Below, piece after piece: positions 1 to 64,000 of a DNA stretch of 64,000 nucleotides. The first letter of the stretch is position 1; every line of letters starts with the position of its first letter. The position numbers and the translations under genes were made by a program. Under the pieces are notes generated by a model, which searched no databases, was not told the origin of the DNA, and saw only the letters and a program-made list of their open reading frames with translations. The DNA is from Squalus acanthias (Eukaryota). Location: the NCBI GenBank assembly GCA_030390025.1, contig CM059452.1, forward strand, positions 7,564,001-7,628,000. Reading direction: 5' to 3'.

Positions 1-205
1 TGTCCAATTACTGCAGGATCTCTTCAAACTCTTTCCTTGCCTGTCTGTGTGTGTCATTATCTCTCTCTATATATATGTCTATTTAACTCGGTGTCTCTAT
101 CTGAGTCACGGTTTCTCTCTCCCTCTCTCTCTCTGTCTTTTCCTTTCATTCTATCTCTGTCGCTCTCTAACTAAGGTGAAATGTGAAGAAATTCCAGAAG
201 TCGTT

Positions 206-1722
206 GGCCAGAAATTTGACTCGGAGGCTTGCCGCGGGGGTAAGGATCTTGCGCGATATCGCACTCCGCGCCGGCCGTTGTGTTTTGGGCCCACACGAAC
301 TTCTGGTCCTGGGCCTCTCCCTGGTGCCGGCGCGCAGTGTGTGCGTGTCCCAGGGGCGCAGTTTGCTCGATGCGACCTCTGGGCTCACGTGGGCCATGGA
401 GAGCCAATGGCAGCACACCATCTTTCATTCATAGATTTGACAAGAGAACTGTCAAAACTATGAAAACAAATTGCCCCCAAAAGAACAGCTAAACCTCAAA
501 TAAATTGTAAAAAAAACCCATCACATTAATAAAATAACTATAGTTAAATAAATTAACCACTTTAAATAAAAATTTAAATTTTTGAAAATTTTTTAATTCT
601 TTTTAAAAGTTATAAAAATAAACTTACCTTTCTTTAAAGTCTCTAAAAAAGATAAACCTGTTGAAACAAATTTAAAATAATACTTAATTAACTACTTACC
701 TTGTTAAAATGGGGTCTTCCGCCTCCTTTCTTAATGGCCCAGAAATTCGGCCGAATACGGGAGAGTACGCACTGTGCACTCACCCATATTCGGTCCCGAA
801 GTGCCGGTTTCCTGCATGCACTGCGCATGCGCGGGAAACCGGCACTTCCGATATTGCGAAGGGGGCGGTTCCTAAGTGAACCGCGTGCGCACTACAGGCT
901 GTGCGCACGCAGCACACTTAGGCTTTTTTTCAGGTTTGAACGCGAGGGTAAGTGTAGAAGATTTTACACATGAAAAAAGGAGGCGTAAGACCTCCTTTTA
1001 ACAAGGTAAGTAGTTAATTAAGTATTATTTTAAAAAAATTTCAACAGGTTTATCTTTTTTAGAGACTTTAAAGAAAGGTAAGTTTATTTTTATAACTTTT
1101 AAAAAGAATTAAAAAAATTTCAAAAATTTTAATTTTTGTTTAAAGTGGTTAATTTATTTAACTATAGTTATGGGTTTTTTTGAAATTTAATTGAGGTGTA
1201 GCTGTTCTTTTGTGGGCAAGTTGTATTCATAGGTTTGACAGTTCTTCTGTCAAAACTAAGAATGAAAGATGGTGTGCTGCCATTGGCTCTAACTGGCCCA
1301 CGTGATCCCAGAGGTCGCATCCAACTAACTGTGCCTCTGGGACACGCACACACTGCGCACCGGCAACAGGGAGAGGCCCAGGACCAGAAGTTCGTGTGGG
1401 CCCGAACCATAAAGGCAGGCGCGGTAGGTAAGATCGCGCACGATCCTTACCCCCGCGGCAACCATCGAAGTCTAATTTCTGGGCCCATGTGTAAAATATT
1501 CCATACTTACCCTCGCGTTGAAACCTGAAAAAAAACCTAAGTGTGCTGCGTGCGCACAGCCTGTAGTGCGCACGCGGTTCACTAAGGAGCCGCCCCATTC
1601 GCCATACCGGAAGTGCCGGTTTCCCGCGCATGCGCAGTGCATGCAGGAAACCGGCACTTCGGGACCGAATACGCGAGAGTACACAGTTCGTACTCTCCCG
1701 TATTCAGCCGAATTTTTGGGCC
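206..1722. mobile_element. Nested non-autonomous DNA transposon (MITE, PIF/Harbinger-like): inner copy 736-1485 inserted in opposite orientation into an outer copy 206-1722
   Basis: Termini GGCC(C)AGAAATT...AATTT(C/T)TGGGCC at 206/1722 and 736/1485; 206-730 is an inverted copy of 975-1485 and 736-970 of 1486-1722; outer flanks GTT/GTT, inner flanks AAT/CAT. Confidence 0.75.
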
Positions 1723-3599
1723 GTTGTGTCCAATTAATAGTTGCAATCTTAAGAATATGAATTACATTACACACACACCAACATTAACAAAAATACACAG
1801 AATGTTTGATATCTTTGGAGGTTAATGACTTATATTCAGTTGTACTTTGCTTGAGATGCAAGCTCTTTAACAAGTGATCAGAGAGCGCACTCCTGTGTCA
1901 GGTACAAGCCTCACACAGAGAATTGGAAGCAAGCACATGACCACAGACACTTGCACATAGACAGACATGCACTGAAACACACACAGACACACATACCAGA
2001 ATAAACACAGACGTGCACACAATGATTGATATCTTGTGGATGTTATTGATATATATTCAGTTGTGAATTGTTTGAGATGAATGAGAAACAGACTTGGTGC
2101 AAACTATTCTAAAATTGTATTCATTCCGTCTCTCAACAATGTGCCAAAATATTTCCAAACCAATCAGACAATTTCTGAATATCATGTGACAAGCTGCACC
2201 CGCTCATCCCTGAGTCACGGGTTGTATATTTGTCCTTTCTCGCTTCTCTTCCTGGACACAATCAGCACAGCCCCATCCCCGCGGTGCGATCTACTTGCTG
2301 CTGTCTTTAACTGATGAGTGCAGGTCCCTGAACGGATAAAGACATTAATCTCATATTGTTTGCGCAGCAACTCGTCCACATTCTGTTTTCAGATGCAGTG
2401 GGATCTAAATTCACTAGACAGGTGCAATCTGTGCGGTGGGGGCAGTAAAGGGAAATAGTTAATGTTGTTCTGGTATCAGTGCCGGAGGCTCCGATTAAAG
2501 AGCTGCTCACTGACCATTCGATCTACACACTGCCGATATAAAGGGGAATATAGACGGCCAGCGGGTCCTGAGGGACTTGAACACAACGATACGGTAAATT
2601 GTACAAACGCCACGTCTTATATGAATGAAATGGGGAATGACTGACATGTTTGAGCAGAATGGAAGGATGGGAGCAGCGGATAGGCTGAGTGATACTAAGG
2701 AGAGCTGGTCATTAAAATATTTACAACATCTCATTAATAATACTCTAATAATTCACAATAACATTAAAAAATAAAACAACGCTTCCATTTGAAATTAATG
2801 CCTTTATTTCTGAATCCCTTTATTAAATAAAGGAACTGAACGGTGTTGTCCGTCTGTAACACGCCCTCACACTGAAACCAACAGTGAACACATCCGCCCA
2901 CTGCCCTCTGGTGGCGAGTACCTGTAACTACAAGTACAAATCCCGCCGTGTTGCAGTTCACCAGATCACTGAGAATGAAGGAGGCCATTCGGCTTGTCTT
3001 GTCTCATCCATCCAGAGAGATCCTAACTCCCGCCCCTCACTGCAACCTCAAACTTTTCCTTAAACGATTCCAGGGTATTTCCCTCGGCCACTCTATCCAG
3101 ACGTATATTCCACACATTAATCACTCTGTGTGTGTGAAGAATTTCCTGGTGCCAGCACTAAAATGAGCTTTTATACATTGACCCCGTGTCCCCAGCTTCT
3201 AATTCCACAGCTCGTTTAAATAATATTGCGGGTTCGGTTTTAATGCTGATACTCCTCTTGGGGTCATTGCAGTCGGGCACTGGGATACGTTGTTACTTAA
3301 AACAGCTCCTGTGACCATCCCCTTCATCATTCCGCTTCAGAGAAAGGGCTCATTGCGAGAGAAAGTGAGCACCAGGCGACTATTTCCTTCTTCTCACTCC
3401 CTCTTCATCAGCCCCGCCCACAGCTTCTGTTTGCTGCTCTCGCTCTGACCCGCCTTGCGTGCCCTGTGTTATTGGAGGGATTGCTGCCGCTGTTCCCTGT
3501 TTGGCATTGGTTCGATCAGCAGTGCAGTGGGCGGGGATCTGTATTTCTGCTCCGACAGAGGATTTCCCGGACTGCAGAGTTACAGACTCTGGGTGAATC

Positions 3600-3912
3600 A
3601 TGTGGATCCGTCTCGCACCGCTCCTCATCATTATATCACTTCTCAGTAAGTATTTCCTCCCCAGTAAACATACATTCTCCCCGTGACTGCTGCAACCCAG
3701 GTGTTATTGTTGGTGAAATGGTGATGATGATGGTGGATCAACACACATTTCAACTTTTCTCCAATTTCCAACATGTTTTGAATCTGAATTGTCAACACTC
3801 GCTGGTCTGTCCTTTTCCTCTTTGAACATGTTTTTTCAGATCTGAATTATTGTGATTCTGTCAGTCAGACGCTGTCTTCAAGAGTTAAGACAGAAGAAAA
3901 AGCGGTGACTTG
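3600..3912 (+). pseudogene. Truncated TCR alpha/delta-type V pseudogene (leader 3600-3645, V exon fragment 3840-~3912)
   Basis: Leader MWIRLAPLLIIISLL + GTAAGT; acceptor ttttcag then DSVSQTLSSRVKTEEKAVT; similarity ends, no RSS; paralog of 7491-8079. Confidence 0.75.
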
Positions 3913-4041
3913 TGGAGTGTTCTGTTTTTTCGCCCTTTTCAGAAGGTCCCTGTGACTCTCACTGTGGAGGCTGAATTATCGATTCTGTTTATCGGTGTGA
4001 GAGCGCCCTCTGGTGATCACTAACTGGAACTCTCAGTGTGG

Positions 4042-4081
4042 GGTTTTTGTACGGGATCCGCTATATCTCTGCAGCAGTGTG
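4042..4081 (-). other. Recombination signal sequence (CACACTG-24 bp-ACAAAAACC)
   Basis: Directly abuts the V coding end; spacer counted as 24 nt. Confidence 0.9.
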
Positions 4082-4579
4082 GGGCTCATGGCACAGAAAT
4101 ATACGGCGGTGTCGGAGATCAGGGCTTTGCCGATCGTTAGCTCGGTAATCTTGCTGGTTTTATTAAACGTACAATTGAATCTGTCAGTGAAGTCGGTGTT
4201 CCGGTTTACATTCTCTCCGATAAGACGAAGCACGTACTGTGGGGGCTGCCCGGGGCGCTGACTGTACCAGAACACTGTAGGGCTAGGATGGCTTGTTTTC
4301 AAGGTGCAGGTTAGTGTGACATTGCTTTCCTCTTCAACCGTCATTTCAGGGACAGGCTGTTCCACTGTGTCTTGGTGGCTCCATTCTAAAATAAAATAGC
4401 AGTAATAGTCATCATCATCACGATCACCAACACTGTCATCTCAAGCAACGTAATCATCATCATTTCACCAACAATAGCACCTGGGTTACAGCAGTCGGGG
4501 AAGAATGGAGCTATACTGGGAGGAAATACTTACTGAGAAGTGATATAATGATAAGGAGCGGTGCGAGACGGTTCCACAT
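4082..4579 (-). CDS. TRAV/TRDV: TCR alpha/delta V segment, apparently intact (leader 4579-4534; V exon 4385-4082)
   Basis: Leader MWNRLAPLLIIISLL, phase-1 GT/AG intron, DTVEQ...TLTC...FWYSQ...DTAVYFCAMS followed by RSS. Confidence 0.9.
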
Positions 4580-5425
4580 GATGCTGCCTGAGTCTGTAAC
4601 TCTGCAGTCCGGGAAATCGTCTGTCGGAGCAGAAATACAGATCCGCTCCCCACTGCACTGCTGATCCAAGCAATGCCAAACAGGGAACAGCGACAGCAAT
4701 CTCTTCAATAACACCGGGCAGGCAAGGCGGGTCAGAGCGAGAGCAGCAAACGGAAGCTGTGGGCGGGGCTGCCGCGGGCGGTGTCACCACAAGATTTGTC
4801 TCTATAATTTCCAGTTGTTGACGGTAAGAAACATGTGACCACGGCGCCCTCTGCCGATGACTCTGAGAATTTTACACTGTCGGGAAAATCGGCAGAGTGA
4901 AGTGTGAGTTTATCGATGGGGCAGTTTCCAGAGACCTGTTATTGGGAGACAATGTGTATTGTTTCAGACAATTCAGCTTTGTAAATAGGGCGAAGGGAAA
5001 TGTGAATTAATTTAAAGGAAAATACATTTTAATTTATTTCTGAATCTGTTTCTTGCTTTCTCTTACCTTTTAGCTTTGTGTTTCTCACTCGTTATTTCTC
5101 ACTTTCTTTCATTTCACTTTCCCGCCTTTACTAATTTGCTGTCCTCTACACTCTCATTATTACACCGCTCTTTCTCTTTCGCTCTCTGATTCTTTCTTTG
5201 GTGTTTTCTCTTTCTTTCCCTCTGTTATGTTTCCAACTCTCTTCATTTCTCACTTACTTTAGCTCTCTCTCTTCAATATATCATCATTGTTCTGTGCTCA
5301 TTCCCTCTGCCCTCCGATTATTATAACCGGGCCCCTCCCAATCCCGTTACTCCAAAAACAGCAGAGCGGCGCTCCCCCTCGGGGCAGGTTTCTGTGCGGA
5401 CTCTCCGCCTGTTTGTTACACTGTG

Positions 5426-5759
5426 GGCTCACGGCGCAGAGATAGGTGGCGCTGTCTGTCACTCGCGCGTCTCGCACAGTCAGGGCACTGAGTTTATTGC
5501 CTCCCCCGATTGAAGCAGTGATCCTCCCGTGTTGATCGGCCCCGCTTGTGGCCATCACCAGGTGCTGGGGTGTCTGATCCGGGTGCTGTCTGTACCAGCG
5601 CAGGACGGTAAACGCAGCGGTAGCGGAGCAGTTGATGGACACGCTTCCCTCTTCACTAACAACCACCCGCCTCGGAAATTGCTTCACCTCATCTTCACCG
5701 CTCACATGCGTGCAGAGCAGAGTGTAAATCAGCAGAGAAACTCTGTAAATCCGGAGCAT
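5426..5759 (-). CDS. TRAV/TRDV: TCR alpha/delta-type V segment with leader and V in one exon, apparently intact
   Basis: MLRIYRVSLLIYTLLCTHVSG runs uninterrupted into EDEVKQ...INC...RWYRQ...DSATYLCAVS; RSS CACAGTG-23-ACAGAAACC at 5425-5387. Confidence 0.85.
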
Positions 5760-5940
5760 TTTCCGATCAGATGAAAAGGAGGCTGAAAGAAATGTACACA
5801 GAGGTCGGGTTGGAACCAGGACACGGATAATATATTCAGGATAATTAACAAGGAGCCAAACTCCGATTCATGTCCAACTCAGAGGCTTCTTCCTGTCGAG
5901 TAAACAAAACAAGCTGCATCTTGGGGTTTACTTAGTGTGA

Positions 5941-6190
5941 CTCACTGACACCAGCTCACACTGTCTCTGAGCTCACACCGGGCCGCCCACACTCAGTGTT
6001 TCTCACTGACACCAGCTCACACTGTCTCTGAGCTCCCACCGGGCCGCGCAAACTCAGTGTTTCTCACTGACACCAGCTCACACTGTCTCTGAGCTCACAC
6101 CGGGCCGCGCAAACTCAGTGTTTCTCACTGACACCAGCTCACAATGTCTCTGAGCTCGCACCGGGCCGCGCCAACTCAGTGTTTCTCACC
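5941..6190. repeat. 61-bp tandem repeat x4 upstream of the intronless V gene
   Basis: CTCACTGACACCAGCTCACACTGTCTCTGAGCTC... recurs at 5941, 6002, 6063, 6124. Confidence 0.9.
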
Positions 6191-7490
6191 GTTTCACCCT
6201 ATTATCAGGTGGCCTGTACTGGTAATTTCGAGGTGCAATTTTGACTCGAATTCCCGATCATTTGCACTGCACAAGATAGTTACAAGTGAGAACGGTTATT
6301 CGCTCCCGCTAGGGATGACTGCGTCACTCAGAGCGATCCCAGCTCTCGACGTCCATTGTAGCATCCAACGATTCCAGTATATTTTCCTCCCACATTCTAA
6401 ATGAAAATTTATGCCACACATTGATCACTGTGTATGTGAAGAGGAATTTCCTGATACCAGTTATAAAATGTCCCTTTATAATTTTAACCCGTGTTCTTTC
6501 CCAGAAGGATGGAGTGGGAATATTTTATACTAATATTTACAACATATTAATAATAATAATAACATTGATAAATCATAATGAAAATGGATAATAAGCCACA
6601 TAAACACTGATAGTAATTTCAAAATAATGCCCCTATTTCCGAATCTGCTTCTTTAATCCCTTCAATAAAGTTACTGAACAATGTTCTCAGGCTGTAAATC
6701 GCCTCGATACTGAAACCAACACAGTGAACACATCCTCGCACTGCCCTCTGGTGGCGACTGCCTGTAACTACAAAATACAAGTCCTGCCCTGTTCCAGTTC
6801 ACAAGATCATTCTGAATGAGGGAAGCCATTCGGCCCGTATTGTCCCATCCATCCAGAGAGAGACTATCACTCGGCCCGAATGTTGCCTCAAACTTTTCCT
6901 CAAAAAATTCCAGGATATGTTCCTCCACCACTGTATTCGGAAACTTATTCCATACATTCACAAATTTCTGCGTGTGAAGAAGATATTGTGCTATAATTAC
7001 ATTTTATACTTTGAACCCGTGCTTCCCTTTTCTACTGCAAACAGTTCAATTTAAAGTAATATTGCGGGATATGGTTTTAATACATCAACTGTGTGATACT
7101 TCTCTAGATGTCATTACAGTCAGGCACTGGGATACGGTGCTGATTAAAACTCTCGCACATCCGCGAGCAATCACAATCGCTCGGTTTTTTGGAATTGATT
7201 ATTTCAAAGAAAGAAGAAAGGGAACATTGTGAGAGAAAGTGAGGACAGCGCGAGAATTCCTCACAGGTGGATCCTACGTGTGACATCACTTCCCGCGGCA
7301 GCCCCGTCCACAGCTACCGTTTGTTGCTCTCGCTCTGACCCGCCTTGCCTGCCCTGTGTTATTGGACAGATTGCTGCCGCGGTTCCCTGTTTGGCATTGG
7401 TTGGATCGGCAGTGCAGTGGGGCGGGGATCTGTGTTAATGTTTCGACAGAGGATTTCCCAGACTGCAGAGTTACAGACTTAGGGAGCATC

Positions 7491-8079
7491 ATGCGGAACC
7501 ATCTCGCACCGCTCCTCATCATTATATCACTTCTCAGTAAGTATTTCCTCCCCAGTAAACATCCATTCTCCCCCTGACTGCTGTAGCCCAGATGTTGTTA
7601 TTAGTGAAATGATGACAATGATGGTGAATTAGACACATTTCAGCTTTATTCTCTTTTCTATTATGTTTTTAATCTGAATTTTAAACACCCGCCGGTCTGA
7701 TCTTTTCCTGTTTGAAAATGTTTTTCAGATCTGAGTCTTGGAGATTCTGTCACTCAGCCGCTGTCCTCAGGAGTTCAGACAGAAGGAGAAGCGGTGACTT
7801 TAAACTGTACCTATGATACTACATGGAGCGGGTGAGGCTATAATTTGTACTTGTACCGGCAACACCCTGGAGCACAGCCCGAGTTTATACTGATGAAATA
7901 CTCGAGCGGTTCTGAAGATAAAGCACATTTTGCCCCAACCCGATTTTCAGCACAACTCGACAGCTCCACTAAATTCACAGTTTAACCATCTCGGGGCTGC
8001 AGCTGACCGAAACTGCAGTTTATTACTGTGCCCTGGGACTCACAGTGATGGAAACCCGTTAAACGCTCGTACATAAACT
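7491..8079 (+). pseudogene. TCR V pseudogene (leader 7491-7536, V exon 7729-8040, RSS 8041-8079)
   Basis: DSVTQ...TLNCTYDTTWSG then in-frame TGA; conserved Trp lost; 1-nt deletion in FR3; RSS CACAGTG-23-ACATAAACT. Confidence 0.88.
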
Positions 8080-8539
8080 CCCCATTTCATTCATATAAAA
8101 GGTTGCGTTTGTCTAATTTACCGCATCGTTGTGTTCAAATCCTCAGGATCAACTGGCCGTCTCTACCTCCCTTTATATCGGCTGTGGGTAGTTCTAATGG
8201 TCAGTGAGCAGCTCTTTTAATGGGAGCCTCCGGCACTGCTGCCAGAACAATATTAAAAAATTCCTTTCACTGGCCCCACCTCACAGACTGAAACTTTTAA
8301 TGGGCCAACATTGGGTTTAATCCCCGTCCAGTTCTCTGTTGTGAGGAGAACAAATGAGCTGTGAGCTGATTGGATAAATTGGACAACAAAGGAACCGTGA
8401 CGTAATTGGATATCTCCTGCTCACTCTGTCAGGAATGAACCAATCGGCAGAGAGGCCGGATATGAGTCAACATCATCCCAACTGTTGACTAAAACAATTT
8501 CAGGTTCAACCCGTCATCCGACATGAACTCTCTGCAAAC

Positions 8540-8591
8540 ATGTTGGCTGTTACATTTTATTTATTCGTCACAGCTGCAGCTCTCTTAACTG
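8540..8591 (+). other. Orphan TCR V leader exon with promoter
   Basis: MLAVTFYLFVTAAALLT + GTAAGT; this exon and its upstream region match 37610-38125, but the cognate V exon is absent. Confidence 0.75.
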
Positions 8592-8963
8592 GTAAGTTCG
8601 CAAATTACACGACATTGTGTTTCACGTCTGTATCATACATTATATTTAATCGGTCAGTTCCCGGAACACAAGGTTATCAATAGATTGACACGAAGTGAAG
8701 AAAACCATCCGGTTCCACCTTGATTCAACACTGAACACTGTTTAGGGGCACTCGACAATCTCCCCCAATGAATGAAAGCGGATGAATTGAGGTGAGATTA
8801 CAGGTGAATGGCAGACAGACCCGATCCGTCCCGCCGCAGCCAATGACGGACTTTGACAGACACACGAGTCTTAAACCCACAGACCGTTTGGAGTTTTCCC
8901 TTCACATCACAAGAGGTGAAGGTGAGGAACTGATCCCGATCACAGCCCCTGAGCTGTGGGGAA

Positions 8964-9395
8964 ATGTATTTCTGTTTAACTGCCCTGATTTACTTCGCAG
9001 GTAAGTGTTGGGGGTGACGGGCTGATTCTGGGGGATAGACACAGTGAAGTGACGCTGTTTAATTTAATATCGCTCTTGCATCTTGCAGGATATTGTCAAG
9101 GAGATTCAGTTTCACAGACACCGGCTGCAAACACAGTCAGTGAAGGAGACGATGTTCAGTTGCATTGTAATTATACAGCTACAAGCACCAGCACTACTTA
9201 CCTATACTGGTACCGTCAGTATCCCAGCGGATCCATGGAGTTTCTGCTGCAGAGAAACAGATACAGCAAGAACGAAGGGAAAGTTCCAGTGGTCCGTTTT
9301 TCAGCTCAGGTCGATGATCGAAGCCGAACCGTCGCGCTGAATGTGTCTGAAACACAACTGACAGACTCCGCGGTGTATTACTGCGCACTGAGCCC
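8964..9395 (+). CDS. TRAV/TRDV: TCR alpha/delta V segment, apparently intact (leader 8964-9000; V exon 9089-9395)
   Basis: MYFCLTALIYFA|GYCQGDSVSQ...LHC...YWYRQ...DSAVYYCALS; RSS CACAGAG-23-ACAAAAACT at 9396-9434. Confidence 0.92.
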
Positions 9396-9559
9396 CACAG
9401 AGACACGGAGCTGGGCTGGACCTGTACAAAAACTGTCAGAGAGTCGCTCAACATATCAGCTCGTCAGGGGAACATTGTGATCAGGGGCGAGTCTCAGCTG
9501 GTCCCTGTGTTTCTAATTAGATATTGTGCTGTTAATTCTAATATATAGGTATCTTTATT

Positions 9560-9810
9560 CCTGCAATTTTTCTCTTTTTAAGGATTTATCTAATTCCCCT
9601 TTGAATGTTATGATTGAATCTGCTTCCACCGCCCTTTCAGGCAGTGAATTCCAGATCACAACAACTCACTGAGTAAAAAATCAAATCTCCTCATCTTCTC
9701 GCTGATTCTTTTGCCCAGTATCTTCAATGTGTTTGTCCTCTGGGTACCGAACCTGCTGCCAGTGGAAACAGTTTCTCCTTATTTACTTCATCAAAACTCT
9801 CCATATATTT
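9560..9810 (-). mobile_element. CR1-type LINE fragment
   Basis: Similar to the reverse complement of the 3' part of other CR1 copies in the window (gaatctgcttccacc...ggcagtg...ccagatc...acaact). Confidence 0.6.
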
Positions 9811-9955
9811 CTGTTTGGATACAGTCACTCTGAGAACTCCTATTCCGAAATGCTATCCCGCTTTTGTTGTGTGAGCGACAATCTCACCGCCTGTTGGGAT
9901 TTATTACTGACAGTTATTGGAACTTTATCTAAACGTTTCCCTCTCTGTCCTTTAG

Positions 9956-10301
9956 ACGGCGTCTTTGGATGGATCGCCCATTGGCCAATGGAAGAGGTGA
10001 CCGCTCAGGAGGGAGAGATCGCGACAATAACCTGCTCCTATACAGAGGTGACGAGAGTTTGCCTGTCCTGGTAGCAGGAGGGTCGGTCCGTGGGCGCGGA
10101 GAATATCCTCATCCACTGCACCGACCGGTTCAGTGACGATGCGAACTTTGCAAGACGGCGCTTCACCTCATCTTTGGCCAAAACTTACAGAGCCGTCAGT
10201 TTAAGGGTTTCACAGCTGACAGCTGCGGATTCCAGGAAACACTTCTGGGTCATAACACCTCACACGGTGCTGTATTTAGAGCATGAGCCGACAGATAAAC
10301 T
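9956..10301 (+). pseudogene. Degenerate TCR V pseudogene with RSS
   Basis: EGEIATITCSY...W-stop...RFTSSL...SLRVSQLTAADS; second Cys lost; RSS CACGGTG-23-AGATAAACT at 10263-10301. Confidence 0.75.
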
Positions 10302-10602
10302 ACAGGTGCTCTGGCGCGGCAGACTGTGACAGTGAACTCTCTGGTTTATTGTATCTCATGGTCCAATGTCACTGTGTAGTCCGACGGAGGACAACAATTC
10401 TTCCATCCAAAATGCTTTCTGAACGTGTCATAAAGAGACAGACAGTCAGACAGAACATTGTGTGGGCGGATGATGTTGTTATTGTTGACAACAGATTGAA
10501 AATATTTGGAAAGTCCCTGGACTCCCAAATCCATTTGATCCTCCACAAGAATCTGAGTCAACAACACTTTCTACAGAAAATTCCATATTCTCACCTCCCT
10601 TT

Positions 10603-11062
10603 TAAAGAAAGAAAGACTTGCATTTATATAGCGCCTTTCACGACCACCGGACGTCCCAAAGCGCTTTACAGCCAATGAAGTACTTTTTGAAGTGTAGTCA
10701 CTGTTGTAATGTAGGAAACGCGGCAGCCAATTTGCGCACAGCAAGCTCCCACAAACAGCAACATAATAATGACCACATAATCTGTTTTACTAATGTTGCT
10801 TGAGGGATAAATATTGACCAATGTAACTCCTCTGCTCTTTTTCGAAATATTGGGATTCATTACGTCCTCCTGAGTGGTCAGACAGGGCCTCGGTTTAACA
10901 TCTCATCCGAAAGACTACACCTCCGACAGTGCAGCACTCCCTCAGTACTGACATCGGAAGGGTGCGCCTAGATTTTGTGCTCAAGTCTCTGGAGTGTGAC
11001 TTGAACCCACAATGTTCTGACTCAGAGGCGAGAGTGCTGCCAACTGAGCCAAGGATGACCCC
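10603..11062 (-). mobile_element. tRNA-derived SINE (Deu-domain/SacSINE-like)
   Basis: Minus-strand head with A/B-box-like tggctcagttgg...gggttcaagtc; tail aaagacttgcatttatatagcgcc shared with copies at 25000, 58830 and 61280. Confidence 0.7.
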
Positions 11063-12599
11063 TTAGTACTTGTAGATTAGACCTTGTTCTGTTCATTATA
11101 ATTTATGTGTACCTTTATTAATAATAAATGTATAATATCTATATACAAATGCAGCTGGATGAGTGAAATGCCTTTATTGAGGTAACCAGGCTGATGACTG
11201 ACAGACAGATGGACAGCGGCCTCTCTGGGCCTCGCTCACTTGTTCTACATCAGCAGGGGGGTGGGGCAGCTTGTATCAGGGTTTCCCCAGTGCAGACACA
11301 GAGAAAGGAATCACTGGTCACCGGGAAAAGCGGGAGGGAAATCATACTGACTGGAGCCCGTGCACGCACAAAGATCACAGGCATCCAGCACCAGTTGAAC
11401 TGAAAGGAAATGAAAGTCAGTTGTTGTGAATGCGGATTGCGGGTTGTTGTTGTTTATTGTGCGGATCAGAAAGGGTCAAATCTCCCAGCGGAAAATGTCA
11501 GTTTCCAAGCTCCACTTCCTCTTATTAATGTTTTCGTCCCTGTAAGTGATGATGTACACGGCTCGACATTCGCCATCAGAATCCCCGCAACACACCTCCC
11601 CATAAAAGGACACTGCCTCATACACACACTTATTGTCTGTTTTCACCCAATATCCGATCAATGTAAAAGGTCTCATCGTATCCGCCAGAGGGCGCCGTGG
11701 TCCCATGATTCTCGCTGCTCCCTCGGGACTCGAACCATTGTTCTTCCTGATTTGTGTAAACGCATCACAATTCCAAAGCCTACTTGTATCTGAGTTTTTG
11801 TTCGTGGGATTCAGCAAAGCTTTCCCCCCATCTCTTTTACTTTGTTAGCTATTCATCGTCACAATCTCTACCACGCTTATGAATTATTTCCTTATACTGC
11901 ATATCTTAAAGCGACTGCGAGTGACTTCGTTGGTAGCTGCCGTTTAAAAAAAAACCCTTATATATTAAAATCTGGAATGAAAGACACACTCAGAGAGATG
12001 GGACTGTAACCCGGGTGAGGAGTTTCTCCCGTGTCAATAACCACCATTTCCCTTCCCATGTGATTAATTTCAGGATAGTGGAATGACGCCTCCTGTTAGT
12101 TTCAGGCAGACATTAATCTAACGGGTTCAGCAGATATTTGGGGAAGGGGCTCATATTCCCCTCCAAGCAATTACCAACAAAGTCGGATGATGGCGGTAAG
12201 ATATTATCTCGAAGTGACAATATATTGGTTTGAAAGTAGATTAAGATGTTGTTTATTTCAATCACTGCCACTAATCAGACTGAAGTGGTTGATGGGGAGT
12301 CGGGTTTGATTAACCTGCTGGGGACCCATAGTGGGAAGATTTCCTCTGGTCTCTCTCTGTAAATCTCATCCACAAGCTGTTTTAACGAAATCGCACGTTT
12401 ATTATTTTAGAATGCATTCACTATTTCGTTAGAAATAGGGAGCAGAGGAAATCTACCACACACAGCGGATAGTTCAGTGTAACCACGAATGATACAGGAC
12501 AAAGAAGTTAATACCGTTTGGCTCTTCAACCTTGTTATCCCCTCCCCCTTTTCCCAGCTTTACCCTGGCCTTAAATCTATTTGATTTCCAGCTCTTCCC

Positions 12600-12636
12600 A
12601 GTTCTGATGAAAGGTCATCGACCTGAAACGTCAACT
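12600..12636 (+). ncRNA. Minimal type I hammerhead ribozyme motif (copy 1)
   Basis: AGTT-CTGATGA-A-AGGTC atc GACCT-GAAA-CG-TC-AACT: catalytic core, 5-bp stem II, 4-bp stem I. Confidence 0.7.
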
Positions 12637-12901
12637 CTCTTTCTCTCTCCACGGATGCTGCCTGGCCTGCTGAGTTTTTCCAGCGTTTTCTGTTGTTATT
12701 TCGGATTTCCAGCATCCGCAGTATTTTGCTATCGTATTAGTGTTTGGTTCACTGCCATCTCTCTTCTTGGAATGCCTACCTTGAAGAAGTTCTGCTCTTC
12801 TCTTCGACGGGATTTCCGTTTGGCTCTTCAACCTTGTTATCCCCTCCCCCTTTTCCCAGCTTTACCCTGGCCTTAAATCTATTTGATTTCCAGCTCTTCC
12901 C

Positions 12902-12938
12902 AGTTCTGATGAAAGGTCATCGACCTGAAACGTCAACT
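12902..12938 (+). ncRNA. Minimal type I hammerhead ribozyme motif (copy 2)
   Basis: Identical motif 302 nt downstream. Confidence 0.7.
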
Positions 12939-13203
12939 CTCTTTCTCTCTCCACGGATGCTGCCTGGCCTGCTGAGTTTTTCCAGCGTTTTCTGTTGTTA
13001 TTTCGGATTTCCAGCATCCGCAGTATTTTGCTATCGTATTAGTGTTTGGTTCACTGCCATCTCTCTTCTTGGAATGCCTACCTTGAAGAAGTTCTGCTCT
13101 TCTCTTCGACGGGATTTCCGTTTGGCTCTTCAACCTTGTTATCCCCTCCCCCTTTTCCCAGCTTTACCCTGGCCTTAAATCTATTTGATTTCCAGCTCTT
13201 CCC

Positions 13204-13240
13204 AGTTCTGATGAAAGGTCATCGACCTGAAACGTCAACT
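13204..13240 (+). ncRNA. Minimal type I hammerhead ribozyme motif (copy 3)
   Basis: Identical motif 604 nt downstream. Confidence 0.7.
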
Positions 13241-13719
13241 CTCTTTCTCTCTCCACGGATGCTGCCTGGCCTGCTGAGTTTTTCCAGCGTTTTCTGTTGT
13301 TATTTCGGATTTCCAGCATCCGCAGTATTTTGCTATCGTCAAAGAAGTTAATGCTCTCGGTGAGCCGTCACACACCGACATAAAATAAACAAACACTCAG
13401 TGTGACCAATTCGGGCCCATTAAATAAATCCCCGAACCTCAGCAAAGCTGAAGCTTTCTTCACGCCATAGGCAGCGCTTACTGAGTGATTGGCTGCACCT
13501 TCAGATACTTTATGCTGTGGTTCAAAGGGCTTCAACTGAGCCATGAGCCTCACTTGAATCTCATTTAAATATATGGCGGGTGTATAGGAGATGTTGTCAT
13601 TGGAGGGGAACAATGGGAGCAGGAAGTGGCGTTGGACCAATAAGAGCCCTTGACGAGGTATATTCCGGTCCGGGATGGGGCTCTTAAAGAGACCGACAGG
13701 TTTGGGCTCGGCAGCGGCC

Positions 13720-14401
13720 ATTCGGATATTCAGCGTGTGGGTTGTGTTTGGGGTGTTTATTGTCGGTAAGGATTAATCCAATTGTGTCGTGTTCAAACTA
13801 AAGTGTTAATATTATTTCAGCTTTTAATATTCGGTTTTATCTTGTTAATGAACACATGTTACAGATCAGAGTGATGGAGATTCTGTTACTCAGTCCCAGA
13901 CTTTAGTCAGCAGGAGAGAAGGTGAAGCGGTAACTACGAGGTGTACAAATGTGAGAAGTCGCACAACACCAGGTTATACTCCAACAGTTTTATTTGAAAT
14001 CACAAGCTTTCGGAGCTGCTGCTCTTTCGTCAGGTGATTTCAACTAAAACTGTTGGACTATAATCTGGTGTTGTGCGACTTCTCACTTTTGTCCACCCCA
14101 GTCCAACACCGGCATCTCCGCATATAAGATGTACCTACAGTACCACAGAAAACTATTATAATTTATATTGGTACCAGCACCAAGCAGAGAAGGAGCCCCA
14201 GTTTGTAATCAGGAGACGGTCTTGGGACACACAAGAACGGAGAGGAAAAGGTTTCGGAATCCGTTTTTCTGCTCAGCTCCAGACCTCGACTAAATTCAAG
14301 TGTTTAACCATTTTCGGGCTGCAGCTGACTGACTCTGCCGTGTATTACTGCACCCTGGGACTCACAGTGATGGAAAGCAGTCTCACTCCCGTACAAAAAT
14401 T
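13720..14401 (+). pseudogene. TCR V pseudogene (leader start ATG>ATT; V exon from 13865 interrupted by a repeat; RSS 14363-14401)
   Basis: Leader (I)RIFSVWVVFGVFIV+GTAAG; DSVTQ...EGEAVT [insert] CTYST...YWYQ...DSAVYYCTLG; CACAGTG-23-ACAAAAATT. Confidence 0.87.
13946..14122. mobile_element. Short Penelope-like element with inverted arms and a minus-strand hammerhead motif (14036-14001)
   Basis: Arms gtgagaagtcgcacaacaccag.../...ctggtgttgtgcgacttctcac; minus strand reads CAC-CTGACGA-A-AGAGC agca GCTCC-GAAA-GC-TT-GTG. Confidence 0.7.
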
Positions 14402-14719
14402 GCCATTGGACGGTACGGCGGAGCTCCTGTCTGTTGGGGTTGTGTGGAATCGCGGGCAGATGCAGCCACAATGAGCAGCGCGCTGTCAGGCGCTCAAACA
14501 CTCACCGAGAGGAAACCAAATTAACCTCGGATCAAACTGTCACCCAACTGTTTCCAGGAGCGACCGAGAAAACAAACTGCAGAATCCAATCGGCCCAAAT
14601 GATCGATCAGAGAATGAACCGACCGGTTAAACTGTCCTTTCTGCTTCTCATCAGCTGTTTTCCCTTTAAAATCATGGATCGATGTTCAGATTTGTTCCGA
14701 GAAAGTGGTCGCTTACACT

Positions 14720-14880
14720 CAAACGTCACTCAAATATCGCCGAAACAAGTCACCCAAACATGGCCGAAGGCACGTCACTCAAACATGGCCGACGGCACAT
14801 CACTTCAACATGTCCGACAGCACGTCACACAAACATGGCCGACGTGCGTCACACAAACTGCAGACTGACGTCACGCAAAC
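14720..14880. repeat. Degenerate ~25-bp tandem repeat (CACGTCAC..AAACATGGCCGA)
   Basis: Recurring cacgtcac/aaacatggccga motifs. Confidence 0.7.
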
Positions 14881-15052
14881 ACAAAGCGGGAGAGTCTAAC
14901 GCTGACTGAAGCTCAATGTTACATTGCATATTCTTCAAGATTACAGAATAGAAATGGGAGAAATGATTAATTGTACTTCAGTCATCTTTAATGTTTTGAC
15001 GCCGATGATCCCTTCTGGCTGTACACGTTAATAGGTACCGTCGACAGCAAGT

Positions 15053-15150
15053 GCAGATTGACGTCACAGAGACTGCAGACTGACGTCACAGCGACTGCAG
15101 ACTAACGTCACAGAGACTGCAGACTGACGCCATACAGACTGCAGCCTGCA
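15053..15150. repeat. 22-bp tandem repeat containing TGACGTCA
   Basis: (tgacgtcacagagactgcagac) about 4 copies. Confidence 0.8.
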
Positions 15151-15904
15151 CGATGTCACCAGGGGACATGGGAATAGGAAAATCTGGGGTTTGTGAAGGG
15201 AATGGAGGTGATGGGGAGAAATGAGCGTGAGGACAAGCAGAAAAGATGGGGATAAATAGACGGAAAAAGCAGACGGGGAACGGAAAAACAAACAATAGGT
15301 TCAAATTCTGAACAGGAACAATAGAAGTGATTGATTCAAAGGAATATCTGATCAATGTACTCGTGCAGGTGAGTGAGCAACCCCTCGGTGGATCAGCCCC
15401 ACCCATGTCTGCTCGCCATGTTTAAATATCTGAGCATTGTACATATACAAGTGAATGAGGCCCCTCACTGTGGACCAGCTCAGTGTCTGTCTGCTCTCAT
15501 TGGTTAAAGATTTGAGCAATGTTTCTGTGCAGGTGAATGAAGCCACCTCCATCGATCAGCTCTTTGCCAGTCTGTACACTTTGAGAGGGAGATAGATAAA
15601 GGTGAGAATGAGTACAGTGAGACAGAGAGACACCAGCAGAGGGATTGAATCAGGCGTGTATTTATAAATATAAAGTCACAAAAAGGGAACAGTTTAATAA
15701 GGGTTGTGCTGACTATTCCCCCACGAGGATAACCCCGGAAGCCGTGCAGCGGGGTAAAGGGATCGGCACTGTTCTGTGTAATACAAATGGATAATGAGAG
15801 GGCTGATTAAACAAAGCCTGACTGAGGTAGAGTGACTCACACGGACACTGGCAGAGAGAGTGACGCTGGCTGAAACTCAGGGACACACAAACAGACTGCA
15901 GACA

Positions 15905-16735
15905 TTTTTTTATTCGTTAATGGAATGTGGGTGGCGCTGGCAAGAGCAGCATCTATTGCCCATCCCTATTTGTCCTTGAGAAGGTGATGGTGAGCCGCCG
16001 TCTTGAACCGCTGCAGTCTGTGTGGTGAAGGTACTCCCACAGTTCTGTTTGGGAGGGAGTTCCAGGATTTTGAGCAAGCGACAATGAAGGATCGGCGATA
16101 CTTCTAAGTCAGGATCCTGTGTGATTTGGAGGGGAACTTGTAGATGGTGGTGTTCCCATGTGCCTGCTGTCCTTGTCCTTCTAGGTGGAAGAGGTCGCGG
16201 GTTTGGGAGGTGCTGCCGAAGAAGCCTTGGCAAGTTGCTGCAGTGCATCTTGTAGATGGTACACACTGCAGCCACGGTACGCTGGTGGTGGAGGGAGTGA
16301 ATGTTTAAGGTGGTGGATGGGGTGCCAATCAAGCGGGCTGCTTTGTCCTGGATGGTGTCGAGCTTCTTGAGTCTTGTTGGAGCTGCACTCATCCAGGCAA
16401 GTGAAGGGTATTCTATCACACTCCTTACTTGTGCCTTGTTGATGGTGGAAAGGCTTTGGGGAGTCAGGAGGAGAGACACTCGCCGCAGAATACCTAGCCT
16501 CTGACGTGCTCTTGTTGCCACACCATAGGCCAGTTAAGTTTACATAGAACATAGAACAGTACAGCACAGTACAGGCACTTCGGCCCTCGATGTTGTGCCG
16601 AGCATTGTCCGAAACCAAGATCAAGCTATCCCACTCCCTATCATTCTGGTGTGCTCCATGTGCTTATCCAATAACCGTTACTGGTCAATGGTGACCCCCA
16701 GGATGTTGATGGTGGGGGATTCGGCGATGGTGTGG
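15905..16735 (-). mobile_element. CR1/L2-group LINE 3' fragment with a nested short CR1 3' end (~16542-16680)
   Basis: ORF 15910-16521 ARQRLGILRRV...KAQVRSVIEY...AW...KKLDTIQ resembles an RT C-terminus; acatagaacatagaac tail. Confidence 0.8.
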
Positions 16736-17557
16736 ACATTAGTGAACTAAATCGTTTTTTACAACAATACGATAGTTTCATGGTTACCATTACTGATACT
16801 AGCTTTTTATTTCAGATTTATTTTAATTAACTGAATTTAAACTGATAGTTCAGGGAAGTGGCGTTGAGGTAGAAGATCAGCCATGATCTTATTGAATGGC
16901 GGAGCAAGCTCGAAGGGCCAAATGGCCGACTCCTGCTGCTATTTCTTATGCTCTTATGTTCTTAGTCTTTTGTATTCAGTCGGTCCTCTGACTATCTGGC
17001 ACGGAGCCAAGAACACACCATGTGTGTCCTTAGAGATTATTATTCGATTAATGTTTGTTCATCAGCTTCTTCTCTTGTCCTGAATTTGACCTTCTGGAAC
17101 CTGCTTTTACTGCAGATTTTCACTTTATATATGGGCAAGTCTCTATAATTTTGAGAAATGTTCAATAAAGTTATTAGAATTATACGGGTCTTCCCCACCC
17201 GACCTATCTCTGTCTACACTGTAGACTGATATTTTAAACCAATCATTATTTGTCCGTTTGCCGTGCGTTATATCCGAAGCAGCGGTGCACCAGATACAGG
17301 CCACCCGCAGGTGTGTTTATTCTCAATGGGACTGGCGCTTCCTAAAGATACAGAAATACACATCAACCATTTTTGATCTCATGCAGTTAATACAATAATC
17401 AGACGGAATCATTATTCGATGTGAACGGTTTTATATGAGTTTTATGTGGATTCTGCTCGGGGTCTGCGCGCACAGGAATGTAGTCACGTGTCAGTGTCTG
17501 ACCCGCTGTGATAAACAGCCCACAACAGGCAGCAGCTGTGACCCAGAAACCTGCTGC

Positions 17558-17900
17558 AGTTATTGGACGAGGCTTTAGCTCGTTCCCATCACTGTGAGCC
17601 TCAGTGCACAGTAATACACCGCGGTGTCAGTCAGCCGCAGCCCCGAGATGGTCAATCGGTACAACTTGTCTGACTGCTGGACTGCATCAGAAAACCGGCC
17701 TTGCGCGAAATCCGGCTGATATTCAGAACCGCCGCTCGTGTACTTCTGGACTGCAAACTCGGGCTGTCTGCCTGGGTATTGGCGGTACCAGAACAAGTAA
17801 TAACCATCGCCGGGATAGGTGTAGGTTAAAGTGACATCTTCTCCCTCCGTCTGTGTGAGCGAGGACTCTCGCTGAGTAACAGAATCTCCATCGCTCAGAT
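17558..17900 (-). pseudogene. TCR V segment, open V exon but first Cys replaced by Tyr; leader not found
   Basis: DSVTQRESSLTQTEGEDVTLTYTY...FWYRQ...DTAVYYCALR; RSS CACAGTG-23-CCAATAACT at 17596-17558. Confidence 0.82.
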
Positions 17901-18985
17901 CTGCAACACACGGTTAAAACAAAGCGGAAATCATCGGTTAAAGGTTCAAACTGAACCAACTGACGGTGAAAATGCGCAGCGAGTTTTACATAAAATTAAA
18001 TAGAATTTACTTCACAGAAAAAGGTAATTTGTCCCAACCAGTCTATGCCGTGTTTATGCTCCACACGAGCCTCCACCCAGCCTTCTTCATCTCCCCCTAT
18101 CAACATATCCTTCTATTCCTTTCTCCCTCGTGTACTTATCTAACTTCCCCTTCAATTAATCTATGCTGTTCGCCTCAACTATTGCTTGTGGCAGCGGATT
18201 CTGCATTCTAACCTTGGTAAAGACGTTTCTCCAGAATTCACCATTGGATTTTTTGTGATTATGTAGATGAAGATGTTCAGCGTGTTTCTCTCACTGTCAG
18301 TAATCAGGCTGAGGTGGTTGACGGGGCTCGGGTTTGATTAACCTTCTGCTGGGGACAAACAAGGGGAAGATTTCCTCTGGTCTTCCAAACACAGCGGGAA
18401 ATCTCGACCGATCGCTAGTTTAGTAGAATCGTCATTCATTGTTTTAGAACGCGTTCACTATGTCACTAGAAGTAGCGACCAGGGGAAATCTGCCGCATAG
18501 AGCGGACACCTCGGTGTAGACACGAATATCACAGGAGAATGAGATTATTGCTCTCGGTGAGCCGTCACACACCGTCAGAAATTAAACCAACACGCAGAAA
18601 AGGGAAAGTTTAGAGCCCTTTGAATATAATCCCAAATCTAAGCAAAGCTGCACACTTCTGTGCTGGTGTAAGGGGTGTGAAAATGAAACAAACACAGCGG
18701 CAGTGAAGAGGGAAACTTGAAATTGAACAGACATTACACGGTACATTGGCCTATTAAACCTGCGCGGGTTTCTTCCTGTTCATCCCTCATTATAGAGTGA
18801 ATGAAATCTAAAACCATACTCCTTTATTCAGAGCTGTTGGGAGCTGCCCTGTCGGAATATTCTGTCCTGACAGTAACTGTCCTAATCAGGTCATCACAGG
18901 CGGGTATTCCGGCCACACACTGTTCTATTTACACGCGGTGTGCTGCAGTTTTTGTACAGGACGGGCACAGAGCTGTGCAGCTGTG

Positions 18986-19427
18986 GGTCTCAGAGCGCAG
19001 TAATACACGGCGCCGTCTGACAGCTCCAACCCAGAAACTGTCAGCCGAACCGCGCCCTCTTCTGCGCTCAGCTCTGCTGTGAAACGGTCCTTGGCGAAGT
19101 CGGCTGGGAAGGTGCCGTATATGGTGATAAGCAACACGTTCACCGGAGGCCGACCGGAAATTTGCCGGTACCAGAAAAGTCGAGGGTTTGTATCTGTTGT
19201 TGTAAAACTACAATTCAACGTCACCGTTTCTCCTTCCCGCACCGTCCTGGTCGAATAGTCTTGGTGCACGGAATCGCCGCCAACGCTGTTAGCTGGAAGA
19301 GAAATTGATCATTTATAAATATCCGCCCCTCTAACCGGACCTATTGGTGTGTTTTGTACTCGCATTCCACAGGTACTTACACAGCACAGAGAGCACCAAC
19401 ACCACACTGAAAGAAACAGGGAAACAT
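18986..19427 (-). CDS. TRAV/TRDV: TCR alpha/delta V segment; V exon (19292-18986) intact, leader (19427-19381) apparently 1 nt out of phase
   Basis: DSVHQ...TLNC...FWYRQ...DGAVYYCALR; RSS CACAGCT-23-ACAAAAACT at 18985-18947; leader is 47 nt. Confidence 0.78.
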
Positions 19428-20663
19428 ATCGCTGTCCGCGGGTTTCAATATGAGCATCGACCCCTTCACTACTGTAGCAAAAACTGCCACCAGTACCGGA
19501 TCAGGCTGAGCAATTTAACCCCCTTGACAGGCATAGAAAGGGAAGTGACCCTACAACTATGTCACATCCGTTTGTGATAATTTCACACCATCAGGGAGCG
19601 GGGAGAATTGCTCTGGTCACTGTGTGTGCAGCAACATCCGAAATGTTTCAATGGAGGTTCCTCTGGTCGGCATTTCTAGGGAAATCATAAACTCTTCCTT
19701 TTTGAATAACTGATTTTCACAAAAAACGTATTTAAGTTTCATTTAGAGGGAGACCAGAGGAAATCTTCGTGGAACAATCTACCATTCCCCGCACTCAGTG
19801 AGCAGATAAACTATCCCCCTTCCTTAATCATTTAGTTCATTGCATGTAGCAGTGGCATTTTACATAGACAGTGTTGAGCTGCCCTTAGCGTTACCCGGGG
19901 ACAATAAATTATCTTTGATATAGCAAATAACGATCGAGAGACTATGGAAATTCGCTCCACGGCGCCACCAATTGGACGGAGCCAGAAACTACATGCTGAC
20001 TGCTCTCCTTGGTCACTGTTACCGCCCAGTGTCTCTTTAACTCTCCTTCTGAGCTCATGTCATAGACACATAGAATCTTACAGCACAGAAGGTGACCTTT
20101 GCCCCGTTGTGCCTGTGCTGTTAGTACCACTGCCCTGCTCTTTCCCCATAGCCCTGAAAATGTTTCCTTTTCAAGGATATATCAAATTCCCTTTTGCAAT
20201 TTCCTTTTTATAGGGAAGGCAGCATCCTACACAAGAGTTACACCAATGTATAGAGAGATAATGTAAACCTTTGGTCCGCGGAAATTGCTCGGTCCGCCTC
20301 TGTGTCGGTGTGTCTCCCTCAATCTCTATGTAAAGATAAGAGATAATTATATCGAAAAATAAATAAAAGGAAGACAGAAGGAGGATGTAAAGTTTGGTTT
20401 GTAATATTGGAAAATAATGACCGGTTGAAGCTGGTCCCGGTAACCTCGCCACAAGCAGGCTGTTTAACATCGATTCAATATACCCATTTGAGTTTGTTGT
20501 AAAGTGTTTGTGCTACAGAGCAGCAGCAGGTTATTGGTAAAGAAACGGACACAAGTTCTTCGCAGGTCTCTGTCTCTCTCTCACTGTGGAGTCTGAATTG
20601 TCGCTTCTGTTTAGCGGGGTGAGAGCGCCCTCTGGTGAGCACTAACTGGAACTCTCAGTGTGG

Positions 20664-21203
20664 GGTTTTTGTACGGGATCCGCTGTATCTCTGCAGCAGT
20701 GTGGGTCTCATGGCACAGAAATACACGGCGGTGTCGGAGATCAGGGCGTTGCTGATCGTTAGCTCGGTAATCTTGGTAGTTTTATTAAATGTAGAAGAGA
20801 ATCGGTCTATGTCAGTGAAGTCGCGGTTCCTGTTTACTATCCCTCCAATAATATAAACCACGTACTGTGGAGGCTGCCCGGGGTGTTGACTGTACCAGAA
20901 CACTGTAGGGGTAGTAGTGCTTGTTTTCACGGTGCCGGTTAGAGTGACATTACTTTCCTCTTCAACTGTCATTTCAGGAACCGGCTGTTCCACTGTGTCT
21001 TGGCGGCTCCATTCTAAAATAACATAATAGTAATATTCACCATCATCATCACCTCAATTAACATAACCATCATCATCACCATCATTTCACCAATACTAAC
21101 ACCTGGGTTACAGCAGTCGGGGGAAGAATGCATTTTTACTGGGAAGGAAATACTTACTGACAAGTAATATAATGATGAGGAGCGGTGCGAGACGGTTCCG
21201 CAT
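20664..21203 (-). pseudogene. TCR V segment (paralog of 4082-4579), open frame but first Cys replaced by Gly
   Basis: Leader 21203-21158, V exon from 21013, TLTGTVK; RSS CACACTG-24-ACAAAAACC at 20703-20664. Confidence 0.85.
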
Positions 21204-21937
21204 GACACTCCCTGGGTCCATAACTCTGCTGTCCGGGAAATCCTCTGTCAAAGCAGAAATAAAGACCACCGCGCCACTGCACTGCTGAAACAACCAATGC
21301 CAAACAGGGAACAGCGGCAGCAATCTCTCCAATAACACAGGGCAGGCAAGGCGGGTCAGAGCGAGAGCAGCAGACGGAAGCTGTGGGCGGGGCTGCCGCG
21401 GGCAGTGTCACCGCAAGATTTGTCTCTATAATTTCCAGTTGATAACGACAAGAATCATGTGACCACGGCGCCCTCTGCCGGTGACTCTGGGAATTTCACA
21501 CTGTCAGGATAATGGACAGAATAAAGTGTGAGTTTATCGATGGGGCAGTTTCCAGAGGCCTGTTATTGGGAGACAATGTGTATTGTTTCAGACAATTCAG
21601 CTTTGTAAATAGGGCGAAGGGAAATGTGAATTAATTTAAAGGAAATGACATTTTACTTTATTTCTGAATCTCTTTCTTTATGGCTTTCTCTCATGTTTTA
21701 GCTTTGTGTTTCTCACTCGTTATTTCTCACTTTCTCTCATTCTCTCTTTGGTGTTTTCTCTTTCTTTTCCTCTGTCTATGTTTCCACCTCTCTCCATTTC
21801 TCACTTTCTTTAAATCTCTCTCTTCAATATATCATCATTGTTCTGTGCTCACTCCCTCTGTCCTCCGATTATTATAACCGGGCCCCTCCCAATCCCTTTA
21901 CTCCAAACACAGCAGAGCGGCGCTCCCCCTCGGGGCA

Positions 21938-22310
21938 GGTTTCTGTGCGGACTCTCCACCTGTTTGTTACACTGTGGGCTCACGGCGCAGAGATAGGTGG
22001 CGCTGTCTGTTTATCCCCCTTCTCTCACAGTCAGGACACTGAGTTTATTGCCTCCCCCGATTGAAGCAGTGATCCTCCCGTGTTGATCGGTCCCGCTTGT
22101 GGCCATCACCAGGTGCTGGAGGGTCTGATCCGGGTGCTGTCTGTACCAGTGCAGGAAGCTAAACGCAGCGGTAGCGGAGCAGTTGATGGACACGCTTCGC
22201 TCTTCACTAACAACCACCCGCCGATGGAGCTGCTCCACCTCATCCTCACCGCTCACATCCGTGCAGATCAGAGTGTAAATCAGCAGGGAAACTCTGTAAA
22301 TCAGGAGCAT
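21938..22310 (-). pseudogene. Single-exon leader-V pseudogene (paralog of 5426-5759)
   Basis: In-frame TAA in FR3 (REGG*TDSATYLC); RSS CACAGTG-23-ACAGAAACC at 21976-21938. Confidence 0.88.
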
Positions 22311-22489
22311 TGTCGGATCAGATGAAGAAGAGGCTGAAAGAATTGTACAGAAAGGTCGGGTTAGATCCAGGACACAGATATTATATTCAGGATAATTAAC
22401 AAGGAGACATACACCCGCTTCATGTCCAACTCAGGAGGTTTATTGCTGTCGAACTAACGAAACAAACTGTTTCCCGGAGTTTACCCACC

Positions 22490-22620
22490 CCGGGCCGCCC
22501 ACACTCAGTGTTTCTCAGTGACACTGTCTCTGAGCTCACACCGGGCCGCCCACACTCAGTGTTTCTCAGTGACACTGTCTCTGAGCTCACACCGGGCCGC
22601 TCACACTCAGTGTATCTCAC
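22490..22620. repeat. 51-bp tandem repeat x~2.6, variant of the 61-bp repeat at 5941
   Basis: ccgggccgc at 22490, 22541, 22592. Confidence 0.85.
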
Positions 22621-22639
22621 AAAGCTACTGCTTCCCTAT

Positions 22640-23305
22640 GTTGGTGTCTCCTTGCTTCACTCTTCTAAGTCACACCTTTATCGATCTCCCTCTGTTGTTG
22701 TCTCTCTGTATCACTAACTGTACTCAGTCTCACCTTTATCTATCTCCTCTCTTATCACTAACTGTACTCAGTCACACCTTTATCGATCTCCCTCTGTTGT
22801 TGTCTCTCTGTATCACTAACTGTACTCAGTCTCACCTTTATCTATCTCCCTCTCTTATCACTAACTGTACTCAGTCTCACCTTTATCTATCTCCCTCTCT
22901 TATCACTCACTGTACGCAGTCACACCCTTATCTATCTCTCCCTGTCGGTGTCTCTCTGTATCACTCACTGTACTCAGTCTCATCTTTATCTATCTCCTTC
23001 TGTTGGTGTCTCTCTATATCACTGTACTCAATCACACCTTTATCTATCTCCCTCTGTTGGTGTCTCCCTGCATCACAATACCCGGTTACACCTTTATTTA
23101 ACTTTTCTGTTGCTGTCTCTCTGTATCACTCACTGTACTCCGTCACACCTTTATCAATCTCCTTCTGATGGGGTTTCTCTGTATAACTGTGCTCAGTCAA
23201 ACATTTATCTAGCTCCCACTATTGGTGTCTCTGTATCACTAAATTCTGTCACACCTTTATCTATCTCCCTCTGCTGGTGTCTCCCTGTATTACTGTACTC
23301 AGTAC
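22640..23305. repeat. Degenerate CT-rich minisatellite
   Basis: Recurring tatcactaactgtactcagtc(t)cacctttatctatctcc. Confidence 0.85.
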
Positions 23306-23849
23306 TAAAATCCCTACCCTGAGAACACAGGTTCCTTTTTTGACCCAGAGGATTGTTGGGACATGAAATTTCCAACCAAAAGCAGCGAGGAAGCCGAAAC
23401 CATAATAACATTTAAAATGTAAATAGGTTAATATTTGAAAAAGAAACTCACGTGTATATTGAAACAGGAGAAGAATTGGACTAAATGAACAGTTTTTTCA
23501 GAGAACTGTCACAGGTCCAATGTGATTCTTCTGATTACACGAGCCAGCTGGGCAAAGTAATCGATATATTGATGACCGATTGAGTTTCCCCTGAAGCAGA
23601 AGATGTGAGACTGTCACTAACATTAACTCTAGCAGATCTCGTATGACTGACAGCGAAACTGACATGACAAAGCGTGGCCTTCTATCGCGATATCTCCTGT
23701 CTCCTGCACTATTGCAGGGGTCGCTGTGAAGTTATACAGAAGTAGAGAGCGCGGTCTCATTGAGTCTGGGCAAGTTGCAGCCTCCAATATTCACCGCCAG
23801 CTTCAATACAGAGTGAGACGGAGCCTTGAGTAAACAGTATAAATCAGCC

Positions 23850-24372
23850 ATGGGGGATATTCACCTCTTCCTGCTCGTATTATCCTATGAGTATTACCAA
23901 TCTGGTTTTAATCTTTCTGCTCTATAAACTGCAGTACTTCAATGTCAATGGGGTTGGGAGGAGACTCGTGTGGAGCATAATGACAGGTATTGACCAGTTG
24001 GGACGCACGACTGTTTCTGTGCTGTACATTCTGTGTAATTAGTAAATTGTGTCCAAAGATGCTCCAAATTTTGCCCAGATTTCTCAGCCTGCCTGAGAGT
24101 TCGCAGTGGAAGGAAACCCCGTCAGGATCCAGTGAGGGTTCAGCACGACCGACAGCATCTGTTGGTACAGCCGACTGGTGAGCGAGGCCCCGGGATACAT
24201 CCATTGTGAATTCAAAGGAGAGCGCCACCAAGGCCGGTTTAATATCCACACCGACCGGGATCAAAGTCTGAGCACACTCGGCAGCGGCCAGGCGGAGTTC
24301 GCGGATACCGGAATCTATTACTGTGCCGTGGGCCACAGTGTGAGGGAAAGGACCCGCTCTCCTACAATATCT
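23850..24372 (+). pseudogene. Divergent TCR V pseudogene (degenerate 5' half) with RSS
   Basis: CWYSR...EAPGYI...GRFNI...ADTGIYYCAVG; CACAGTG-23-ACAATATCT at 24334-24372; 5' boundary uncertain. Confidence 0.7.
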
Positions 24373-24514
24373 CCTCTCTGAACAAAGCCTGGGTAGATTG
24401 GGTGACAGTCAAATCGGTTCCGAAAACGAACAGTTTGGGCAAAGGGCGGTGGCACAGTCCGCAATTATATTGTTAAACTTCGTGAGTTATGCCAGAAATG
24501 TTAAACTTTCTTTT

Positions 24515-24755
24515 AACTTCACTCAGAGAGTCCTTTGTACTCCTTGCCCCAGAGGGCTGTGAATGCTGAGTCTTTGAGTATATTCAAGTCTGAGATAGAT
24601 AGACTTTTGGACTCTAGGGGAATCAAGGGATATGGGGATAGTGCAGGAAAGTGCAGTTGAGGCCGATGATCAGCCATGATCTTATTGAATGGCGGAGCAG
24701 GCTCGAGGGGACGTATGGCCCACTCTTGCTCTTATTTCTTATGTTCTTATGTTTT
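24515..24755 (+). mobile_element. CR1 LINE 3' end
   Basis: cccagagggctgtg...gatcttattgaatggcggagcagg...ttcttatgttcttatg tail. Confidence 0.8.
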
Positions 24756-24999
24756 TAACTCTGTTGCATTATGGGTAACGAAATAGTAAATCAGATCTTT
24801 CGGTACTCAGCACATGGTGGGAACCGACCCTCATATTCAGCATTTGGAATAAATGTAGAATTTGCTGGAGCAAAATCTCTTCTACTGCCTATAGCAGAAC
24901 CAGGGCTAGGAAACGGATATATTTAATTCTGTGGAAATGCCGCAACTTATTATGCCATCATAATACGGTAGATGAAAACCTCAATATTGTGCTCAAATA

Positions 25000-25112
25000 G
25001 AAAGAAGTACTTGCCTTTATACAGCGCTTTTCACCACCTCAGGACGTCCCAAACGCTTTACAGCCAACGAAGTAGTTTTGAAGTGTAGTCACTGTTGTAA
25101 TGTCGGAAACGT
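25000..25112 (-). mobile_element. SINE 3' fragment
   Basis: Matches 10603-10720. Confidence 0.7.
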
Positions 25113-25314
25113 GGAATTATTGTGGAACGCGATGCGCGCCTATACAGGTCAGGTTCACAATATTACGGCTGATTGTTTGATTGGCTGGTCTGGCGCCAGT
25201 TCACTGGTTGAACAGAAGAGATGACTACAATTTAACGCTCTTTACTTCTTTCTCTCTTTCTTTCTCTCCTTTATTTCTCCTTTCCTTCCTCTCTTTCTCT
25301 ATTTTATCACTCTT

Positions 25315-26232
25315 TAGGTGGGAAAGCAAGTTGTGAAGAGGTCACAAAGAATCGCCAAAGGCATATAGGCAGGTTAAGTGATTGGGCAAAAAATTTGGCA
25401 GATGGAGTTTAATGTGGGAAAATATGAGGTTATCCACTTTGGTAGGAAAAATAAAAAGCAAATTATTATTTAAATGGAGAGAGATTATAAAATGCTGCAG
25501 TACAGAGGGATCTGGGGGTCCTTGTACATGAAACACAAAAAGTTAGCAGGCAGGTACAGCAAGTAATTAGGAAGACAAATGGAATGATGGCCTTCATTAC
25601 AAGGGGGATGGAGTATAAAAGTAGGGAAGTCTTGCTATAACTGTACAGGGCATTGGTGAGACCACACCTGGAGTACTGCGTACAGTTTTGGTCTCCTTAT
25701 TTAAGAAAGGACAGACTTGCATTGGTGGCAGTTCAGAGAATGTTCACCAGGTTGATTACTGAGATAAAGGGGTTGCCTTATGAAGAAAGGTTGAGCAGGT
25801 TGGGCCTATACTCATTGGAGTTTAGAAGAATGAGTGGTAATCTTATTGAAACATATAAGATACTGAGGGGGCTTGACAAGGTAGATGCAGAGAGGATGTT
25901 TCCCCTCGTGGGGGAATCTAGAACTAGGGGGCATAGTTTCAGAATAAGGGGTCGCCCATTTAAAACGGAGATGAGAAGTAATTTATTCTCTCAGAGGGTC
26001 GTGAATCTTTGGAATTCTCTGCCCCAGAGAGCTGTGGAGGCCGAGCCATTGAATATATTTAAGGTGGAGATAGACAGATGTTTGAACGATAAGGGAGTCA
26101 AGGGTTATGTGGAGCGGGCAGGGAAGTGGAGTTGAGGCCAAGATCAGATCAGCCATGATCTTATTGAATGGCAGAGCAGGCTCGAGGGGCAGAATGGTCT
26201 ACTCCTGTCCTATTTCTTATGTTCTTATGTTC
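25315..26232 (+). mobile_element. CR1 LINE, 5'-truncated
   Basis: VRPHLEYCVQFWSPY...WNSLP RT C-terminus; (ttcttatg)n tail. Confidence 0.9.
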
Positions 26233-26354
26233 TTTATTTCTTTTTTCTCCTCTATTTCTCCCCTTCTTTCTTTCACTGATACACTGTTGGAGGGAGAGTG
26301 TATTGGAATATAATTTTTTGCTATCGTTGAACCTTCCCTTTATTGTATTCCCAG

Positions 26355-26635
26355 GTCTTTTGTGCAAAGCCAGAATATCTCAACCTCCTCGGTTGTTAGG
26401 AACTGCTGGGGAGAATATTGAACTTTGGTGTAATTGCACGATACATGCTGAAGAAAGCGTGCATTGGTACAGACAATTCCCGAAACACGGACCGAAGTAT
26501 ATAATCGCGGGTTTCACTGGTGAGGCTGTAAAAGGGCGTTTCAGGATTTTGGTCAATAGAAAAACGGGGTTCGCCAGCCTCAGTGTGGAAGAGATCGCGG
26601 GTTCGGACGCTGCAGTATATTACTGTTCATTGAAG
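26355..26635 (+). CDS. TRAV/TRDV: Divergent TCR V exon, open frame; leader not identified (LINE lies directly upstream)
   Basis: Acceptor ttcccag; ISQP...ELWCNC...HWYRQ...GRF...SDAAVYYCSLK; RSS CACAGTG-23-ACAGTAACC at 26636-26674. Confidence 0.8.
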
Positions 26636-26850
26636 CACAGTGTTACAAACACTGACTGAACGCGTACAGTAACCCCCCCCCCCCCCCCCCACCCCGCCCC
26701 TCTACTGAGCTCGCGGTTCCATCGCCACCGAAAATTTTATCAACACGTATGTCTATTTTTAGCCATTAATCTGATGCTTTCTCTCGCTGTTTCTTTGTCT
26801 CCCTGTGTTTACATAGAGATATAGACACATATATTCTTAAAGACCGAGAA

Positions 26851-27223
26851 ACGCGTGATCTGTTCATTACTTGGGTAACCGGGAATGGTTTCTTGGGACT
26901 GAGTTCCGGACAATCCGTCGAGCAGTGGCCAACAGAAGCCCAATATCTGGAAGGAACCTCGATGGGCATTGATTGTAATTATTCAACCTCCGAACTACTA
27001 CCTGGAGCTTTATCGTCAGAACCAGAACAAGACTCCCACTCGGATAATTCGAAGACATTCCTTTGGAAAGGACGAAGTTAACGGCCATTTCTCCGTCATT
27101 CTGAACAAGTCGAAAATTTCCTGTTTTCACCCTGACTCAGCTGCAGCTCGCTGACATCGCCGTGTGCTACTGTGCACTGAGGCCCACAGTGAGAAGGGCC
27201 TCGGGACACCTCGTGCAGTAACC
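26851..27223 (+). pseudogene. TCR V pseudogene, probably single-exon leader-V (start ACG), frameshifted
   Basis: QSVEQWP...IDCNYST, then frameshifts, ...ADIAVCYCALR; RSS CACAGTG-23-GCAGTAACC at 27185-27223. Confidence 0.8.
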
Positions 27224-27924
27224 GTGTTCTGTGAGATCAGCTCAAAGGAGATACTTTAAACCTGGTCACCAGGTGGCGCTGACAGAGCGCGGACTCCCAC
27301 CGTCGGTCACCTGACATCAACCAATACTGACTGACACTTCCTCGATACAAATTGATGTGAACTTTCTTTTTATTTAATATTTCTGCTCATTAATGTTATC
27401 CAATCCCAGTTGAATAATTTCACAAGTTAGTTAAGTGTAAATAACATGTGCGCCTGGAGAACGTTTGGATCGTTGGCAGTTTTTTTTCTATTTCCCTCCG
27501 CTATTTCAGCCCCTGGTTTTCAACCACTTCGCTGATGAAGATTTCGGTAACTATTGAATAATATAATAAACCTACAATTCCTGTTACGAGCCTGCTTGCT
27601 CCGAATTTGTAACGAATGTGAAACTAACGCAGCCCTTATAGAGACGCAGAGTTATATAGTTTCCGAAGGGGACATTATTATTGAGTTCAGTTCCTCACAG
27701 GTGGATCCTACGTGTGACAACACCGCCCGCGGCAGCCCTGCCCACAGCTTCCGTTTGCTGTTCTCGCTCTGACCCGCCTTGCCTGCCCTGTGTTATTGGA
27801 GAGATTGCTGCCGCTGTTCCTTGTTTGGCATTGGTTGGATCAGCAGTGCAGTGGGGCGGGGATCTGTATTTCTGCTTCGACAGAGGATTTCCCGGACTGC
27901 AGAGTTACAGACTCAGGGAGCGTC

Positions 27925-28388
27925 ATGTGGAACCGTCTAGCACCGCTCCTCATCATTATATCGCTTCTCAGTAAGTATATTTTTCCGAATATAAATCCAT
28001 TCTCCCCCTGACTGATGTAACCCAGATGTTATTATTTGTAAAATGATGATGATGATGATGATTGCTACGAATCTTTTATGTTAGAATGGAGCCACCAAGA
28101 CACGGTGGAACAGCCGGTTCCAGAAATGATGGTTGAAGAGGAAAGTACTGTCACGCTAAACTGCACCTTGAAAACAAGCAATACTTCCCCTTATGTGTTC
28201 TGGTACAGTCAGTACCCCGGGCAACCTCCACAGTACGTGGTTTATATTATTGCAGGGATAGTAAATTGGAACCCCGGCTTCAGCAACCGATTTAATTCTA
28301 CGTTTAATAAAACTACCAAGACTTCCGAGCTAACGATCGACAAAGCCCTGATCTCCGACGCCGCCGTATATTTCTGTGCCATGAGCCC
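27925..28388 (+). CDS. TRAV/TRDV: TCR alpha/delta V segment, apparently intact (leader 27925-27970; V exon 28085-28388)
   Basis: MWNRLAPLLIIISLL|KWSHQDTVEQ...TLNC...FWYSQ...DAAVYFCAMS; RSS CACACTG-24-ACAAAAACC at 28389-28428. Confidence 0.92.
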
Positions 28389-28760
28389 CACACTGCTGCA
28401 GAGATATAGCGGATCCCGTACAAAAACCCAGACTGAGCGTTCCGGTTAGTGCTCACCAGAGGGCGCTCTCACACCGATATAAAGAATCAAGAATTCAGCC
28501 TCCACAATGAGAGTCACAGGGAGATTCTAAAAAGGGTAAAAACACAACTCTTAACAAGAACTGGTGCTCCACGTGCGGAATTATATTAGTTGTTGATTTC
28601 AACTCGTATTTATAGTAATAATAGAACTGCACAAATCATGTCTGCGGTGCCTCAACACAATTTTTGTGTTTAGATGCCCTTTCAGTGTCTGCCTGCAGTA
28701 TTGTGCAGCCCTTTACACATCTCCCCTGTCAGTTTTCTTGGCCCTTTCATCGTGGCCTGT

Positions 28761-29955
28761 TGATGTAGGCTTCGCAAAATCCCCCAGAAACTCGAACAGA
28801 GCCCTAAAGGGAGTGATTTTTGGACTTTTCATACAAACTTGGGATGATGGGGCCTAAGTGAAGTGATTTGATGTAAAAACCTAAAGATCAGGGAAGAAAA
28901 ACCTGAGGAAACTGATTTTTTTGAATCTTATTGTTGGGAGAGACATTTTTTCACAGACACAAGCTGCGAGGGGCGTGGCCGGTCAGTGAACAGATCAAGC
29001 TGTCTGGGAAATGTTTGAGACAAAGCAAAACTCACAAACACATTCAAATATGGATCCCCAGGGGCAAAGAAGATGCTGAAAATCTAAAAACGATTCAATG
29101 ACAATATAACTTCGATCACACAGTTTCATAGCCATTATCCCATCAAAAAAACCAATCAACCAGGTATCCACAGAACAGATTTAAAAGCCCGCCAACAGAA
29201 GGACAATAGGGTGGAGATTTGGCACGTAGATAAGGCTGTGTTTAAGTCGGAAAACGATTAACACTAAGCAAAAACCATCGGAACTGGCAAGCCCGCCAAA
29301 AACTAGACAATTGGACTAAGCAAGGTTCATTTACAATCAAAAGGGAATTCGTTTTAGTAAGGGGTTTTTGGGCGCGAAAAAAAACCAGTATAATTTGAGA
29401 GCCTGTGCCATAATTTCTCTCTCTTTCGGACTGACTGACGACGCGGACACAGCTCTCTCCCTGCTCCAGCAAAACTTACCACAAGCCATGAGGAAGAAGG
29501 CCAGAAGACCAGCATGCAAGAAGAAACCAGAGCGACTGCCTCAGTGACCATCAGCCACCTCGCAGCAACAAGGGCCTAACGGAGTCCTTTTAAACAAAAG
29601 AGTCTAATATCCTGTCAAGGATTCGTTGGTGAGCATTATCCCTGATCTCCTGAAACCAAAAACCTAGCCAGATAGTGGGATCTTTGGGAGGGATAAGGTT
29701 TTGCTTGATATATTGTCATTTCCCTCGCTTGTACCGTGTGTTCCCCAAATCTGTGTTTAAGTAATAAGTGTGTTTCAAGTTTGTTAACTTTTTCTTTTAA
29801 TAAAGTAAAATTCTTTCATCAGAACCTGTTTACTGCAATTTTGTTCACAACCCCGAAATAAGCCCAAAGTCTAGGAACCGGAGGGGTGTTGGAGCGATTC
29901 GAACCGCTCACTGTGTCAGAAAGCGAAGGCTGACCCCATTAAGATACCCCTTACA
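28761..29955 (+). mobile_element. Candidate solo LTR
   Basis: Begins TG, ends CA, flanked by GCCTGT direct repeats (28755-28760, 29956-29961); AATAAA near 29799; no coding similarity seen. Confidence 0.55.
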
Positions 29956-30423
29956 GCCTGTACACAGGGTTTATTTGATCAGAGTATGTTGCTGGGTCAG
30001 AGACAGTTTATACACAATGAACAGATTTCACAAGGTAGTGATTGTGCTTTAAAACAGGCCCCAAGCACAGAGTTCCCCCAAAGTCCTTCGCCCTTCAGAA
30101 TGTCTCTTTAATGCTGGAATGTTTTCTGTCACCATCAACAATCCCTCACCTTCCGGGTTACAATAACCAGACAAGAGTTTCTCTCCCAGCCACTGACACT
30201 GAAAGTGGAACCATTCCCCTATAAGGACACTGACTGCGGCCCAGCTCGGGGTGTTTCCATTCACGGGCAGCCAGCTCACCACCTACCGGTCTCACAGCAC
30301 CACTGGAGACACAAGGGAGTGAGGTGAGAGCATCCTGAGACACGACAACAGATTATTGAGGACGGGGATTAGAACGGGTGTCTTCAAATATCCAGCCCCC
30401 CTTTTACAGAGCGGACAGCGACA

Positions 30424-30925
30424 ATGCGGCTACTCAGCATCTGGGCTGTGTGGGGGGCATTTCTGACAGGTAATTGTGGAGCAAACACATTTCATCTTTT
30501 CTCTCATTTCTAGCATGGTTTCAATCTGAATTTTGAACACCCGCCGGTCTGATCTTTTCCTGGTTGAACATGTTTTTCAGATCTGAGTCTTGGAGATTCT
30601 GTCACTCATTCGCTGTTCTCAGGATTAAAACAGAAGGAGAAGCGGTGACTTTCAGCTGTACCTATGATACTACACAGAGCGGCTATTATTTATACTGGTA
30701 CCGGCCCCACCCAGACACACAGCCCGAGTTTATATTGAGGAAATACCCGAGCGGTTATGAAGATGAAGCAGAATTTGCTCATACCCGCTTCTCTGAAAAG
30801 CTCCAGATCTCAAGTAAATTCACCAGTTTAACCATCTCGGTGCTGCAGTTGACCGACACTGCAGTTTATTACTGTGCCCTGACACTCACGGTGATGGAAA
30901 CCCGTTGAACCCTCGTACAGAAACT
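30424..30925 (+). pseudogene. TCR V pseudogene (leader 30424-30469; V exon from 30581; 1-nt FR1 deletion)
   Basis: MRLLSIWAVWGAFLT; DSVTH frame differs from TEGEAVTFSC...DTAVYYCALT frame; RSS CACGGTG-23-ACAGAAACT at 30887-30925. Confidence 0.87.
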
Positions 30926-31542
30926 ACCGGCGCTTTACTGATCTGAGGTGAACCGAGTCCCGAGGGGGCAGCGAGAAACATGTGACAATAGCGACCTCTC
31001 GCTGCTATGATGGGAACTTTTAGATTGTCGAGATACTGGATGTAAACACACAGTAAGTGAATCTATGGGGCATTTTCCAGCGCCCATTTATGGGACGATG
31101 TATTGCAGCAATATTGATCACAAATGTCGATAACCATATATGGTCCACTTCAGTTTAAGTCTTGCTGATTCGTTTTCATTTTTACATTTGTCAGGGAAGC
31201 CAGTTGATTGAAGCTCGTTCAAAACAACATGAAACCACAGCGATGCCAAATATTAATTGCCGCGCCACAAAGGATGGAGATTCATCTCATGATTCCCGTC
31301 CATCCAATATACTGTGGGATTATTTAATGTAACTGCAACCATTTTAAACTCTCACTGAGCTGCCGTTATTATCTTTAATTATTAATGCAAGTTGAAATCA
31401 CCAACTAATATAATTTCGGCAGAGGACCTCACCTGGTCTTGTTGAGCCTTGTGTTTTATTGCCCTTTTAAGACGGTTCTTGTGACTCACTGCGGAGGCTG
31501 GATAATTTGTTCTGTTTAGAGGCGTGAGAGCGCCCTCGGGTG

Positions 31543-32285
31543 ATGTTACGGAGTTGTAAATAGGCGGCGTTACTCATGCCGCGGATGTGTTGTCGGAAGC
31601 TCACTTCAGTGTCAAATATGACACCAAGGTTGCGAACAGTGTGGTTCAGCCTCAGGCAGAAGCTAGGGAGAGGGATGGAGTCAGTGGTGAGGGAACGGAG
31701 TTTGTGGCAAATATTTAACTGGAGAACATTTCTGCTCATCCAGAACTGGATGTCGGACAAGCAGTCTGACAATTTAGAGACCATGGAGGGGTCGAGTGAA
31801 GAGGTAGTGAGGTAGAGCTGGATGTCATCCGCGTACATGTGGAAACTACTGCTGTGTTTTCAGATGATGTCGCCAAGGGGCAGTATGTGGATGAGAAATA
31901 GGAGGGGGGCCAAGGATAGATCCTTAGAGGCTACCAGAGTTAACGATGCGGGAGCGAGAAGAGAAGCCATTGTAGGTGAATGCCTGGCTACGATTAGATA
32001 GATAAGAATGGAGCCAGGCGAGTGCAGTCCCACCCAGTTGGATGACGGTGGAGAGGTGTTGGGGAAGGATGGCGTGGTCAACCGTGTCAAAGGCTGCAGA
32101 CAAGTCAAGAAGGACGAAGAGGGATAGTTTACCTTTGTCGCAGTCACAAAGGATGTCACTTGTGACTTTGATGAGAGCTGTTTCGGTACTGTGGCAGAGG
32201 TGGAAACCTGATTGAAGGGATTCAAACATGGAGTTGCGGGAAAGATGGGCACGGATTTGGGAGGCGACAACACGTTCAAGAATAT
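31543..32285 (-). mobile_element. L2-clade LINE RT internal fragment
   Basis: LQSGF...HSTETAL...LLDLSAAFDTVDH and YADDIQLY motifs. Confidence 0.88.
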
Positions 32286-32294
32286 CGCTCCATG

Positions 32295-32612
32295 GAGATA
32301 AAACACGCACTGTGGAGGCTGCCCGAGGTGCTGAATGTACCAGAACACATAAGGGTTATGATCTCTTGTTTTCAAGGTGCAGTTAAGTGTGACAATACTT
32401 TCCTCATCAACCAACATTTCAGGAACCGGCGGTTCCACTGTGTCTTGGTGGATCCATTCTAACATAAAATTATTGTAATAGTCATCATCATGATTTTACC
32501 AATAATACCATCTGGGTTACAGCAGTCAGGGGGAGAATGCATTTTTACTAGGATGGAAAAATTTGCTGAATAGTGATATAATGATGAGGAGCGGTGAGAG
32601 TCGGTACCACAT
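32295..32612 (-). pseudogene. TCR V pseudogene (inverted paralog of 27925), 3' half and RSS replaced by an L2 fragment
   Basis: Leader 32612-32567 with GC donor; DTVEPP...TLNC...FWYIQ then LINE sequence. Confidence 0.85.
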
Positions 32613-32867
32613 GATCCTCCCTGAGTCTGTAACTCTTCATTCTGGGAAATCCTCTGTCGGAGCAGAAATATAGATCACCGCCCAACTGCACTGCTGATCT
32701 AACCAATGTCAAACAGGGAACAGCAACAACAACAAAAACTCCAATAGCACAGGGCAGGCAAAGCGGGTCAGAGCGAGAGCAGCAAATGGAAGCTGTGGGC
32801 GGGGATGCCGCGGGAAATGTTGTCACACTTGGAATCCACCTGTGAGGAACTGAATTCAATAATAAAT

Positions 32868-34012
32868 TAGGGCTCCTGGGATTGGTGGTAATATACTATC
32901 ATGGATTGAGGATTGGTTAACGGACTGAAGGCAGAGAGTAGGAATAAACCGATCATTTTCGGGTTGGCAGGCTGTAGCTAGTGGGGTACTGCAAGGATCT
33001 GTGCTTGGGACGCAGCTATTCACAATTTACATCAATGATTTGGATGAGAGGACCAAATGAAGTATTTCCAAGTTTGCTGATGATACAAAGCTGGGTGGGA
33101 ATGTAAGTTGTGAGGAGGATGCAAGGAGGCTTCAAGGGGGTATAGACAGGCTAAATGAGTGGGTAAGAACATGGCAAATGGAATATAATGTGGAGAAATG
33201 TGAAGTTATCCACTTTTATATGAACAATGGAAAAGAAGATATTTTTTTAAATGGTGAGAGATTGGGAAATGTTGGTGTTCAGAGGGACCTGGGTGTCCTT
33301 GTACACGAATCACTGAAAGTAAACATGCAGGTACAGCAAGCAATTAGGAAAGGAAATGGTATGTTGGCCTTTGTTACAAGAGGATTTGAGTATAAGAGTA
33401 AAGACGTCCTACTGCAATTATATCGGGCCCTGGTGAGACCACACCTGGAGTATTGTGTACAGTTTTGGCTGCCTTACCTAAGGAAGGATATACTTGCCAT
33501 AGAGGGAGTGCAACGAAGGTTCACCAGACTGATTCCCGGGATGGGGAGATTGTCGTCTGAGGAGAGACTGAGTAGACTAGGCCTATATTCTCTATAATTT
33601 AGAGGAATGAGAGGTGATCTCATTGAAACCTACAACATTCTTACAGTACTTGACAGGATAGATGCAGGCAGGATGTTTCCCCTGGCTGGGGATTCTAGCA
33701 CCAGGGGTCACAGTCTCAGAATAAGGGGTCGGCAATTTAGGACTGAGATGAGGCGAAATGTCTTCACTCAGAGGCTGGAGAATCTTTGGAATTCTCTACC
33801 CCAGAGGGCCGTCGAGGCTCAGTCGTTGATTATATTCAAGACAGAGATCGATAGATTTTTGAATATTAAGGGAATCAATGGATTTGAGGGCAGTGCAGGA
33901 AAGTGGAGATGAGGTAGAAGATCAGCCTTGATCTTATTGAATGGCGGAGCAGGCTCGAAGGGCCAAATGCCCGACTCTTGCTCCTATTTCTTAAGTTCTT
34001 ATGTTCTTATGT
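32868..34012 (+). mobile_element. CR1 LINE, 5'-truncated
   Basis: FADD region, VRPHLEYCVQFW, WNSLP, ttcttatg tail; internal stops. Confidence 0.9.
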
Positions 34013-34459
34013 CCCCTTCGGAAATTATAGAACTCTGTATCTCTATAAGGGCTGCGCTACTTTCACATTCATTAAAATTCGGGGCAAGCAGGCTCACCAC
34101 AGGGATAGCAGAATTATTATATTAATCAATTGTTACCGAATTCTTCATCAGTGAAGTAGGTTAAAACCAGGAGCTGAAGCTAGCGGTGGGAAATAGAAGA
34201 AAACGGCAACCGATCCGAATGTTCTGAAGCGCACAGCTCATTAATACTTAACTAACTTGTGATATTATTAAACTGTAAGGGTTTGTCTAACATTAATGAG
34301 CAGAAATATGAGAGAAAGATAAATGTCACCTTAATTTATGCTGAAAAAGTGTCAGTCAGTATTGGTTGAAGTAAAGTGACCGGCGGTGACCGGCGGCTCT
34401 GTCAGCGCCACCTGGTGGGCGGGTTTAAAGTATCTCCTTTGAGCTGATCTCACAGAACA

Positions 34460-34498
34460 CGGTTACTGTATGAGGTGTCCCGAGGCCCTCCTCACTGA
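34460..34498 (-). other. Orphan RSS-like sequence (inverted copy of 27185-27223), no V exon visible before the microsatellite/gap
   Basis: Minus strand CTCAGTG-23-ACAGTAACC with flanks matching 27192-27300. Confidence 0.7.
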
Positions 34499-34509
34499 GG
34501 AGGCAAAGT

Positions 34510-34925
34510 AAAAGAGAGATAAAGCAATAGATTAATGACTATATAAAGATAGATAGAAAGTTGCATAAACAGAGATAGCGAAACAGAGAGAGAAGGACAG
34601 AGAGCCAGAGACAGAGAGACAGACAGAATGAAGGAGAGAGAGCGAGAGAGAGAGACCGAAAGAGAGAGAGAGCGAGCGAGAGACAGATAGAGAGAGAGAC
34701 AGGGAGANNNNNNNNNNNNNNNNNNNNNNNNNNNNNNNNNNNNNNNNNNNNNNNNNNNNNNNNNNNNNNNNNNNNNNNNNNNNNNNNNNNNNNNNNNNNN
34801 NNNNNNNNNNNNNNNNNNNNNNNNNNNNNNNNNNNNTGAGAGACAGATAGACAGACAACTAGACTGATCTAGAGATCGATGAATGGAAGACAGTTGTATC
34901 AATCGTGGAATGGACAGACAGACAC
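34510..34925. repeat. GA/GACA-rich microsatellite spanning assembly gap 34708-34835
   Basis: Direct inspection. Confidence 0.9.
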
Positions 34926-36152
34926 AAATGTATAAATAAATAAACCAACCAAATAACAAACGTTGTTAGACCCCAAAGAACGAAAACCCCAAACTCCATA
35001 ATGGCCGCAGTCTCCCCACACTGGGATCCCGCACTTCACCCGATGCCTCCTCTCAGTTGCAGCTTTCGGACTGAAGGGGAGAATTTGAAGTGTTTCTGTC
35101 AGCACACGGAGTCCCCGTCATTTCCTGAATCAAACCAAGAGCCTGGTTTCAATGAGCTGCCGGTGATCATTGTCGCTGTCTGTGTTCATCATCACTGCCC
35201 GCGGCCCCGGCACACAGGCTCCGTGTGCTGTTCTGCTTTGTCCCGGACATCTGATCATCCGATCCCGGGAATGGGTGAGGATTCTGTCTGACCGTTATCG
35301 GCCTCACCCACAATACCTGGACACATCCCGGAACTGCTCGGAAGTTCGATTGACGTTTATTCTTCAAAAGGACTCTCATTTTAACCTTGATTAGAAATCG
35401 ATGCTCACGCTTAATGAGGAATTGGTTTTAGGGTTTTCTTGTTGACGAAAAATGTTTCATTTGATAGAACTCGAACTTTTAACACGATGTTGTGGCAATA
35501 TCACGAACTCAGAATATTCCGTTAAGGACCGTTTACTCTCCAAAGTTTTAGTCTGTGTGTGTGTGTGTTTATCTCTCTGTGCTTGTTTCTGTGTATCTGT
35601 GTAGCCAATGCTCTATGTCAGGCGTGTGGTGACCACAGCCCTAATAAGTTGTTAAAGCTCTTTCATCTTAAACAACTCAGCTGAATATACACCAATAAAC
35701 TCCATAATATATCAACCATTGTGTGTATCTGGCTCACCATCACCTTCTCAATGGTAATTAGGGATGGGCAATAAATGCTGGCGTTGCCAGCGACGTCCAC
35801 ATCCCATGAATGAATTAAAAAATGCCTGTATGTATTATTATGTGTGTATATGCCTCTGTGCGTGCAAATGCCTGTGGGTATATGACTGTGTGTGCATTGT
35901 TGTGTGTATAAACCTGTGTGTATATTTCTATGTGTGTGTATGTCTGTGTGTATTTATGTTTATATGTAAGTGTGTGTGTTTCCAATGTACTCGTACTCGT
36001 ACATGCTCGTACTGTCCACCGGAGGGCGCTCTCTCATCACTTGAAAAAGATAATAATTCCCATCTGCAGGAAGTGGCTACTTAGAGAAATACGAATGGGC
36101 GGGGAAAAGAAATTCCAGTCGATCTGATCAGATCCCCGCGTTGTTTCAGTTT

Positions 36153-36470
36153 CATCCATTTCAGTACAGGCAGTAATCAGAGTCTCTTGTTTGTGGAGTT
36201 CAGACTGGAAAATACAGCCTGATCCGATCGGGTTCCTCCAGTTAAAGTTATTGCTGTCATTGTTGGGATAAGCGAAATTTCTCAACCATTTTAACCCAGG
36301 GTCAAATTCAGACATTTCCACCCCAGTGTTAGCACAGAGCTGACTCTGGGATGAATAACAGGATCGATCTCTACAAATAAATGTCCTGGGTGTCGTCAAG
36401 ATCCGCCAGGTCACATTTTAAAAGCTATCTCACTGGTGCCGAGGGCTGTCCACTTATCATGGCCCTCGTA
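36153..36470 (-). pseudogene. Highly degenerate V-like relic
   Basis: FR3-like ataactttaactgga...tcggatcaggctgtattttcc then CACAAAC-23-ACTGAAATG; CTCF-like site downstream at 36017. Confidence 0.4.
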
Positions 36471-36998
36471 GTCTTGAGGCTTCGACTAGTAATGGAGCTC
36501 ATTGACTGTGGTGGGAACTGAATCATACCGAGGATTGAATTGATTTAGATAATTTTTCTCTTTTCACCTTAATGAGAGACAGAGAGAGAGAGAGAAAGAG
36601 ATAGAGAGAAAGACACCGAGCTAAACAGAGCGTGTGACACCGAGGCAGAAAGAGAGAGAGAAAGGGAGAGACAGAGAGAAACAGAGACAGAGAGATAGGC
36701 AGACAGAGAGCGAGAGTCAGAGAGGCAGAGAGAGAGATAGAGTCACTGACTCACTCTCATAGCTTGGCAAGGATAGGGTTTGTAGGGAGACATCAGTAAT
36801 TGATCCACAACTAACACTGATTGGTGCACAGCTGGTGTCAGTTCTGAGAGACCAGCCAATCCTGTCCTTGGGAAACGCCCCTCAGTCTCCCAATAAGTGA
36901 AGTCTGCCCCTGATCTGAATTTACTCTTCAGTATCAGACGAGAAGGGACAACACATTTCAAACATTGTTATTTTCCATCGCAACCTGAATCAGACACC

Positions 36999-37474
36999 AT
37001 GTGCTCCCCATGTTCCTTATTGGTAATAATGATCGTGCTGCCCGGTGAGTCTATCTGTAAATGGTCAGTGCGTGTTCCATGGGTTATATTCACTCCAGAC
37101 GTTTGACACATTCTTTATTTTGTTACAGGAACGAGTGGCAAAGACTCAGTGTCCCAGGATCCGCCTGAATTAATGGTTCAGGAAGGACAAACCATTATAC
37201 TGAACTGCAGTTACTCGGCAGCGTACACTGGCTCAACTCTCTTCTGGTACAGCCAGTATCCCGGGGAAGCTCCCAGATATTTACTGAAGCGATATAGCTC
37301 GGTGTCCGGAGACAAGTCTCCAGATACCCAGACAGGTTCTCTGCTGATTTGGACCAAGACAAGAAAACGGTTCCTTTAAATATCTCCGGGGCTCTTGTCT
37401 CTGACTCTGCCGTGTATTTCTGTGCGCTGAACCCCCACACTGTTACAGGGGCGCAGTCAGTCCGTACAAAAACC
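36999..37474 (+). pseudogene. TCR V segment with a single frameshift (leader 36999-37044; V exon from 37129)
   Basis: MCSPCSLLVIMIVLP|GTSGKDSVSQ...LNC...FWYSQ; frame shifts near 37325 before DRFSADLD...DSAVYFCALN; RSS CACACTG-23-ACAAAAACC at 37436-37474. Confidence 0.87.
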
Positions 37475-37809
37475 AGCAAAGGACTCTCACCTCCTCTCAC
37501 TGAATCAGATCTGGGACCTGGATTGTGATCAGATAATAGAACGGAAAGCAAATTATTCCGACGTGTTTGGCCGAATGACCCTGTTTCTGTCCTGCAATTC
37601 TATGTAATATCCCCCTTTATATCGGCTGTGGGTAGTTCTCATGGTCAGTGAGCAGCTCTTTTAACGGGACCCTCGGGCACTTATACATAACCATTTCCCT
37701 TCACTGCCCCCACCGCACATACTGCCCCTGTTAAAGGGCGAACATTGGGTTTAATCCCCGTCCAGTTCTCTGTTGTGAGGAGAACAATTTCACTCCGTTC
37801 CCCGCGCCC

Positions 37810-37990
37810 CGCTCTGACGTCATAAGTTGGAGAACAAAGGAGCTGTGAGCTGATTGGATGAAATGGAGAACAAAGGACACGTGTGCCGATTGGATGAATT
37901 GGAGAACAACGGACCCCTGAGCTGATTGGATGTCACCTGTTGACTCTGTCAGGAATGAAGCAATCGGCAGAGAGACCGGATATTATTTAA
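37810..37990 (+). promoter_or_regulatory. V-gene promoter with TGACGTCA (CRE) and repeated inverted CCAAT boxes
   Basis: tgacgtca near 37815; ~36-bp units gagaacaa...gattggatg x3; shorter paralog at 8345-8470. Confidence 0.55.
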
Positions 37991-38067
37991 TATCTTCCAA
38001 CTCTTGACTAAAACAATTACAGGTTCAACCCATTTCTGTTCAAATCCGCCATCAACTCTCTGCAAAC

Positions 38068-38630
38068 ATGTTGGGTGTGACTTTTTACTCAGTCGTCACA
38101 GCTGCAGCTCTATTAACTGGTAAGTTCACAAGTTACACAAACTTCCTCTTGCAGGTGTCACTAACATAGAGAACCTTTTAACTGTGTTTCTCTATAATTC
38201 CCATATATTCCGTCACCATTATTATATTAGTTATAATGAAATGACAGTAAGAGCTTACAGTTCTGTATTTCTAAATTTTTGCAGGTGTTACTGGTGCAGA
38301 CTCGCTCTCAAAGGGGCCGATTACAGCGATGCAGTTTGAAGGAGACTCGGTGACCATTAATTACAATTATTCGATCACTGATACTTTCTATTTCTTACAA
38401 CTGCACCGTCAGGACCGGGACAAAGGCCCCACATTCTTGATCTACATCCCTTCTGCTGGGGATGTTTCCAAAGCAGAGGGCGCGGGGGCTCGATTTTCTG
38501 CATCTCTCGACACTTCGAAAAGTGAAGGGAATTTCACCATCGGCGGCCTGCGGCTGTCTGACAGCGCGGTGCATCACTGCGGGCTGAGAGACACAGTGAC
38601 AGGAACCAGAGGGAGCCTCGTACAAACACA
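38068..38630 (+). pseudogene. TCR V segment, open frame but first Cys and conserved Trp lost (leader 38068-38119; V exon from 38285)
   Basis: VTINYNY, LQLHRQ, SAVHHCGLR; RSS CACAGTG-23-ACAAACACA at 38592-38630. Confidence 0.85.
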
Positions 38631-40102
38631 CCGCCGGAATGTGACAAGGTCAGTGGGATAACGGACAGTGTGGAGAGAAACGGGGACTTACTAAACTTGT
38701 GACCAGAAGGTGCTGATTTAAAATATACCCCAAATAAACAGCAAACCGAGAGCAACAGATAGGCATCGGGGAAACTTTCCTCTGGTGCTCCTGAACATAG
38801 TGAAAAGATGTGTTTAGAGAATTTATACCAGTTCATAAATAAAAGATATTGCGGCAGAAAGACTGCCCAAACAATTGGACATTGTGTTCCAGCCGTTCAA
38901 GGAGCTGCACACACCAGGCAAACCCAGCGGCAGGTCTATAACACCGAGGGAACGCACTGATTGTGCGCAGGAAATAGTATCAAAACTTTGGATTTACATA
39001 AAGCCTTATCCAGTGTGTTTAGATTCCCCAAAACACTTCTGGTGTGTGATCAAGTAATCATTGAGTTAGATAATTAGTCTGATTTGTATCTGAATAAACA
39101 ACCTACCATGGTTATTTTGATTCATCTAAATTTTGAAACTTGTTTTATTCCTGTTACTAGCATCACCTTTTCTATCAAGTGCAGTTTATTTATTTTTTAA
39201 GCTCTAATTGCCAGGACACGACGAAATTCACCTTTCTTATTGTTATCTGGCATTTTCTTAAGATTCTGTCCCGGAGCACCGCGTGCAATGCCTGGGTCAA
39301 CCACCAGGGGGCGGCGGGACTCCACCCTTCCGCTCAGTGAAGTCCGCGCCTTAGTTTCAGATGGAGTTTGTCAACTGTATATGAGGAACCAGTTGGCTGC
39401 CGGAAATTATTGCAATGGAAAAGGGTTCGATCGAAATCAACTCCTGATGTGAAGATCAGAAACACAGACGAACCGTCAACTCACCAAATTGGCACAATAT
39501 TTGTTTAAAAAGCAAGATGGTGACACCGAGAATTCTATATCCCTGTAATGAACGACCACTGACGGTGAAGGAAGGGGAGCGGATACAATGATCAGTGTGA
39601 GGTGATGTCAGGCACGTGTTGAATTGGTTCAGGAACATTTTTTATTCATGTTTTTAGTTCATGTGGACGTCGCTGACAAGACCGGCATGTACTTTCCATC
39701 TCTACTTGCACTGATACAACTGACGGTCTTGCTGGGCCGCTTCATAAGGCAGCTAAGAGTCAACCACATTGGTGTGGGACTGGACTGGAGTCACCATTTC
39801 AGGACAACGGGGGACCGGCAATAAAGGCGGCCTCGCCAGCGACACCTGCAGCCCGAGAATGAATTAACATTCCACTTCTATTTATCCAATCAAACTGGGT
39901 CTCTCTCTCGTATATCCAATCATCGCAAGGACCGTTAACGGACGGTCCCGATTGGTTTAACCTGCAGCACGTGATTTGCCATTGAAGAATATTGCCGCGA
40001 GCTGCTCAGTGCAAAGACTGGATCAGCTTCCCAGCAAAGGAGAGAGTATTGGAAATCAGCTCGATCCGGAGAGGCCCACACTGGCTGGGATTGTCGGAGA
40101 TC

Positions 40103-40607
40103 ATGCATTTCAAATTCACCCTTTTGACTACCCTCACCTGTTTAACATTTGGTAAGTCTTTTAAGGATGTTATAGTACAAAGCTACGTGAAACAAAGTTT
40201 CATATTAAACCCACAATTAACCTCCAATCAATATTTTCAGTCTTTCCACCAGATCTGAGTCAGGGAGATTCTCTGTCTCAGGATTGGTCGGCTGCAGTCC
40301 GGAAAATGAGACAGACTTTCAGAACGCAATGTAGCTATTCAACAACAGCAGGCTGGTACGACCTGTATTGTACCGAAAGTATTATGATACACCCCCGGAG
40401 ATGATCGTGTGGAGAAGTTAGAGAAACAGTTGGGGAAAGGCAAAAAATATTGGGAATCGCTTCACTTCTGAATTAAAGACATGCTCAGAAGTATCTATTT
40501 TAACCGTCACTGATCTCCAGCTGAGTGACACAGCGCTGTACATCTGTGGATTCGTCCCATCGCTCCGACACAGTGATATGACCTAGTTCTCCTCTCGTAC
40601 AAAAGCT
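40103..40607 (+). pseudogene. TCR V pseudogene (leader 40103-40151; V exon from 40253)
   Basis: MHFKFTLLTTLTCLTF|DLSQGDSLSQ...QCSYST; frameshift at the WY motif; RSS CACAGTG-23-ACAAAAGCT at 40569-40607. Confidence 0.83.
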
Positions 40608-40687
40608 GCCTGCGGTCTGTTTTGGCGGTGATGTGTTTCAGTGCGGTCAGAGAGAGCTGCAGCATCGACTGCAATTCCTATGGGCTG

Positions 40688-41140
40688 AATCATTGAATCA
40701 TACAGCACAGAAGGAGGTCTTTCGGCCATGGTGCCTGTGTCGGCTCTTTGAAAGAGCTATCCAATTAGTCCAGTTCCCCGGTTTTTTACCCATAGCCCTA
40801 CAGATTCTTGCTTTCCAAGTATTTATCCAATTCTCTTTTGAAAGTTATTATTGAATCTGCTTCCACCACCCTCCCAGGCAGTGCGTTACAGATCATAACG
40901 ACTGAGTGCCTCAACAAATTTCTCCTCCTCTCCCTTCTGTTGTTTTTGCAAATTATCTTAAATCTGTGTACTCCAGTTACCGAGCCTCGTGTCAGTGGAA
41001 ACAATTTCTCCCTGTCTACTCTATCACAACTCCTCATAATTTTGAACACTGCTATTAAATGTCCTCTCAACTTTCTCTGCTCTATTGAGAACAAAACCAG
41101 TTTCTCTAATCTCTCCACATAACTGAAGTCTTTCATCCCG
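40688..41140 (-). mobile_element. CR1 LINE 3' fragment
   Basis: ORF 40798-41136 SYVERLEKL..FS...LRG.LI.VFKI. Confidence 0.85.
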
Positions 41141-41194
41141 ACATGGCAAGAGAGCCCCAGGTGGGCAGAGGAAACGCTTCAAGGACACCCTGCA

Positions 41195-41745
41195 TCCTAC
41201 AGTTTTGATCTCCTTACCTAAGGAAGGATATACTTGCCATAGAGAGAGTCCAACGATGGTTCACCAGACTGATTTATGGGATGGGAGGATTGTCCTACTA
41301 GGAGAGATTGAGTAGACTAGGCCTATATTCTCTCGATTTTCGAAGAATGAGAGGTGATCTCATTGAAACATACAAAATTCTGACAGGGCTTGACAGGGTA
41401 GATGCAGGGAGGATGATTCCCCTGGCTGGGGAGTCCAGAACCGGGGTCACAGTCTCAGAATAAGGGGTCGGGCATTTAGGACTGAGATGAGGGGGAAATT
41501 TCTTCATTCAGAGGGTGGTGAATCTTTGGAATTCTCTACCCCAGAGGGCTGTGGAGGCTCAGTCGTTGAGTATATTTAAGGTAGAGATCAATACATTTTT
41601 GGATGTTAAAGGGAACAAGGTTTATGGGGATAGTGCAGGAAAGTGGAGTTGAGGTGGAGGATCAGTAATGGTCTTATTGAATGGCAGAGCTGGCTCGTGG
41701 TACCGAATGGCCTACTCCTGCTCCTATTTTTTGTGTTCTTATGTT
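41195..41745 (+). mobile_element. CR1 LINE 3' fragment
   Basis: Close match to 33465-34010. Confidence 0.85.
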
Positions 41746-41829
41746 ACCTGAGATAAGGCCTATTATAATATAAACAAAGTAATGGGCTGTAACAAATAAG
41801 GGAGGTCCCAGTGCAATAATTACTGATAC

Positions 41830-42145
41830 AGCGACTAGTGTAATATAAACTGAGGCAGGGTCTAGTGTAATATAAACAGAGACAGCGTCTAGTGTAATAT
41901 AAACAGAGGCAGGGTCTAGTGCAGTAATAACTGAGACGGGGCCTAGTGTAATATAAACAGAGACAGGGTCTGGTGCAGTAATAACTGAGACGGGGCCTAG
42001 TGTAATATAAACAGAGACAGGGTCTAGTGCAGCAATAACTGAGACGGGGCCTAGTGTAATATAAACAGAGACAGGGTCTAGTGTAATATAAACAGAGACC
42101 GGGTCTAATGTAATATAAACAGAGACAGGGTCTAATGTAATAATA
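41830..42145. repeat. 27-bp minisatellite block 1
   Basis: (tagtgtaatataaacagagacagggtc)n. Confidence 0.95.
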
Positions 42146-43177
42146 GTCAGATAATTACAAATATATCAACCTCATGTCAGGTACAGGTACAGACAGTTTC
42201 ATTTTTACCATCACTTGCACCAATCATCACACACTCGAGGTGTATGTCAGGAGATTCTGTGTGATGCTGAGGTGATCACTGGACAATAAACCACAGAGAC
42301 TGGTGGGTAGCTGCTCATTATCCTCGGTGTGATTTCATTCCCTTTCCAACTGAATACTGCGGACAGACAGGCTCACCATGGTAACGGACTGGTCAGTGTG
42401 ACATCACTTTCTAAACAAGAGCACTCAAGAGAATCGGTTATTAATAAATGTTAAATGTTAAAGATATTAAGCAATTTGCAATTACATTTTGAATAAAAGA
42501 AAATGTTCAAAAATAATTGTGAAGATAATCATTTATCATTGCAGAATGCACTTGCAAACATCAAAAATGATGTATTTTTACACACACACTCACACTGACA
42601 CTCACACATATAGCAAACACTTTGTAAGCGCTCTTTTCAGTTGTTCCTCTTAACCAGATTGTAAATGATATGGTGTACATTAGGACCCTGCATCCGCCCA
42701 TGCGGAGGTGCTGTAAGGTCATGGTTCCAGCTGCTGTCACCCAATCAGTGGGTGACGTGAAAGCTAAATAGAAAATAATGAAGGAAAAAAATCCTTAACA
42801 TTAAAAAAATTGTGAGCAATTGCACATTCCAACACAAGTATCAATTAGTAAAATTTAACACAACGGAGTTTGCTACTAAGTAGTGCAAAGTGCAGTGAAC
42901 TATTGCTCACCTTTAGCCCTGTCCCTCGATCCCAGTTCATCTCTGTGAGATTGTTACAAGATTCACCCCATCCTTTCAACACAAATATGACCGACAAAAT
43001 ACCAGATCAATTAAAAATCGCACGCTGCTCCTGATACTGATGAACAACAGCAAAGGTATGCTTCCAACCATAAATGTTTGCATCCTCCCGCCCATTCACA
43101 CATATAGCTTCATTTACATTAATACCTGTCTATCCATCCAGCAGAGATATGGTCCAGAACAATGATAGCTGCGAAAG

Positions 43178-44856
43178 GGCCTAGTGTAATATAAACAGAG
43201 ACAGGGTCTAGTGTAATATAAACAGAGACAGGGTCTAGTGTAATATAAACAGAGACAGGGTCCAGTGTAATATCAACAGAGACAGAGTCTAGTGTAATAT
43301 AAACAGAGACAGGGTCCAGTGTAATATAAACAGAGACAGGGCCAAGTGTACTATAAACAGAGACAGAGTCTAGTGTAATATAAACAGAGACAGGGTCTAG
43401 TGTTATATAAACAGAGACAGGGTCTACTGTAATTTAAACAGAGACAGAGTTAATTTAATATAAACAGAGACAGGGTCTAGTGGAATATAAACAGAGACAG
43501 GGTCTAGTGTAATATAAACAGAGACAGGGCCTAGTGTACTATAAACAGAGACAGAGTCTAGTGTAATATAAACGGAGACAGGGTCTAGTGTAATATAAAC
43601 AGAGACAGTGTCTAAGGTAATATAAACAGAGACAGCGTCGAGTGTAATATAAACAGAGACAGGGTCTAGTGTAATATAAACAGAGACAGGGTCCAGTGCA
43701 GTAATAACTGATGCAGAGCCTAGTTTAATATAGAGAGAGAGACAAGGTCTAGTGTTATATAAACAGAGACAGGGTCTAGTGTAATACAAACAGAGACAGC
43801 GTCGAGTGTAATATAAACAGAAACAGGGTCTACTGCAGTAATAACTGAGACAGGGCCTAGTGTAATATAAACAGAGACAGGGTCTACTGTAATATAAACA
43901 GAGACAGGGTCTAGTGTAATATAAACAGAGTCAGGGTCTAGTGTAATATAAACAGAGACAGGGTCTAGTGTAACATCAACAGAGACAGGATCTAAAGTAA
44001 TATAAACAGAAACAGGGTCTAGTGTAATATTAACAGAGACAGGGTCTAGTGTAATATAAACAGAGACAGGGTCTAGTGTAATATAAACAGAGGCAGGAAC
44101 TAGTGTAATATACAGAGAGAAATGGTCTAGTGTAATAGAAACAGAGACAGGGTCTCGTGTAACATAAACATAGACAGGATCTAGTGTAATATAAACAGTG
44201 ACAAGGTCCAGTGCAGTAATAACTGAAACAGTGTCTAGTGTAATATAAACAGAGACAGGGTATAGTTTAATATAAACAGAGACAGGGTCTAGTGCAATAC
44301 AAACAGAGACAGGATCTAGTGTAATATAAACAGAGACAGGGACTAGTGTAATATAAACAGTGACATGGTCTAGTGTAATATAAAGAGAGACAGGGTCCAG
44401 TGTAATATAAACAGAGACAGGGTCTAGTGTAATATAAACAGAGACAGAGTCTAGTGTAATATAAACAGAGGCAGGATCTAGTGTAATATAAACAGAGACA
44501 GGGTCTAGTGCAGTAATAACTGAGACAGGGCCTCGTGTAATATAAACAGAAACAGGGCCTAGTGCAGTAATAGCTGAGACAGGGTCTATTGTAATATTAG
44601 CAGTGATATGGTCTAGTGTAATATAAACAGAGACAGGGTCTAGAGCAGTAATAACTGAGACAGGGCCTCGTGCAATATAAACAGAGACAGGGTCTAGTGT
44701 AATATAAACAGAGGCAGGCTCTAGTGCAGTAATAACTGAGACAGGGTCTAGTGTAAAATAAACACAGACAGGTTCTCATGCAGTAATAACAGAGACAGGG
44801 TCTAGTGTAATATAAATAGGGACAGGTTCTGCTGCTCTAATAACAGAGGCAGGGCC
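43178..44856. repeat. 27-bp minisatellite block 2 (~60 units)
   Basis: Same unit, with the variant tgcagtaataactgagac. Confidence 0.95.
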
Positions 44857-45579
44857 TGCTTAGTGGAAGGCAAACAATCGAGCTTTCGCTGCCACCTGGT
44901 GGCAAAGCTTTGCCATTGCTCCTATTAGGAAAATTAACCCAGTCCAACGCCGGCATCTCCACATCATGAAAATTAAGATGTCAGTTACTGTTTCTGATAT
45001 TAATGCATCAAGAAGCAGCTTGCGTTGAAGTACCACCTCATCACATTCTACGGGAGTTCCCAAAGGATTTAAAGTGCAACTAATTGCAGGTGACCGTGGC
45101 CGATAAGCGCACAGAAAGATCAGCAAAAGAGCAAAGTGGCTCGATTCCTGTTACTGTATTTCTGTTGAACTTGGTTGAAGGGAGGAATGTTGACCCGGAC
45201 ACAGTCTGGGGCCCTGGAATCTTTAATGTCCACCTCAACAGAAAAGGTGTGGCGGGAGGGGAGAGATTATTCGTTCAGGAAAGGTCGTTCCTTTTCAGTG
45301 CTGCACCGATTGGACGCCTAGTTTAAGTGCTTAGCTTCTGAAGTTGAGGTGAAGTCTACAATCTACTGATTCTGAAACCGGAATAAAGTCACTTTAGCCA
45401 AGCTGTTACTAAAATGCTTAATGGGTTTAGGTGACATTTGCGCAAAGAAAGTGCAGCAAAACTATTTAAAAATAATACCGGTTAATATTGTTGATATTCA
45501 GCGTCCAAATACTAATATCACAAATAGCAACTTCAACAATACAACTACAAAACTTTTGATTCGTGCAATTTCAATGCAC

Positions 45580-46100
45580 TGAATCATGGGATCTTACGGC
45601 ACAGAAGGAGGCCATTCGGCCCATCGTGCCTGTGCCTGTTCCAGCTCTTTGAGTGAGCTATCCAATTAGTTTCACTCTCCTGTTCTGTCTCCAAAGCCTT
45701 GCAAATGTTTCCTTTCAAGTATTTATCCAATTCCCTTTTGAAAGATACTGTTGAATATGCTTCCGCCACCCTTTCAGGCAGTGCAATCCAGATCATAACA
45801 ACTCGCTGCATTAAAGAATCTCCTCACATCCCCGCTGTTTTTTTGGCAATTATCTTAAATCTGTATCCTCTGGTTACCGACACTCCTGCCAGTGGAAACA
45901 TGTCTCACTGTCAGCTCTATCAAAACCCTTCATGATTTTGAACAGTTCTATTAAATTTCATTTAACCCTCTCTGCTCTAAGGAGAACAATCCCACCTTCT
46001 CCAGTCTCTCCACATAACTGAAGTCCATCATCCCTGGTACAATTCTAGTAAATCTCCTCTGCACCCTATCCAAGACCTTGACATCCTTCCTAATGTGTGG
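45580..46100 (-). mobile_element. CR1 LINE 3' fragment
   Basis: QRVVMIWIALPERV...FKRELDKYL. Confidence 0.8.
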
Positions 46101-46464
46101 ATTGAAATACATTCAATCTTTATTTCTCCTTCAGATTATCTCTAAGGGAACATGCTCTCTTAAAATTGGACTGAGCAGTAATCTGAGTAGTATCAATATT
46201 GATAGCAATGATATTACTTGTTCTGACAGTGACCTGTGGGCACAGCAACATCGGCCTCTGCACGATTCATGTTTCAATAAGATCACTGTCGCCACCTGCT
46301 GATGCGCAACATCCACTACAGACCCCTTAGTTTATTAAACATGATTCATAATTCCGCATTTACCGAGTTATGTTCACCTAGAGGAGTTTCTCAGGCGAAC
46401 CAGAAGAGGGGCAATGGATCAGGAGGAATTTAGGGCGGAATGGCTAAAATTACTGTTATAAATT

Positions 46465-46608
46465 CAACTTCACCTCTTCTTTGGCCAAAACCTATCGAGC
46501 GGTCAGTTGAAGGGTTCCACAGGTGACAGCCGGGGATTCCAGGAAATGCTTCAGTGTTTTAACACCGCACACGCTGGTGTATTTCAGGCAAGAGCCGACA
46601 CATAAACT
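46465..46608 (+). pseudogene. 3' fragment of a V pseudogene with RSS (paralog of 10160-10301)
   Basis: ttcacctcttctttggccaaaac... ; CACGCTG-23-ACATAAACT; downstream ~300 bp also matches 10310-10600. Confidence 0.7.
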
Positions 46609-49404
46609 GCAGGTGTTAGGTCGCGGGAGACTGTGACATGGTCCAATCTCACGGTGTAGTCCGAAGGAGAAGGATAACAATTCTTCCATCCACAATGTTT
46701 CCTCAATGTGTCATAAACAGACAGATAGACAGAGAGATGTGTCGATCATTGTGTAACCAGAGCATATTGTAATTATTGACCACAAATTGATATGATTTAG
46801 AAAGTACCTGGAATCCCAAATCCCTAAACTCCTCCACAAGAGTGGGAGTCAAATATACTTTCTGGCAGAGAATACCACATTCTCACCTCGCTCTGTGTAA
46901 ATCATGTTTTCTAACCAGGAAATGTATCTTTTGCCGCGTCATATTTACATAGAATATACAGCACAGGAACAGGCCATTCGGGCCAACAAGTCCATGCAAA
47001 AAAGACAATTTCTATCTTGTTTATTTCGGTATCCAATATTAATAAAGCAGTAGGAACATAGGAACACAAGAGGAGGCCCTTTAGCCCCCCGAGACTGTTC
47101 CGCCATTCAGTTAGATCATGGCTGATCTGTATCATAACTCCATCCACCCGCCTTGGTTCCTAACCCTTAATACCCTTTCCTACAAACATCGACCCACCAA
47201 TCTCTGGCAGCAATCAGAACTGAATGCCACTGCCTGTTAACGCTTTCCAATTTTTAATAATTCCCGAGATGTGGGCACCCCGACAAGGCCGGAGTTGACT
47301 GCCCATCCCCTAGTTGTCCCTTGAGGAGGTGGTGGGGGGCCTTCTTCTTCAACCACTGCAGTTTCATACAACTGAGGGGCTCGCGAGGCCACTTCAAAGG
47401 ACAGTTAAGAGTCAACCACATTGGTGTGGGACTACAGTGGTATATCGTTCAGACCAGATAAAGATGAGGACTGCAGGGTTCTTTCCCCAAAGGGACATTA
47501 GTGAACCAGTTGGGGTTTCACCACAATCCCATAATTTCATGATCAGTCTAACTAACACCAGATTATTTCTTTCCAGTTTTTAAAAATCTGAATTGAAATG
47601 CCATGGTGGGATTTTAATTGATGAATTATTAGCCTAGGCCTCGGGATTGCTAATCCAGTCACATTACCACTACACTACTGCATCCTTCTATGCTCTCTGC
47701 CTGCCTCGGCCATTCTATGTGGCAAAGTATTCCAATGCTCCAACAAACCCCTACACCGATATCTCCTGACCTCTCTCTCTCTTATTGACAATTGTAATTT
47801 GATGAAGGTTTGGTTACAGACTCCTCAAGCAGAGGAATCAGTCTTCACATCTTCCCTCCAGTAAAGCTCTTCTAACAAGTAAGAAAAACTCGATTCGATC
47901 CCTTAGCCTTTAAAAACATGATGAAGGCCGACAGTATTGAGAAATATCATTTGTTTAGTAATATGAAGGCCCGGGAAATACCAATGCGTCCGGAAATCTC
48001 GCTCCGTCCATCTGTCGCTATTTCTGTTAGTTGGCGCAGAGACAGTTTGTTACTCCTGAGTGTGGGGTATTGAGCGGGAATGGGAACTGTACACAAACCA
48101 CATTAATAATCCGTCGATTATGGCAGAGCGCCTCTTATACAAGGGGGAGGGGGTTAATCAGGAACCAATCAACTCGGAGCCATTCGCCCAAAATCACATC
48201 ACCAATAACACTTCAATATTAACAATTCATTTTAAAGCACTATGGGACATTAAGAAAGGGTTTGAAGCTGCACATTTGGACCATGAAACTTACGTGGATT
48301 CCCATATATTCCCATAATGGCTCCTCATTCCAGTCTTTATATCACTATACCACTCTCCACGAACCTAATCAGGTCCCAAAACAAAAGTACAACCTTCTGA
48401 GAAATATGAATCTGCTTGAATCTCATGTCACAGAGCACTGAGCCTATAACATGTCCAAAATTGTCATTCAAATCACCAAATTCAACAACTTCACCGACTC
48501 AGCTGTCTGCATGATGTACCATGTCCTCTCTAGTCATACATCTCCATCACACTGACCCCATCAACCTGAGCACATCTCAGTGATGTACTGACCTTACCCG
48601 CCCAACTGGTGAACAATTCATTTAGTGAATGAATGGACTGAATGGAAAGGCTCTGGGGACTGCGCTTAAAGGAGTTAAGGGCATTTTAATTTTCGACCAC
48701 AATGTCCAAAACCCACGGGACATATTTCGCTGTGGCAATGATTACAATGAATATATGGCGGTAAAGAAAGTCACAGTTCATGCTCCTTTTATCCGTGTGT
48801 TCAGAATGGTGTGGCTGCACCCGTCTCACAGAGGAGCAAGGATTTAGGTAGAGAAGTGGAAAAGTTATGAACCCGTTGATCTACTATGTTTCCGCATTGA
48901 TTGAAGTAATTCGGGTGAGGATATATTGAGCGCTTTGTTGTACAATGAAAGGACCACATGTTCCAAAGATGATACTTGGCTCTTCTCAACCCAGACATGT
49001 GCTCGCTTTATATCTTGAGATGGAGTTTGCCCATCACCACAGAAGTATCATCAGTACCGCGTGGATACCTTCATGCTTCTCTTCGTGATATTCAGCTCGT
49101 TAGAAATGGACACTGCATGGAGGGAAATGATACAGAAAATCAGGAAGGACTGGAGGCGCCAGACTGACACAAATGTAAAGGGGCTGCCTCGTGTTAGGAA
49201 GTAGAGACTCACAAAGGTGAGAATGTGGAAACGCAACTTTAACGCCCATCCATCCATCCATCCATCCATCCACCCATCCACCCATTCATTAATCCGTTCA
49301 TCGACCGATTAATAAAAATTCAGACAACTAACTATCCAGCTATTCTGCATCGTTACATCCATCTACGTAAACATGCATACTTATTTATTTCAGAATGTAT
49401 CCTC

Positions 49405-49600
49405 NNNNNNNNNNNNNNNNNNNNNNNNNNNNNNNNNNNNNNNNNNNNNNNNNNNNNNNNNNNNNNNNNNNNNNNNNNNNNNNNNNNNNNNNNNNNNNNN
49501 NNNNNNNNNNNNNNNNNNNNNNNNNNNNNNNNNNNNNNNNNNNNNNNNNNNNNNNNNNNNNNNNNNNNNNNNNNNNNNNNNNNNNNNNNNNNNNNNNNNN
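49405..49600. other. Assembly gap
   Basis: Run of N. Confidence 1.
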
Positions 49601-50376
49601 GTGATGTGCTGGACAGACCCTCCAGCTGACTGCTGCTGCTGACAGGATGTCTGAGACACTGGATATATTTCCTATCCTGAGAGATGGGAACCTTTACATA
49701 CAGTTACACAACGAAACAATTAAAATTGACTCCAGTACTGTTGTTGGGCAGATTTGTTTATCAATAGGCCTCACTCACAATGTTAAGGGTTTGAAGTTGG
49801 CTTTCAGCCAAGCGGTCAGTAGTGAGGAAACAGATCTTTGATTCACTGCACAGAACCCCCAGATGCTTCCTGTAAATGACATTCGGTGTTCGAGCCTCCC
49901 TGACGGCAGTCGGCTGGGTTGCTGCCAAATATTCTGTGGGGCAGATTGGCGTGAATATGAATGGGAAACAAGATGGCATTTAATTATTTGAACAATAAAC
50001 TAATCAGCAGCGCTCTTACAAGAAAGAAACATTTTATATGGTAAACATCTAAAGAATGATTTTCGGTAAATTCCTTGCTCACGATATTTTAAAAAAGGAT
50101 CAGAAAAAAGCAATTTGTTTCATATGCTAATTATTTTTTAAAATTCCTAATAAAGATAATTCCAGATAATTCAGTCGGTTTATTCAGCACTGCACGAAGT
50201 GCTGGAGAGAGATTTTAGTGACTTCACACCCACACTGTAATGAGATCAGTGGCAATCGCAAAGTAAATAAAACAGCATGTGGAATTGCTTCGATCCCGCT
50301 GCACTTCCTTCAATATTCTTAGAGTTCTGAGCCTGACTGAAACTAAGGGCTCCCTTATTACTGATCAGCAGCCGCG

Positions 50377-50690
50377 CACTGTGCAGTTTAATTTGTGCTG
50401 ATTTTGATTCCTAAACAACCCCTCTCAGAGCCCGGCTACCAATGGGCAGAGAAATGCCCAGTTTGTGATCTGTTTCAGCGGGAGATGAAGCATTTATTCT
50501 TGTGATATTCTGTAACATACCGCTATGTCCTGATATATTGTGTTCCTGATACCAGTGTATGTTACACAGTCGGGTGCTATTAACGTTCGCTGCAATGATT
50601 TGGATGCCGGGGTTTGCTGATTGCATCATCAGTTCTGATTCACCAGCTTCTATTTCAAGAAGCTGATCTGAAGCGGGCGGGCCCCACATT
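50377..50690 (-). pseudogene. Possible highly degenerate V relic
   Basis: IHWYQ motif in ORF 50411-50689 and a CACAGTG heptamer at 50383-50377; no nonamer or YxC seen. Confidence 0.3.
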
Positions 50691-51109
50691 CATTCGTGTC
50701 TCTGTCAACTCACTCCTTAATTATCAGGCAAGCGGACTTATTTAACAACTAATTTTCAAAAGGCCGGGTCACAGACTTAGGGGCAGTCAGAGAAATGCAA
50801 TGAGAGACACTTGTATAATGTGAGGGCTTTCTACTCATCTCTGGACCCAAATCGTGTAGCTATAGCCATCCGCATTGTAAATAGAATCATATTACCCATC
50901 TCCCGCACTCAGATACATAGACCTAAAGCAATTCATAATATAGGGATACTTTATTGGTGCAGAGTGAAGGGATAGATTGCGGGAGATGGAATAACACATA
51001 CTGGCAGTCTCTTCAGACCCTGATAATGTAATTTAATCTGAGAGATTCACATCCGCTGTGAAGGAGTGAGGAAATAAAGGGATTTCATTGACAGTCCAGA
51101 TATAAGTCC

Positions 51110-51220
51110 ATTCTGTTGGTGACGTGGAAGGTGTGACGTGGATCCAATAGCCACCTCTATCAGGGAATCAATAGGCGGCGCCAGTAACCTCGCCCCCTTC
51201 TACCGGGTATTTAACTGCCG
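51110..51220 (+). promoter_or_regulatory. IgH VH promoter: CRE-like TGACGT motifs, CCAAT, TATTTAA; no octamer seen
   Basis: ggtgacgtgg ~51118, gtgacgtggatccaat ~51133, tatttaa ~51208, about 100 nt before the ATG. Confidence 0.55.
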
Positions 51221-51306
51221 GTCACTGGGACCGCAATGCAACAGTCCGGGAGCGGGTTTGCTCAGTGAGTTCTTGCCGGAACCATTTCCCACACATTGCC
51301 AGGAGG

Positions 51307-51352
51307 ATGAGGTCGGCGATTTCTCTCAGTCTGTTGCTGGCTTTCTTATCCG
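51307..51352 (+). CDS. IGHV: IgH leader exon
   Basis: MRSAISLSLLLAFLS + GTGAGT, phase 1. Confidence 0.93.
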
Positions 51353-51479
51353 GTGAGTAGTTTTTATTGTCCAAGTCTCTCACTGTTACTGTCTCAGTGT
51401 TAGTCTCTCTCTGGAATGTTACAGAGTCAGGAATCATTTCACCAGGATTAATCCTCGGGGTTTTTTATTGTTTTTACAG

Positions 51480-51842
51480 GTGTCCAGTCGGATGTCGTGT
51501 TGACTCAGCCAGAGGCAGAGACCGGGAGTCCCGGAGGCTCCCTGAGACTGACCTGTAAAACCAGCGGGGTCAATCTTGGCAGCTATCGCATGCATTGGGT
51601 CCGACAGGTTCCCGGACATGGGCTGGAGTGGCTGGTTTACTACCTCAGTTCATCAACCAATAACTACGCCCCAGGGATCCAGAGTCGATTTACTGCGTCC
51701 AAAGACACTTCAAAGAGCATCTTCGCTTTGGACATGAAGAACCTGAGGACCGAAGACACCGCCATCTATTACTGTGCAGGAGAGACAACAGTGTATACTA
51801 TGGAGTACTGGGCACAAGGCACTATGCTGACGGTGACTGCAG
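51480..51842 (+). CDS. IGHV: Germline-joined in-frame VH(D)JH exon of a shark IgM-type heavy chain
   Basis: [30 protein letters not shown]...WVRQ.PG.GLEWL...[29 protein letters not shown] + GTAAG; leader intron retained; no RSS between V and J. Confidence 0.95.
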
Positions 51843-54800
51843 GTAAGAAACATTCACTCTTTCAGTAACTGTTGTATTTGTGTCTTTATTTTATATTTCT
51901 GTTTATTTCAGTAATTCATTCATTCACTGAAACTTGGGTTATGTGGATTCCGCAGTAAGATTTTTTGCTTTGTTTCATTTAATTCTGCTGCAAAGGTATA
52001 ATAGAATTAAACAGTTTCTCCAGAAATAAAATGTTGTTGAGGGATTGAGCCCCTGATTGATGTGATTTGGTGTTTATCTGCTGATGAGTCTGTGAGCCTG
52101 GGTTACTTTAAATACCCAACGGTTGTTGAACTGTTTGGCGTTTCTACAATGTTTAATCTCGGTGACATCTAATGGTTGCAGGTTTTCTGATCAAATGTAA
52201 ACATTATGTGACTAAATGTGTTTGAAATAAGATTGTAGGCAGAAAATAGAAAGCTCTAGCGGTCAAAAATAATCTTAAGTTATATTAATGTATTTCTATT
52301 TGTAATTGTCATCTAATAATCTAATGTTCACCAATGGTCATATTCAATACGTGAAATGTTACTGTAATTAATAACTCCATAATTAAAAAATGTGTTGCCT
52401 GAATCAGATTTAAATTAATATAAATTAAATTACGTAGTAATATCACCCAATATTACAACAATATGCTATATCAATATTAATTTATTAAATATGAACCGTC
52501 TACTTACAATTCTGCTTTCATTATTTTACATTTATGTTTATTTCAATAATTAATTCGTTCAGTGATAGATGGGATCGCGAGATTCTGTATTGAGATTTTT
52601 TTGCAATGTTACATTTGATTCTGCTGAAAGGGTTTATAGAATTAAGCTGCATCTCCACAAAACGTTCTGTTACGGGATTCAGCCCCTCAGTGATGTGATT
52701 TGCTGTTTATCTGCTGAGGAGAGTGTGTGCCTGGGTTACTTTGAATAAGTAAAGTTTGTGAAACTGTTTGGAGTTTCTGCAATGTTTAATCTCCGTGACA
52801 TGGAACTGCTGCAGGTTTTCAGATCTGTTTAAAACTGTTTGAAAGATGAATGTCGGCAGACAACAAGTAGGTTTTATAAATCAAAAATCATTTCAAAATA
52901 ATTTAATGCATCTTTCTATTTAAGTGAGAATTCCAGATTCAACGATTAATCTATGATTTACGGTGCTCACCTTTAATAGGTGAATTGTTACTGTAATTCC
53001 GAATTATATAATTAACAATTTGCAGGTTGAAGGAGAGTTAAATTAATATAACTCAAACCACTATAATGCGGTAATATCGCCCAATTTCACTCAATATGCT
53101 GTAGTAATAATATTAATGCATTAAATATTATTCGCCTTCCACAATTCTGCTGTGCACTGGTCACAATTAACCTGAGCGGAAAATTTTAGAGGCTGGAGAC
53201 AATTTCTGATTTATGTCTGAAATTATTTTAATAACAGCAGACTGATTCCACCGCAGTGTTCAGTTTAATGAGGGTTTGAAATTAATTGTTATCTCCCTGT
53301 TTCACACAGATGAATGACAGATTGTATTTAATTATGCATTAAATGCGAGTTGTAAATAGCAGTTCGTAAATGTAATAAATCTGCCGGGTTATTAAATTCT
53401 TACTGTGCAGCGGAAACCATTTTATTCCTTCAATATTATTTGTTGTTTGATAGCGAGACAATTATCACTAAACTAATCTTAAACAGTTTGTAAGATCTCA
53501 GGCTGAGCGGTCGCTGGCAGTCAAATAATTGTTCATATAGTTCCATTTAAAATCAAGGAAGGTGCCGACTGCGTAAGGCTGGAGACAAAAATTGACATTC
53601 AAGTAGATTAATTTAATTACAAAAGGTTAATATTAGTTTTGAATTTAATAACAACATCCTGTCTCCTATAACTGTGCTGTATACGGGATAGAATTTTGAC
53701 AGTGAACAGATTACATCTGAGAGTTATGTTTAATTCTCATTAATGTTGAATTGATCGACAAAATCTCTCCTCCATTTGCTCATTAAATTTCAGTGTCGCA
53801 GATGGTCTGATTGATCTGTTCTCCGCCAGTTTTACATTAATCATTCTGGAACTGATTTTCAATAAATTGCAGAATATATTTAAGAATTAAATTACGGGCA
53901 TTGTGTGAATTACTGGAGTAAAATATAAAAATATTGTCTGTGTTATTAAATAGCGGAGGCTCTGTTACTGACGGCAAACTGGCCGGTTGTCTTTTAATTC
54001 ATAAATAGTTTTTTATAGCTAAGATTGAGGATAATGTTTAAACTCGAGAGCCCTGCTTTAGTAAACATACGGTGTTACAGCTCATCGGTAGTTAGTGAGA
54101 TGTGACCACGGCCAGACTTTGAACTATTTAAAATAGTCCACTCCTAAATGCATCATGTGAAATCCACTCTGAGAAAAGATGGAGTTTTGTTTTGTATCAG
54201 AGAGTTCAGAAACATACAGAGTTTGCAAGTGATTAGATAGAGAGCGGGAATGTATTAGAAGTTCGTGAGCATTTTAACTTATTCAAATGTGATTTGAATT
54301 AAGTAAAAATAATATATTTGTCTGAATGTCTTTATCTATTAACATGATTCTTCTTATTTTAATATTGATAAATGCCATGTTAATTTAATTGAAGCCATAA
54401 TAGTTCACAAGTTACCAGGCAGAAACAGGATTAAAATTAATTTTACCTAATTTTATAACAATCCAGTATAACATCAGCTAACATCAATATTAAATTAGAG
54501 TATAATATCAGTGCGAATTTATTAGACATAAATGACCTCCCACAATTGCGTTGTACACTGGACAGGATTACGGTTACTGCAAAATCTCAAGGGTTGGAGA
54601 GAATTTTAAATTATGTCTAAAATTAATTTAGAAACAATACAAGTCTTACTCAGCTGTGCTGAGCTCGAGAAGGTGTCGCCGCAGATTTTAATGAATTAAC
54701 TTCGTCTTTTGCCTCGATCATTTTCCAGGTTATATTTAATGATGAAATTATATTAACCCAGTGGGTAATCGGTTTTCAGTGTAAATGTCTCCTGATTTGT

Positions 54801-55315
54801 TAAATTCTTGCTCTGTCACGGAGTCCCTGTTATATGCAGCAAATTACCCTGGAATGTGAATTATTTCAGTAAACTTGTTTTCAGGGAAACAAAATCTTAC
54901 TCGGTTTGTAAGATTGTAGACAGGGAGGGAGAAATGGTTGAAAGTCGAAGAGAGCTTTTCAAATTAATACCAGTTTAATTTCAAAAAACGTGCAGACATG
55001 AGGTGATAGTTTGAACAGATCTATCTGCCGAGAACACAATTGTTGCACCGTTTGTGTCTGTTCTGTTTCTGTGCGCCTGCTCACTGTCTGAGAATCAGGA
55101 GTCCTCCTGACTGGTTATAAACCTACTGGTTTATTCCCTTATGGAGTACAATTTGACTCATTTATTTCAGAAGATTGTATCCGGGAGAAATGCGACAGCT
55201 GGACGTTAAGTTTGAGGAGGCGTCTCAGAAATGTGATCAGTAACCCAGTTTGAGACAATCAGAAGGAGCATTTCAGAAACACTTCTGGCGGACTGCAGAG
55301 GGAGTTTTAGTCAGT

Positions 55316-55690
55316 TTCTAACCCGTGCCGTACCTTTCCTGGGAGTGTTTGATGGGACAGTGTAGAGGGATCTCTACTCTGTATCTAACCCGTGCTGTAC
55401 CTGCCCTGGGAGTGTTTGATGGGACAGTGTAGAGGGAGCTTTACTCTGTATCTAACCCGCGCCGTAGCTTTCCTGGGAGTGTTTGATGGGACAGTGTTGA
55501 GGGAGCTCTATTCTGTATCTAACCCGTGCTTTACCTGCCCTGGGAGTGTTTGATGGGACAGTGTAGAGGGAGCTCCACTCTGTATCTAACCCGTGCTGTA
55601 CCTGCCCTGGTAGTGTTTTATGGGGCAGTGGGCAGGGAGAATTTACACTCTATTTAACCAGTGCAGTACTTTACTGGGAGTGTTTGACAG
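55316..55690. repeat. 67-bp tandem repeat x~5.5 in the J-C intron
   Basis: ctaacccg recurs at 55318, 55385, 55452, 55519, 55586. Confidence 0.92.
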
Positions 55691-56544
55691 TGCCGTGTAG
55701 ACTTGGTTTTGCTAGCAATCAATCCCTTGCTATACCTAACCTTAAAGCATGGCAGGTCAGTGCAGAGGGAGCTTTACTCTATATTACCTATACTGTAACA
55801 GACCTGAAAGTGCTTTGTCCCGTGTTGTTCAAGGATTCTTAATCTGCATCCAACTAATAAAGTGTGAGTTCTCAAGCCGGATATATAAAAAAAACCTTTC
55901 CATAGCTCCGATGAAACAACCGCGCATTAATTGATTTTAACCTTATTACAAAAAACACTGCCCAATTATTAATGAATTGATAAACTTTAAACATTTTGAG
56001 TATCAGATAATGATTTAATGAGATTGACCTGATCCTGAGCTCACTTTCAGAACAAACAGTTTCAGGAAGTGACTGTAACGCTCCAGAAAGCAGCGCCTGT
56101 TCTGATCTGATGGGAGGCTGGAAATTATTTTGACAATTTAAATGGAGAATGTCGAGACTCCCGCTCCAAATAACCATCCTGGGAACATTATGTTTGAAAG
56201 CATTATTTCATTCAATTGTTTTTAAAAAGGTACCAGGCCGGGACAAACTCGGGTGAGGTGCAGCTATTGGACTGGGTCACAGCACAAGGCTCACAGTCAC
56301 TGAGCCGCACCTCTGTGAAACATTTAAAGAGAAACAGTCAGCCTGCGATGAGTCGTCATTCACAATAAGCTTTAAGACTCTGTGACGGGATCCGATTGAA
56401 TCATTTTTGAGACAAATTCCACAGTTCCTTTATTTTAAATATCCTCTTGTATTATAAGAAACAATAAAATAGATCAGATAGAGGTGTTCAACATTATGAA
56501 GCGTTTCCTTCCATTAAATCGGGAAGAATTAATTCCGCTGACCC

Positions 56545-57675
56545 GTGTAGAATCACAGAATCTCAGAGCACAGAAGGGGCCATTCGGCACGTCTTGCCTG
56601 TGCTGGCTCTGAAAGAGCTGTCCAATCACGTCCCAGCTTTTTCCTCGTAACCCTGCAAATGAGTCCTCTTCAAGAACATGTCCAGTTGCCTTGTGCTTTC
56701 CAGAACTTAACAACCCTCCTCATTTCCGCTCTAGTTCTTTTGCCAATTATTTTAATCTGTGACCTTTGGTTACCGACCTGCTCGCCAGAGGAAACCGTGT
56801 CTCCCTATTTTCTCTGACAAAACCTCTTACAATTTTGAACACCTCCATTAGGTCTCCCCTTAACTTTCACTGCTCCAAGGAACAATCCCAGTTTCTCCAA
56901 TCTCTCCGCATAACTGAAGTCTCTCATCCCTGGTCTCATCCTGGTCAACATCCTCTGTACCCTCTTCAAGGCCTTGTCATTCTCCCTAAGTTTTGGTGGT
57001 CAGAATTGTATACCCTACTTCATCTGATGCCTAACCAGTGATTTGTAAAGTTTTAGCATGACTTCCTTGTTTTTTGTATTCAATACCCCCTTTACAATGG
57101 CAAGTATCCCAACACACTTCTGTAACCGCCTGATCATCTTGCCCTGCCACCTTCAAAGATTTGTGACTATGCACCCCAAGGTCCCTCTGCTCTTGCACCA
57201 CCCTCTGGATTATACTGTCTCTCCCTGTTATTCCTCCAAAAGTGAATCACTTAACACTTATCTGCATTAAATTGCATCAGCCACATGTCTGCCCATTTCA
57301 CCAGTCTGTCTATGTCCTCCTGAAGTCCGCTGCATTCCAGCTCACTAGTTACCACGTTGCCAAGTTTTGCATCATCTGCCAATTGGAAACTGTACTCCCT
57401 ATAAACAGTTCCAGGTAATTTATATATAAAAAAGGAAAAGCAATCGTCCTAACACCGACCTAAGGGGACCCCACTGCATACTTTCCTCCAGTCAGAAAAA
57501 CATCCGTTCCCTGCCTCCTCTCCCTCAGCCAGTTACATACCCAAGTTACCTCCATGCCTTTAATCCCATGGGCTTCTATTTTCCGAATAAGTCTCGTATG
57601 AGATACTTTATCAAATGCCATTTCAAAGTCTATATGTACAACATCTACTGCAATACCATCATCAACCCTCTCTGC
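56545..57675 (-). mobile_element. Degenerate CR1 LINE
   Basis: Reverse-complement CR1 RT/3' UTR-like sequence (gcatcatctgcc = ADDA region; ccattcggc 3' end). Confidence 0.7.
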
Positions 57676-59473
57676 TACTTCACACTGTTGACCGAGCTTT
57701 CAGTATCTGACCAATAAGCCGCAGGTATTTGAGTTATCCGCACAAACCAGAAGCCAGAGTTGCCCACATCAGCAGTCAGCACATTAGTTATTGTTTGTCC
57801 ATCTTTGCATAGAAACCACTGATACCCAATCAAGTTACAATGTTTAAGGATTGCCAATATTAGATATTTGGAAAAGAAATCTCTCCCGATGTTTAGATTA
57901 TGTTCGGTACAAACAGCAACAAGAAGTGACTGTAATGACCCAGGAAGCAGCGCCTGTTCTCACTGGTGGGAGGTTGGAAAGTAATTTAGAAAATGAAATG
58001 GAGCATTTAAAGAGCATCGTTGCATATAACCGGCTTTGGGAATCGTATATAATTCGGATAATTTAATTGAGTGAGTGGGAGGAGGAAAGTCAGGAGACAT
58101 CCATTCAGTAGAATGGGACAGAGGACAAGTCACACTGCATCGGTCTTCCTCCAATTCTGAGAAGGAAAGAGAGAGACTAGAATCAATCCCGATTCATCTA
58201 AATCTGGAATCTTAGAAACCAGGCTGTGCAAAAGTTCCCAATTCAAATCTGTGCGCTGAATTATTCCGTTCACATTTTAAAGGAGACTTCACCCATTTAT
58301 TGTAAACGTCCTTTATTGTCATGGGAACAAAGAAGATTTAGAGGAGGTCTGATAGAGGGGATTTTCGAATTATGAAGGGTTTTATGAAGGGATTCGGGAA
58401 ACATATTTCCCCGGGTCGGTGAGTTGGTGAGTAAATGGCACTGATTGAAAATCAGCAGCAACAGAATAAAGGGAGAGGTTTTATTCCACTTTTCTACACA
58501 GGGGGCTGTTAATCATAGGATGTCCTATCAGAAAGAGGGCTGCATGTAAAATCCACAATAGCTCGATAAAATTGAACATTTGAGAAGAAGATTGGAAATT
58601 GGAAGGTACACGGGATTGGTGGAGAGACCTTTCAGAGGTGTGATCGGCCGAATAGCCTCCTTCTGTGCTGTAACGTTGTATTATTTTATAATTCTGGGTC
58701 ATGCTTTATAAACATGCTGGGATTTGTTTTAAAGGTAACACAACTAGTAGATCTAGCTGTAGGAGTTGTGTGCTTAGGAGAACTAACCCCACCGCTATTC
58801 AAACAAGTCTATCCCCTGAAATCAACAACTTGCATTTAATTAGCGCCTTTAACGTAGTAAAACGTCCCAAGACGATTCACAGGAGCGTCAGCATATAGAA
58901 TCTGACACCGAGCCACATAAGGAGATATCATTTTTATTTCTTTAGTATGGTTGGTAGTTATACTGACAGTTGACCAAAAGTTTGGTGAAAGAGGTAAGTT
59001 TTAAGGCAGCATCTTACAATGGAGAGAACACGACACTTTGATATCATGGAATGGCCTGATTCTGTGCTGATAATAAGAGGCTGACAGCAAAAGGATGTAG
59101 GGAGGAGCTCAGTGGACAGAATGTGAAAGAATCTAATGTGAAAGTGGTTGGGCAATGAGGGGAGTGTTCCACAACAGGGGATCAAGAGCTGGAGGAAGTC
59201 CACGAAACAATATTCCGGCATTCACTCGGTATAAAGGGGCCTCATGGACAGAATGCTCCTTTCAGACTCCTGACATCTCTTATGTACAAGACTGGAGTCA
59301 CATGAAGGCGTTTCACGTCGGGTCTCACAATCACAGAAACTCAAATGCTGATCCAGGTTTTGATCGGCAAATGATGGAATTAGTTCATTCTGTAGTCACA
59401 TTTCGAGTTGTTTGGTTATTTTATAAGCACGGATTACAGAGTCTAACTTGTTCAATGGGCCATTCTTTCCCAG

Positions 59474-59773
59474 CGACACAGTCTCCTCCCACCCTCTACG
59501 CCCTGCTCTCCTCCTGTGAACAACCCAACACCGGCGGCCCCGTCACGTACGGCTGTTTGGCGATGGACTACTTCCCGGAAATCACCAGCCTTTCCTGGAG
59601 TAAAGATAAAGAGCCGATCACCACTGGATTGAAGACCTACCCGTCAGTGCTCAACAAGAAGGGAACCTACACCCTGAGCAGCCAGTTAACCATCACCGAG
59701 TCAGAGGTGGGGAGCAGCGCCATCTACTGCCAGGTTCGACAAAGTGGGTCGGACTGGAGCGTCCAAATGCCAG
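59474..59773 (+). CDS. IGHM: IgM heavy chain constant exon C-mu1
   Basis: ATQSPPTLY...SCEQPNT...YGCLAMDY.P...SW...[37 protein letters not shown]; phase-1 AG/GT boundaries; shark C-mu1-like. Confidence 0.93.
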
Positions 59774-59809
59774 GTTAGTGTTGTGGGATACAGGGGGGAA
59801 ACTGTGAAA

Positions 59810-60590
59810 AGCAGAGAAGTTATGTTCAACTTCTATACAACTTTGGTTAGACCAGACTTAGAGTACTGTGTACAGGTCTGGTCTCCATATCACACTTAGA
59901 GTACCGTGCACAGGTCTGGTCTCCATATCACACTGAGAGTACTGTGTACAGTTCTGGTCTCCATATCACACTTAGAGTACTGTGCACAGGTCTGGTCTCC
60001 ATATCACACTGAGAGCACTGTGCACATAGTCTGATCTCCATATCACACTTAGTGTACTGTCCATAGTTCTGTTTTCTATATTAAAAGAATGATACAGAGG
60101 CACTGGGGAAGTACAAAAAAAGATTTACAAGGACGATACCAGAACTGAATAATTGTAAATGTTAAGAATGATTGAACGGGCTTGGGATCTTTTCTCTGGA
60201 AAAGAGAAGGCTGAGGGGTGACCGAATAGAGGTCTGTAAAAGTATGAAGGGGGTTGAAAGGTTAGACGTAGAGAAAATATTTCTGCTTGAGGAGGAGCCC
60301 GATACCAGGGTCCATAAATATAAGATAATCACTAATAAATCCAATAGGGAATTCAGGAGAAACTTATTTACCCAGAGAGTGGGTAGAATGTGGAACTCGC
60401 TACCACATGGAGTAGTTGAGGTGAACAGCATTGATGCGTTTCAGGGGAATCTAGATAAGTACAGGAGGGAGAAACGAATAGAAGGTTATGTTAATGGGGA
60501 GATGAAGTAGGGAGAGAGGAGGCTCATGTGGAGCATAAACACCGACCTGTTGGGCCGAGTGGCCTGTTTCTGTGTTGTACATTCTATGTA
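59810..60590 (+). mobile_element. CR1 LINE fragment containing an internal 38-bp tandem amplification (59858-60060)
   Basis: (cttagagtactgtgtacaggtctggtctccatatcaca) ~5 copies derived from the LEYCVQ.WSPY motif; ORF 60172-60510 FSLEKRRLRGD...WNSLP. Confidence 0.85.
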
Positions 60591-60660
60591 AAAAAACGCT
60601 TTACAGTTTTAATTGTTTGGATTGCAACAAATAATCCCAATAAATTGTATTTTCTCGCAG

Positions 60661-60972
60661 ATCGTGTGGTACATCATCCAACTGTGATCCTCACCCTGAG
60701 TTCCAGTGAAGAAATCATCAGCAGCAGGTCTGTAACCGCCGTGTGTTCAATCATCGATTTCCGTCCAAAGTCACTGACCGTGAATTGGCTGAAGAATGGA
60801 CAGCTCATGGATTCGGGCTTCGTCACCTCTCCCGTCTTTAAAGTGAACAGGAACTTCTCGGCGACCAGTCGGCTGACATTCACCGCCGGGGAATGGTGCG
60901 CCGGCTCGGTCTATACCTGCCAGGTCACTCATGAAGGAATCCCCCAAAGCGCAAACATCTCCAGATCTCAGG
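60661..60972 (+). CDS. IGHM: IgM heavy chain constant exon C-mu2
   Basis: [18 protein letters not shown]...VCSIIDFRP...NWLKNG...SGFVTSP...FSATSRLT...W...YTCQVTH; phase-1 AG/GT. Confidence 0.92.
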
Positions 60973-61277
60973 GTAAGAGGCACAACCCCGAGAAGTCCCA
61001 GATCATTCTGAGCGCTGATCTCAGTCAGGACTTTTATTGGAATTAGTAAAAAGCACAGAACTATTTCTAATTTCCAATCATACAGTTTGTGTTTCCTTCC
61101 GATGTCAGTGCTGACTCAGGGTTCCTCACGGTTCAGGATTCCATCACTTCGCCAAAGGTTTCCCTCAGCTGTGATGTCAGACAGTGAGTGAGGTTTCCTT
61201 AGTCTCGGGTTTACCCTGAGAAAGCTCTATTTCTAATTTACAATCATGCTGTTTGTGTTTTCTTCCAATATAAAATA

Positions 61278-61682
61278 GAAGAAAGAACTGCCTTTACATA
61301 GCGCCTTTCCCGACCTCCGGAAGTCCCAAAGCGCTTTACCGCCAAGGAAGTACCTCCTGAAATGTGGTCACTGTTGTAATGTAGAAATCGCGGCGGCCAA
61401 TTTGCAGACAGTAAAGTCCCACAAACAGCAATGTGATAATGACCAGATAATGTTATTATTTGGTGATGTTTGTTGAGGGATAAGTATAGGCCAGGGTACC
61501 TGGGAGAACTCCCCTGCTCTCCTCGAAATAGTGCCATGGGATCTTTTACGTCCAACTGAGAGAGCAGACGGGGCCTCAGTTTAACGTCTCATCGGAAAGA
61601 CGGCACCTCCGACAGTGCAGCGCTCCCTCACTGCTGCACTGGGAGTGTCAGCTCACATTTTGTGTTCAAGTATCTGGAGTGG
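61278..61682 (-). mobile_element. SINE (same family as 10603-11062)
   Basis: Colinear similarity to 10603-11000. Confidence 0.8.
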
Positions 61683-61859
61683 TTCCTGGTTCCATAACCT
61701 CGCCAAAACGATTTCCCTCTGCTCTGATGTCACTCAGTGAGTGAGGTGTCCTCGGTCTCAGGTTTATCCTGAGTTGGCTGATCATATTCGGAGCGGCAGT
61801 AGGTGTCTGGAAGCCTTTACTGGTAACTGTCTCGGGACCCACTGCTAGAAAGGGCATCT

Positions 61860-63510
61860 GCTCTATTTAGAGAACTGCGTTCAATTCAGGGCACCGCCCA
61901 TCCGGATGGATATACTGGCTTTAGAGGGTGCAACGCCAATTCACCCGAATCATACCGGGGCTGAAAGCGTTAAATTATGAGGACAGGTTGCATTGAATAG
62001 TCTTGTATTCCATTGAGCATAGAAGATTAAGAGGTGATCTAACTGAGGTGTTTAAGTTGATAAATGGAATTGATAGAGGAGATAGAGAGAACATAAGAAC
62101 ATAAGAACATAAGAAATAGGAGCAGGAGTAGGCCAATCGGCCCCTCGAGCCTGCTCCGCCATTCAATAAGATCATGGCTGATCTGATCCTAACCGCCAAT
62201 CTACTATCTATCACAGAACCATCTCCTGCATCTAACAGAATTGCACACACGAAATAGGAGCAGAATCAGGCTACACGGTCCCTGGGCCCGCTCCACTACC
62301 CACAGGGCCATGACCGATCCGAACCTAGACTCATGTCCAAATTCCTGCCCGCTCCCCGTAACCCTTAATGCCCTTTACTTCTAGGAAACTGTCTATTTCT
62401 GTTTTAAATTTATTTAATGATGTAGCTTCTACAGCTTTTTGTGGCAGCATATTCCATGGACCTACCACCCTCTGAGTGAAGTAGTTCCTCCTCATCTCAG
62501 TTTTGAAAGAGCAGCCCCTTATTCTAAGACTATGTCCCCTAGTTCTAGTCTCACCCGTCATCGGGAACATCCACCCCGCATCCACCCGATCCAACCCCTT
62601 CACAATCTTATATGTTTCAATAAGATCGCCTCTCATTCTTCTGAACTCCAATGAGTAGAGTCCCAATCTACCCAACCTCTCCTCATATGACCACCCCCTC
62701 ATCCCCGGGATTAACCGAGTGAACCTTTTTTGCACTGCCTCGAGAGCAAGGATGTCTTTCCTTAAGTAAGGACACCAAAACTGTATGCAGTATTCCAGGT
62801 GCGGTCTCACCAATACCTTGTACAACTGAAGCAATACCTCCCTATTTTTATATTCTATCCCCCTAGCAATGAAAGCCAACATTCCATTTGCCTTCTTAAT
62901 CACTTGCTGCACCTGCATACTAACCTTTTGAGTTTCGTGCACCAGGACCCCCAGATCCCTTTGCACTTCAGTACTCTCCAGTTTCTTGCCATTAAGATAA
63001 TAAATTGCTCTAGGATTTTTCCTGCCAAAGTGCATCACCTCACACTTTCCAGTGTTGTATTCCATCTGCCAAATCTCTGTCCACTTACTTAGCCTGTCTA
63101 TGTCCCCTTTCAGGTTTTTTATGTCCTCCTCACTCACTACTTTCCCTCCCATCTTTGTATCATCTGCAAATTTTGATATGTTACACTTGGTCCCTTCCTC
63201 TGGTGCGGGAGTCCAGAACAAGGGGCATAGCCTTAAAATTAGAACCGAGCCCTTCAGGGGTGATGTCAGGAAGCACTTCTTCAAACAAAGGACAGTGGAA
63301 ATCTGGAACTCGCTCCTCCCAGAAGCTGTTGAGTCTGGGGTTCAACTGAAAATTTCAAAACTGAGATTGATAGATGTTTGGTAGGCAAGTTATCAAGGGT
63401 TACAGAAACAAGGCGAGTAGATGGTGTTGAGGTGTAGATCAGCCATGATCTCACTGAATGGCGGAACAGGCTGGATGGGCTGAATGGCCTACTCCTGGTT
63501 CCCATGTTGC
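61860..63510. mobile_element. Nested CR1 LINEs: plus-strand copy (61860-62090 and 63195-63510) interrupted by minus-strand copies (62090-62195, ~62230-63195)
   Basis: ORF 62331-63284: SKFADDTK...VRPHLEYCIQFW...; acataagaac tail at 62091; plus-strand CR1 sequence resumes at cctctggtg. Confidence 0.85.
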
Positions 63511-64000
63511 TATTACTGCCCTGCGGTCATATTTCCTTCTGACTGTCTCTCACCAGACATGAGAAATGCTCACTAATGAGAGAAATTAACAAACTACTTC
63601 ACATCGGCATTACACATTATTCACCACCAAAAACGACCCCTTGGAACTCCATTCTCCTGACCTTTCACTTCTCCTCAAAATCGCAACAAGACACCAGAAA
63701 ATTAACTTTGCTTCCTATTGCACTTAAAATCCTGGATATCATTTGACACTCGTTTTCAACCAGTGTAATTTTCGTGTGGAGCTCTTGATGCTGGGGGCGG
63801 AGCCATTATAATGAGCGGGATGCGTTCGCGCTCAAGGATCGATAGACGGGCGTAAAGGAGCAAGGGATTTCAGGAAGAGCGCCATTTTGTGCCTAATAAA
63901 ATTGCGCCGGAATTTATTCAATGTTTTTACGCCGGGTATTTGCTTCACAGCCCATTACAGGTGGCTCTGGGAGCAAATACACAGGAAATGTTAAAGAGTC

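What the first reader, a model, noticed from the sequence alone, without database searches (positions are those of the whole stretch)
12500..13352. Young 302-bp tandem array of minimal hammerhead ribozymes (retrozyme/circRNA-like) with TSD and an empty paralogous site
Seen: 2.7 essentially identical units, each with CTGATGA-A-[AGGTC/GACCT stem]-GAAA-CG-TC flanked by AGTT/AACT (stem I), and a perfect 13-bp TSD. The uninterrupted paralogous site is at ~18530-18560. Established: minimal type I hammerheads with a palindromic stem III occur in Penelope-like elements and in tandem non-LTR retrozymes that yield small circular RNAs. Inference: a non-integer multimer inside one TSD suggests reverse transcription going more than twice around a 302-nt circular RNA, i.e. 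a recently active shark retrozyme-like family.
Basis: partly seen in the sequence, partly recalled or inferred. Interest (0 to 1): 0.7.

Follow-up and report, generated by a model that had tools for sequence, protein, structure and literature searches.

The report
Penelope end-piece copied round three times
This is a short end-piece of an abundant jumping gene, repeated 2.7 times in one insertion with a self-cutting RNA motif in each copy; it was likely written by the gene's own copying enzyme looping back over one short RNA, and no circular-RNA family is shown.

Summary
Observation confirmed: 2.73 identical 302-nt units (12514-13339), three minimal hammerhead cores, a 13-bp TSD and an uninterrupted paralogous site. 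The unit is nt -72..+232 around the start codon of a 3,198-nt Penelope-like element with an intact RT/GIY-YIG ORF. It ends at +129, one of that family's two 3' end sites. It is not shown to be a self-spreading retrozyme family. Five scans gave 201 such joints at about 129 places. The exact joint occurs at only 5 loci, on 4 different parent haplotypes. Joints carry short microhomology (mean 1.9 vs 0.8 nt expected). In 5 of 36 multi-joint arrays the joint shifts between units; one unit gains 7 nt of true ORF sequence, which a closed circle lacking them could not supply. Best reading: the parent RT repeatedly jumped back on one short linear RNA, with the ribozyme a passenger (0.55); a true circle remains possible (0.25). 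RNA was not examined. Penelope-derived vertebrate retrozymes are in print, and the scan noted similar shark arrays elsewhere; the birth mechanism is the new part.

The parts
12500..12512 (+). Left target-site duplication, 13 bp
   Evidence: Exact copy at 13340-13352; TSDs of 10-16 nt were found at 40 of 59 sampled family copies (hand count)
12513..12513 (+). One extra A between the TSD and the element, matching neither
12514..12536 (+). 5'-truncated start: parent ORF nt +210..+232
   Evidence: 100% to parent L031
12535..12536 (+). Joint 1: parent +232 joined to parent -72 through 2-nt TT microhomology; identical joints at 12837-12838 and 13139-13140
12535..12838 (+). Full unit 1: parent -72..-1 (3' UTR / pLTR) then +1..+232 (ORF start); private C>T at 12758
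12600..12636 (+). Minimal type I hammerhead 1; the parent's ATG (12607) lies inside the CUGAUGA box; predicted cut after 12632
   Evidence: Sequence; identical to the parent over 48 nt; constrained fold -6.5 vs unconstrained -9.6 kcal/mol
12607..12876 (+). 89-codon frame: about 77 N-terminal codons of the parent ORF run through the joint into a stop; no RT or nuclease domain
12837..13140 (+). Full unit 2, identical to unit 1, private T at 13060; hammerhead 2 at 12902-12938
13139..13339 (+). Partial unit 3: parent -72..+129, hammerhead 3 at 13204-13240; the 3' end at +129 is the family's distal 3' end site (inferred RT start)
   Evidence: 23 of 59 sampled copies end at +125..+140 and 36 of 59 at +85..+104
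13340..13352 (+). Right target-site duplication
18537..18549 (+). Uninterrupted equivalent of the target site in a diverged paralogous V-gene flank

Best explanation
This is one young insertion made of the -72..+232 end-piece of an abundant, intact Penelope-like retrotransposon, likely written by that element's own reverse transcriptase looping back over a single short linear RNA, with the hammerhead likely carried along as a passenger. Shown: parent element, unit make-up, identical joints, family 3' end, TSD. Inferred steps: (1) the parent's RT/GIY-YIG protein bound a short parent RNA that still held the ORF-start region; (2) it nicked the target and began copying internally at +129; (3) it reached about -72, the likely 5' end of that RNA, and re-landed at about +232 by 2-nt pairing; (4) it repeated the same jump at least once more, then stopped at +210; (5) integration left a 13-bp TSD. 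The third joint may come from a further lap or from later local duplication.
For: Parent: 971-aa ORF with RVT_1 and GIY-YIG matches (E 2.4e-5 and 6.2e-4, both below Pfam's curated cut-offs), in head-to-tail copies 3,198 nt apart; 2,856 exact 40-nt cores in the genome. Same layout as Anolis PAc (ATG in the ribozyme, cut 26 nt downstream, two internal RT starts; PMC11167929). 201 joint copies at about 129 places (places hand-counted); 95 loci parsed gave 91 joint types, some inflated by parse failures. Microhomology mean 1.92 nt in the 71 of 91 types that parsed cleanly, vs 0.83 in the null; 0 of 2000 draws reached it. The same joint recurs on different parent haplotypes: 232|-72 on 4; 281|-106, 271|-118, 268|-104, 248|-105 and 271|-95 on 2 each. 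Joint shifts inside arrays with the take-off fixed: L219/L221 270,277,270,270|-120 (7 extra nt of true ORF in one unit) and L074 247,248,255,255|-77; L254 differs by 2 nt at 170|-54/-53. No 5' end at +26..+28 among the 56 direct 5' ends listed, and no sharp pile-up at the cut site genome-wide.
Against: In 27 of 36 multi-joint arrays every joint string is the same, up to 10 in a row (L033), which a closed circle explains more simply; 4 more differ only by a SNP or a 10-nt repeat contraction. The window's own three joints are identical, so the discriminating evidence comes from other loci. In L253 and L198 the odd joint moves on both sides, as a slip on a circle would. Inverted arms often carry the same joint as the direct arm (L048, L056, L171). 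Repeated jumps need the RT to displace its own cDNA and re-land beside a fresh hybrid, which is untested for this RT. The private T at +152 in both full units fits local duplication as well as a variant template. 5' ends at +27 are somewhat more frequent than at the +47 control (26 of 30 loci of 40 matches vs 5 of 30 of 100); 7 of the 26 are inversions joined through stem I, and direct flank joins are about 13 vs 10 (hand count). No RNA data were examined.
Confidence: 0.55

Rival explanations
1. True circle: a mini-tandem already in the genome is transcribed, cut by dimeric hammerheads, ligated to a 302-nt circle and copied round by the parent RT from +129.
For: Most arrays have identical joints (27 of 36), including both arms of inverted insertions. 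Retrozyme circles are documented in other animals and proposed as RT templates (PMC7229834 discussion; PMC4209133 discussion). A cut and re-ligated ribozyme site leaves no trace in DNA, so the lack of ends at +27 does not exclude it. Some joints recur on the same haplotype (233|-105 in L143 and L154).
Against: It predicts families (same joint and same haplotype at many loci); the window's joint is at 5 loci on 4 haplotypes and its private SNP at 1. It cannot supply the 7 extra ORF nucleotides in one unit of L219 without a template switch. It does not explain how the first joint arose. The motif has an A-U closing pair and a competing fold; only 1 of 9 Xenopus dimers cleaved (bioRxiv 2026.07.22.740005), and PAc used uncleaved RNA.
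Confidence: 0.25
2. A short parent RNA fragment is closed end to end at the joint by a host ligase and then copied round; the ribozyme plays no part.
For: Explains locus-specific joints that are identical within an array, and independent origins on different haplotypes.
Against: End ligation needs no pairing, yet microhomology is enriched (1.92 vs 0.83 nt); the 7-nt gain in L219 is unexplained.
Confidence: 0.08
3. DNA-level origin: a microhomology deletion in a tandem parent or in a prior insertion, then local tandem expansion by unequal crossing-over, or copying of a read-through transcript of such an array.
For: Microhomology fits repair deletions (described for rotifer Penelope copies, PMC3846280 passages). 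Local amplification is the route suggested in bioRxiv 2026.07.22.740005. The private SNP shared by both full units and a 35-nt unit repeated at least 43 times in L114 show that local expansion is possible.
Against: A one-joint insertion running +210 to +129 has no direct repeat to expand and lacks +130..+209; 7 of 75 parsed loci have two or more joints with the 5' end downstream of the 3' end. No donor carrying the private SNP is in the assembly. Deletions in a 3.2-kb element need not cluster at 230-410-nt units, yet 4 of 59 sampled loci had such joints and none had an intermediate unit.
Confidence: 0.1
4. Assembly artefact: one unit expanded by the assembler.
For: Units are 100% identical and the Logan contigs could not span the array.
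Against: The array is only 826 nt with an intact TSD; dozens of other loci show arrays of other periods, some with unit-to-unit differences.
Confidence: 0.02

Closest known systems
Animal non-LTR retrozymes (Cervera and de la Pena 2020, PMC7229834; Li, Clavereau and Pollet 2026, bioRxiv 10.64898/2026.07.22.740005)
   Same: Non-coding tandem with a type I hammerhead in every unit, GC 46%, long TSD, unit near the 363-bp mean reported for one chondrichthyan, derived from a PLE end.
   Different: No family: nearly every locus has its own joint and unit length. The unit is not just the pLTR but pLTR plus 232 nt of ORF fused by microhomology. Circle and cleavage are not shown. Those papers invoke circles or local amplification; joint-level origin is not treated in the parts I read.
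EN+ Penelope-like elements with a linker Cys motif (Neptune/Nematis type; PMC8557442)
   Same: Parent has RT, C-terminal GIY-YIG, CX4CxxC linker, CCHH, partial tandems, inverted 5' arms, a roughly 35-nt optional tail and variable TSDs.
   Different: The window array has lost 2,896 of 3,198 nt per unit and is non-autonomous. Neptune versus Nematis was not resolved by a tree.
PAc, Poseidon element of Anolis carolinensis (PMC11167929)
   Same: Start codon inside the hammerhead, cut site 26 nt downstream, two RT start sites inside the ORF start that define the tail.
   Different: Sites here are about +95 and +129 against +111..118 and a second site in PAc; the parent here has the linker Cys motif that Poseidon lacks; mini-multimers are not described in the parts read.
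Template jumping by R2 reverse transcriptase (PMC11371274 passages)
   Same: RT continues from the end of one template onto more RNA and can leave head-to-tail tandem products.
   Different: There the jump is to additional RNA molecules; here the inferred jump is repeatedly back onto the same short RNA, downstream of an internal start.

Membership tests
PLE minimal type I hammerhead | CUGANGA and GAAA boxes, UH cut triplet, helices I and II | tested here: met
   CUGAUGA, GAAA, GUC, 4-bp stem I, 5-bp stem II
PLE minimal type I hammerhead | [quoted passage not shown] | tested here: met
   A12611; ACGU is self-complementary; features as listed in PMC4209133
PLE minimal type I hammerhead | Highly conserved G10.1-C11.1 pair | tested here: not met
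   The closing pair is A12612-U12624, as in the parent. That this lowers activity is recalled, not tested.
PLE minimal type I hammerhead | Match to an Rfam hammerhead model | tested here: not met
   No hammerhead family at E<=10 in 11000-15000
PLE minimal type I hammerhead | Self-cleavage as a dimer | not testable with these tools
   Needs in vitro transcription
Animal non-LTR retrozyme | Tandem repeat with a complete type I hammerhead in at least two consecutive units (working definition of Li et al.) | tested here: met
   Three cores, fold below -5 kcal/mol by my own folding, not their pipeline
Animal non-LTR retrozyme | No coding capacity for RT, no LTR/PBS/PPT, GC under 50%, long TSD | tested here: met
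   Only an 89-codon stub; GC 0.464; 13-bp TSD; PBS and PPT were not searched for
Animal non-LTR retrozyme | Homology to the pLTR of a co-resident PLE | tested here: met
   99.6-100% to L031
Animal non-LTR retrozyme | Spreads as its own family (same unit at many loci from a common mini-ancestor) | tested here: not met
   Joint at 5 loci on 4 haplotypes; private SNP at 1 locus
Animal non-LTR retrozyme | Expressed as monomeric linear and circular RNA | not tested
EN+ Penelope-like element (parent L031) | Single ORF with RT and C-terminal GIY-YIG, CCHH motif | tested here: met
   971 aa; DKG 375, YIDD 616, LVY-CxxC-YIG 874-889, H902, H918; Pfam scores are below the curated cut-offs; 1,821 relatives at E<=1e-30 among 7,989 scored
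Neptune/Nematis-type PLE (parent) | CX2-5CxxC linker before the nuclease | tested here: met
   CTHRRCNTC at 837-845; criterion from PMC8557442 passages
Neptune/Nematis-type PLE (parent) | Placement by RT phylogeny | not tested
   No named reference set was at hand
EN+ Penelope-like element (insertions) | Partial tandems, inverted 5' arms, optional 30-40-bp tail, variable TSD | tested here: met
   59 of 60 sampled loci parsed: 3' ends in two clusters about 35 nt apart, many inverted arms, TSD 10-16 nt in 40

The most novel reading that the evidence does not exclude
Retrozyme-like arrays are born in a single insertion without any circle: the telomerase-related Penelope RT starts inside a short linear RNA, runs to its 5' end and jumps back by 1-4-nt pairing again and again, a pseudo-rolling circle. 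About 130 young loci in this one genome record the event at single-base resolution, and about 7% of this family's insertions are such newborn arrays.
Probability: 0.4. Interest if true: 0.65.

Novelty: new variant of a known kind. Interest (0 to 1): 0.42.

Why it matters
The element type is known. What is open is how hammerhead tandems first arise and why Penelope elements form tandems; Schostak et al. 2008 called this unexplained (PMC2377424 passages), and the circle model is a proposal. This family has an intact ORF, near-identical copies and about 130 mini-joint loci, so circle versus repeated jump can be tested directly with one protein and one 300-nt RNA. If jumping is right, a non-integer multimer inside one TSD is not evidence of a circular RNA, which matters for how such arrays are read in genome scans.

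Tried and rejected
Rfam scan of 11000-15000: no hammerhead model; the MIR8562 and MIR397 hits are far below gathering scores and were set aside. Folding gave no excess stability. Logan contigs of 4 DNA runs were too short to show the empty allele or the unit number. RNA runs were not examined, so expression and circles stay open. A splice origin of the joint was rejected by eye: no AG acceptor at -72 and joints vary widely. Poseidon was my first label for the parent and was dropped on the linker motif. A pile-up of 5' ends at the ribozyme cut was looked for with one test and one control position, 30 loci each; the result is weak and not a clear peak. A master mini-element for the 302-nt joint was looked for and not found. 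Rows dropped: L136 did not parse; L217 duplicates L221; L004/L036 lack an exact anchor; 20 of 91 joint types with negative overlap (SNP clusters, untemplated bases or parse failure) were left out of the microhomology mean; about 34 of about 129 joint places were not parsed. Scripts (part B; last lines) had errors and were redone. Literature searches listed no paper that describes repeated same-RNA jumps as the origin of PLE mini-arrays; subscription papers are not covered, and the preprint's supplements, which list its chondrichthyan families, were not seen.

Full report
Observation. The array is as described. Tandem Repeats Finder gives 12514-13339, period 302, 2.7 copies, 100% matches. A 13-bp duplication flanks it at 12500-12512 and 13340-13352, with one extra A at 12513. 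Each unit has a minimal type I hammerhead with a predicted cut after 12632, 12934 and 13236. The joined flanks align to an uninterrupted, diverged paralogue around 18537-18549. The window looks like a shark T-cell receptor alpha/delta V cluster from its open frames (the label is my reading of the translations). The ribozyme is weak on paper: no Rfam model matches, the catalytic fold is 3 kcal/mol above a competing fold, and the stem II closing pair is A-U where G-C is the conserved state (PMC4209133).

What it comes from. A search of the genome with the unit (40 of 1,230 candidates scored) returned many 99-100% matches to positions 22-302, three of them about 3,198 nt apart. That locus (L031/L032) holds head-to-tail copies with a 971-aa ORF carrying RT and C-terminal GIY-YIG matches, a CX4CxxC linker and a CCHH motif. 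By the criteria in PMC8557442 (passages) this is a Neptune/Nematis-type Penelope-like element; no tree was made. The start codon lies inside the ribozyme box. Counting from it, the unit is -72..+232, joined through TT, and the array runs +210, joint, full unit, joint, full unit, joint, to +129. The 40-nt core has 2,856 exact copies.

The 3' end is the family's. I fetched the first 60 loci with an exact core on contig C1; 59 parsed. Their 3' ends fall at +85..+104 (36) or +125..+140 (23), and 40 have TSDs of 10-16 nt. This matches the Anolis element PAc, where the ORF starts in the ribozyme, the cut is 26 nt downstream, RT starts at two internal sites, the first 172 nt of ORF are needed, and uncleaved RNA is the main substrate (PMC11167929, main text read). 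So the array was most likely inserted by the parent's protein. Four of the 59 loci had a mini-joint like the window's; none had a unit between about 400 nt and full length.

A population of mini-arrays, not one family. Five anchored scans found 45, 51, 34, 23 and 48 joint copies, about 129 places by hand count; exact anchors make this a lower bound. I parsed 75 loci and 20 more. In cleanly parsed joints the ORF side runs from about +168 to +325 and the upstream side from -35 to -162; the -35 limit is set by my anchor. The window's exact joint has 9 copies at 5 loci, and these sit on 4 parent haplotypes. Five other joints also recur on two haplotypes each. The C>T at +152 is in both full units of the window and nowhere else in the assembly. 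Joints therefore arise again and again from parent RNA or DNA rather than descending from a master mini-element.

How the joints form. Overlap at the joint averages 1.92 nt in 71 cleanly parsed types of 91, against 0.83 nt for random pairings of the same regions; none of 2,000 draws reached it. That points to pairing (RT jump or repair), not end ligation. Of 36 arrays with two or more joints, 27 have identical joint strings, 4 differ by a SNP or a 10-nt repeat contraction, and 5 show a real shift. In L219 one inner unit has 7 extra nucleotides of true ORF while the upstream side stays at -120; a closed circle lacking them cannot supply them. L074 shows 247, 248, 255, 255 against a fixed -77. 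Outside the joints, 38 unit pairs differed at 11 alignment columns in 7,547 nt, which I read as 5 SNPs and 2 single-base indels. Against this, L253 and L198 shift on both sides, and long runs of identical joints are simpler under a circle.

How many laps. The array starts at +210 and ends at +129. With a single joint it would have had no direct repeat and no +130..+209, so at least two identical joints were made at insertion; 7 of 75 parsed loci share this property. The third joint may be another lap or a later duplication; the shared private SNP fits either.

Role of the ribozyme. The joint is 98 nt upstream of the cut site, and neither end of the array is at the cut. Copies that begin at +27 exist but are few: 40 pattern matches, 26 of 30 checked being true breaks, 7 of them inversions through stem I; the control at +47 gave 100 matches with 5 of 30 true breaks. 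This is no clear peak. A cut and re-ligated circle would leave no mark, so the circle is not excluded. RNA was not examined; runs guessed to be RNA were only listed.

Comparison with print. Hammerheads in PLE pLTRs and a circle model for tandems: PMC4209133 (parts 1-2 of 4 read). Retrozyme circles in animals: PMC7229834 (passages and discussion). Vertebrate retrozymes as PLE derivatives, with one chondrichthyan averaging 363 bp and 1 of 9 Xenopus dimers cleaving: bioRxiv 10.64898/2026.07.22.740005 (parts 1-3 of 5 read; supplements not seen). Non-autonomous multicopy head-to-tail PLE derivatives in Chlamydomonas: PMC8557442 (passages). R2 template jumping: PMC11371274 (passages). Tandem formation called unexplained: PMC2377424 (passages). 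Searches listed no paper on repeated same-RNA jumps in PLEs. Earlier scan notes report similar arrays in other shark-like genomes and one stitched double stub in this genome; they are leads only.

Verdict. Real feature, known kind of element, no circular-RNA family shown. It meets the working definition of a retrozyme array but fails the test of spreading as a family. The best-supported mechanism is repeated jumping of the parent RT on one short linear RNA (0.55), with a ribozyme-made circle second (0.25). Interest 0.42: ordinary as an object, useful as a clean test case for how such arrays are born.

Noticed in passing
L114 (G000:C1:60167800-60172600), upstream end of a family copy: A 35-nt piece of the parent ORF is repeated at least 43.7 times, 100% identical, directly at the 5' end of a truncated copy; the array runs off the fetched stretch. 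It may be the same jump-back on a very short scale, or local expansion.
   Followed up: partly
window 13939-14120: A fold-back insertion (arms about 13939-14003 and 14034-14098) interrupts a V exon; it gave the spurious MIR8562 hit. It looks like an inverted end-piece of another Penelope-like family (recalled, not tested).
   Followed up: no
L223, L224, L226, L228, L229, L241, L245: Seven of 30 loci share the same inversion joint, made through the 4-nt complementarity of hammerhead stem I.
   Followed up: partly
L086, L099, L105, L110, L111, L116, L132, L138: Eight of 59 sampled copies have their direct arm end at -21..-43, just upstream of the ribozyme, a possible stall or RNA 5' end.
   Followed up: no
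L034 positions 4953-5196: The 3'-most unit has a different parent haplotype (two SNPs) from the three upstream units but the same joint, suggesting gene conversion or a template switch.
   Followed up: no
G000:C7:36971385-37189975 (L163-L166): The same mini-joint occurs four times, 47-108 kb apart; the four collapsed to one by shared flanks, so likely a segmental duplication.
   Followed up: no
window 41810-42145 and 43176-44830: 27-bp minisatellite arrays (11.7 and 61.3 copies).
   Followed up: no
window 208-1725: Nested inverted repeats (arms 208-518/1172-1482, 534-736/969-1171, 733-972/1486-1725).
   Followed up: no
window 51452-51868 and 59137-61046: An immunoglobulin-heavy-like V frame already joined to a J-like stretch, and constant-domain-like exons downstream of the TCR-like V cluster (labels are my reading).
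   Followed up: no
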